DNA of 37,026 nucleotides from the IMG/VR virus record IMGVR_UViG_3300037483_001096, positions 1-37,026 of that record; one strand, written 5' to 3'. Under the pieces are notes generated by a model. The model was given only the letters and a program-made list of their open reading frames with translations. It was not told where the DNA came from and searched no databases. The translations under genes and the position numbers were made by a program. Shown here in pieces: positions 1 through 37,026 of the stretch (position 1 is its first letter; the number at the start of each line of letters is the position of its first letter). The DNA is from a virus. Lineage: Duplodnaviria; Caudoviricetes.

Positions 1-127
1 CTTCGGTCAGAGCCTCGTCCCAGGCAGCCGCAAAATCCGGATCGGCGTTGCGCACCTCGTAAATCCATGAACGTGCAATATCGACTTTTCTACACGCATC
101 GGCCACGTTCCCCCGTTTGGCTAGCCA
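1..127 (+). repeat. Terminal overlap identical to 36900-37026 (circular assembly overlap)
   Basis: Exact match cttcggtcag...ttggctagcca at both ends; falls inside the terS reading frame. Confidence 0.97.
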
Positions 128-193
128 TTTCAGGAAATTAGGTTGCCAGGAGAACTGCCATTCTTTTTTAGATGTCCGGTTGTCCTGTACCAC
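1..193 (-). CDS. terS: Terminase small subunit, 5' part (continues across the circular join to 36592)
   Basis: GTG at 193 after GGGGGA; reads MVQDNRTSKKEWQFSWQPNFLKWLAKRGNVADACRK, in frame with ORF 36592..37005. Confidence 0.75.
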   Translation of the reverse strand, partial: MVQDNRTSKKEWQFSWQPNFLKWLAKRGNVADACRKVDIARSWIYEVRNADPDFAAAWDEALTE

Positions 194-311
194 CACTTCC
201 CCCAAGCAGCCTAGCGATAGCCACCATAATTACTCCCATGCCCAGCCCGACGACGACAGGTCCGCCCATAAATATCCACAGAGCCCAGGCAATAGCTTCA
301 ACCGCCGACAT
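168..311 (-). CDS. Small membrane protein (47 aa)
   Basis: ATG 311 with GGAG RBS; hydrophobic AIAWALWIFMGGPVVVGLGMGVIMVAI. Confidence 0.55.
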   Translation of the reverse strand: MSAVEAIAWALWIFMGGPVVVGLGMGVIMVAIARLLGGSGGTGQPDI

Positions 312-326
312 AGGGCATGCTCCAAT

Positions 327-353
327 AAAAAACGGGTCGGGAAATCCCAACCC
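327..353 (-). terminator. Intrinsic terminator upstream of the late genes
   Basis: Minus strand GGGTTGGG-ATTT-CCCGACCC-G-TTTTTT. Confidence 0.7.
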
Positions 354-399
354 TACCGTACCATAGGGGGTCAGCCTGTACAGGCAGAGTGCCAATGAA

Positions 400-669
400 C
401 TATCGCACCAATTTCCACAGCCAGCGGTAATCACCGTCGTTGATGTGTTCCATCTCCAGATAGATCGGGAGGATGTGCGATAGCCCGCACAGTTGCTTGT
501 ACGCGGCGTTGTGGCTGACTCCCAACATGGTAGCCACCTGTGAAGTTGTAAACTCATCTCCCCGCCAGAAGCGCCACGCCAGGAAGACTGCTCGTTCCGC
601 GACGGTCAATTCCCCTGGGCCGTTGAAGTTGATAATTCGCTCTGTTGTCGTCAGTTTCTTTGCCGACAT
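400..669 (-). CDS. HTH DNA-binding protein, candidate late transcription regulator
   Basis: FTTSQVATMLGVSHNAAYKQL helix-turn-helix; lies between replication and packaging modules. Confidence 0.65.
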   Translation of the reverse strand: MSAKKLTTTERIINFNGPGELTVAERAVFLAWRFWRGDEFTTSQVATMLGVSHNAAYKQLCGLSHILPIYLEMEHINDGDYRWLWKLVR

Positions 670-703
670 GGTCCCATATCCCCGTTTCTGGAGTTTTCTG
701 AAG

Positions 704-811
704 CTACCACGACCCATCATAATTGACCACAGCCACCAGCGCTACCACCAGCAGCACAACTAACCCTCCGACTTCGACACCCACTATCATCCCTGCAATG
801 AAAAACGTCAT
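704..811 (-). CDS. Small membrane peptide (35 aa)
   Basis: GGAGAGGG RBS, ATG 811, hydrophobic GGLVVLLVVALVAVV. Confidence 0.5.
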   Translation of the reverse strand: MTFFIAGMIVGVEVGGLVVLLVVALVAVVNYDGSW

Positions 812-900
812 TTAACCCTCTCCTATAACCACAGCAGAAGCGACATTTCGCTTCGCATATCAAGCGTTTCACTTCGCATACTGGTGAAAAACGGGCCTTT

Positions 901-1205
901 TATGACGCTTTTATGACGCTTCTATGACGCATTGCCCGCGCAAAACACGAAATGTTTTGAGGGTAAAATTAGACTATCCTGACACGCATGACGCATATGA
1001 CGCTTTTTTCGGGATCGCAGCATATATAGTAAAAACAGCGGAAAAGACCGCTTCAACTCCCCCCCAATGTGCTTTTCTCGCGTGTGGAGAGTACCCACAA
1101 AAAGCGTCATATGCGTCATATGCGCCATAATAGTTAAAATTCACCCTCAATTCACTTCGTGTTTCCACACCTTACTCCGTCATTAATGCGTCATGTAGCG
1201 TCATA
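901..1205. repeat. Putative replication origin with convergent TATGACGC iterons
   Basis: (T/C)ATGACGC at 901, 912, 923, 987, 996; inverse GCGTCAT(A/G) at 1104, 1113, 1188, 1198 plus a variant at 1122; non-coding and directly downstream of the primase-helicase. Confidence 0.8.
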
Positions 1206-1212
1206 TGTAAGG

Positions 1213-3582
1213 TCATGGAATTGCGTTCCCTGCTCCTTGGATACGGATGCCATCATAGACACGCATGGTCATGGTTCGACGGTGGTAGTAACTCAACCGT
1301 TCCATCTCAGTTTTGAAGTTTCGGGCATTGTACGGTTTGTACCCGTTGTCCGAACACCACTCCCGATAGCTGCGATAGATGATGCTGCTTTGGACGTTGT
1401 AGTTGATGTCAACCTCACAGGTGTCTTCAACGAACGACAAAATAGTATTCGACTCCGCTTGGTATTTGGTGGTCCAGTCCTGGATCTGCTGAACTGTTGA
1501 AAATTTGCCATTAGCCTGTAGCCGGAACAACCCCGCCAGGACCTGGTTGAAGATGCCCGGTAGTTCATCGTCAAGATAGCCCTTCAGGTCGTCAATTCGA
1601 CTTCCGCCTTGAAAATTCGCATTGAACGGGATGACCACAATCCGGCGCCAGAAACCGGTGGAGGTGTCTGTCACTGTCGGCAGCTTGTTCATGCTCCACC
1701 ACAGTTTGGCCCGGGGATACAACGTAAATGGTTCCCGCCGAATCTGTCTCACCTGGAGACTGTCGCCGGCGACCAGCTGCTTGATCACGGCGTCTTCAAC
1801 TACACCATTCGAGTCGGCTTCAGCGCATAAAGCAATTCGCTTGCCTGCCAGGTCAGCAAGCTGGTACTGTTCCCGATGAAGAAGGTTGACGTTAAATGGC
1901 GTGGCGGCATTGCCCGCCAGCTTCTCTAGAACGTGAAAGAGCACGCCCTTACCGTTGGCGCCCTCACCATAGCACCAGAACGTCACATGGTATTTGATAT
2001 CAGTGGTCAGGCTGTAGCCCATCGCCTCCAAAACAAAATTCGCCAATTCCGGATCGAAGGTGCCTCCTTTCGCCATGCTGTGGATAAAACTGCTTTTCAT
2101 GTAGTGGTCCCAATACGGGCACTTCGCCGCGGGGTCAAAGTTGAACGGCAGTTGTGTGGTCAAGTACCGACTTTTGTCGTGAGTCAACAGCGTTCGCAGC
2201 TCCAACGAATACGTGCCATTCAGCAGGTTTATCAGGCCATCGTCGGCGTCTAGTCTGTCTTCGGGAACGAATGTGTTCGCTTTGACATAGCCGGCAACGT
2301 TCGCAACTCCGTACAACGTTGCCTGGAATGTTGGTGTTTCCTTCGCTTCCAGCAACGTCCAAATTTCCCGTTCCACAACGTTGTCAGCCACTGATGACCA
2401 CACCCCGAGCGCGTAACGATACCAAGCGCCGCGGGCAAACATCATGTCGGGATGCAGCTTCATATACTCCCGACCGATTTCGGTATAGGACGGTTTGGCC
2501 GTTGGTGGATTCCGCTTCTTTTTGGGCTTGGGTTTTGGCGCTGCTCCGTTTGCTGTAGTCGTTCCGTTCGTCGCCGCACCAATCGCGCTCTGAGCGGCTT
2601 TTACAGCGTCTGGGTCCATCTGCGCATCTCCTGGCGTATAGAACGCTGTAGCGTCGTTTATGGCTTTCTGCAGAGTCGCATCTCGATAGTCAGCCCGATC
2701 CCATTTGTCGCGCATCAAACCAGATCGACGGAACAGGACGTCCATCCTGTGGATATCGCCGCCGGTCCAAAAGGCCAGAATGTTGCACAGCGCCTGGTCC
2801 GCCTTGCTGTGGTCATTGTTGTAATCAGATATGCCCCCGTTCCAGAGATCCTGGAACTTGCCACCGTCGTTGGCGTTCAGGGCCTTGTCGAGCAGCTCCT
2901 GGTCGTCCAGGTCTACAGGAGAGGGAGACGGCGAAGTTTGAACCTGCCAGCCGGCGATGATCGGATCCACCAGTGTTGCTATCGAGCCGAGCGAATACAG
3001 TCGTTCCGGCTGCCAGTCCACAATTTCCACAGGGGAGGGGGGGCTGTATTTGTGGTTCAGCGTTCCGGGGATCCGAAGTACCCGAGCCAGGTCATGGACA
3101 GTATGATCGCCACCGACGTACTGGTTCCAGGCCGTTTGAATGTTGGCGGCATACTGGCGATCCCCATCGGTTTCGATCGCAAACGGCTGATCCAGTAGCC
3201 AATAGCAGTGATATCCACCTCCGCTATCAATGACCACAGAGGGGGGGACCATCAGTGCCATGATGTGAGCTAGGGCGTCGGCCTTGCTGTGGAAATCTTT
3301 GGCATCGAATTCAGCAATCAGGCAGTTGATGGCGGCAATGGTGGCAACTGTTACCCGCTGGTGCTGACTACGCTTGACGACACCCGGATGTACCGAGAAG
3401 TAGACGTTCAGCAGTTTGATCCACCGCTTAGGTACAGGCGACAACGTTGTTGTGGAAAACCACAGAGAGACCTTTTCTACGCTGCCATCGGCTCGCTGTG
3501 GCCCATCTGGTGTCCAGTAGTGTGCCCAAGCACCACTACGGTATAGATGTGAAATGAGTTCGTAGAATCGGACGTCAACCAT
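1213..3582 (-). CDS. Primase-polymerase (RepB'-type AEP + NrS-1-like helical bundle) fused to a D5/P4-type SF3 helicase
   Basis: EFD, SGGGYHCYW, DLARVLRIPGTLNHK; SKADQALCNILAFWTG..SGLMRDKW; Walker A GEGANGKG; FWRR. Confidence 0.9.
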   Translation of the reverse strand: MVDVRFYELISHLYRSGAWAHYWTPDGPQRADGSVEKVSLWFSTTTLSPVPKRWIKLLNVYFSVHPGVVKRSQHQRVTVATIAAINCLIAEFDAKDFHSKADALAHIMALMVPPSVVIDSGGGYHCYWLLDQPFAIETDGDRQYAANIQTAWNQYVGGDHTVHDLARVLRIPGTLNHKYSPPSPVEIVDWQPERLYSLGSIATLVDPIIAGWQVQTSPSPSPVDLDDQELLDKALNANDGGKFQDLWNGGISDYNNDHSKADQALCNILAFWTGGDIHRMDVLFRRSGLMRDKWDRADYRDATLQKAINDATAFYTPGDAQMDPDAVKAAQSAIGAATNGTTTANGAAPKPKPKKKRNPPTAKPSYTEIGREYMKLHPDMMFARGAWYRYALGVWSSVADNVVEREIWTLLEAKETPTFQATLYGVANVAGYVKANTFVPEDRLDADDGLINLLNGTYSLELRTLLTHDKSRYLTTQLPFNFDPAAKCPYWDHYMKSSFIHSMAKGGTFDPELANFVLEAMGYSLTTDIKYHVTFWCYGEGANGKGVLFHVLEKLAGNAATPFNVNLLHREQYQLADLAGKRIALCAEADSNGVVEDAVIKQLVAGDSLQVRQIRREPFTLYPRAKLWWSMNKLPTVTDTSTGFWRRIVVIPFNANFQGGSRIDDLKGYLDDELPGIFNQVLAGLFRLQANGKFSTVQQIQDWTTKYQAESNTILSFVEDTCEVDINYNVQSSIIYRSYREWCSDNGYKPYNARNFKTEMERLSYYHRRTMTMRVYDGIRIQGAGNAIP

Positions 3583-4321
3583 GTCTTTCTGCCCTTATGA
3601 TTTGCTGTCCTATCCACTCTGCCACCTGCGGTACTATGGCATTTCCAAGGACTCGATATCTGTCCAACCGACCGGGAATCCCATCAAATGCTCGACAAAT
3701 TCCGGGGTCGGGTAGAGCCCGTAATCGACCGCTGCGTGATCGGTCAAGCACCCAGGACCAGCTCCCTTCGCTCGCTGCTTTTCGCAGTGCTTGATCAGGC
3801 TGGGAATGCGAAACGTCACCCGCTTGGCATCCGATGCCGTCGGCGTGCCCCACAAAGAAAACCCGTTCTCTTGCGTGCGGGAGCCCGAAGGCGCAAGCCG
3901 GAAGTACAATCGCCCATGCCGTGTAACCATAGGTTTCCAGGCCGGCGAGCACCCGATCGGCGTAAGCTGTTTTGACGATGATCCCAGGCACGTTTTCAGC
4001 AACGGTCCAAGCCGGCTGGAATTCCTGCACAACGCGAAACATCTCTGGCCAGAGATTGCGATCGTCAGCTTCACCGAATGCTCTTCCGGCTTGACTGTGG
4101 GGTTGGCAAGGGAATCCGCCGGCAATAAGGTCAACTGGTTGGTCAATGGAATCCCTCCCAAACGTACACACATCGGTGAACTTGGGCACGCATGGCCAGT
4201 GTTTCCGCAGAATCGACAGACAAAAACTATCGTTCTCCACCTGCGCAACACATCGCATTCCGGCACGTTCAAAACCGAGATCAAAGCCACCGATCCCAGC
4301 GAATAGAGAAATGAATTTCAT
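3575..4321 (-). CDS. DNA (cytosine-5) methyltransferase, alpha subunit (motifs I-VIII and X)
   Basis: LFAGIGG (I), GGFPCQ (IV), ENV (VI), RERVF (VIII), LGNAIVPQVAEWIG (X). Confidence 0.9.
   Translation of the reverse strand: MKFISLFAGIGGFDLGFERAGMRCVAQVENDSFCLSILRKHWPCVPKFTDVCTFGRDSIDQPVDLIAGGFPCQPHSQAGRAFGEADDRNLWPEMFRVVQEFQPAWTVAENVPGIIVKTAYADRVLAGLETYGYTAWAIVLPACAFGLPHARERVFFVGHADGIGCQAGDVSHSQPDQALRKAASEGSWSWVLDRSRSGRLRALPDPGICRAFDGIPGRLDRYRVLGNAIVPQVAEWIGQQIIRAERHG
3634..4146 (-). CDS. C5-methyltransferase beta subunit (TRD + motif IX) in a nested overlapping frame
   Basis: GGGAGG RBS 7 nt before TTG at 4146; LWGTPTASD and TPEFVEHLMGFPVGWT (motif IX-like), which the alpha frame lacks. 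Confidence 0.75.
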   Translation of the reverse strand: MTNQLTLLPADSLANPTVKPEEHSVKLTIAISGQRCFALCRNSSRLGPLLKTCLGSSSKQLTPIGCSPAWKPMVTRHGRLYFRLAPSGSRTQENGFSLWGTPTASDAKRVTFRIPSLIKHCEKQRAKGAGPGCLTDHAAVDYGLYPTPEFVEHLMGFPVGWTDIESLEMP

Positions 4322-4347
4322 TGAATAAGTCCTCAGAAAAAGACTGT

Positions 4348-4375
4348 GGGGAGGCGCCGTTGCCTCCCCGTTTTT
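4348..4375. terminator. GC hairpin / terminator between the vWA and MTase genes
   Basis: GGGGAGGC-GCCGTT-GCCTCCCC with T-rich runs on both strands. Confidence 0.6.
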
Positions 4376-4387
4376 GAACCTTCATCT

Positions 4388-4951
4388 TCAGGATGCTAAC
4401 AATTTCTGCACTTCGGTGCCCAGTGCTCTGACCCGGTCCGCTGTGACTATCTGACCACCGGACGCCGCTGCCAGTCTTGCCAGAAAGTCACGTCCGAGTG
4501 GTCTATCTTCAGGTCCACAAAATATGGTATCGATCTTCGCCTTATACTTCTTGGCTTCGTTCAGCGCCTTTTGTGGCTCGTTGGGTTCGCCATCACTGAT
4601 AACAATGAACCGGATCCCAGGAACATCCGCAACACGAGCGAAGCGCAGCGCTCCGGCCAAGTCAGTGCTGCCCCCTTGGTAGGTTGGTATCCCGCCGGGA
4701 CAAAAAAACACATTGTCGCTGAAACTGAGAACGGCGATTTTCCCCGGCAGATTCGCCTGCAACTGGCGCAACTCCTGTGAGGCGACGTCATAACGTTGCT
4801 TGCCACCGATGCTATCGGACGCTCCCATACTGCCGGAGGTGTCCATGAGGATCAAAACATCGGCGGAAATGAACGATTCAGCGATACTGGTTCCGTCCCG
4901 CTGTGCTATCTGCCCGATACTGCCCTTTGCTATGGCTGTGGCTGTGGACAT
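4388..4951 (-). CDS. von Willebrand factor A (vWA) domain protein
   Basis: MIDAS motif DTSGS, GGSTD, ISDGEP; ATG 4951 with AGGAG RBS. Confidence 0.85.
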   Translation of the reverse strand: MSTATAIAKGSIGQIAQRDGTSIAESFISADVLILMDTSGSMGASDSIGGKQRYDVASQELRQLQANLPGKIAVLSFSDNVFFCPGGIPTYQGGSTDLAGALRFARVADVPGIRFIVISDGEPNEPQKALNEAKKYKAKIDTIFCGPEDRPLGRDFLARLAAASGGQIVTADRVRALGTEVQKLLAS

Positions 4952-4961
4952 CTTCATGCTC

Positions 4962-5555
4962 CTATCGCAGTTCAAAAACTGTTTGTGTGACAGTCTGTCG
5001 TTTGGTCCAATTGAAGTAGGTTTTGACCACAGGCCGACCCGACAGAGGCCAGGACATTCGCATGGTGATGGCCTGTTCATGATCAGTAACTCTACCGGGA
5101 TCCTTATCAAATTCGCACTCGCCATTTTTCCGTTTCGCCGTTGCCTGCATGTACAGCGCCTTTGTGCCCATCTCCAGGCCGCACCATGCCAGGAATGCTC
5201 GCCATGAACCGAATTTGTTATTGGCGGCAAATCGACTAATGTTGCGCTTAGCATAGAGTTCCCACTCGATAGGATTTGGACCGGTAATCCCATCATGCAA
5301 TTCATTACTAAGTCGAATTGCATCTTCTTTCATCGCTGCCCAATCGATCTGTAGATTCGGACCAACCTTAACCCTGTACCCCCACAGCGTAGCGAGATAC
5401 TTCCACGGGTATCCAGATCGGACCAATACCGTTCGGCTCGGCAGGTTTTTCTCGCGTGCAATAGCATCGTAATCCCGATATGACGGCATGGTGTCACCGA
5501 CGGCGAGTTCATCTACCACTGCCTTTATTTGTGCCAATGTCGTAGAGGAAATCAT
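4962..5555 (-). CDS. Protein with homing-endonuclease-associated repeat-like units (probable DNA binding)
   Basis: Two units: PSYRDYD..LPSRTVLVRSGYPWK and PNPIEWE..NKFGSWRAFLAWCGL; GGAGG RBS. Confidence 0.55.
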   Translation of the reverse strand: MISSTTLAQIKAVVDELAVGDTMPSYRDYDAIAREKNLPSRTVLVRSGYPWKYLATLWGYRVKVGPNLQIDWAAMKEDAIRLSNELHDGITGPNPIEWELYAKRNISRFAANNKFGSWRAFLAWCGLEMGTKALYMQATAKRKNGECEFDKDPGRVTDHEQAITMRMSWPLSGRPVVKTYFNWTKRQTVTQTVFELR

Positions 5556-5803
5556 GTGTCCTCCCGTTGATCGATTGTGACGTACCCGAGTTCCCACATC
5601 CGCACCAACGCATGGCACTTGGATTTGGCGCCGATGCGTTGGTAGCACATTCCCAGATGGGATTGCACAGTTCCAAGCGCTAGACCGAGGTGTTCGGCTA
5701 TCGCTGAATTGCTAATGTGCCCATCAGCTATCGCTTGCATCACCCGAATCTGGGCTGGCGTGGGTTGCTCAGGCAGGTCAAGACCAGGATCGTAGTAGGT
5801 CAT
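5552..5803 (-). CDS. LuxR-type C-terminal HTH regulator
   Basis: TPAQIRVMQAIADGHISNSAIAEHLGLALGTVQSHL. Confidence 0.8.
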   Translation of the reverse strand: MTYYDPGLDLPEQPTPAQIRVMQAIADGHISNSAIAEHLGLALGTVQSHLGMCYQRIGAKSKCHALVRMWELGYVTIDQREDT

Positions 5804-6081
5804 GCGTCCACCGCTGTCTCTCGTATCCAGCCGACCCAGGTCCGATTGTCGAATGGCACGCCGCCCCGGAACCCGAACGTATGCTTAACCACAATACGGG
5901 TGTAGGTGGTATTGATCTGGGCTTGCCGGTCCACATCAGAATAGCTGACCAGTCCGTAACCAATGCTGCGCGCGATCCAACGCCAAACAGCCTTTGGGCT
6001 CACCTGATAGGCAGGCCAGATTACGGGCGGATTGACTTCCAGCGCATGGACACAAGCGTTCATATATTCTCTAGCGCTCAT
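5800..6081 (-). CDS. Hypothetical protein
   Basis: ATGA-coupled to its neighbours. Confidence 0.6.
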   Translation of the reverse strand: MSAREYMNACVHALEVNPPVIWPAYQVSPKAVWRWIARSIGYGLVSYSDVDRQAQINTTYTRIVVKHTFGFRGGVPFDNRTWVGWIRETAVDA

Positions 6082-6947
6082 GCGTCCACCCACCGTTCAG
6101 AGAATGTGTCTTCGCCCATCCGCCAGGACGTAACCAATACCTGCCCATCCCAATTCGTGATATCGGCCCAGTGGAGGATCCGCTCCACAACGAACCGACT
6201 AAGCTTGTCTACACCTTCAACAAGCAAATATCCACAGCGGAGGGGGGGCTGGTACTCTTGCGTCGTCGCCGTGGCGAATTGGCGGGGTCCCCGCCCCAAC
6301 GTTGCCTCAAGTGCCAACCCTGCGTTATAGCGGGCTCTAGTGTTGCCGTTCCGCAATATCTCATACGCATGTTGGATTGCTTGGAACTGACTCACAGCGT
6401 CTGGCTCAGAACAAGTGTCAGGGTGCCATTGTCGCGCCAGTCGCCGCCATGCGGTTTTGAGTTCGTCCGCCGTCGCTGTGGACATTACACCAAGCACCGA
6501 ATACAGTGTGTTGTGTTCACCAGGCCGGTCCGTTTGGCCGAACCACGATAGAAGAACCGACTTCGGCAATATCACCGACCATTCGCCATTGCACCATCCG
6601 AAAGCGCTCTCAGAGCCGTCAGGGCGATGCTTTGCCCGACCGATATAGCGAACTTCGAATATGCGCTGTTCGGTCCGTAGCGACGTTCCTATGGCTTCTG
6701 GAGGCATTTGGACATCTACCCCGAGATTTGAATAGATGATCTGGTGAAGGACCGTAGCGTAGTTGGGACTGACCTTCCATGCCTTGTCAGTCTTGGACCA
6801 TGTTCGATCTGTGTAAGGAATGTTGTTCTTGAGATCGTCAACCAACCCTTGATGATATGGTGTCTTCAGCACCAAGTAACCGTCTTCGAAACTCACTCGG
6901 ACGAAATTGGTCGTCCCACGACGGCAGGCGAAAGTTTGAGTTCTCAC
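6078..6947 (-). CDS. J-domain (DnaJ-type) protein with HARP-like N-terminus
   Basis: LYSVLGV..ADELKTAWRRLARQWHPD..FQAIQHAYEIL..RARYN; N-terminus LKTPYHQGLVDDLK..RTWSKTDKAWKV. Confidence 0.85.
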   Translation of the reverse strand: MRTQTFACRRGTTNFVRVSFEDGYLVLKTPYHQGLVDDLKNNIPYTDRTWSKTDKAWKVSPNYATVLHQIIYSNLGVDVQMPPEAIGTSLRTEQRIFEVRYIGRAKHRPDGSESAFGWCNGEWSVILPKSVLLSWFGQTDRPGEHNTLYSVLGVMSTATADELKTAWRRLARQWHPDTCSEPDAVSQFQAIQHAYEILRNGNTRARYNAGLALEATLGRGPRQFATATTQEYQPPLRCGYLLVEGVDKLSRFVVERILHWADITNWDGQVLVTSWRMGEDTFSERWVDA

Positions 6948-7732
6948 GTTGCGCCTCGGCAGCTAGTCCAGAAACCACAGTATTTCGGACCGCACAACCA
7001 CCCATTCGGATTCGGCGGAAATGCCTCCCGTTCGATGGCCTGCCACACTTGTTGGACCAAACCGAATAGCCAGAATATTTCAGCGTAGGTGTGTGAGTGT
7101 TCAATTACCTGAACCTTCGGCTGTTTGGCCTTTGTGACAATGTAATGACGAAAGCGAAGACCGGGGACTTCCACCCCGGCTTGGTTGAGACTTGCGAGAT
7201 AAAACAACGGCTGCATCTCCGATTCGGCTTTATCCGTTGACCACTGATATTTGCTGGTCTTGAAGTCACCGGGAACACCGTCGTCTGTGACAATGTCAAT
7301 GTACCCAACGATAGGGATCGGAACACCGGGAACCCACAATTCCATCTTCCGCTCTATCCACAGCCCGGATTCGTCGGAAGCTGGTGTCAGTGAGTCTGCC
7401 AGGTCCTGCACCTCCGCTGTGGACAAAATGCGAATGCCTTCGTTGTAATGCTCTTCGGGAGTGTCCGCGCCCCAGTCCACATCGGTGTTCTTTTCGATCT
7501 GTTCACCCCAAGCGGTATGCCACAGGTTTGATAGAGTTAGATCGTCGGGGATCGCCTCTATCGTTTCTTTGGTGGCGATGTAACGTTCTATAGTGTTGTG
7601 GAAGGCGGAACCGGTCAATAATGCCGGTGTTGATGGTGTAGATTCGCCTATCAGATATTTGCGGCGAAAGTTCTCCGGGCAGGTTAAGTAAAGGTTGATG
7701 GAAGAGTAGGAAAGGTGAAGTAACTCAGACAT
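6944..7732 (-). CDS. PD-(D/E)xK exonuclease, AddB/Cas4-like with Fe-S cysteines
   Basis: LSYSSINLYLTCP, GSAFH, GYIDIV, DFKT, QPLFY, C-terminal CGPKYCGFWTSC. Confidence 0.88.
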   Translation of the reverse strand: MSELLHLSYSSINLYLTCPENFRRKYLIGESTPSTPALLTGSAFHNTIERYIATKETIEAIPDDLTLSNLWHTAWGEQIEKNTDVDWGADTPEEHYNEGIRILSTAEVQDLADSLTPASDESGLWIERKMELWVPGVPIPIVGYIDIVTDDGVPGDFKTSKYQWSTDKAESEMQPLFYLASLNQAGVEVPGLRFRHYIVTKAKQPKVQVIEHSHTYAEIFWLFGLVQQVWQAIEREAFPPNPNGWLCGPKYCGFWTSCRGAT

Positions 7733-7913
7733 GGTCCTTCTCCCGTTGCTCCACGGCTGCTTCCGTTGCTTCGATAAGTTTCGTCGCCGATACCGTATAG
7801 CTAGCACCGGTAGGTAACTGAACTATTACCAATGCCGCTGTGTAACAATGCGGGAGGACCAACAACTCTTCGTCATCATCGGTCCACTCTTCGCCGTATT
7901 CAAAGATGCGCAT
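7725..7913 (-). CDS. Hypothetical protein
   Basis: TGATG-coupled start with GGAGG RBS. Confidence 0.55.
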   Translation of the reverse strand: MRIFEYGEEWTDDDEELLVLPHCYTAALVIVQLPTGASYTVSATKLIEATEAAVEQREKDHV

Positions 7914-8110
7914 CAGTTCACCTCCGCTAGTTTGGCCTGTGCTCGTTGGATGCGTAGGAGGGAAGCCGGGGTGACATATCGGTATACGTTCGGTCGCCAT
8001 GTAGCAAAAGACCTTGTACGCCAAATTTCAACCCAAATCCGGATTCCTCTTTCGTCGTACGGCTCGCTGTAGGAATGAACGTGAATTTCTTCTATCGGGT
8101 TGTAAGTCAT
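7913..8110 (-). CDS. Hypothetical protein, paralogue 2 (C-terminus TPASLLRIQRAQAKLAEVN)
   Basis: TGATG coupling; shares its C-terminus with the upstream gene. Confidence 0.65.
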   Translation of the reverse strand: MTYNPIEEIHVHSYSEPYDERGIRIWVEIWRTRSFATWRPNVYRYVTPASLLRIQRAQAKLAEVN

Positions 8111-8295
8111 CAGTTCACCCCCGCCAGCTTGGCTTGTGCTCTCTGAGCTCGACGAAACGATGACGGTGTGAGGTTGCCATAGCTCTTTTCCATCATCAGC
8201 GAAACTAGCCGTGGCCATTGGCGCCGTACAACGACATTTTGAGGTCCTTCCTCAACAACACTTATCCTAATTCCGGTGATCTTGTTGGCTGACAT
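8110..8295 (-). CDS. Hypothetical protein, paralogue 1 (C-terminus TPSSFRRAQRAQAKLAGVN)
   Basis: TGATG coupling with GGAGG RBS; shares its C-terminus with the downstream gene. Confidence 0.65.
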   Translation of the reverse strand: MSANKITGIRISVVEEGPQNVVVRRQWPRLVSLMMEKSYGNLTPSSFRRAQRAQAKLAGVN

Positions 8296-8819
8296 CACCC
8301 ACCTCCACTGGCCGATGCCAGTTCCATCAACATTTCCTCCAACCACGCGCTGTATTTGTCCCAGGCGGCGGCCCAGGCGGCGTCCCAGGCGACGGCCCTG
8401 GCGGCTCTTAACTCCGTGTCTGTAGCCTGCCCGTTCAGCCACTTGCGTTTCACTTGGATAGCATTCCAGCAGCGCTCATCCGTCACGTTCGCTGCCCGGA
8501 GTGCGTCTTCCGCCACCCGACATGCGAACTCGTGCAATGTCCTGGTGGCGTCCGCCATCCACAGCACCGTACGCTGTGTCGCGCACGCCTTGTCCGGTTC
8601 GTCCTCGAGAATTTCACCGCTCAGATGCACCCGGCACACCAGCGCACCCGGAGCATATTTGAGAGCATCAATCGCCCGTTTGCTGGCGTGCAACCCGTGG
8701 TTGCACAACTTGAGCGGCGGCTCCACTGTGTAGGTTTCACCCGCCACTGCTTGACGCCCGTCGCCATTCGCCAACTTCCCGTCGTCCGGCAGAAAGTGCC
8801 AACCCAACCAATCATTCAT
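8295..8819 (-). CDS. Conserved phage protein with CxxGLHA motif and AAW repeats
   Basis: LCNHGLHAS..DALKYA..RVHLSGEI; C-terminal VAWDAAWAAAWD. Confidence 0.75.
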   Translation of the reverse strand: MNDWLGWHFLPDDGKLANGDGRQAVAGETYTVEPPLKLCNHGLHASKRAIDALKYAPGALVCRVHLSGEILEDEPDKACATQRTVLWMADATRTLHEFACRVAEDALRAANVTDERCWNAIQVKRKWLNGQATDTELRAARAVAWDAAWAAAWDKYSAWLEEMLMELASASGGG

Positions 8820-9555
8820 TGCTATTGCCCCCGTTCAGCTTCGCGGCAACCGCGGTCAATTCCTCAGTGGTCCCCGGCAGTTTGCCTTCCCCGGCCACTA
8901 ACACCGCTTCGGCGCCGTACTGTTGCACCAGATCATTGAGGTTGATCGCCGGCTCTGTGGTTATCTGTGCGGGCGTGGGTTGTTCTTCGTTTTTGACCAC
9001 AGCCGGGGACGGACGCCATTCGGTTTCAATGACATCACCGGAGGCGTCGACGTCAGCGCCGAATTCGTCTGCGCGTTTGAGGCCGCCGAGAACGTCCGGG
9101 AACACCACATCAGCGCAAAAGCCGATTGCCCGCCATCTCAGCATGTTCGGCCCATACGACTCCCACGCACCCCCAGGCTTTACCAGACCGGCCTTCTGGG
9201 CCATTTCCATTGTGAAGGTGGTTGTATATTCGATTCCGCCGCGCCGCTTCATATAAACGGTACAGGCGTCCGTCTTGTCTTCGATCCGGATTGTTTCGAG
9301 TTCGCCGCTCTGGTAGATTAGCGCCAGAGCACCGCGAGGGATGAGTGTTGGCTTGTCCTGGATCACAGCAATGAACTCAAAGGAAGCGGTCAGGGACAGA
9401 CCTAACTCAAAACCTTTACACATGATGACAGAGGCTTGGGCTACTGTCGCCACACCAAACAGCCGGCTGTCCTTCATTGTCGGCGCCACTTCCTGGATCA
9501 TGTTCCAAATGTCAGGAGTTAGACTTTGTTGCTGAACTACCAATGCTGTACTCAT
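8812..9555 (-). CDS. RecT-like single-strand annealing recombinase
   Basis: GFELGL, VIQDKPTL, FTMEMAQKAGL..W..YGPNMLRWRA..FPDVLGGL; near the exonuclease. Confidence 0.75.
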   Translation of the reverse strand: MSTALVVQQQSLTPDIWNMIQEVAPTMKDSRLFGVATVAQASVIMCKGFELGLSLTASFEFIAVIQDKPTLIPRGALALIYQSGELETIRIEDKTDACTVYMKRRGGIEYTTTFTMEMAQKAGLVKPGGAWESYGPNMLRWRAIGFCADVVFPDVLGGLKRADEFGADVDASGDVIETEWRPSPAVVKNEEQPTPAQITTEPAINLNDLVQQYGAEAVLVAGEGKLPGTTEELTAVAAKLNGGNSNE

Positions 9556-10271
9556 GTTGTCTCCTGTTTCATGTCATTAGGTGTGAAAACCGATAGTTCT
9601 TCGTCATCTGCTAACTTCAACGCTTTCCGTACACTTTGCTTGACACCTTCGCCGATCCCGGCCACCTGAAACACTGTGCCATGCCAGGTCAGCCAGGACA
9701 GCGCTAGCGCTGGTCGATTGTCGAATTCCTTCAACAAAAGCTGTGCCCGCTCGAAGCCGATACCCGGCAACGAGGTAAGCATTACCTCTGCCGGACTCAT
9801 GATCCGGGGATGGGCTACTGGCTCTAGCACCCGTTCTCGGGCATGTTCTCGCCTGGCTAAGCGGAGTACAGTTTCTTCGTAGGCGCTATCGCCAGCACAA
9901 GTGACCACAGACACGCCCAGCTCCTGGATACTCAACAGGGCGCCTTGTACACTGTCCCAGGCCCAGCCTGTCTGCCTATCGTCGGCTATCACCTTTCCGC
10001 TGTGGTCATATGCCAGAGCGCCAGTGATGACCACATAGGCCCACGGCGTTTGACGTCGTATCCCGGCACATTGCTGGAAGACCCGACCGTCTTTGATGGA
10101 CCCAAGGAGATCCGTTGGCGTTTTGCGCTCGATACACAGGAGTTCGCCGTCATCACAAGTTCCCCACAAATCCCCGAATTCGAGAGTGGTTACTACAGAC
10201 GGAACCCCACCGAACTTCAACTGCTGAACCCAGGTTGGTTCTCTACTGTCGATCAGACATGACGTTAGCAT
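9552..10271 (-). CDS. ERCC4/XPF-family structure-specific nuclease with HhH motifs
   Basis: IDSRE, LEFGDL, IERKTPTDL; HhH LPGIGFERAQLL and VAGIGEG. Confidence 0.85.
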   Translation of the reverse strand: MLTSCLIDSREPTWVQQLKFGGVPSVVTTLEFGDLWGTCDDGELLCIERKTPTDLLGSIKDGRVFQQCAGIRRQTPWAYVVITGALAYDHSGKVIADDRQTGWAWDSVQGALLSIQELGVSVVTCAGDSAYEETVLRLARREHARERVLEPVAHPRIMSPAEVMLTSLPGIGFERAQLLLKEFDNRPALALSWLTWHGTVFQVAGIGEGVKQSVRKALKLADDEELSVFTPNDMKQETT

Positions 10272-10452
10272 TGTTGGTGTCTCCGTTGTACCAGGCCCAG
10301 TGATAACATGAAATGAAAGTTCGTTTGCCGTTGTAAAAAACCCAGGCCCCGTGTGGTCGGCGTTTGGTTTCGATACCCACCACGTCGAACACAGTCCCGA
10401 CCGGGATGTTATCGTATGGCGTCTTGGTGACGATCTTCATACCTGCGAACAC
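10243..10452 (-). CDS. Hypothetical protein (SH3/KOW-like)
   Basis: AGGAGG RBS; beta-rich 69 aa. Confidence 0.55.
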   Translation of the reverse strand: MFAGMKIVTKTPYDNIPVGTVFDVVGIETKRRPHGAWVFYNGKRTFISCYHWAWYNGDTNNANVMSDRQ

Positions 10453-10467
10453 ACTGCCCTCCTGTGG

Positions 10468-10506
10468 ACAAAAGAACCCTGACCCAGCGAGGGAGCCAGG
10501 TCAGGG
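10468..10506 (-). terminator. Intrinsic terminator
   Basis: CCCTGACC...GGTCAGGG stem followed by TTCTTTTGT on the minus strand. Confidence 0.6.
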
Positions 10507-10515
10507 CTGTTGATG

Positions 10516-10692
10516 TTACGCTGTCATTTCCCGGCACTGTTCAGCCAGCAGATCGGCGGCTTCTTTGTCGGCTTTCCTGGCAGCCGCATACGCTTCTTGG
10601 AAACTCAAACCACCATCTGGTGCCAACGATCGGATGAACCGTATTTCCTCTTCGCTGACTACAATGAGGGGATCCAGTTGGATGATGTTCAT
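10516..10692 (-). CDS. Hypothetical protein (58 aa)
   Basis: TGATG-coupled; MNIIQLDPLIVVSEEEIRFIRSLAPDGG... Confidence 0.5.
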   Translation of the reverse strand: MNIIQLDPLIVVSEEEIRFIRSLAPDGGLSFQEAYAAARKADKEAADLLAEQCREMTA

Positions 10693-11378
10693 CATCCTGC
10701 CGCCATCAGTGCTACAACTTCTGGCGAATCGACAGTGAAGTACTTCGCAACCATCGGCAGGCCAGCGATTGCCTTCGTCAACGCCGCCTTATCACCAGCA
10801 GCCTGTTTCACCAAAACTGCCAGAAACTGCCGGGCGGTTTCCCGTTCCATGTTGCCATTGCCATTCGGTTGTTGCGGACTCATGTCCACAGCGGCGGCGG
10901 GATCATCATCGGCGGTCACACCGGCTTCGGCCTGGTACGCGGTGACGCAAGCCGCCTGATCCGGGTACAGAGCCAAGAATTTGACCGTGGTGCCTTCGCG
11001 CTCCTCGCGGTCTTTGTCGGTCCACTTGCGGCCGGACTTGACCATTTTGACTTTGGCGTATTTGCCATCCAGGTCACGAGCGGACTGCAGGCCCAGGTTC
11101 CGCAACGACGGCCAGACGATGCCCGACCATTCTCGGGACTCTGCGATGATGTCCCGTTGGACGAACCACGTCAGGCCTGTTTCGTCGATCGGATTCACCA
11201 GGATTGAAACCTCAGTGCGACGGTCCTTGAGGTCGTGGCTGTGGTCATCAAAAGCCGATTTGCCCACGCCCTTTTGGAGAACCACAAAGGACGCCGAACA
11301 CTGAACTTGACCGTAGATATGGTCGCTGCGTTCGCCGGCACTATCAGCGACGGCAAAGGGATCATTTGATACTGACAT
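10692..11378 (-). CDS. Hypothetical protein, possible ssDNA-binding protein
   Basis: GAAAGG RBS; beta-rich N-domain, acidic linker, position in the recombination module. Confidence 0.6.
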   Translation of the reverse strand: MSVSNDPFAVADSAGERSDHIYGQVQCSASFVVLQKGVGKSAFDDHSHDLKDRRTEVSILVNPIDETGLTWFVQRDIIAESREWSGIVWPSLRNLGLQSARDLDGKYAKVKMVKSGRKWTDKDREEREGTTVKFLALYPDQAACVTAYQAEAGVTADDDPAAAVDMSPQQPNGNGNMERETARQFLAVLVKQAAGDKAALTKAIAGLPMVAKYFTVDSPEVVALMAAG

Positions 11379-11460
11379 TGTTCTAACCTTTCTTTGATAT
11401 AATGCTAATGGAGTCGTGGTATACTGAGGACGAAAAATCGAATGTATCACCCCCTTTCCC

Positions 11461-11488
11461 GAGCCGCTGCCCCAACAGCGGCTTATTT
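11461..11488 (+). terminator. Hairpin terminator, oriented antisense to the early operon
   Basis: GAGCCGCTG-CCCCAA-CAGCGGCTT-ATTT. Confidence 0.55.
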
Positions 11489-11581
11489 CATGTCGGCTTC
11501 ATCATCCACCTGGCCGGCCATTGCGCACGCCTACCAACACACGATGACCACAAAGGCCAGGACAGCGATGATGATAATCAC
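11483..11581 (-). pseudogene. Small membrane-protein gene interrupted by an in-frame TAG
   Basis: GTG-IIIIAVLAFVVIVCW*ACAMAGQVDDEADMK-TAA; TAG at 11531-11533. Confidence 0.4.
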
Positions 11582-11775
11582 ACTGGCACCGCCAGGCTCA
11601 ACCGCAGCCGGCTGATTGTCCGCTCGATCTGGGCAATTGCGCCTAGCGCCGCGCTGTAGTTTTCGCGTCGTGCGCCTGCCCGCTGCAACTCTGCGACGTC
11701 ATAGCGGAGGTCATACAATTGGCCTTCCAGACGTTCGATTTGCTTCTTTGTCAACTCGTTGCGATTGTCCATCAT
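11578..11775 (-). CDS. Small coiled-coil hypothetical protein
   Basis: GGAGG RBS; heptad pattern. Confidence 0.6.
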   Translation of the reverse strand: MMDNRNELTKKQIERLEGQLYDLRYDVAELQRAGARRENYSAALGAIAQIERTISRLRLSLAVPV

Positions 11776-11990
11776 TCCTCCAGATCAATGTCTCGTTGCA
11801 TGTCTCGGAGAATGTCGTTCTGTGCCGCCAGTTCAACGGCAATAGCCGTCAACATCTGATAGAGGCCACTTTGCGTCGGCCCTGTGGTCACAATGGTGTT
11901 GATCCACTCCCGGGAGCGGCGATTCGCCCCCTCCGCTCGCGCGATCAATTCTTTGTGGATGTAGCCTCCCTTCTTTGGCTTGCGTGCCAT
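11772..11990 (-). CDS. Hypothetical protein (MARKPKK...)
   Basis: TGATG coupling with GGAGG RBS. Confidence 0.6.
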   Translation of the reverse strand: MARKPKKGGYIHKELIARAEGANRRSREWINTIVTTGPTQSGLYQMLTAIAVELAAQNDILRDMQRDIDLEE

Positions 11991-12292
11991 CAACTGCCTC
12001 CGCCAATGTGGTAGATGGTTTCGGCGGCTTGTTGCTTGTCCCGCTGGCTGCGAATGACATGATAGGCAATTTCCCCGACGATGGAAGGGGCACCTGTGGC
12101 CACAAAAGCCAGAAACACTAGACTGGTCACTTCGACGCCGGCAAGAAAATACACTCCAACCAACGTGCCAAACACGCCACCGACCGTTAGCCATGTTGCC
12201 GGATAGTCTTCTCGAACCATCCACTTGAGATAAAACACTACACCGGCATATAACACCCCGAACAACACTAGTCCCAGATAGACAGCTACCAT
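11990..12292 (-). CDS. Membrane protein (about 3 TM segments)
   Basis: GAAAGGA RBS; hydrophobic segments. Confidence 0.7.
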   Translation of the reverse strand: MVAVYLGLVLFGVLYAGVVFYLKWMVREDYPATWLTVGGVFGTLVGVYFLAGVEVTSLVFLAFVATGAPSIVGEIAYHVIRSQRDKQQAAETIYHIGGGS

Positions 12293-12372
12293 CCGTTTTT
12301 TCCTTTCAGTGCAATTTCGGTGCATTTGTGGGCGAATTCGGCACGACGTTGTAACCTGAGATCAAGAGCGGA

Positions 12373-12408
12373 GTTTCAATCCACGCCCCCCCCTGTACGG
12401 GGAACGAC
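12373..12408 (-). CRISPR. Solitary type I-C-like CRISPR repeat (not a full array)
   Basis: Minus strand GTCGTTCCCCGTACAGGGGGGGGCGTGGATTGAAAC: GTCG start, stem-loop, GCGTGGATTGAAAC end; intergenic; no cas operon in the genome. Confidence 0.8.
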
Positions 12409-12420
12409 TTGCAACTGAAG

Positions 12421-12561
12421 TCAAGAACGGAGAACCCGAATAAAACTGAAAATGGTGAAGATGCCTACCGCACACATGGATAACCACAGCCCGAGGTCGC
12501 CACCGACGGTCAGAAGGATCAGCAGGAAGATCAGGCCGAAGCCTTCAAGGCGGCTGTTCAT
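12421..12561 (-). CDS. Small membrane protein (46 aa)
   Basis: ATGA-coupled; MNSRLEGFGLIFLLILLTVGGDLGLWLSMCAVGIFTIFSFIRVLRS. Confidence 0.55.
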   Translation of the reverse strand: MNSRLEGFGLIFLLILLTVGGDLGLWLSMCAVGIFTIFSFIRVLRS

Positions 12562-12773
12562 CCCATCCACGCCGTTCGTTGGTCATAGGCCGCTTCCCGC
12601 TCTAATGCACGGTAAAAACACTCGCAGCCGTGAGCATCGTCCCAGCCCCGTTGTTGGTGCTTGTTGGGAAGCTGCTCCCGCGCAATGTTGCGGTAAAAAG
12701 CACAGTAGCCGATGGCTTCCTGGCGTTCGATCCAGGTTTTTGTATCGAGTTGGACATTCAACATGGCAGCCAC
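12558..12773 (-). CDS. Hypothetical protein
   Basis: Overlapping operon spacing; QQRGWDDA. Confidence 0.55.
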   Translation of the reverse strand: MAAMLNVQLDTKTWIERQEAIGYCAFYRNIAREQLPNKHQQRGWDDAHGCECFYRALEREAAYDQRTAWMG

Positions 12774-13153
12774 CCCATGTAGAAGCCGTGGACGTGCGTG
12801 GCCATACTCGCCGGAATCGCGTTCTCTCTGTCCTTCGTGTTGTTCCAGTGAGCGACTAGGTTCACGATGACGGCGTTGTAGCTGGTAATGGGCACCCTGG
12901 ACAGAACAGTCATCTCATTGCCCACCATGTCGAGGTCGTCCTTCAACTCCGCGGGGATGTTGACGTGCTTCTCGGCAACTGTTTTTTCTGTCGTCGCCTG
13001 GAACTGTTGCTTCGTCGCCTGCCAGTGATCCAACAACGTGACGATTGCGTCACCGAAGGAGCGAACGGGTTCTCGCAACTTCAGTCCCCGCTCGCAGCCG
13101 GCAACCACCAACTCATCGGGATTGCTTATCCACATCCATGCACGATCACCCAT
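12758..13153 (-). CDS. Hypothetical protein, possible ribbon-helix-helix DNA binder
   Basis: AGGAGG RBS; KHVNIPAELKDDLD..SYNAVIVNLV. Confidence 0.6.
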   Translation of the reverse strand: MGDRAWMWISNPDELVVAGCERGLKLREPVRSFGDAIVTLLDHWQATKQQFQATTEKTVAEKHVNIPAELKDDLDMVGNEMTVLSRVPITSYNAVIVNLVAHWNNTKDRENAIPASMATHVHGFYMGWLPC

Positions 13154-13349
13154 TGACGGTTGCCTCCTGTCCTGTGGTCATCTCCTGATGGCCGTTGGTG
13201 GCCGCCGGCTGCGGCCAAAGGTTATGCCGTTGCGCTTCCTTGCGAATGAGACGCCGGATAACGTGTACCGGCCATTTTTCGTGGTTGAACTTTTGGATAG
13301 CGAGAAGCGCTTGCTCGTCTACTCCGTCTAAGCGAATGTCTGTTGCCAT
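13146..13349 (-). CDS. Cro-like first early gene
   Basis: Divergent from the repressor, directly behind a strong promoter; GAAAGGG RBS. Confidence 0.6.
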   Translation of the reverse strand: MATDIRLDGVDEQALLAIQKFNHEKWPVHVIRRLIRKEAQRHNLWPQPAATNGHQEMTTGQEATVNG

Positions 13350-13389
13350 TGTCTGTCCCTTTCTAGGAAAAAATTACTTGGATAGCTAT

Positions 13390-13418
13390 ATCTTAGCATT
13401 TTATTCTTAGACTGTCAA
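13390..13418 (-). promoter_or_regulatory. Early lytic sigma70-type promoter
   Basis: TTGACA-17 nt-TAAGAT on the minus strand. Confidence 0.8.
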
Positions 13419-13458
13419 GGGTTTTACGGAAGTTCGTCGGAGGACCGTAGAAAAATTC

Positions 13459-13467
13459 TGCTAAAAT
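13459..13467 (+). promoter_or_regulatory. Extended -10 promoter for a leaderless repressor mRNA
   Basis: TGcTAAAAT with 6 nt between it and ATG 13474. Confidence 0.55.
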
Positions 13468-13473
13468 AGAGGT

Positions 13474-13983
13474 ATGGATATGGGGAAAGTTGCGGCAAGA
13501 ATAACCGAAGTACGCGAAAAGTTGACCTACAACCAAGCTGGGGTAGCGAAGATTGCGGGCGTGCAACAGAAGACAATTAGCAATTGGGAGAGGGGTGTTT
13601 TACCGCAACAGTGGGAGAGTCTGATCGCTCTTGCCGAATCTGTGGAAACAACGACCGATTATCTACTTGGTCTGTCCGACGATCCATGTCCACAGAAGGG
13701 GCAGGAACTAACCGCCGATCTCCGCTCCATTGTGGACATCTGCCAGCAGCTACCGGCTGCCAGACGCGGTGATGTCCTGGCTATTGCCGAAGCAATCGCA
13801 CAGCGCGAAGCAGAACAACGAGCTTTGGACATGGTGAAAGCTGTTGGCGGGGAAGACGCTTTAGCCGAAATTGTGGGGATACTTGAACTTGCCGAGAGGG
13901 AGGGGTCTGATGCTGCCAGGGCATACATTCAGGCCAAGAGAGTGCGCCTCAAGGATGTAAACAAGATAGTCAATGATCAGTGA
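13474..13983 (+). CDS. XRE-family HTH immunity repressor (no S24 autopeptidase domain)
   Basis: YNQAGVAKIAGVQQKTISNWERG..LAESVETTTDYLLG. Confidence 0.9.
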   Translation: MDMGKVAARITEVREKLTYNQAGVAKIAGVQQKTISNWERGVLPQQWESLIALAESVETTTDYLLGLSDDPCPQKGQELTADLRSIVDICQQLPAARRGDVLAIAEAIAQREAEQRALDMVKAVGGEDALAEIVGILELAEREGSDAARAYIQAKRVRLKDVNKIVNDQ

Positions 13984-14046
13984 TGTTTTTTCGCCTTCCT
14001 CAATTCTAATGATCTCATGGCGGCATTGTCGTCTGCGTTCGATCAT
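13861..14046 (-). CDS. Candidate SOS-induced antirepressor (61 aa) overlapping the repressor 3' end
   Basis: GGAG RBS 6 nt before ATG 14046; downstream of the LexA-box promoter. Confidence 0.4.
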   Translation of the reverse strand: MIERRRQCRHEIIRIEEGEKTSLIIDYLVYILEAHSLGLNVCPGSIRPLPLGKFKYPHNFG

Positions 14047-14077
14047 GATCAACTCCATTATTGTACCGTATCGGATC

Positions 14078-14122
14078 AGAACACCCGTTCTTATTCTACG
14101 CCTTACGAATGGGTTGCGTCAA
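14078..14122 (-). promoter_or_regulatory. LexA-repressed promoter: TTGACG-18-TAGAAT with SOS box AGAACACCCGTTCT (14078-14091)
   Basis: Perfect AGAAC-N4-GTTCT palindrome just after the -10, over the predicted start site. Confidence 0.75.
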
Positions 14123-14263
14123 GCAGTTTGGCGAACCTGGGCATAGTTCATTGGTACCATTCATTGTTTTACAACAATGGTCCTGTTATTTTTTTATTCC
14201 TCAGTTGTGCCACAATATCTAAGCCGTGCAGCGGACTATCGGGGTTAGTTTGCGCCTCAAATT

Positions 14264-14292
14264 TTGACTTTACCACCCTAATTGGCTAAAAT
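14264..14292 (+). promoter_or_regulatory. Sigma70-type promoter upstream of the tRNA fragment
   Basis: TTGACT-17 nt-TAAAAT, 16 nt upstream of the tRNA 5' end. Confidence 0.75.
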
Positions 14293-14308
14293 CACAGCCC
14301 TTATTTAC

Positions 14309-14362
14309 GCCCCCTTAGCTCAGAGGATAGAGCAGAGGTTTCCTAAACCTTTGGTCCCAGGT
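14309..14362 (+). tRNA. 5' fragment of tRNA-Arg(CCT), probable attP core
   Basis: GCCCCCT-TA-GCTC-AGAGGATA-GAGC-A-GAGGT-TTCCTAA-ACCTT-TGGTC-CCAGG-T; T-loop, T-stem 3' strand and acceptor 3' strand are missing; next to the integrase. Confidence 0.85.
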
Positions 14363-14452
14363 GGCAAGCCCAAACTCCCTGCATATTGTATCCGCTTCGT
14401 GCGCGCATACTAGATATTGTGGCACTCCCTCAACAAAACAGGAGATGCCACG

Positions 14453-15349
14453 ATGACAGAGCAATGGTCCTGCCCCATTCAGGATGCCTACGAGATGTTC
14501 CGGATGGACTGCGAAGCTCGCCGGTTCACCGAATCCACCCTCCGCTTTTATCGTTTTCGCCTGTTTCCATTCATTCATTGGTGTGAAGAAAAGGGCATCG
14601 TCAGCCTGCGGGCCATCACGTCTTCTCACATCCGCATCTACCTGGTCAGCTTACAGGAACGGGGACTAGGTGGTTACTCGCAACATGCAGCAGCCAGGGC
14701 CATCAAAACGTTTCTGCGTTTTTGTGTTCGGGAAGAACTGTTGCCCGATACGCCGATGAAACGGGTCTCGATGCCACGGGTGGATCGCCCCATCCTGCCT
14801 GCCTTTGACCAGGCCGGCATCAGTCGCATCATGGCAGCGATCACAACAGATCGGGATAAGGCAATCGTCTTATGCCTGCTGGACACCGGCTGTCGGGCTG
14901 CGGAGTTTGTGGCGTGGAATGGCGGCGATGTGGACATGAGTGCGGGCACCGTCCAGGTTCGCCGGGGAAAGGGCGGCAAGGGGCGCGTCGTTTACCTGGG
15001 CAAGAAGGCCAGGAAGACGCTGCTACGCTACTACATGCGCCGGGGTACACCTGGGCCGGATGAGCCGGTCTGGCTCTCCCTGCGTGGTGGCCGGCGCCTG
15101 ACCACCTGGGGACTGGGGCAACTCCTCAAACGTATCGGCACAGCGGCCGGCGTCGAATACTGCACGCCGCATACGTTTCGGCGGACCTTTGCGCTGTGGT
15201 CATTGCGCAACGGCATGAACATCTATGCCCTACAGCGGCTCATGGGCCATGCTGGCCTGGAAGTTCTGCAGCGTTACCTGGCTTTGGTGGAACACGATCT
15301 TGGCAATGCTCACGATGCCGCCAGCCCTGTGGACAACTGGCACCTGTAG
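14453..15349 (+). CDS. int: Tyrosine integrase
   Basis: LLDTGCR, KGGK, HTFRR, LMGH, RY catalytic set; AGGAG RBS. Confidence 0.95.
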   Translation: MTEQWSCPIQDAYEMFRMDCEARRFTESTLRFYRFRLFPFIHWCEEKGIVSLRAITSSHIRIYLVSLQERGLGGYSQHAAARAIKTFLRFCVREELLPDTPMKRVSMPRVDRPILPAFDQAGISRIMAAITTDRDKAIVLCLLDTGCRAAEFVAWNGGDVDMSAGTVQVRRGKGGKGRVVYLGKKARKTLLRYYMRRGTPGPDEPVWLSLRGGRRLTTWGLGQLLKRIGTAAGVEYCTPHTFRRTFALWSLRNGMNIYALQRLMGHAGLEVLQRYLALVEHDLGNAHDAASPVDNWHL

Positions 15350-15373
15350 TGTCCACAGGGGATGCAAGAGACC

Positions 15374-15410
15374 TCCCGGCGCTCCCACAGGCCGGGGCAT
15401 TTTGTTTTAT
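15374..15410 (+). terminator. Terminator between the convergent integrase and holin genes
   Basis: TCCCGGC...GCCGGGG stem then CATTTTGTTTTAT. Confidence 0.55.
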
Positions 15411-15859
15411 TTGGACCCGGGCACTTTAGCGAGTGCCTCTTTGATAATATCTGGAATTGGTAGCCCGATTGCTGCGGCGTTTTCGGTGATGGAGATCGCT
15501 TCCTGTACGATAAAAAATCCGGCGATAACATCCCGGATCGGAACACCGGTAATTGGTTCCAGCCAGTGGCCCATGTGTACTAAAATCAAGATCATGGCCT
15601 TTTTTGCCATACCGTGGTACGATTTTGAGGCATTAATTTGACCCATCATTCCAGCCGCCAACAGACCAGCAGCGATATCGAGCAACATCAGTCCCAACAG
15701 TACCTGTACTGGCAATGGTGTTATTCCCCACCACCATGACAAAAGACCGATTAATCCGCTGCCTGCTATTGAGAGCCACCAGTTTTTCACGATTTCTATT
15801 TTGTCCTCTCCTTTATCTATGATTATTCTCAGCGAGTTGATTAGTCCGACGATTTCCAC
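15407..15859 (-). CDS. Phage holin (holin_4 / toxin-secretion family); start may be 15790
   Basis: LMLLDIAAGL..SKSYHGMAKK..IRDVIAGFFIVQEAISITENAAAIGLPIP. Confidence 0.88.
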   Translation of the reverse strand: MEIVGLINSLRIIIDKGEDKIEIVKNWWLSIAGSGLIGLLSWWWGITPLPVQVLLGLMLLDIAAGLLAAGMMGQINASKSYHGMAKKAMILILVHMGHWLEPITGVPIRDVIAGFFIVQEAISITENAAAIGLPIPDIIKEALAKVPGSK

Positions 15860-15923
15860 GATGTTCGCCTCTCGATGAGCCCTTATTTGTCAGCTACGTT
15901 TCTGCCACTGGTAACGTCTCGTT

Positions 15924-16136
15924 TCACTCCTCGACTGCTTCCGGTTGTTCTTCCACTGCCACCGCCGGCGACGGCATATCCTCTACCTGCAGCATGACCA
16001 CCATCTCCCGCTTGGCTTCGACACGCCCATTAATGTGCGCGATTTGTTGGTTGGCCTGTTGCACCAACTGATCACGGGACTGCTCCAACTCCGCCACTTC
16101 CTTGTTCAGCTTGTCGATCATCTGCTGCTTGTCCAT
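15924..16136 (-). CDS. Small coiled-coil protein (fibre chaperone-like position)
   Basis: GAGGAG RBS; heptad pattern. Confidence 0.65.
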   Translation of the reverse strand: MDKQQMIDKLNKEVAELEQSRDQLVQQANQQIAHINGRVEAKREMVVMLQVEDMPSPAVAVEEQPEAVEE

Positions 16137-16225
16137 GTGTTTTCTCCTCAGAGCTGTGGTTATTTGGCGCCAACGTCGCTTGCTGATGGGTTTGCGGGTT
16201 TCTATGCCGCTTCGACGACTGGAAG

Positions 16226-16444
16226 CTATCGTCGCCATCTGGATTTGTGTGGCAATTTTCTGCGCAGCCATATGGTACCGCACTGTTGACATACATATCC
16301 GAAACACGATACCAGACCACTGGGGTCTCCTGTGGACATCGATTCACGATGCAGCGGCCCGCTGCATTTGGGGCAAACGCCATCAGCCGGGCGTTCGTCC
16401 TTGGGGTATACGAATTCGACGTACTCAAATTCTTCGTCTGCCAT
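16226..16444 (-). CDS. Zinc-ribbon protein
   Basis: CPKC...CQQC; GAAAGG RBS. Confidence 0.6.
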   Translation of the reverse strand: MADEEFEYVEFVYPKDERPADGVCPKCSGPLHRESMSTGDPSGLVSCFGYVCQQCGTIWLRRKLPHKSRWRR

Positions 16445-16445
16445 C

Positions 16446-16706
16446 TTATGGTTGCCTTTCTTGACCTGGTGTTGTTTGTGCCGGTGGATTCATCCATTCG
16501 TCCATCGCTTTCGCTACGGCTGCGTTGGCCAGTGTTACCGTCTCTCGCTGCAACTGCTGGCGCAGTACCCGGTCGCCCGGCCCGACGGTCAACAGTTCCA
16601 CGCCGGCGACGCCTCGCAACTGCCCGATGGCCTGGGCGAGCTGAGCGGCTGTGGCCTCATCGATGTTGTCCTCCAATGTCACGGTCAAGCCTTTGATTAC
16701 GGCCAT
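16446..16706 (-). CDS. Hypothetical protein
   Basis: GGAGGAG RBS. Confidence 0.65.
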   Translation of the reverse strand: MAVIKGLTVTLEDNIDEATAAQLAQAIGQLRGVAGVELLTVGPGDRVLRQQLQRETVTLANAAVAKAMDEWMNPPAQTTPGQERQP

Positions 16707-16720
16707 GTCTCCTCCGATTT

Positions 16721-19700
16721 TTAACTGTTATACAGAGCCATATATTTGAATGTGCCATTCACAGCTACTCTCATTTTACCGTAATAGGTTCCCAGTGCTG
16801 CTGTATTAACGGGAAGACCAGCACCAACATTGCAGACAAGGTTGATGAATTCTTCCGAATCGTCATCCTGTTCGATCGTCAGGGCCGGGACGGCGCCAAC
16901 AGTGTTATATTGCCAAATTTTGAATGCGTCCGCTGCCCCGCCACCGTTGATTGCCGCCTCGAAATAATCAACTGTCAGTTGTCCGTTGGCATAACTGCCG
17001 GTCGAACCGAGAATGAATGAGCTGCTATAGGCGCCACTTTGTGCCTCTAGTAGTGCCTGTGCCTGATTAGCTGCACCGTTGGGATTGTATGCACTAAGTT
17101 TCGTGCGAACTGCTGACGTTTGTGCATAGTTGAATACACCGCCATAGATGGTGGAACCTGATTTGAACTTATATGATCGTTCATCTGCATATGCTGTGGT
17201 TGGAACAATTTCAACTCCGTTGTTGTTCAGCGCAACGACTCCGGCACCCGCTTTGATGCTGCCATCCGTGTCAATGTAGGCTCTGACTGCGGGGTAAGCC
17301 ATCGAAATGGAACTGCCATCAACAAATTTCAGTTGACCAGCGCTTCTGTCCCACCACATGGCTGCGCCCTCGCCATTCCCGATGAGTAGATCCCCAGCGT
17401 CCATCTCCCATCCGCTGGATACGCCACCCGCGATAACACCGTTACTTTCTGCCAAGCGGAATGCTGTAGTTGGATAAGAAGAAATATTAGAGCCCGCTGT
17501 AATTCTGCCCGCCGCCGTGATTTGGACAGTGTGCGTGGCCCCGTTGTACAAATCGATGTCCACGTCCCGCATTAGCAGATCGCCGGCGCTGTCGTCCCAC
17601 CACAGGTAGCCGCCCCGGTTGGCGTCCCCGATCAGCAGGTCGTTGGTAGCCAACGTCACGCCGCCCCAACTTTTCGTCCCCGCCTCGCAGTAGACACCCA
17701 GAACTTTGCCGCTATCGGAGATAGCCCACAGGCCCTCAGAGTCCGCCCACACTTTGTTGGACGCTGACCGCCAGTGCCAGGTGGAGGTCTCGGCGAACAC
17801 GGGCGCGTTGCTCTCGTAGACCGCCCGGATTTCGTCGGCGCTGGCGGCGCGGTCGAGGATGGTCAGGTCATCGATGTAGCCGTTGTGATTGTAGTTTGTG
17901 CTACCAATGATGCCACCGATGGCAAGGGTTGTGTTGTGTAGCGTCGGCAAGATAAACGATGTATAGCTAACGACCAGGGTACCATTGATGTAGAGCAGGT
18001 ATTTGCTAGTTGCAATGTCCCACGTGATGGCGACGTGGATCCATGTGTTCTTCAAGGCCGAAACATTGTAGTAGGTGATCGAGCTTCCGTTGCTTCGGAT
18101 ATACAACAGTCCGGCGCTGTTGATGTAACTGTCGAACTCGCCATTGACGTCACCGGCCCGCCACAGAAAGCCGCTGTTAGCATTGAAGCCCGTGGGATAG
18201 ATCCACATGATAATGGTGCCGAAAGCCGCCTGGATGTTACCGCCAATCGGATAAGAGAGTGCTGAGACTGTCCGGCTGCTTGTGCTGGCGTGAGCCGTAC
18301 CACTCCAGCTATGGCCGTTCCCCATAGAGCCATCGCAATAGGGCGTGGCATAGGCTTTTTGTTCCAACTGGACCGCGTCCACCAGCATCTTCGGTCCAGC
18401 AGTGACATTGGCCATGTAAATCCAATGGTTTATCGCCGTACGGTCAGCTTCGACAATTGTCCTGGTTACAGCAACACGCTGCCACTCATCTGTCAACGTC
18501 GCTGAGGTTGTGGTTGTCGCTGCACCAGCAGCGCCTCCGGCCTCTCTCAAATTGATTTGTACTGTTTTGCCAACAGCGGATGAAGTACCTGCCTTCACCC
18601 AGGCTGTGAATGTCCACGTTGTTCCCGCCGAAACCGTTAGACCAGTTCCGGCATTGTAAATATACGGATTACCAACCGTGTCGCTTTCTAGAACAGCACA
18701 GTATTCGCCTACATAGCTATCCGCACTGCTCCTCGTTGCCGCCGTGTTGTACCATGTCCAATAAGCTACTCCTGTTTCAAAGCTAGGATTCGTGACGACA
18801 TTTGTCGTCGCCTCGCCTATCTGCACCGCCTTTCCGAACTTGCCCGGCCGGTAGATGACCCCGCCACTGACTGTGGCAATCTGCCCCATGTGCCCCGTCG
18901 GGTTGCCGGTATAGTTGAGTTCGTACGGCTCCGGCCCATCATAATGCGCCAGCAGCAGCGAACCCGCCAACTGGATGGCGTGCTTGCCCACGATCCATCC
19001 ACGCACCAACAGGTTGTCGTCCACGTCCAGCCCGAATTGCTCGTCGAGCGACCAGCTCCCACCTGGGTTAATGACCACGTGCACGTGGTCGTAATCATGC
19101 GTGTGCTTGATGACCCGAAAGCCTGTGCCGCCGGCGTACAGGCTGCCCAGCGCTGTGATGTCCCCGTTGGACTGAAAAGATTCCGTCGTCAGCCCGCCCG
19201 TTACTGTGCTCTTGAGTAGTTGGCTCGCCGCACCGGGGTTGCTGCTGGCTGTCACGGCGTGGTAGTGAGTAGAGCCCGTCACTTGGTTGGTTGTGGAGGC
19301 TGACAGAGAACCGGGCGTGCCCAGGGCAATGTTGTTGGTCGCCTCCTCTACCAGGCCCGAGCCGATCAGGTCCGTCACATCTACAGCGATGGTATCGGTC
19401 AGCACATCAATGCCATCGCCGGCGCCGACGGCCATCACCTTGGAGGTGATAGTCAATCCATTGCCCGCAATGCTATCAGCCACCATCAGGCCAGTGGATA
19501 CCTGCAGGCCGCTGGTCGTCGCCAGTCGCACCTGCATGCTGTCAGCGTTAACGGTCAGGGACGTGTCCGCTGCAATCACATTGAGCGTGATGCCTGCCGC
19601 GGCCAAGGCGCCCCCACCCGTCATGCCGGCGCCGGCGTTGACGGCCCAGGTATTGCGGGCTACGGTGTTGTCCACAGCCAGGGTGAGCACATTCGTGCCG

Positions 19701-20092
19701 GCTGTACTGCTGACCCCGTCCCCGCCGGCTACCTGAATGCGGTCGTCCGCTGCCGGTGTCACGGCCACGCTACTGTCATCCTCTAGGCCGATGAAACCGG
19801 CATGGTGAGCATCGGCACTGACCACGTGAGCACTGATGTCTACACCGTCGATGGTCCTGCCGGCGTCCACAGCCAAATTGCCGGTCAGCGCCCGTGAGCC
19901 GTCCGTCTTCAGGAACTGGGGCGCCAGGTCATCGGTCAGCGTACCGCTGTGGTGCGAGCCGGACAGGGCGTGCGGATCCGGGATGGTGCCATCTCCGGAA
20001 ATGGCGGCGGCCCGACCACCTAAGCCTGCGCCTACATCGCGCAGGATGAGCGGCCGCAACTGGCGATAGAGTTCTGTGATGGTTTGTGCCAT
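16721..20092 (-). CDS. Tail fibre / receptor-binding protein with CBM4-like and LamG domains
   Basis: Gly-rich fibre repeats, HxH motifs, TNVVTNPSFETG (CBM-like), WIHVAITWD..YING..GYIDDL (LamG). Confidence 0.85.
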   Translation of the reverse strand: MAQTITELYRQLRPLILRDVGAGLGGRAAAISGDGTIPDPHALSGSHHSGTLTDDLAPQFLKTDGSRALTGNLAVDAGRTIDGVDISAHVVSADAHHAGFIGLEDDSSVAVTPAADDRIQVAGGDGVSSTAGTNVLTLAVDNTVARNTWAVNAGAGMTGGGALAAAGITLNVIAADTSLTVNADSMQVRLATTSGLQVSTGLMVADSIAGNGLTITSKVMAVGAGDGIDVLTDTIAVDVTDLIGSGLVEEATNNIALGTPGSLSASTTNQVTGSTHYHAVTASSNPGAASQLLKSTVTGGLTTESFQSNGDITALGSLYAGGTGFRVIKHTHDYDHVHVVINPGGSWSLDEQFGLDVDDNLLVRGWIVGKHAIQLAGSLLLAHYDGPEPYELNYTGNPTGHMGQIATVSGGVIYRPGKFGKAVQIGEATTNVVTNPSFETGVAYWTWYNTAATRSSADSYVGEYCAVLESDTVGNPYIYNAGTGLTVSAGTTWTFTAWVKAGTSSAVGKTVQINLREAGGAAGAATTTTSATLTDEWQRVAVTRTIVEADRTAINHWIYMANVTAGPKMLVDAVQLEQKAYATPYCDGSMGNGHSWSGTAHASTSSRTVSALSYPIGGNIQAAFGTIIMWIYPTGFNANSGFLWRAGDVNGEFDSYINSAGLLYIRSNGSSITYYNVSALKNTWIHVAITWDIATSKYLLYINGTLVVSYTSFILPTLHNTTLAIGGIIGSTNYNHNGYIDDLTILDRAASADEIRAVYESNAPVFAETSTWHWRSASNKVWADSEGLWAISDSGKVLGVYCEAGTKSWGGVTLATNDLLIGDANRGGYLWWDDSAGDLLMRDVDIDLYNGATHTVQITAAGRITAGSNISSYPTTAFRLAESNGVIAGGVSSGWEMDAGDLLIGNGEGAAMWWDRSAGQLKFVDGSSISMAYPAVRAYIDTDGSIKAGAGVVALNNNGVEIVPTTAYADERSYKFKSGSTIYGGVFNYAQTSAVRTKLSAYNPNGAANQAQALLEAQSGAYSSSFILGSTGSYANGQLTVDYFEAAINGGGAADAFKIWQYNTVGAVPALTIEQDDDSEEFINLVCNVGAGLPVNTAALGTYYGKMRVAVNGTFKYMALYNS

Positions 20093-20096
20093 GTGG

Positions 20097-22094
20097 TTAC
20101 CCCTCCCGGATTAGCCCGATTTCCCAGGGCGTGCGGGCGTCTTTGAGCGTAATGGTGTGGCGCATCGTACGGGTGTCGAATTGGGCGGACTCGATAAAGA
20201 CCGGTGAAATAGACCCGATACCGGATAGGTTGGCGATGGTGGGGATGACGTCCCGGTAGCTGGCCCACTGGCCCACAAAGGATAAATCGCCCGGCGGCAT
20301 AGGCAACCCGACCCCTCGTGTCACCTGACCATCCACGCCGATGAAATAGTTGATCGCGCTGGCCAATGGCTTGCTGGGTTCGGGCTGGATGGCTACCGTT
20401 TTGTTGGCACGTACAATGGGCAGGATGCGCCGGCCAGCTGTGTCGCCCACATTGGCCAGTTGCAGCACGTCGTCCAAAACAGTGTTCTGGCCGTCCCGAT
20501 ACTGCCAGGTTTCGATGCCACTGGCCGACATGATTTCGGCTGTCGATAGCAGGTCGGCGTGGTTATCGATAGCGGCCTTGATCTGTGTGGTCGTGGCCAC
20601 GGCGCCCCGAATCTCGAAGAGCAGATCGGCGTTGGGATCGCGGGCGATGTAATCGGAGCCTTCGTAAAGATAGAGCGGGCCTGCCGTGTAGCCCAGGTCC
20701 TCCCCCACACCCACCACGTAATAGTTGCTGGTGCTGTTACTGCCTGTGCGTTCCAGCTTCAGCCAGTAATACGATCCCGGCGTGAGCGTGGTCGTGTTGG
20801 CAAAGGTGAACGCCATCCAACCCTGTTCGGCGCCGATGGTATCACCGGCGATGGTCGTCGTCTCCAGGAGTGTGTCTGGGTTGCCACCCGAATCTGTGTA
20901 GATGGAAAGACGAACAGGATCGAAGGCGCCCCCGATACGGGCCAATGAGAGCAGGATCTTGTTGACCGTCCAGGCATCGGCGGAAGACGGGGTAATCAAC
21001 TGAATCAGATGGGCGCCGGCCAAAGTCACAGTCACCGAAGCGCCAGGCAATTCGTTTGTGATCGCCTGCTCCACTTTGATCGAGTGGCCGCGGGTCACGG
21101 TTACAGTAAGCGGCCCGGGCTCCTCCACCAGCTCCTGCAGCACCACGATCTTGGAGCCGTCCGAGAACGCCTGGTCCACCCAGTAGTAGCCGTCGTTGTT
21201 GACGGAACCGCTGACGTGGATCAGGTCATGCGCCTGCACGTCGGCCAGGCTGTTGTTGCTGTCCCGGATCTCCCTGAACTCGTGGTTGAAGCCGATGCCC
21301 GCCGACGTGAAGCTGGCGGTCCCGCGCTCCGTCCCTTCCTCCACCGTGTAGACACCAGCGTTAGAAGTGGCGCCAACCCAGCGGATGCGATCGCCTCGTA
21401 TCAGTCCAGTCAGGTTGCCGTTGATATCCGAAACGAAACGGGTGCTGGCCTCAAACGAAACCCCGTCGCTAACAAAGCCAACCCCCAACCGTTGGCTGGC
21501 GCCGCCGCTGGTGTACGCCTCATAGCCGTCGCTGCGCGTGTGGTATTTGTTGTTCAGCGATGACCACAGGCCAGAACAGGTGAGCGACGCCGAAAACTCA
21601 GTCCATTGTCCAGGCACGAGCTGAGGCACGGGGTACTTGCGGGCGGCCAGCGCCAGGGCCTGCTTGGCCTCGGCCACGGCCTGCGGCATTTCGTCCAGAG
21701 ACAAGACCAACTGCCGCTCCCCATAGCGGGAGATAGAATCCGTATCGGTCAGGAAATCGGTCTGATAGGAAACGCCAGCGTCGGAGAAAACGACCGACAC
21801 GCTATTGACGACGTCGTCCAGGCTCAAGCTAACGGCGATGGCGCCGATGGTAATGTCCACCTGGCTGACTATACCCCACCACACCCAATCGTTCTGCGGA
21901 CTGTAGATATCCACACCATAGCGCAGCCAGCCCAGAATCTGCCAGACGGCGTTGGTGGGGCCCGATACCGGGATGGCGGCCGCCAGTGGTCCGCCCATGG
22001 CCGCCCGCGAGAACGTGGCCGGGCTGAGCAGCAGGCCGGAAGGCACGATGACCCGGTTGCCGCTGCAGTCTGTGATCTCCGTGCTCCAGGTCAT
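20097..22094 (-). CDS. Minor tail (hub/Tal-like) protein with inserted accessory domains
   Basis: Position after the Dit-like gene; DTDSISRYG motif; internal duplicated domain. Confidence 0.7.
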   Translation of the reverse strand: MTWSTEITDCSGNRVIVPSGLLLSPATFSRAAMGGPLAAAIPVSGPTNAVWQILGWLRYGVDIYSPQNDWVWWGIVSQVDITIGAIAVSLSLDDVVNSVSVVFSDAGVSYQTDFLTDTDSISRYGERQLVLSLDEMPQAVAEAKQALALAARKYPVPQLVPGQWTEFSASLTCSGLWSSLNNKYHTRSDGYEAYTSGGASQRLGVGFVSDGVSFEASTRFVSDINGNLTGLIRGDRIRWVGATSNAGVYTVEEGTERGTASFTSAGIGFNHEFREIRDSNNSLADVQAHDLIHVSGSVNNDGYYWVDQAFSDGSKIVVLQELVEEPGPLTVTVTRGHSIKVEQAITNELPGASVTVTLAGAHLIQLITPSSADAWTVNKILLSLARIGGAFDPVRLSIYTDSGGNPDTLLETTTIAGDTIGAEQGWMAFTFANTTTLTPGSYYWLKLERTGSNSTSNYYVVGVGEDLGYTAGPLYLYEGSDYIARDPNADLLFEIRGAVATTTQIKAAIDNHADLLSTAEIMSASGIETWQYRDGQNTVLDDVLQLANVGDTAGRRILPIVRANKTVAIQPEPSKPLASAINYFIGVDGQVTRGVGLPMPPGDLSFVGQWASYRDVIPTIANLSGIGSISPVFIESAQFDTRTMRHTITLKDARTPWEIGLIREG

Positions 22095-23512
22095 ATCGTC
22101 AGCCGCCGTTCCCGGATGCCCACCCGGATGTTGGCCGTCTTGGCCGGCTGGTGGATGCCCAGGTGATCCCACCAAAAATGGAAACGGGCATCTTTACCTG
22201 GCACCAAGACAATTTGTTGTCCCAGACCGGCAATACCAGCTAAGCGGTTGACATAAGCATCTGCAACATACACTTCTCGATCGATAGATGTGTCGATAAT
22301 TTGCGTGCCGTCAGTTTGTAAACTGCCGGTCAATGGCTTAAGTCGCCGATAACCATCTAGAGGCATCATAGCAATGAAATCTAAGTCTACAGTTTGACCG
22401 TTAGCCCCACGTGCAAAGAAACCCATACTCAACTCGGCTACACCACTTCCCTTGTTAACCAGGCCCGGCGGCAATTGCACCGTTCCTAGTTCGATAATTT
22501 GACTGATAGCCCCCTGGTAAATGTCAACTTCACTAGTTGTCCAAAACCACCAGGACGGCGTAGGATGCGGATAACCGATACTCACATACCCGTAAGAACC
22601 AGAAGCAGGATAGGCATTGAACACAGCCAGAAGCATGAAATGATTACCGTTGGCCCGGCCTAAAACAGTAGGTGACAACGCCCATCGTCCTAATGTTTCA
22701 TATGTGCTACCTCCCAACGTTTTTTTGAGCGATGCACCGCCATGCTTGTTAGTGGCATCAGTCGAATCCACCGTGCCATAGCCGGCCTCAGAGTTCTCTG
22801 CTTCGACAACAGGATTGAATGATGCTGGTGTGCTGAACTGGTTGCAGGATATGTAGATATTGCGATAAGCGGCGTTAGACCCGGTATTGTTTTTGAATTC
22901 AATTTGTGTGCCCACCGGCAGAGTGCCCACTACGTCGGCCCCGTCCACGTCCACCCAGTTTTCGCCGGAAGCATCGTTACGGTTAGAAATGGTAATGCCG
23001 GATCCGGTGTCCGATCCGCTGCTGTTAGAGATGGACAGGTAGGTGAGACTGGACGCCTCCCAGTAGAAGCGGCGAGTAAGAATGATAGTTACCTTCACCG
23101 AGAGGACCGGCAACTGTTGCCAGCTATCCTCATTCAGGATGGCACGGCCAGCCAGGATCTCTGACTGCCATTTGGCCGCGTCTGTGGACATCTGCACGCG
23201 TAGATAGATTGGGGAGACGGCGACGCCGCGGCTGCGCCTATGTGCCTGGCCCAGGGCCGTTTCGATAGATCGGAGTTTGTCTCGAATGGCCGTGGTCGTG
23301 GCGCCGATCAGCATAACCTGTACGGACTCGGTCACATTGCGATAGGTCGTCTCGTAGACCTCACCGCCGTCAGCTTGAGCGCCGGGATCGAAAGTGCGAG
23401 AATCGATCTCCGGTGTGTTCTGCACGTACTTTTCCAGCATGACGCCGCTACTACTCAGACCAATGGTACCGATGGCGGTGTCAGCGCTGTAGATTTCAAC
23501 GGAATGGGTCAT
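22091..23512 (-). CDS. Distal tail (Dit-like) protein with inserted carbohydrate-binding-like region
   Basis: Directly after the tape measure gene; DGGEVYETTYRNV, RRFYWE, IRERRLTI. Confidence 0.7.
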   Translation of the reverse strand: MTHSVEIYSADTAIGTIGLSSSGVMLEKYVQNTPEIDSRTFDPGAQADGGEVYETTYRNVTESVQVMLIGATTTAIRDKLRSIETALGQAHRRSRGVAVSPIYLRVQMSTDAAKWQSEILAGRAILNEDSWQQLPVLSVKVTIILTRRFYWEASSLTYLSISNSSGSDTGSGITISNRNDASGENWVDVDGADVVGTLPVGTQIEFKNNTGSNAAYRNIYISCNQFSTPASFNPVVEAENSEAGYGTVDSTDATNKHGGASLKKTLGGSTYETLGRWALSPTVLGRANGNHFMLLAVFNAYPASGSYGYVSIGYPHPTPSWWFWTTSEVDIYQGAISQIIELGTVQLPPGLVNKGSGVAELSMGFFARGANGQTVDLDFIAMMPLDGYRRLKPLTGSLQTDGTQIIDTSIDREVYVADAYVNRLAGIAGLGQQIVLVPGKDARFHFWWDHLGIHQPAKTANIRVGIRERRLTI

Positions 23513-25821
23513 CGCTGACTGCTCTCAATGATTTTGGCGACGCGCCAAGCCATAGTTTCCACGTCCATATTGTTGGCGATAGTGATTGGCCCCAGGTTGA
23601 CGGTGATCCCGCCTCCCGCCCCGGCCATAATGGCCCGGGACTGTTCGGCGTTGTAGATGGTTGTACCTCTGGGTAACATAGTTTGCCTGGCGCCAGGTAG
23701 GGCAATCAACTCTGTGCCCCGTTCGTTGATGTTGGTCAGTCCGCCGGCAAAGAAAGCCGTGCCGGCAGCGCTGTTGACACTGGCCGGGAACCAGTTGCCC
23801 ATGACGCGCTTGGCATTGTCGAAGGTGCGCAACAGTGCCTGAATCTGACCCTGGATCCAATCGATCCTGGACTTGAGATTGTTGAACGCCTGCACGATGG
23901 CATCCACCGGCGCCAGCACGGCGTTGCGCATGGAGTTCATGGCCGAACCCAGCACGTTGCGCAGCACCCATCCAGCCTTGCCCACAGCATCCATACCGGC
24001 TTCGAGCAGGTCGAATACGGGTCGAATCTTGCCCTGCCAGATGTTATCCAGGACGCTGTGGATACCCTCCCAAATCCGGCTCCAGGCGTCGCTCAGTTTG
24101 TCCAGAATATCTTCAACGTCAACGCCCATGTCTTCCAGGATACCGACCACGAAGGAGCCAATGGCCAGCAAAATAGCCTTCGCCATGGATAGCCAGTTGT
24201 CCAGAGTGCCAGAGAAGAAGTCACCGAAGGCATCGAGAATACCGCTAGCCGCATCCCAGGCGCCCTGCCAATCGCCGTGGATGATGGCCACCACGAAGGC
24301 CACAACCCCGCCCACCACCCGGTTGAGCAATTCGAAGATGTTAGCCATCTGGTTGATGGCAAGGGTGACCGCAGTCACCATCATCGGGAAAGCGGATTCG
24401 AAGGCAACCAACAACACTTCCAGAATAAAACCAGCCAAAGCGGCGATTACCACGCCTAATACTTTGAGCGCGGGCGCCGCCTGTGTGGTCAGGTTGAGGA
24501 GGGACTTGATCAGAGGATCAACGGCCGTCCGGATGCGGGCAAAGCGTTCCCGGTGGTTTTCCAACAGGGATCCCAGCGGAACCAGAGCTGCCTGCACCTG
24601 GCCGAACACCATGCCCAGCCAGGCGAACACAGCGCCGATGGCATCGAAGGCGCCTAAGACCGCAGCCGAAACCCCAGGCATGGCCTGCACGGCCCAGTCG
24701 GCAAACACGGCAAAGGTAGGCGCCAGCTTTTCGCCCACGTCCAGGAGCAACACCTTACCCTGAGCCAGGATCTTGTCGAAGGAGCGACCCAACCCCCGAT
24801 CCATAGTGGCATAGGCCGCCTCAGTAGCGCCGGCGGCGCTGGCCATGGCATCCAGGTTGGTGGTGAACGAGGCCGCCCCCTTGCCAGCCAGGACGACAGC
24901 CGCCTGCCCCGCTTCCACCGAGCCGAACATATCCTGCAGACTCTTGCGGTTGACGATGGCCGCCCGCTGCATGACGTCCAGGGCCTCTTGCACGTTGCCA
25001 CCCTGGGCAATAAATTTCTGGAACGACTTGCCGGCGATCTCCTCGAAGACGGTGGCAGCTTCACTGCCGTCTTTGGACAGTTCTACCAACATAGCGCGCA
25101 ACTGCGTCGTAGCCACGTTGGTAGGTGTACCCTGCGCCGTCAGGGTAGCCAGGGCTGCGGTCATGTCGCCGAACTGCACACCGAGCGCCGCCGCTGTGGG
25201 GATGACGTTGAAGAGGCTTTTTGAAAGCTCCTCGAAATTTGTCTTGCCCAGGCGCACCGCCGTGAACATCTGGTCTGACGCTTGCGCAGCCGAAACCACA
25301 TCGGCGCCGTAGGCATTGACCACAGAGGAGATGCCATCAACGGCCGTCTCCAATTCGGTGACACCGCCCACGGCCGCTTTCTGCGCCGTCTCCAGGAAGT
25401 CGAAGACGTTGTCCTTGGGCACGCCAGCACTGATGGCCTGATACAAGGCAGGCACGACCTTGTCCGGCAGTACCCCCATGTCCACAGCCAACTGCTTGGC
25501 CTGATCCGACATTTCACCCATGGCCTGTCCGCTAATGCCGGGCAGAAGGGTGAAGACCTCATTCATCTGGCCTTCAAAGCGCACGAAGTCATTGACGCCG
25601 GATACGGCCAGGCCGCCCAGGGCTACCCCCAGCGCTACGACGGCGGTAACCGCAGCCATGGCGCCGGCCTTTAGCCCCTTACTCAACAGGGAACTGAGGC
25701 CGCCGGTGCTCTTGGTGGCCTTGTTGGCGGAGTCGCCGATGCCGGCGATGTCCCCTTTGACCTCGCGCAGGATGCGGCTGGCTTCGTTTTTGGCTTTGAT
25801 GACCAGATCCAGATCAGCCAT
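23509..25821 (-). CDS. Tape measure protein (TP901 family)
   Basis: ALYQAISAGV, AVRLGKTNFEEL, ATTQLRA; W/F periodic repeats; AGTAFFAGG..INERGTE. Confidence 0.93.
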   Translation of the reverse strand: MADLDLVIKAKNEASRILREVKGDIAGIGDSANKATKSTGGLSSLLSKGLKAGAMAAVTAVVALGVALGGLAVSGVNDFVRFEGQMNEVFTLLPGISGQAMGEMSDQAKQLAVDMGVLPDKVVPALYQAISAGVPKDNVFDFLETAQKAAVGGVTELETAVDGISSVVNAYGADVVSAAQASDQMFTAVRLGKTNFEELSKSLFNVIPTAAALGVQFGDMTAALATLTAQGTPTNVATTQLRAMLVELSKDGSEAATVFEEIAGKSFQKFIAQGGNVQEALDVMQRAAIVNRKSLQDMFGSVEAGQAAVVLAGKGAASFTTNLDAMASAAGATEAAYATMDRGLGRSFDKILAQGKVLLLDVGEKLAPTFAVFADWAVQAMPGVSAAVLGAFDAIGAVFAWLGMVFGQVQAALVPLGSLLENHRERFARIRTAVDPLIKSLLNLTTQAAPALKVLGVVIAALAGFILEVLLVAFESAFPMMVTAVTLAINQMANIFELLNRVVGGVVAFVVAIIHGDWQGAWDAASGILDAFGDFFSGTLDNWLSMAKAILLAIGSFVVGILEDMGVDVEDILDKLSDAWSRIWEGIHSVLDNIWQGKIRPVFDLLEAGMDAVGKAGWVLRNVLGSAMNSMRNAVLAPVDAIVQAFNNLKSRIDWIQGQIQALLRTFDNAKRVMGNWFPASVNSAAGTAFFAGGLTNINERGTELIALPGARQTMLPRGTTIYNAEQSRAIMAGAGGGITVNLGPITIANNMDVETMAWRVAKIIESSQR

Positions 25822-26040
25822 GGTTCTTTTCGTCTTTCATCTTCTTCGCCGTCCATTCGGCTTCGGCGTCGATGCGTTCCGCAATCTCTTCCACCAGGTC
25901 AGGCGGGGCACTCAGAAGATCCGGCCACGACCAGCCCATGTGGTGCATGATCTTCATCTCCCGGTCATAGCGCATAGGCAACTTGGGGTTGACGTGATCC
26001 AGCCCCTGGTAGATCAGTCCTTCGTAGACGGCTCGGATAC
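25814..26040 (-). CDS. Tail assembly chaperone -1 frameshift extension (gpGT-like)
   Basis: -1 frame after GAA AAA AAA is open to TGA 25814; contains MGWSWPDLLSAPPDLVEEI. Confidence 0.75.
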
Positions 26041-26385
26041 TTTTTTTTCGTCTTCGCTCAGCCCCTGGCCCAGGCTGTTGATGCCGTCCTTGATCTGTTC
26101 GATGATGGTAGAGTCCAGATCCAGGATGTTCTGACGGTTGACCGGCCGGCCTTCGAAACCGGGTCCGCTCCAGGAGACGATGCTCTTGACCAGGGTCTGC
26201 TCTTCCATCAACTGGGCGTCGAAAGTTACTTCGCCCTCGCCTTCACCGTGCCGGTCTGCGTGAAAGGCGATCTTCGTGGCCTTCTGCTTGATCACCTGCT
26301 CTTCGCCGTAGCTCAGCTTCCGGATCTCGACCGTGTTCTTTTCGTCGATCTCGACGGTCATGTGCTGCCTTGCGTAAAAACTCAT
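26014..26385 (-). CDS. Tail assembly chaperone (gpG-like)
   Basis: Between major tail and tape measure genes; slippery A8 run at 26041-26048. Confidence 0.85.
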   Translation of the reverse strand: MSFYARQHMTVEIDEKNTVEIRKLSYGEEQVIKQKATKIAFHADRHGEGEGEVTFDAQLMEEQTLVKSIVSWSGPGFEGRPVNRQNILDLDSTIIEQIKDGINSLGQGLSEDEKKVSEPSTKD

Positions 26386-26394
26386 GTGTCCCCC

Positions 26395-27378
26395 TTACAT
26401 GTTGGCTATGGTATTGACGACGCTCAACGACCAGATCAGGGCGTCGGCGCTGCTGTATACGGCCCGACCTTCCAACTGTACCGTTGTGTTTTCGTCGCTG
26501 TTCTGGTACGGATTCACCTTGCTGTAACGAGCCGCCATGTCCATCGTCCACGCCTTGCTGCCGGTGCCTGTATTGGCCAGGCGGATCAAGCGGATGCTGG
26601 CTGCCTCGAAGGCGTCCCGCTCGGTTTTGGCCAGGTTGCCGCTTTCCAACTCCAGCGTCAGCGTGAAGGTGATCTGCGGTTTGCGCTGGGCATGGGCGGC
26701 GAAATAAAGCGTGCCGTTGGCCGTGAAACGGGGCACCAGGCCGGTGACCACGTTGATGTTGGCCGCCATCAACACGCCCGCCTTCTGGGTCGAGCCGATG
26801 GTGCCACCACTGGCGTCGATGTAGACGCTGGTGTTAGCGAACAGGCTCTCCTCCACCGCCGGCAAAGAGAGCGCGGGGGTGAACGCGCTCTCCGCCACCT
26901 GCCGACCTGTCCAGTTGGCCTGCTTCTTCCAGGCTTCACCACCCTGACCAGACAGAACGAAGGACTCGACGAAACTATACTCCATCTCGCGTATATCGCC
27001 GGGAGCCGCCACGTTGCCGGCCTCGATGGTGTAAGTCTTGATCGTGTTGAGTGTCTCGTTCACGGGCAGGCTGTAGACCCGGGTGTAGGCGGCCGTACCC
27101 GTCGGCGTGGCCGTCTTGATGCCCGCCTCCAGGATGTGAGGCAACTGCTCGAACGTCAGTTCGGTAGCGGGCATGCTGAGACGGGCGCCCAGGCGGGCGT
27201 CATAGAGGCGCTCAGCGGAGACGATCAGGCCGATCTGCTCTTCGGCTGTCTGACGTTGGCGGTCATCTTCGATGTCGCCGAAGGGGCCACGCCAGATCGT
27301 AGTGGCAGCCACGGCGGTCCCCGCCGTCCCTTCCCGGCCCAGCTGCAATTTGTTGTAGGTGTAAGCCCCGTAGGCCAT
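26395..27378 (-). CDS. Major tail (tube) protein
   Basis: LQLGREGTAGTAVAAT N-terminus; position before the chaperone and tape measure genes. Confidence 0.85.
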   Translation of the reverse strand: MAYGAYTYNKLQLGREGTAGTAVAATTIWRGPFGDIEDDRQRQTAEEQIGLIVSAERLYDARLGARLSMPATELTFEQLPHILEAGIKTATPTGTAAYTRVYSLPVNETLNTIKTYTIEAGNVAAPGDIREMEYSFVESFVLSGQGGEAWKKQANWTGRQVAESAFTPALSLPAVEESLFANTSVYIDASGGTIGSTQKAGVLMAANINVVTGLVPRFTANGTLYFAAHAQRKPQITFTLTLELESGNLAKTERDAFEAASIRLIRLANTGTGSKAWTMDMAARYSKVNPYQNSDENTTVQLEGRAVYSSADALIWSLSVVNTIANM

Positions 27379-27381
27379 GGT

Positions 27382-27585
27382 TTACTTCCCCTTTCCTTTC
27401 GATTCCGGCTTTGTAGGTTCGGAATCCTCTGCGGCCGGGACGTACAGCCGCTTGCCTGTGGCCAGGACGTTGGCCTTGATGTGTTCCCGGTGCTGTTCGT
27501 ATTCGTCAGCCGTCAAATCCCGAGCTGGCACGCCGAACAGATAATCTCCCCCACCCACGTAGTGCCATGCTACTATCCGTTCCAT
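27382..27585 (-). CDS. Small conserved virion-module protein
   Basis: YVGGG..GVPARDLT..TGKRLY; GAAGGAGG RBS. Confidence 0.7.
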   Translation of the reverse strand: MERIVAWHYVGGGDYLFGVPARDLTADEYEQHREHIKANVLATGKRLYVPAAEDSEPTKPESKGKGK

Positions 27586-28208
27586 GATTCCTCCTTCATG
27601 TGCCAGTCCGATTTCTGGCCTACACTGACTGTCATTCCGTATTCCCGATCCGGCCACAGGATCTTGCCGTCGGGGCGCTTATGTCCACAGCGCACGCCCA
27701 GATGGGTTGCAATTTCGTGTCCGGCCCTGCGCACGTCTTCGAAAAACGGCGTGTCACAGGGCAGGTGGCCGCCGTCCCGAAAGTCGATGGCTTGTAACAC
27801 CGGACGCTTGATCAGCGCACAACCCAGGCCCTCGCCTACCCCATGCAGGGGCTCCCCCCAATGCGCCCGGATGGCGTCGTAGTCCACGCCCACGTTGGGC
27901 GTGCAACTGTTACTGCGCCGGAACAGGTAGTAGCCCAGGGCCACGTCCACATCCAGACTGGTCAGTTTCACCAGGGCATCCACGGGCGGGATCATGTCCG
28001 ACTCCACCACGAACAGGCCGTGATAGCCCCCGTCCAAACACGCTTGCCGACCCTTGCGATAGTTATGCAGAATGTTCTGTCGCCAGTCGGCGAACTGATT
28101 GTCCCGGCTAAACAGAATGTCCATGGGCCCGATCGGCTGCATCTGGAAAATGCGGTCCACTGCCTCCGGTTCCAACCTGGCGGTCGGGCAGAACAGCAGA
28201 ACACTCAC
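27573..28208 (-). CDS. GT-A fold (family 2-like) glycosyltransferase
   Basis: LFVVESDM (DxD-like), GLGCALIKRPVL, DTPFF, GVRCGH. Confidence 0.75.
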   Translation of the reverse strand: MSVLLFCPTARLEPEAVDRIFQMQPIGPMDILFSRDNQFADWRQNILHNYRKGRQACLDGGYHGLFVVESDMIPPVDALVKLTSLDVDVALGYYLFRRSNSCTPNVGVDYDAIRAHWGEPLHGVGEGLGCALIKRPVLQAIDFRDGGHLPCDTPFFEDVRRAGHEIATHLGVRCGHKRPDGKILWPDREYGMTVSVGQKSDWHMKEESWNG

Positions 28209-28618
28209 GCTAGGATCTCCATCATCTTTACGGTGATCTCAAACCTTACACCATAGTGAACCAAGTTCCCGTACTGCAGGGGCCTGGCTTCGTAGCGAAC
28301 CGGCCATACGATGGCGTCCACGGTCCCGTTCAGGCTGAAGTCGGATGCCAGTTTGGCCAGCACCGCCCCCGGCCACTGCTTAGATTCGTTGACGGCTTGC
28401 GGTAATTCCTGGCGGGCGTGGTAGATGTCCACAACCAGGGTGTGCAGGTTCTTGGCCAGGCCCGCGCTAACTACCGTCATTTCGCCCCGACGCACGTAGA
28501 CGGTGGCCGCCGGGAATTCGTTGATGCTTTCCGGCGGGTCAGCGTAAACCCGTTTCAGGGCTGTGATGGTAGCTAGTGTTGTTTCCAGGGCCGTAATCGC
28601 TTGCGCCAGTGTGGCCAT
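28205..28618 (-). CDS. Tail terminator / completion protein
   Basis: RVYADPPESINEFPA..DFSLNGTV; position in the module. Confidence 0.7.
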   Translation of the reverse strand: MATLAQAITALETTLATITALKRVYADPPESINEFPAATVYVRRGEMTVVSAGLAKNLHTLVVDIYHARQELPQAVNESKQWPGAVLAKLASDFSLNGTVDAIVWPVRYEARPLQYGNLVHYGVRFEITVKMMEILA

Positions 28619-29199
28619 TACATCTTCGGTCCTTGCATGTAGGGCTTGAGCAGCGCGATCACCTGTTTTGGCATGGCCTCGCCGTAAATAAGTTGACCCA
28701 GATCGGCGTTAGCTGTCGCATCGGCGAGCGCCGCCTGGTAGCGCTTGTACATCCAGCCGGCCAACATCATGCAGGCTTCCTGCACCGGCGCCGGAACGGT
28801 CGCGCTGAATCCCCACACACCTTCGACCTCGACCTCGCCATCGGTGATCCAGCTCCAGGCGTAGCTGGACAGCAGCCGGATCTCCCAGTAGGGTGTGGTG
28901 TTGCGCGGCTGCAACCGGTAGGTGCCCGCTGCCAGGACGTTGCCATCGCCGTTGGTCAGGGTTGTCACGCTCAGCAGCGGTTTGTCCACAGCGAGCACGC
29001 CATCCCGTATGGCATCGAGTTCGTAGTAGCGGCTGGCGGCCACCGTCGCCGCGAAGGCGTCCTCAACGTCATAGGTCACGCGGTCAATCCAGCGACTGGC
29101 CGCAGCAATCATTGCGTCGATCTCAGTGTCATACGTGGCCGCCGTGATGTTTAGCCGGCCGGGCGCCTTGACCTGGGCTTTGGTGCAGTAGTCAGCCAA
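28618..29199 (-). CDS. Head-tail connector (adaptor) protein
   Basis: YCTKAQVK..AASRWID..GVWGFSATVPAPVQEAC..LLKPY. Confidence 0.85.
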   Translation of the reverse strand: MADYCTKAQVKAPGRLNITAATYDTEIDAMIAAASRWIDRVTYDVEDAFAATVAASRYYELDAIRDGVLAVDKPLLSVTTLTNGDGNVLAAGTYRLQPRNTTPYWEIRLLSSYAWSWITDGEVEVEGVWGFSATVPAPVQEACMMLAGWMYKRYQAALADATANADLGQLIYGEAMPKQVIALLKPYMQGPKM

Positions 29200-29214
29200 G
29201 AGCCTATCCCTCCT

Positions 29215-29610
29215 TTATGCCACAATCTCATACTCCAGTTCCACGTAGGCCTCGCCAGCTGCTGTCGCAGCTATGCCCGTATGCCGTACAATCACCGGCG
29301 TGTTGGCCGCCAACTCTGCGCTGCTTGCCAAGGTCATAGCCGTACTGGTGCCCACCGCCTTGGTATTCCCGTAGGCGGTAGCGGCCACAATTTCTGCCCC
29401 CGCAACGGTTGTCCCGACCTTGGCATTTGCTCCAGCCACCGTACCCGTGGTCGCTCCGCTGTAGACGATACGGGCTGCCAGCGGCTTAATACGCTGGCTA
29501 TGGCGCAGGATCACATCGTCCACGGTGGTACCAGCGCCGTTGTCCAGGTCAAATGGTCGCGAACGGGCGATCTGCCGCTTCTGTTCACCCCTCATCACGT
29601 ATGTTCCCAT
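29215..29610 (-). CDS. Probable capsid decoration protein
   Basis: Follows the major capsid gene; beta-rich, ends GEAYVELEY. Confidence 0.6.
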   Translation of the reverse strand: MGTYVMRGEQKRQIARSRPFDLDNGAGTTVDDVILRHSQRIKPLAARIVYSGATTGTVAGANAKVGTTVAGAEIVAATAYGNTKAVGTSTAMTLASSAELAANTPVIVRHTGIAATAAGEAYVELEYEIVA

Positions 29611-29670
29611 GTTTTCTATCCTTTCGGGTTAGGGGAGGAGTTTCCCCCTCCCCATCGACCACGGTTTGAA

Positions 29671-31245
29671 CTACAACACTACGTCATAGCTGATCGCGCT
29701 GGCATCAGTATCCCGGTTGATCATGCCGACTCGCATCAATGCCACAATTTCTGTGGCATCTGCGGATGGTACACGGGTTGTCTCGAACGTAATACGGCGC
29801 TTATAGCCCAATCGCCACTGATCCCAACGTACAGCCAGGATGGCGCCGGTCGTATTGTTAGCGGCAGTATCCAGGTCAAGCTTGCCAGCAGTGTTGGCCT
29901 TGAGCCCGTAGGTGGCGTCCTGATTGGCCCGATGCATGTTGGCGGTCGGGATGACCCCATATCCATAGAGGTTGGTCAGCAGCCCACCCTCGATCGTGGG
30001 CTGCACAAACACATCCCGGGTTTTCACCTCGGCCAACTCTAGCGTCTTCCAGTGGGTCCACAGATCCAGGATGAAGGATACTGCGTCCCGCTGTAATGCA
30101 TTTTTGCCGGCCAAACCCATCAACTTAACGGTCTCTAGAAAATCCTCCACAGTCAGTGCGATACCGCTATCCCGACTGTTCGCTGTGTTTGTCACCAACG
30201 CCAGCTTGCGGAAACCATTGAACAACAGGAACGCCTCGGTCCCCGCCGGCGTCCCCCCAATGTCGTTGATGTTGGTCGTGGCACCAGTTGCCGTGTCGCC
30301 GTCGATACAAACAGACTCCAACACCTCGGCACCCTCCTGTTCCATGGATGCCCGCAGTTCCGACACCCAAGGAATCATGGAGTCCTCTTCCAGTTCGCCG
30401 GTGAAGTACGCAGCCGCACCCAGTTTGGCTACCGGCAATGTCTGATTGACGGTTCCCAGTTTGCTAGTTGTTACCGTGCGCGTGATGGCGCCGGGATTGG
30501 CCGCCTGCGCCGATGCCTGGGCAACTTTGTAAAAAGTGGGCGGCGTGCCGTCCAACGGAATGACAACAGACTCGGACCCTTGTGGCACTTCAACAGTCGG
30601 GATCTTGCCAACCACAGGCGTCGCCTGGGCAATCTTGCGCCACAACTGAGTGGAGTACGTGACACCAATCCATTCATCACCATAGCTGGCCAGAGTAGAC
30701 TGGTTCAATTCATTAGCCTTGGCGGCCAATCCCTGGGCATCTAGATCGAAGCCAACTGCTTTCAGGGCATTACGCCCCGCCCGGTAGTTGTCATCCTTGC
30801 CGATCTCCCCCAGTTTGACTATGAGCGCCTTGACGGCATCTTCCGATGCGCCGCGCTTGCTGCGATTGGAGCGCTGCGCTTCCTGCAGAATCCCTACCAG
30901 CACGGCCTGATCAACCGCTTCCAGGTTGTCGTACTTGTAGAGGTTGTTGAATTTGGCCACGTGGGGAGCGTTCCCGCCGCCGGGCAGCCGGTTGTTCTTG
31001 GCTGCGTCCGCTTCCCACATCTTCTTTGCGTCGGCTACTGCCTGATCAATGGCGGCCTTCTGAGCGCTGGCTTCCTCGTTTTGATCCAGCCCGGCTTCCA
31101 TAGCATCCAGATCATCCATGTGATCAATCTGGGCCTTGAGTGCCTTTGCCTCGCCAGTCAACTTCTCGCCTTCTTCGATATTGCCAGAGGTAAAAGCAGC
31201 CTTCGCTGCTTCCAGCTTCAAACGAAGTAGCTTCTTGAGATCCAT
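29671..31245 (-). CDS. Major capsid protein (HK97 fold, N-terminal scaffold domain)
   Basis: Coiled-coil N-terminus, FTGELEEDS, CIDGD, FNGFRK; position in the module. Confidence 0.9.
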   Translation of the reverse strand: MDLKKLLRLKLEAAKAAFTSGNIEEGEKLTGEAKALKAQIDHMDDLDAMEAGLDQNEEASAQKAAIDQAVADAKKMWEADAAKNNRLPGGGNAPHVAKFNNLYKYDNLEAVDQAVLVGILQEAQRSNRSKRGASEDAVKALIVKLGEIGKDDNYRAGRNALKAVGFDLDAQGLAAKANELNQSTLASYGDEWIGVTYSTQLWRKIAQATPVVGKIPTVEVPQGSESVVIPLDGTPPTFYKVAQASAQAANPGAITRTVTTSKLGTVNQTLPVAKLGAAAYFTGELEEDSMIPWVSELRASMEQEGAEVLESVCIDGDTATGATTNINDIGGTPAGTEAFLLFNGFRKLALVTNTANSRDSGIALTVEDFLETVKLMGLAGKNALQRDAVSFILDLWTHWKTLELAEVKTRDVFVQPTIEGGLLTNLYGYGVIPTANMHRANQDATYGLKANTAGKLDLDTAANNTTGAILAVRWDQWRLGYKRRITFETTRVPSADATEIVALMRVGMINRDTDASAISYDVVL

Positions 31246-31255
31246 GTTTGTTCTC

Positions 31256-31930
31256 CTAGAGATCCGCTTCTAGACTCAGCAGATCCAGTAAACCGATGTG
31301 TTGTCGAATCACTACATCTGCCTTCGCCGCTTTCGCACTTTGGACGACTGCCGTCGCCCCTGCTGCGTCCGCCTCTGGTTCAGGCTGTTCTATGTCCACA
31401 GGCAGGGCAATGCCCGCCTGAGCGTAGACTGCTTTCAATGCCGGCAGGGCTACGGCGTAAGGGTTGGCCGGTGACCGCCCTTCGCCCACGTCGATCAGGC
31501 TCAGTTCGGCAAAGGGCCAGACGGCGATGCGGCCGGGAACGCCCTTGTCGTACAATTTGCCCCCCTCCAGGCGGGCCAGGTGTGCGATAGAGCCGGAGGA
31601 CGCCGCCGCTGCCGTGCGCTTGGCTGCCTCCCAGATACGGCGGGCATATGCTTTGGTCCTATCCAGCACGACCCGCACCCACACCCCGTCCGCTTTCCTT
31701 TCGACCCGGACCGCTTTGCCGATGATCTCCGGATCGCCCTGCAGCCCCTGCCGGTCCGGGCTGATCCCGTGGTAGTAGACGACCGCCGGCGTCGTGAACA
31801 CGTCGCTCATCAGGTTGGTGTCGGCGTCGAACCACTGGCCGTCACTGTCCCGGCTGCCGAACGGAATGGCCAGGACGTCCAACTCCCAGTCGCCTGCTGC
31901 CTTGACCACGGTCCTTATGACGGTCTTCAT
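31256..31930 (-). CDS. Prohead protease-like protein
   Basis: VVYYHG, IGKA, DGVWV, SSGS, ELSLI..PANP. Confidence 0.7.
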   Translation of the reverse strand: MKTVIRTVVKAAGDWELDVLAIPFGSRDSDGQWFDADTNLMSDVFTTPAVVYYHGISPDRQGLQGDPEIIGKAVRVERKADGVWVRVVLDRTKAYARRIWEAAKRTAAAASSGSIAHLARLEGGKLYDKGVPGRIAVWPFAELSLIDVGEGRSPANPYAVALPALKAVYAQAGIALPVDIEQPEPEADAAGATAVVQSAKAAKADVVIRQHIGLLDLLSLEADL

Positions 31931-32331
31931 GATTGCCAGAACTCCCCGATTTCCTTCTCAAAGTCTTCCTGAATGGGGCCGGATAGTTGATCAACGGCGT
32001 CCTGGTCGGTCTGCCAGTGGCCCATCCAGCGCGCCTGAAACTGTTCACTCTGCACGAACGGACCATAGCTGACATTGTTGCCCGCCCTGCCTTCCAGGCC
32101 GTCACTGGTCTCCTTGATTTCCACGGGCGTCTGCGTCCACTTCTGCCCTAGCCGCTCAGAGCGGGGATCTCGTCCCCGCCGATAGCGACTGCCTGCCGGT
32201 GACGGTGGGTAGTCGGCCATGAAGCCCACGAGGCGAGCCAGGCCGCGCTGCATGGGCTTACGCAGGATGCGCATGGCCTCCAGTACTCCAACTTTTTCGA
32301 TCAACGCCTCCATGCCGGGGATGTCGATCAT
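31927..32331 (-). CDS. HK97 gp10-like neck / tail completion protein
   Basis: RYRRG..LGQKW..GNNVSYGPFVQ. Confidence 0.7.
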   Translation of the reverse strand: MIDIPGMEALIEKVGVLEAMRILRKPMQRGLARLVGFMADYPPSPAGSRYRRGRDPRSERLGQKWTQTPVEIKETSDGLEGRAGNNVSYGPFVQSEQFQARWMGHWQTDQDAVDQLSGPIQEDFEKEIGEFWQS

Positions 32332-35048
32332 GCGCCGGTCTCCCCCACCGCCACGTTAGCCAGTGGTCCACAAATGGGACATACCGCTTCATCCTGGCTA
32401 GTTCGCCAGACATAGACCCACTTGCCGTCCCGCTCCTGCAGCACCAGCCAGCACCGACAGCCGATATGAGAGTCCCGCACCGGCCGCTTCTCTGGATCCT
32501 TCGTGGCCAGACCGCTAGCCTTCCAGCCCTGCACGTTGCCTTCGGCGATGGCGACGGTCACTTCGTTGGAGGCGATAAGAGTTGCCCGTGTCAGGCCAAA
32601 GGTAGGCTCCAGTTCATCAATGAGAGACCGCAGCGGATCACCGTTCTCAATCCACTGGCCCACGGCCTGACCTACTTGCTTCTTCGTAGTCTCGTTGACC
32701 CGGGTGATGAGTTCGCCGGCGTACTGATTGGCCCAGTCCCGGGCCGCCGTGTTGGCCAGCGTCCAGTCGAAGCGCAAACCCACCCGTTCCAGTTGGCGTA
32801 CAGAAATGCGTACGCCCAGATCGGAGGATTCCACCAGCGCCTTACGCAGGGCATCCCGCACTATGCCAGCGGTTTCTTCCACCCGCCCGACGGCACCCGC
32901 CGCCTGTTCCACCGTCATCCCGGCCGGGATGACCACATCCAACTGGGCCTGCAGGGCCTGTTCGATCTCAGCCTGGATCTTGCGTTCCAGGTTCATGCGC
33001 TCTTGTTGCTCGGCTTCGCCGTCATCCGGATCGAGCTGCAGGGTCATGACTTTAGTTGGCGCTTTGGCCGGGAAGTGCTCCTGGAGGATGGCCAGCTTCT
33101 CAACGTCGGAGAGAACAGCGCTCTCGAATTGGCCGGGATCCGGTTGTTCCCGACGCTTGCACCAGCGCTTGAACGTCTCGATCTCAGCCGCCTTGACGGC
33201 CACCGGATCCTGCAACGGGTAGGCCCGATAATCACCGGCCCAAGCCAGGGTCACGGCGTCGAAGCGCACATCAATGGGCGGCACGGAAATGACCGGTGTG
33301 GATGCCTCGGCCGGTACGTAGCCCAGGGTGATGTGGGGTGTGAACCCATGCACGCTGGGCGAACTTAGCCCCTGCTCCGCCAGGGCCGCCAGCAAATCCT
33401 CCCGCCAGCGCTGAATCTGGTAAGAGTCGAAAGAGACGTAGACGGCCTGGGCGCCGGTGTCCTCAACGCTGTTGAAGCGGCCCAGGCCGCTGAGTTGCCC
33501 CACAACCGGCGGCATCGTACTGGCGAAATTGACGACTGCCTCTTCCAGCGCCATCCTGTCGTCGATGCCCAATTCCGTACTGTCCCCCAAATAGGCCATG
33601 GTCAGGTGCAGTTCGTTGGCCGGCGTCGGTGCAGAGTTGATGGGCAATGCTCCCTGCATGCCCACCAGTTCGGCCCGCACATCCGGCGGCATGAAAAAGG
33701 CCACCATGACGCCGGTCTGGGCCTTCAGGGCCGCCGCTTTCAGGGCCGCCTTGGCCGGTTCCTGGGCCGCTACGGTGCTTTCCGCTACCGTGGTTGGCTG
33801 GATATCATCGACGGGCGCTGCGGCCATCTGGGCCGTTCCTGAGGGCGTGGCGCCGGCTTTGGTGACTTCCTCCACCAACAGGCTCCCCCGCTCATCACCC
33901 AAACCGTCATCGCCGTAGTACTGCTTGCGTGTCTCATCCACAGTGTGGACACGAGCAAATGCCTCCTGCTCCTGCAACTCGAGTTGACGGTCCGTTTCCC
34001 GGATATCGTCGAACTCTGCCGTGAGGTTGGGGCCGTAGGCGGGCAGCAGATCGTTGCTGATCTTCTCCGCTATACTGACCATGCGCGGCCACACGGCCAG
34101 CTCCGTGAAGGTCTTCTTGCCGGTCACCGAGTTGGCTTCGGTAGCGTTGACGTCGATCATCGACGACAGCCCAGGCGCAAAGACGGCAAAAATCTCCTCC
34201 TTGTTGAAACGCCTGGCCTCCAGGAACTCCATATCCTTCTGGGTCATGGCCATGCTCACCCATTCCACGCCACCCTTGCCCACGTTGCGCAGCATCATCA
34301 AATTACGGCGCACACCGCCTTGTTCTTCCTTGACATCGGCTTTTAGCTTTTTCCAGTCACTATCGCCGATGGGATCCGCAAAGGCCAGGGCACCAGGCGC
34401 TTTGGCATTATCTTTGTCGAAAAAGTTGGTGTTCCACTGCTGCATAGCCATGTCACCCGTAGCCACCGTAGCCAGAGGTTCGACGGACGACAGACCCACG
34501 TAATTGTTGAGCGGATGAAAACGCCGAAAGTGGACGATCTCCCACGGTTCCAGCGGGATCTCGGTGCCGTCGCCGGGATCGTACAGGTAGCCTCGCAGAT
34601 AGAGACGGCCGTCGGGTACCGGGCGCAAGCGATACGAGGGGATGACCCACAGCTCCGAAGGCGGCACGTCCGGCCGCGTGCGGTTCAGCCACCAGTAGCC
34701 GTTGCCGGTCAGGCCAACGTGGCTAAACGTGGCCTCCAGGAACTCAAAGCGGGACATAAGCGGGTTGGGCCGGCGCAGCAGCTGCTCGAACGGATGGTTG
34801 GGGATGTCCACAGCCTCTTCCCCCTCCAACTGCTTGACGTTCAGGGCCGCAATGGCCGCCGTCTGGGCCACCATACTGACGGCGATGTGCACCCAGGACA
34901 GGCGCTGATACAACTCGAGTTGGGCGTGGGGCAGCCAGGTCTCGGGCACGCTGAAACGTTCAGCGGCGCCTGTGGCCTGCAACCAGGCCGGCACATTATC
35001 CACAACCGCCTTGGCGCTCCTGGCCAGCAATCGGTTCAGGTATCCCAT
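32328..35048 (-). CDS. Portal protein fused to a 2H phosphodiesterase and a MuF (minor head) domain
   Basis: HK97-type portal (LLRRPNPLMSRFEF, EIVHFR, GLSSVE); HLT and HIT 2H motifs; MuF-like ITRVNETTK..RATLIASNE and Cys motifs; one uninterrupted ORF. Confidence 0.88.
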   Translation of the reverse strand: MGYLNRLLARSAKAVVDNVPAWLQATGAAERFSVPETWLPHAQLELYQRLSWVHIAVSMVAQTAAIAALNVKQLEGEEAVDIPNHPFEQLLRRPNPLMSRFEFLEATFSHVGLTGNGYWWLNRTRPDVPPSELWVIPSYRLRPVPDGRLYLRGYLYDPGDGTEIPLEPWEIVHFRRFHPLNNYVGLSSVEPLATVATGDMAMQQWNTNFFDKDNAKAPGALAFADPIGDSDWKKLKADVKEEQGGVRRNLMMLRNVGKGGVEWVSMAMTQKDMEFLEARRFNKEEIFAVFAPGLSSMIDVNATEANSVTGKKTFTELAVWPRMVSIAEKISNDLLPAYGPNLTAEFDDIRETDRQLELQEQEAFARVHTVDETRKQYYGDDGLGDERGSLLVEEVTKAGATPSGTAQMAAAPVDDIQPTTVAESTVAAQEPAKAALKAAALKAQTGVMVAFFMPPDVRAELVGMQGALPINSAPTPANELHLTMAYLGDSTELGIDDRMALEEAVVNFASTMPPVVGQLSGLGRFNSVEDTGAQAVYVSFDSYQIQRWREDLLAALAEQGLSSPSVHGFTPHITLGYVPAEASTPVISVPPIDVRFDAVTLAWAGDYRAYPLQDPVAVKAAEIETFKRWCKRREQPDPGQFESAVLSDVEKLAILQEHFPAKAPTKVMTLQLDPDDGEAEQQERMNLERKIQAEIEQALQAQLDVVIPAGMTVEQAAGAVGRVEETAGIVRDALRKALVESSDLGVRISVRQLERVGLRFDWTLANTAARDWANQYAGELITRVNETTKKQVGQAVGQWIENGDPLRSLIDELEPTFGLTRATLIASNEVTVAIAEGNVQGWKASGLATKDPEKRPVRDSHIGCRCWLVLQERDGKWVYVWRTSQDEAVCPICGPLANVAVGETGA

Positions 35049-35049
35049 T

Positions 35050-35199
35050 TCAGTGCGTTGCCCCCAACAGGCCCAGGACCAGCAGGCCCAGGCCGGCGAC
35101 AATGAGTGCGGCCGGCAGACTGACCATGGCCACACCTATCACCAGCAGCACGAACCCGACCGCCGCTATCCAGTCGTTTCCGTCCAGATGCGCCATCAT
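35050..35199 (-). CDS. Small membrane protein between terL and portal (49 aa)
   Basis: ATGA overlap with the terL stop; two hydrophobic segments. Confidence 0.65.
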   Translation of the reverse strand: MMAHLDGNDWIAAVGFVLLVIGVAMVSLPAALIVAGLGLLVLGLLGATH

Positions 35200-36695
35200 A
35201 CAAAGTCCACTAAACTACCCATGACCGGCATGCCCGCCAGAACTACAGCGTCCCCGTAGTCCGGACTGCGGCCCAGCCGCTTTTTGATATCCTCTTTCGA
35301 CTCTACGAGGATACCGCGCAGAGTCGGCTTCCACTTAGGCGTACACAGATCGGCCAACAATACCGAATCCGGTGGCAAGGCAATATCGTCGCCGTCCACC
35401 GGATCGAGCACTTCCCGCATGCGCCAGTAGGCTTCCGCCCGTACGTTGGCCAGGCTCAGCCGCCCGCTCTTGTCGCGGGCGTTGCTGCCCTCCCCGAAGT
35501 TGATGCCGTTCACGCGCACCCCCATCTGCCGTAGCAGGTCATAAGGCGAGGTGCCCACGCCGATCACGTCGATGTTGACCGTCGCCTCCCGACCATCCAA
35601 TGCTGCAATCACCAGGCCGGCCGTGGCTTGCCCGTCGGGCGTTGCCTTGCCCGGATGCTTTTGTAACGATGCGAACCAGTTGTCGTAGCGCGGTGCAATC
35701 ACCATTTCGTCCTTGCCCCCTCTAGCCACGTCCACTCCCAAGGCCGTCAATGGAGTATCTGGCTGGCTTCGCTCTTTCCACCTGGCCTGGGCCAAACGTA
35801 CCCACTCGGTGGGAATCACCTGCCAAGGGTCATCCTGGGTACCTACTGCGAAGTCACCATACAGCAGTTGGCTGCGCAGGGGCTCCGGCAGAGCCTGAAG
35901 CACAGTCCCGTACTCGGTGGCCATCAGATACGGGTTGTCGCTCAGCCGGGCCGGGATGAACGTGCGGCTTTTGGGCTGCAGCGTTTCATCCTTCCACTCA
36001 AAAGACGTCCCGTCCTCTCGCTCAACATCCTCCCCATCCACCACGGCATACCAACGCAACTCCCCGGGCTGAGCCGGGCGAGGGTGCTGCGGATCCAGCC
36101 AGGCGCCCCAACGCCGGATCACCCATTCGCCGTCGGCGTTCGTGGGTGGGTTACCGGCGCCAATCACCCGCGTACGCTGCCCTTCCTTCGTCGTGCGCAG
36201 CCAGCCGCCCAAAAAGCGGTACTGGAACTCGGTGAAGTTGGGCAGCTCGTCGAACGCCTTCAGGTCATGAGGCCGACCCTGGTACTTGTTAACGTCTTCC
36301 TCATACTGCACTGCCCCGAATTCCAACGTTCTGCCCCCCGGCAACCGCCGCCAAATGTTGGCCTGACCGTTGAACCTCCCCTGCGAACCGATAATCTCCC
36401 GACTACGTTCGACAATGTCCTTGAGCTGTGGATATTCCCGCCGGAAGATGATGCTCTTACTGTGAGCCGTCAGGGCCAGGCCAATCAGCAGATCCGACTT
36501 GCCGCCACCGGCAGCGCCACCATAGAATAGTTCGTCTGCTGGCGATAGGTAGGCGTCCATCTGCGGGCCGGGGAGCGGGTACCAAAGCGCGTCATTCGCT
36601 ATCAGACGGTTCAGCAGTTCGCTTTCTGCCCCGGTCAAGTATGGCAAGTATGCGCTCAGTTCGCTCTTCGTCGCTGAGTCCACCATTGTTGTCAA
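35196..36695 (-). CDS. terL: Terminase large subunit
   Basis: YGGAAGGGKS Walker A, AFDE Walker B, GNP, GVDVARGGKD nuclease motif, SPDYGDA. Confidence 0.95.
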   Translation of the reverse strand: MTTMVDSATKSELSAYLPYLTGAESELLNRLIANDALWYPLPGPQMDAYLSPADELFYGGAAGGGKSDLLIGLALTAHSKSIIFRREYPQLKDIVERSREIIGSQGRFNGQANIWRRLPGGRTLEFGAVQYEEDVNKYQGRPHDLKAFDELPNFTEFQYRFLGGWLRTTKEGQRTRVIGAGNPPTNADGEWVIRRWGAWLDPQHPRPAQPGELRWYAVVDGEDVEREDGTSFEWKDETLQPKSRTFIPARLSDNPYLMATEYGTVLQALPEPLRSQLLYGDFAVGTQDDPWQVIPTEWVRLAQARWKERSQPDTPLTALGVDVARGGKDEMVIAPRYDNWFASLQKHPGKATPDGQATAGLVIAALDGREATVNIDVIGVGTSPYDLLRQMGVRVNGINFGEGSNARDKSGRLSLANVRAEAYWRMREVLDPVDGDDIALPPDSVLLADLCTPKWKPTLRGILVESKEDIKKRLGRSPDYGDAVVLAGMPVMGSLVDFV

Positions 36696-37026
36696 TCTCT
36701 ATCGCTCCGCCGTCCGGCCCACTGTGTTCATTGCGTACAGTCTCCCGGTACTTCTCTGGCTTATGCGCTTTCAACAGGAAAATCAGCAATGTGTCCGAGT
36801 ACTTGCGGACAAAACCAACTCTCTCTCCCTGATAGTAGACGGGTTCCGGTACACCCTCCTTGGCCCGCCGGAAAGCTTCGCCTTCTAACAGTTCCGTGCC
36901 TTCGGTCAGAGCCTCGTCCCAGGCAGCCGCAAAATCCGGATCGGCGTTGCGCACCTCGTAAATCCATGAACGTGCAATATCGACTTTTCTACACGCATCG
37001 GCCACGTTCCCCCGTTTGGCTAGCCA
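36592..37026 (-). CDS. terS: Terminase small subunit, 3' part
   Basis: DPDFAAAWDEA..LEGEAFRRA..RKYSDTLLIFLLKAHKPEKY..EHSGPDGGAI. Confidence 0.85.
   Translation of the reverse strand, partial: WLAKRGNVADACRKVDIARSWIYEVRNADPDFAAAWDEALTEGTELLEGEAFRRAKEGVPEPVYYQGERVGFVRKYSDTLLIFLLKAHKPEKYRETVRNEHSGPDGGAIEIDNNGGLSDEERTERILAILDRGRKRTAEPSDSE
36900..37026 (+). repeat. Terminal overlap identical to 1-127
   Basis: Exact 127-bp match. Confidence 0.97.

Follow-up and report, generated by a model that had tools for sequence, protein, structure and literature searches.

A lone type I-C-like CRISPR repeat in a temperate phage sits within a PAM-anchored duplication of a phage gene end and may be a captured host repeat-spacer unit

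Several kinds of CRISPR-derived elements have been described in viruses. Solitary repeat units such as RacrIC1 (Camara-Wilpert et al., 2023; PMC10651486) comprise, as described there, one intergenic I-C-like repeat without cas genes that is co-transcribed with phage genes. Viral mini-arrays (Faure, 2019 and Medvedeva, 2019, as cited in PMC7099407 and PMC11656645) are said in these sources to carry a guide against the allele of a relative and to match their carrier imperfectly, and an origin by recombination has been proposed for them. CreR/CreA and phage Cracr RNAs (10.1101/2024.10.29.618823; 10.1101/2023.03.03.530964) are presented as having a good first repeat, a short or partly matching guide and possibly a decayed second repeat. 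Recombination between a host spacer and a phage genome has also been reported (Varble et al., 2019, as cited in 10.1101/2020.10.09.333658 and PMC10434264), and the citing papers refer to it for the transduction of CRISPR loci and not for a single repeat left in a viable phage. How phages acquire lone repeats, be it Racrs or mini-arrays, is left open in the literature surveyed. The locus described here has, or is proposed to have, features of these systems, together with a duplication around its repeat that offers a testable route of acquisition, namely capture at a targeted protospacer.

The window, by which we mean the whole stretch of DNA analysed (37,026 nt), is the complete virus record IMGVR_UViG_3300037483_001096 with direct terminal repeats, and its gene content (integrase, repressor, RecT-like protein, exonuclease, primase, terminase and portal) is that of a temperate phage. 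The coordinates of the main features are given in Table 1. The predicted promoter points into the minus-strand early operon and would transcribe the repeat in the orientation in which it is processed. The tRNA-Arg(CCT) fragment is likely the attP site, restoring the 5' part of the tRNA upon integration, and it was the only feature returned by an Rfam search at E ≤ 10 over positions 10-15 kb of the window. Other features of the genome are a portal protein that is joined to RNA-ligase-like and head-morphogenesis domains (32328-35135, minus strand), a 71-nt inverted repeat (943-1013 and 1094-1164, 79% complementary) directly after the primase gene that is possibly an origin, and two similar 64-nt segments (7911-7974 and 8108-8171) at the ends of two small adjacent ORFs.

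Table 1. Position and strand of the features discussed in the text, in window coordinates.
Feature	Position	Strand	Remarks
RecT-like annealing protein	8812..9555	-	context gene
Downstream 100-aa membrane protein	11990..12292	-	syntenic homologs without repeat in L081 and L086
Second-repeat candidate, heavily decayed	12303..12336	-	18/34; overlaps ribosome-binding site
Guide-side copy	12337..12372	-	25 nt like PAM-side copy, then GTCGT; 36 nt if the second-repeat candidate is real
Type I-C-like single repeat, 36 nt	12373..12408	-	loop enlarged, stem and 3' handle kept; sequence and fold
PAM-side copy, 23 nt	12409..12431	-	first 11 nt coding; sequence comparison
46-aa hydrophobic ORF	12421..12561	-	start overlaps stop of preceding gene; putative gene
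TTC, best type I-C PAM	12432..12434	-	PAM ranking as listed in PMC5602111
Sigma-70-like promoter of early operon	13390..13418	-	10/12 consensus; consensus match only
Repressor-like gene	13474..13983	+	context gene
tRNA-Arg(CCT), 5' 54 nt	14309..14362	+	just before integrase

On the minus strand, the 25-mer directly behind the repeat (12348-12372) agrees with the sequence directly ahead of it (12409-12431) at 14 of the first 17 positions, with mismatches at positions 5, 12 and 13, and the TTC stands in register with the upstream copy. Both the match and the reading of TTC as a type I-C PAM had been put forward in an earlier note on this DNA, and both are borne out. No other site on either strand of the whole 37-kb genome reaches 13 of 17 matches to the 25-mer, and a match of this quality is expected by chance 0.09 times genome-wide and about 1e-4 times within 100 nt. 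The 36-nt repeat is single-copy in the genome, and its fold is a hairpin whose stem has 8 bp and whose 3' tail measures 11 nt (-13.9 kcal/mol, z -1.76). As in solitary repeat units, it is intergenic, it has the fold of its cognate repeat and it has no partial copy of more than 70% identity within 100 bp, and in its structure the element fits that class. It departs from the solitary repeat units in that a phage gene end, anchored at a PAM, is duplicated around it; the sections consulted of PMC10651486 and of its supplement 3 describe neither such flanks nor an origin, with no flank columns in the latter. Positions 12368-12518 (151 nt) recur without a difference in a second sediment run, X2, and among the matches listed from the contigs of runs X1 and X2 there was no other allele and no host spacer.

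The 25-mer is followed by GTCGT, which the earlier note took for a degenerate repeat start. The motif is indeed present, and it is better read as microhomology to the start of the first repeat than as the beginning of a second one. A second repeat may nevertheless exist 36 nt after the first. The weak candidate at 12303-12336 agrees with the best of eight host repeats at 18 of 34 positions, a score equalled or exceeded at 0.17% of genome positions, and 12303-12347 forms no stable hairpin (z -0.18); the 3' end of the guide has no capping hairpin here. If the candidate were a repeat, the spacer would be 36 nt long, and 304 of 332 host spacers measure 33-36 nt. Judged by this candidate, the spacer is not enclosed by two host-like repeats as in the inter-virus mini-arrays, from which the locus also differs in having at most one good repeat, a guide made of native phage DNA that runs into the next gene, and an imperfect self-match that abuts the repeat. 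It differs from CreR and Cracr RNAs in matching the end of one of the phage's own genes, with no target found in a host cas promoter.

The first 42 nt of the tRNA-Arg fragment are identical in one of 401 genomes of the Chloroflexota, the only phylum compared. In the family of this genome (G040), 6 of 151 genomes have arrays with 31-34-nt repeats of the window's repeat family, and a genome of the likely host class (G377) has an array of the same repeat family together with a cas3c-cas5c-cas8c-cas7c operon (type I-C). From these observations the host is likely a bacterium with a type I-C CRISPR system, of a class that we take to be the Anaerolineae. Relatives of the ERCC4-like protein of the phage were found at 41 viral loci, and two Chloroflexota MAGs were among the best genome matches. 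The window repeat belongs to the same family as array repeats of 33-34 nt in the likely host class, and its 3' 19 nt are identical in arrays of the likely host family; it agrees with host repeats at 25 of 34 positions at best. The exact window repeat was not found in any array searched, a search of genome contigs for a 35-37-nt form of it found none, and none of the 332 host spacers matched the phage at up to seven mismatches.

The upstream sequence is a PAM-flanked copy, as the earlier note had stated, with the correction that it is largely coding: the last codons and the stop of the 46-aa ORF lie inside it, and the PAM and the first 11 nt are part of the reading frame. The guide-side copy encodes the same residues and the same stop, and the mismatch at seed position 5, which had been noted before and is real, is a synonymous change in an Arg codon. 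The 46-aa ORF has no Pfam or PADLOC match, the 100-aa membrane protein has no match at 0.9 or above in the ESM Atlas, and searches with family profiles, which contained no Acr library, gave no match that would mark the proteins adjoining the repeat as anti-CRISPRs. In the syntenic relative L081 a small hydrophobic ORF precedes the same membrane gene and there is no repeat, and in L086 the membrane gene is likewise present and the repeat absent. In the stretches examined of 47 related loci there was no intact I-C repeat and one weak look-alike (L058).

No homologous element was found in viral contigs either with the exact repeat type or with the downstream 100-aa protein as query, none of 41 loci recovered by handle and spacer had the layout of the window, GenBank phages gave no match to the element, and two metagenome matches were due to chance, with no repeat there. 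Because no homolog of the element was available, we sought the same layout around other viral I-C repeats. Four scans yielded 156 other distinct viral I-C lone or first repeats (window excluded), after repeats inside arrays, duplicates, repeats with flanks under about 95-100 nt and five with a mis-called repeat start had been left out; in the two broad scans, 120 of about 210 and 120 of about 370 stretches were taken in. Repeats with a duplication score of at least 9 within 90 nt upstream were counted as high scorers.

High scorers made up 9 of the 156 repeats, as compared to 9 of 1500 cross-pairs (Fisher p=1e-5); the opposite strand gave 0 of 156 and the downstream side 3 of 151. Five came from the first set of 106 and four from 50 new units in a later scan; in a long-repeat scan none of 37 new units reached 11 of 14. 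TTC, TTT, CTT or CTC, the four strongest I-C interference PAMs listed in PMC5602111, stands in exact register in six of the nine and within one base in eight, against a background of 7.7%, and one-base slips are known (PMC5602111). L333 is the one high scorer without an I-C PAM. Short exact duplications (4-7 nt with microhomology) followed TTC only, out of all 64 trinucleotides (L341, L352 and L404); L560 can be added as a weaker case with TTC. Counted by score or by short exact duplication, a PAM-anchored duplication surrounds about 8% of the viral I-C repeats that are lone or first (12/156); across all cases the duplications measure 3 to 46 nt. The match and TTC PAM at the window are not due to chance, and the same layout recurs in unrelated viruses.

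At five loci including the window, 11 of 13 coding differences between the two copies fall at third codon positions (p=2e-4 for an expectation of 1/3 and 4e-3 for 0.45), and at the five loci with a gene-end duplication (window, L290, L379, L606 and L296) the stop is present in both copies. Both copies therefore look like working alleles. In none of the 13 cases does TTC accompany a perfect match over the full length. All 12 cases read by eye have the repeat in sense orientation; viral repeats without duplication also show a sense bias (49 sense-only, 23 antisense-only and 35 mixed or uncalled of 107, from a noisy caller). Stem pairing and the 3' handle, as folded, are kept in 12 of the 13 cases, L290 being the exception. 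Taken together, orientation and kept stems suggest from sequence that an RNA is made and processed.

Individual examples are informative as to how the layout might have arisen. In L600 a repeat with a 34-35-nt near-perfect duplication splits an IS3 transposase between its HTH_21 and rve domains, which indicates that the repeat entered DNA that was already there, next to a PAM, and that a spacer's length was duplicated. What is duplicated in L352 is the overlap between the stop of one gene and the start of another, and in L322, L404, L341, L547 and L590 the far copy extends into the ribosome-binding site of the next gene. The 46-nt duplication in L290 is longer than a spacer and requires an extra step. 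Beyond the end of the PAM-side copy, the far copy often continues with bases that resemble the repeat start (5 nt in the window, 3 in L352, a second repeat in L290, 1 nt in L341 and in L404, none in L296). The other examples are at unrelated gene junctions, involving what we take, partly from reading of the proteins, to be a holin-like gene, a terminase, a recombination-gene pair and an IS3 element. Only two loci give evidence of an empty allele, L600 through protein homology and L352 through the gene overlap, with none for the window, and neither for the window nor for any of the gene-junction cases was a sibling allele without the repeat found.

We propose that the locus originated by recombination of a repeat-spacer unit from the host into the phage protospacer to which the spacer corresponds, an origin that we regard as likely. 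The host would have acquired its spacer from a relative of this phage, at a TTC site, and the repeat-spacer unit, presumably freed as a circle upon spacer loss, would then have recombined with the phage protospacer. Spacer loss through recombination between repeats is documented in PMC5602111, spacer-protospacer recombination is attributed to Varble (2019) in 10.1101/2020.10.09.333658, and a recombinational route to phage mini-arrays is proposed in PMC7099407; in the present phage the RecT-like protein could favour recombination over short homologies. The initial product would be PAM-spacer-repeat-spacer at full spacer length, much as in L600, and survivors would be found mainly at gene junctions or in dispensable DNA. 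At junctions the PAM-side copy would retain the upstream stop codon and the far copy the downstream ribosome-binding site. The PAM-side copy would later be shortened or silently altered, in the window probably by deletion between two GTCGT motifs, so that the phage does not cut itself. The earlier note had mentioned a duplication made upon insertion of the repeat as a side option, and it is among the best-fitting explanations. Off-target integration of a repeat-sized piece by Cas1-Cas2 was also considered and is rated low, as it leaves the PAM register and the exact repeat ends unexplained.

Host Cas5c would cleave the early transcript at the hairpin, and the product would be loaded as a guide. 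By construction this guide matches the uninterrupted allele, and thus the most direct function would be the exclusion of siblings that lack the repeat. If the origin is as proposed, the chances that the RNA guides host Cascade against such siblings are about even, and those of the complete explanation, capture into the protospacer plus a guide against siblings with the uninterrupted site, are slightly below even. Targeting of a sibling phage was likewise a side option of the earlier note and is among the best-fitting readings; since no repeat-less sibling was found, the competitor is a putative target. Other points that weigh against the complete explanation are the failure to find a matching host spacer or the exact repeat in an array, the lack of an I-C PAM in L333, the empty yield of the long-repeat scan, the sense bias of repeats without duplication, the length of the L290 duplication and the uncapped 3' end of the guide.

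Other functions have to be weighed against this one. With the same capture origin, the repeat might have been kept as an RNA decoy of the Racr type that soaks up Cas5c and Cas7, the flanking match being only a scar. A lone, intergenic, sense-oriented repeat with an intact stem is what such a decoy would look like, type I-C is inhibited by RacrIC1 according to PMC10651486, and most viral I-C lone repeats (147 of 156) score below 9 and have no duplication. A decoy alone, however, does not account for the guide-side stop and the mainly silent differences, unless these differences predate capture, and the adjoining proteins gave no anti-CRISPR-marking family match; we consider it rather unlikely. 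It is also conceivable that capture split a targeted protospacer, left the full copy behind the repeat end without a PAM, and so allowed escape from one host spacer, the element now being inert. The position of L600 in a broken IS3 gene is consistent with such a neutral scar, as are the enlarged loop of the window repeat, its distance from host repeats and the failure to find a homolog, but the retention of stem and handle and the uniform sense orientation argue against it, and we judge it improbable.

The earlier note had favoured a circuit in which guide-loaded Cascade binds the adjacent TTC site without cutting, blocks transcription of the phage's own and downstream early genes, senses host CRISPR and feeds this into the lysis/lysogeny choice. 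A PAM is present, 10 of the first 11 positions match, and L606, L547 and L590 have an intact seed of 11-20 nt, as in CreR-like guides. Polymerase would also reach the PAM-proximal side first, which according to PMC9758054 is the blocking side for dCas9 and dCas12a, but this geometry, plausible as it is, is forced by the layout and is not independent evidence. Against the circuit, the target is the end of a gene about 960 nt from the promoter, and related phages have no repeat at this junction. The seed of the window is broken at position 5, the site is no promoter, and the other cases are at junctions that share no function, one of them in an IS element, which makes a lysis/lysogeny sensor unlikely. 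We found no positive support for a purpose-built roadblock, and a self-roadblock seems to us improbable. Still less credible, indeed very improbable, is a guide of the Cracr type that acts on the promoter of a host cas gene or of creT and silences it, with the upstream match as a paralogous spacer. A good repeat, a short spacer and a decayed second repeat correspond to the crlRNA layout described in 10.1101/2023.03.03.530964, and I-C Cracrs exist according to 10.1101/2024.10.29.618823. However, the upstream copy is coding with no repeat before it, and 18 I-C loci (259,612 bases) contained no TTC-flanked site with at least 10 of the first 12 positions matching and five weak 9-of-11 sites. Among 151 genomes of the likely host order there were 31 one-mismatch matches, and none of the 30 loci viewed had TTC or a repeat nearby. 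The comparison of the spacer with host cas promoters that the earlier note had envisaged gave nothing convincing in these loci and genomes; the actual host was not found.

What sets this locus apart from the known solitary repeat class is the PAM-anchored duplication around its lone repeat. No description of such a duplication was found in the literature searched (including PMC3519859), although Faure (2019) and Varble (2019) may cover it. It implies that the sequence following a 'solitary' repeat can serve directly as a guide against the allele that lacks the repeat, and this would connect decoys, exclusion between phages and homing.

Phage homing endonucleases are encoded by elements that adjoin their target site, and their own allele is shielded by silent changes. 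By analogy, a 32-39-bp repeat alone, once it lies at the boundary of PAM and protospacer, could be an RNA-guided homing element, in which native phage DNA serves as the guide, host Cascade-Cas3 destroys repeat-less siblings and phage recombinases copy the repeat in. This would amount to a gene-less natural CRISPR gene drive, possibly self-limited by Cascade at the adjacent site. Unlike the homing endonucleases, no protein is encoded and the nuclease would be that of the host, and homing is a conjecture that we hold to be unlikely.

The surveyed viruses provide additional observations on lone repeats. A circular phage (L634, G932) has an IS3 transposase (866-2132) that is split by a repeat with a duplication and has a further stop codon. 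The 57-kb virus G929 has five I-C-like repeats (at 6052, 6117, 12694, 13356 and 51723), which represent a two-repeat mini-array and three lone copies, with a TTC duplication at only one. Three related viral contigs (L333, L454 and L455) have a 36-nt repeat very like that of the window at a gene junction, with a weak upstream match and no I-C PAM. Many of the viral I-C lone repeats (L287, L288, L319, L328, L341, L404 and L590) have a start codon no more than about 35 nt away, where a loaded Cascade would, judging from these positions, cover the ribosome-binding site. Finally, L252 (G017:C85, 3398-5953) is an I-C cas operon whose own 37-nt repeat recurs within it as three diverged single copies, which stand ahead of the cas5-, the cas8- and the cas7-like start, respectively; the first is preceded by a copy of the array leader end, and these repeats are possible sites of cas mRNA cleavage by Cas5c or possible regulatory guides.

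Follow-up and report, generated by a model that had tools for sequence, protein, structure and literature searches.

The window analysed here (the whole stretch of 37,026 nucleotides, IMG/VR virus record IMGVR_UViG_3300037483_001096) is a temperate phage whose early lytic operon contains a single type I-C CRISPR repeat set between two diverged copies of one sequence, the upstream copy being preceded by the canonical type I-C PAM. The repeat was probably captured from the CRISPR array of a host by recombination at a former protospacer, since the same layout recurs beyond chance among other viral lone repeats and since insertion is proven in other phages by a split IS3 transposase gene and by an insert-free sister phage. 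A lone type I-C repeat is in itself ordinary; the new feature with respect to known lone repeats and mini-arrays is its setting, in the order PAM, copy, repeat, copy. As for the function that has been retained, we tentatively favour a guide directed against related phages, with a decoy action as its side effect. Lone phage repeats have hitherto been read as decoys, and some of these "decoys" may be guides against kin.

The phage genome and its early operon

Genes annotated in the window include those for terminase, portal, tape measure, holin, integrase, a CI-like repressor, a RecT-like protein, an exonuclease and a primase; the window ends in 127-nt terminal repeats, and its CheckV completeness is 59. 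The host is probably an Anaerolineae, because the homolog cluster of a 228-aa early protein, the one cluster of six examined that bore names, includes proteins of Ornatilinea apprima and of a Chloroflexi MAG.

The initial annotation had drawn attention to a 36-nt element in the sense direction of the early operon, about 1 kb from its promoter, in a phage devoid of a cas operon. The element is indeed intergenic and in the sense direction of the leftward early lytic operon, 982 nt downstream of a promoter-like site (13418-13390), and no terminator-like site was found on its strand (Table 1). The absence of a cas operon is likewise borne out: cas1 was not found in the phage by a search that detected 7 of 14 controls, and the sole cas-like match among the 44 main ORFs, to a Cas4-like exonuclease, scored far below the cut-off; a search for cas5d detected 0 controls. 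No acr-like neighbour of the element was recognised. The start/stop overlap of the hydrophobic 46-aa ORF upstream resembles that of coupled phage genes, and the search for homologs of this ORF returned none besides itself. For the 101-aa membrane ORF downstream, one search gave the ORF alone and tblastn gave homologs, which are present in 5 of 63 related loci, all without a repeat upstream.

Elsewhere in the genome, the 8-mers TG(T/A)CCACA and their complements, which resemble DnaA boxes, occupy 40 sites from 724 to 34805 (8-12 copies each) on both strands, in genic and intergenic sequence, at 7-24 times the third-order Markov expectation. Just after the primase-helicase gene, positions 935-1170 hold a long inverted repeat (71-nt arms, 79%) with short iteron-like repeats, which folds at -112 kcal/mol and is likely the replication origin. 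A tRNA-like piece before the integrase gene (14309-14366; Rfam 34 bits, not called by ARAGORN) is likely an attP that restores the end of a host tRNA. The portal protein (32328-35135) is fused to a 2H phosphoesterase (2'-5' RNA ligase-like) domain, and the early operon also encodes a DnaJ-domain protein (6078-6947) and a C5 cytosine methyltransferase (3575-4321).

Table 1. Positions in the window of the repeat element, its flanks and the early-operon features discussed in the text.
Feature	Position	Strand	Remarks
Sigma-70-like promoter, 10/12, extended -10	13390..13418	-	Heads the early operon; divergent from the CI-like repressor
CI-like repressor	13474-13983		Divergent from the early-operon promoter
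46-aa hydrophobic orphan ORF	12421..12561	-	Start overlaps preceding stop; 3' end is copy A
TTC (canonical type I-C PAM)	12432..12434	-	Directly 5' of copy A; inside Val-Leu codons of the 46-aa ORF
Copy A, 23 nt, protospacer-like	12409..12431	-	Upstream of the repeat; includes stop and final codons of the 46-aa ORF
Type I-C CRISPR repeat	12373..12408	-	36 nt: 8-bp stem, 7-nt loop, 11-nt tail (predicted Cas5d handle)
Copy B, 25 nt, spacer position	12348..12372	-	Adjoins the repeat downstream; not preceded by a PAM; predicted guide start
Possible decayed second repeat	12314..12347	-	7/8 at start and 7/11 at end match the repeat; stem lost
101-aa membrane ORF	11990..12295	-	Downstream of the element
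RecT-like annealing protein	8812..9555	-	Same operon as the element; candidate capture machinery (putative role)
Exonuclease	6944-7807		Early operon, with the RecT-like protein

The repeat element

The G8 run, the length of 36 and the coordinates of the element are exact in the sequence, and a contig from a second run, in another study, is identical to the window at 12368-12518, without a gap or a differing letter (depth 2). Assignment to type I-C, as proposed in the initial annotation, is supported by the GTCG start, the stem and the 11-nt tail, which are as in arrays beside cas7c and cas1c: the first 10 and last 19 bases are identical to those of the 33-nt array repeats at two collected loci (L213, L211), the former adjoining cas7c, cas4 and cas1c (all above cut-off), and the 29 positions common to the element and these repeats show 0 changes. 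The stem, which had been thought longer than usual owing to the G8 run, is of 8 bp as in the array repeats; stem and tail are unchanged, and the 3 extra nucleotides lie in the loop. Two sister phages (L019 and L039) carry lone repeats of 36 and 38 nt that differ solely in the length of the G run, so such runs slip. The 7-nt loop may reduce cutting of the element by Cas5d, which cleaves at the base of the stem to give an 11-nt handle. Processing of type I-C crRNA by Cas5 is described in the accessible text of PMC10651486.

The hairpin is unexceptional in stability (z -1.76; 11 of 200 shuffles were equally stable). The 14-nt tail of the repeat has a single exact copy genome-wide (0.00024 exact matches expected), and allowing up to 3 mismatches gives 4 genome matches as against 4.19 by chance. 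By the rule that defines solitary repeat units (SRUs), namely an intergenic position and no flank match above 70% inside 100 bp, the element is solitary, being intergenic with flank identities of 42% and 47%. An SRUFinder-type score reached at best 19/33 bases and 38.2 bits against just the 93 array repeats from loci collected here; the published rule is at least 90% identity over 90% of a known repeat, at 41.1 bits, with a set of 17,823 repeats (PMC10651486, accessible text). An Rfam search gave no match at the element, its exact sequence had 0 matches in viral contigs, and it was not present on the one strand searched in 9 supplementary files of PMC10651486, which may not cover the full SRU catalogue.

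A PAM-anchored duplication around the repeat

Copies A and B constitute a diverged direct duplication, with 26/33 positions matching when aligned, the first 8 repeat bases included, and the best genome match of copy B is copy A. The same geometry at 13/16 was found at 14 of 24,598 sampled positions in this genome, 0 of them with TTC. The copies differ at ungapped positions 5, 12, 13, 18, 20, 21 and 22. Within the 11 coding bases of copy A the sole difference is that at position 5, a silent change in an Arg codon (CGT/CGC) that falls in the seed, and the differences at 12, 13, 18 and 20-22 all lie after the stop of the 46-aa ORF; the argument from a silent change depends on an unproven gene, since this ORF matched only itself. 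TTC is the best type I-C PAM (PMC5602111; PMC10579709), type I-C spacers range from 33 to 37 nt (PMC5602111), and an editing assay with the Dvu type I-C system found mismatches to be tolerated solely at positions 6, 12, 18, 24 and 30 (PMC10579709), as far as the accessible text of these sources goes. The carrier's own sites are altered, copy A being mismatched and shortened and copy B standing without a PAM.

A guide of 34 nt that starts with copy B would extend to 12339. No second hairpin that would mark its 3' end was found downstream of the element, and the segment that follows copy B matches the repeat at 14/19 end positions, a score reached by 0.4% of 1848 background positions (a post hoc comparison). 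That this segment is a decayed second repeat is possible but doubtful, and no such trace was found in the other duplicated cases described below; or else it is resident phage sequence whose first 8 nt were used as microhomology. Copy A stops where copy B continues with 8 bases that resemble the start of the repeat, and the shortening of copy A fits a microhomology deletion.

Recurrence among other viral lone repeats

Three pattern scans of viral contigs (the second and third covering 16 and 42 of 64 parts), together with the window, gave at least 332 loci. Tails that lay in arrays (433), lacked a GTC start (92) or had short flanks (7) were excluded, which left at least 146 lone repeats, and at least 125 after removal of near-duplicates, the window included. 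Among the matches listed, duplication of the flanks at 13/16 is present in 7 of 125 lone type I-C repeats (window included), compared with 0.1 expected from swapped flanks and 0.2 from shuffled ones, and the other 118 have no such duplication; the third scan added 0 further duplicated cases among the matches listed. A control within each locus gave two hits at 13/16, L034, which is a missed array and is discounted as a lone repeat, and L155, whose sequence is repetitive locally and which is for that reason not counted as a duplicated case. The duplicated cases beyond the window, again among the matches listed, are then L076, L201, L147, L015 and L193. L076 has an exact 33-nt duplication whose upstream copy follows TTG, and L201 an exact 34-nt duplication after TTC with one extra base, which puts the register of the guide off by 1; both lengths fit the range of type I-C spacers. 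L147 has an exact 15-nt duplication after TTT. When the test is anchored on the PAM, 4 of 125 lone repeats (the window, L042, L147 and L155, among the matches listed) are recovered where 0.10 are expected. In L042 and L182, as in the window, the end of a gene is duplicated with a silent change.

An overlap of the upstream copy with a -10-like box, as judged by eye, is seen at L193 and L147, where the seed matches are perfect (11 positions after CTT at L193 and 15 after TTT at L147); lone repeats such as these are candidates for repression of their own promoter. One 57-kb phage contig (L042, L054, L055) contains three type I-C repeat loci, two of them lone repeats and one a two-repeat mini-array.

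Insertion in other phages and searches for relatives

At L201, on a viral contig, the repeat and the duplicate copy split the gene of an IS3 transposase, with HTH_21 before and rve after them, and an intact homolog of this transposase has the duplicated motif once; the split gene also has an in-frame stop. L182, at the end of a terminase gene, is a weaker case (12/16, below the 13/16 bar), and its repeat is present in 2 of 80 related loci. L411, a sister phage of the L182 carriers with 93% identity across the locus, is missing 48 nt, and in it TTT is followed by 40/40 of the bases found downstream of the insert in the carriers; the downstream copy is therefore the resident one, and the upstream copy an altered duplicate. 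After the repeat, the carriers contain 4 additional bases, which put their guide out of register. In these sister phages (L410, L411, L412), both filled and empty lone-repeat alleles are found at the terminase-portal junction. For L042 no empty allele was found, both relatives recovered carrying the repeat. The insert-free sister and the split transposase are proof of insertion in these other phages, and by analogy the repeat plus one copy was presumably inserted in the window as well.

An insert-less allele of the window phage was not found among 408 loci or in the contigs of two runs, one of them possibly the source of the window (the result from the contigs not being proof of absence), and these contigs likewise showed no joint or variant at the element. 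A search of IMG/VR for close relatives by the ERCC4-like protein gave 0 loci. Among relatives with 30-70% best-segment identity in their marker protein, no such repeat is present in any of 13 phage records or 63 loci. Among GTDB genomes, an exact pattern of the repeat end with the seed of the guide had 0 matches; a looser repeat pattern matched 4 genomes, none of them Chloroflexota, so the repeat pattern identified no host.

Origin and function of the repeat

In the favoured account, the phage would have crossed into a host array at a spacer matching its protospacer and left by recombination between repeats; alternatively, it may have taken up an excised circle of repeat and spacer. Either route would yield the order PAM, S, repeat, S, in which S is of spacer length, and L076 and L201 look like fresh products of such capture. 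The upstream copy would then be targeted by the new guide as well as by the host spacer, and for this reason would erode wherever coding permits. In the window, copy A appears to have retained the end of the gene and lost its quality as a target, through the silent seed change, the changes after the stop and the shortening to 23 nt. With copy A thus degraded and protected by mismatches at positions 5 and 13, where they are not tolerated, and with copy B lacking a PAM, the carrier is predicted to escape its own guide as well as the host spacer.

Upon lytic induction, Cas5d is predicted to cut the early transcript, and an RNA made of the 11-nt handle and about 34 nt beginning with copy B would be loaded. 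An insert-less relative would retain TTC followed by the sequence of copy B, for which reason this RNA would serve as a complete guide against kin, and such a relative would be cut by the Cascade-Cas3 of the host. The same processed RNA would occupy Cascade, a Racr-like side effect. A lysogen probably does not express the guide, since the operon is a lytic one. The layout can be tested across the published SRU catalogue with the PAM of each subtype. It is decidedly unlikely that the element goes further and homes without a protein of its own: a repeat inserted at a PAM would make a guide of the adjacent phage sequence, the Cascade-Cas3 of the host would cut insert-less sisters at that very site, and RecT-type repair by the phage would copy the insert into them. 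If true, this would be a CRISPR gene drive of about 60 bases run on host enzymes, and capture at protospacers would be a general source of lone repeats and of Racrs as well.

Alternative explanations

The initial annotation had read the element as a Racr, and that reading survives in part. The repeat is intact in the early sense transcript, a location that fits a Racr, it passes the solitary test, and a decoy effect is plausible; RacrIC1 inhibits type I-C systems (PMC10651486), viral guides compete for Cas proteins regardless of their target (bioRxiv 10.1101/2024.10.29.618823), both according to the accessible text, and a decoy is compatible with capture as the origin. The flanks, however, had been ignored, and because they are two copies of one PAM-preceded sequence the processed RNA would carry a guide with a natural target. 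A repeat retained purely as a decoy that ties up Cas5d and Cas7, whatever its origin and with the guide irrelevant, would leave the clean junction of repeat and guide unused. It is also not accompanied by a recognised acr-like neighbour, and cutting in type I-C leaves a full 5' handle, with which a targeting complex is expected; on balance we think a plain decoy not very likely. We regard as unlikely an escape scar without RNA function, in which a site hit by a host spacer was destroyed by the insertion together with the changes in copy A and the repeat is a passenger. Its absence from all related phages examined and its abnormal loop are what a scar would show, as are the insertion in a dead IS at L201 and the guide out of register at L182, but the repeat is unchanged at its 29 shared positions while the copies differ at 7/33 (a suggestive comparison, in which the spacer may have differed initially).

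Regulation of the phage by its own element could take two forms, both of them embraced by a reading that we hold to be very unlikely: a crlRNA, whose short guide (25 nt, bounded by a decayed second repeat) would bring Cascade to copy A without cutting, or a switch that senses Cas5d, in which the cut would sever the replication and recombination genes from their promoter and bias the phage away from lysis in CRISPR-active cells. The element does precede those genes, the PAM and 10 of the first 11 positions of copy A are kept, and the trace of a second repeat and the -10-like boxes at L193 and L147 point in the same direction. Nevertheless, copy A offers only 4 PAM-proximal matches before a mismatch, fewer than the 9 used for Cracr and CreR, no two-hexamer promoter-like site was found there, the preservation of PAM and seed is explained by protein coding, and the positions at which type I-C tolerated mismatches in the editing assay (PMC10579709) are few. 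Type I-C Cracrs exist, with a layout of repeat, short spacer and decayed repeat (bioRxiv 10.1101/2024.10.29.618823, accessible text), and a guide aimed at the promoter of the host cas genes was considered on that account; we judge it highly improbable, for the guide is already explained as adjacent phage sequence and the exact pattern of repeat end and seed occurred in 0 genomes.

Comparison with known systems

No published description of a lone repeat inside a PAM-anchored duplication was found among titles and abstract openings, most subscription papers being beyond reach. The element resembles the SRUs, and RacrIC1 in particular, in being one intergenic repeat of host type I-C inside an mRNA of a phage that lacks cas genes (PMC10651486, whose accessible text does not address the origin of SRUs). 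Unlike RacrIC1, it is flanked by a PAM-anchored duplication that would give its product a natural target, and it lacks a recognised acr neighbour.

Recombination between spacers and protospacers of phages and CRISPR loci was reportedly observed by Varble et al. in 2019. Uptake of repeat-spacer units by phage AP1.1 is described in the accessible text of bioRxiv 10.1101/2020.10.09.333658. As in those cases, phage DNA would here have joined a host array and departed with parts of it; in contrast to them, where host loci are moved or an integrase acts at the repeat, one repeat lies in a duplicated protospacer, far from the attP.

With Cracr and CreR/CreA (bioRxiv 10.1101/2024.10.29.618823; 10.1101/2023.03.03.530964) the element shares a short spacer-like part, a possible decayed repeat and a partial, PAM-flanked match. 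The accessible text of the former preprint gives at least 9 PAM-proximal matches as the rule for Cracr and CreR; the phage's own site has 4 matches and no promoter. What it matches is the end of a gene of the phage itself, not a cas or toxin promoter, and the match is broken at position 5.

The element would work in the manner of viral mini-arrays (Medvedeva et al. 2019, PMC6858448; Faure et al. 2019, on the account given in PMC6858448 and PMC11656645): according to the accessible text of PMC6858448, these target neighbouring loci of related viruses and avoid self-targeting by point mutations or deletions. The phage is likewise without cas genes, the predicted target of the guide lies next to the repeat, and the phage's own site is mutated and shortened; a match to a related virus at the neighbouring locus is seen in the analogous case of L182 and L411, where it is out of register, no close relative of the window having been found. 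The element differs from mini-arrays in having one intact repeat instead of two, in a target copy that abuts the repeat and in a guide that is the phage's own sequence. It is not classed as a mini-array, because these have two repeats around a spacer and its only candidate for a second is a trace without a stem. PMC6858448 proposes that leaderless phage arrays come from recombination with host arrays and, in its accessible text, leaves the closeness of spacer and target unexplained; the layout of PAM, copy, repeat and copy offers one route both to lone repeats and to mini-arrays that target adjacent loci.
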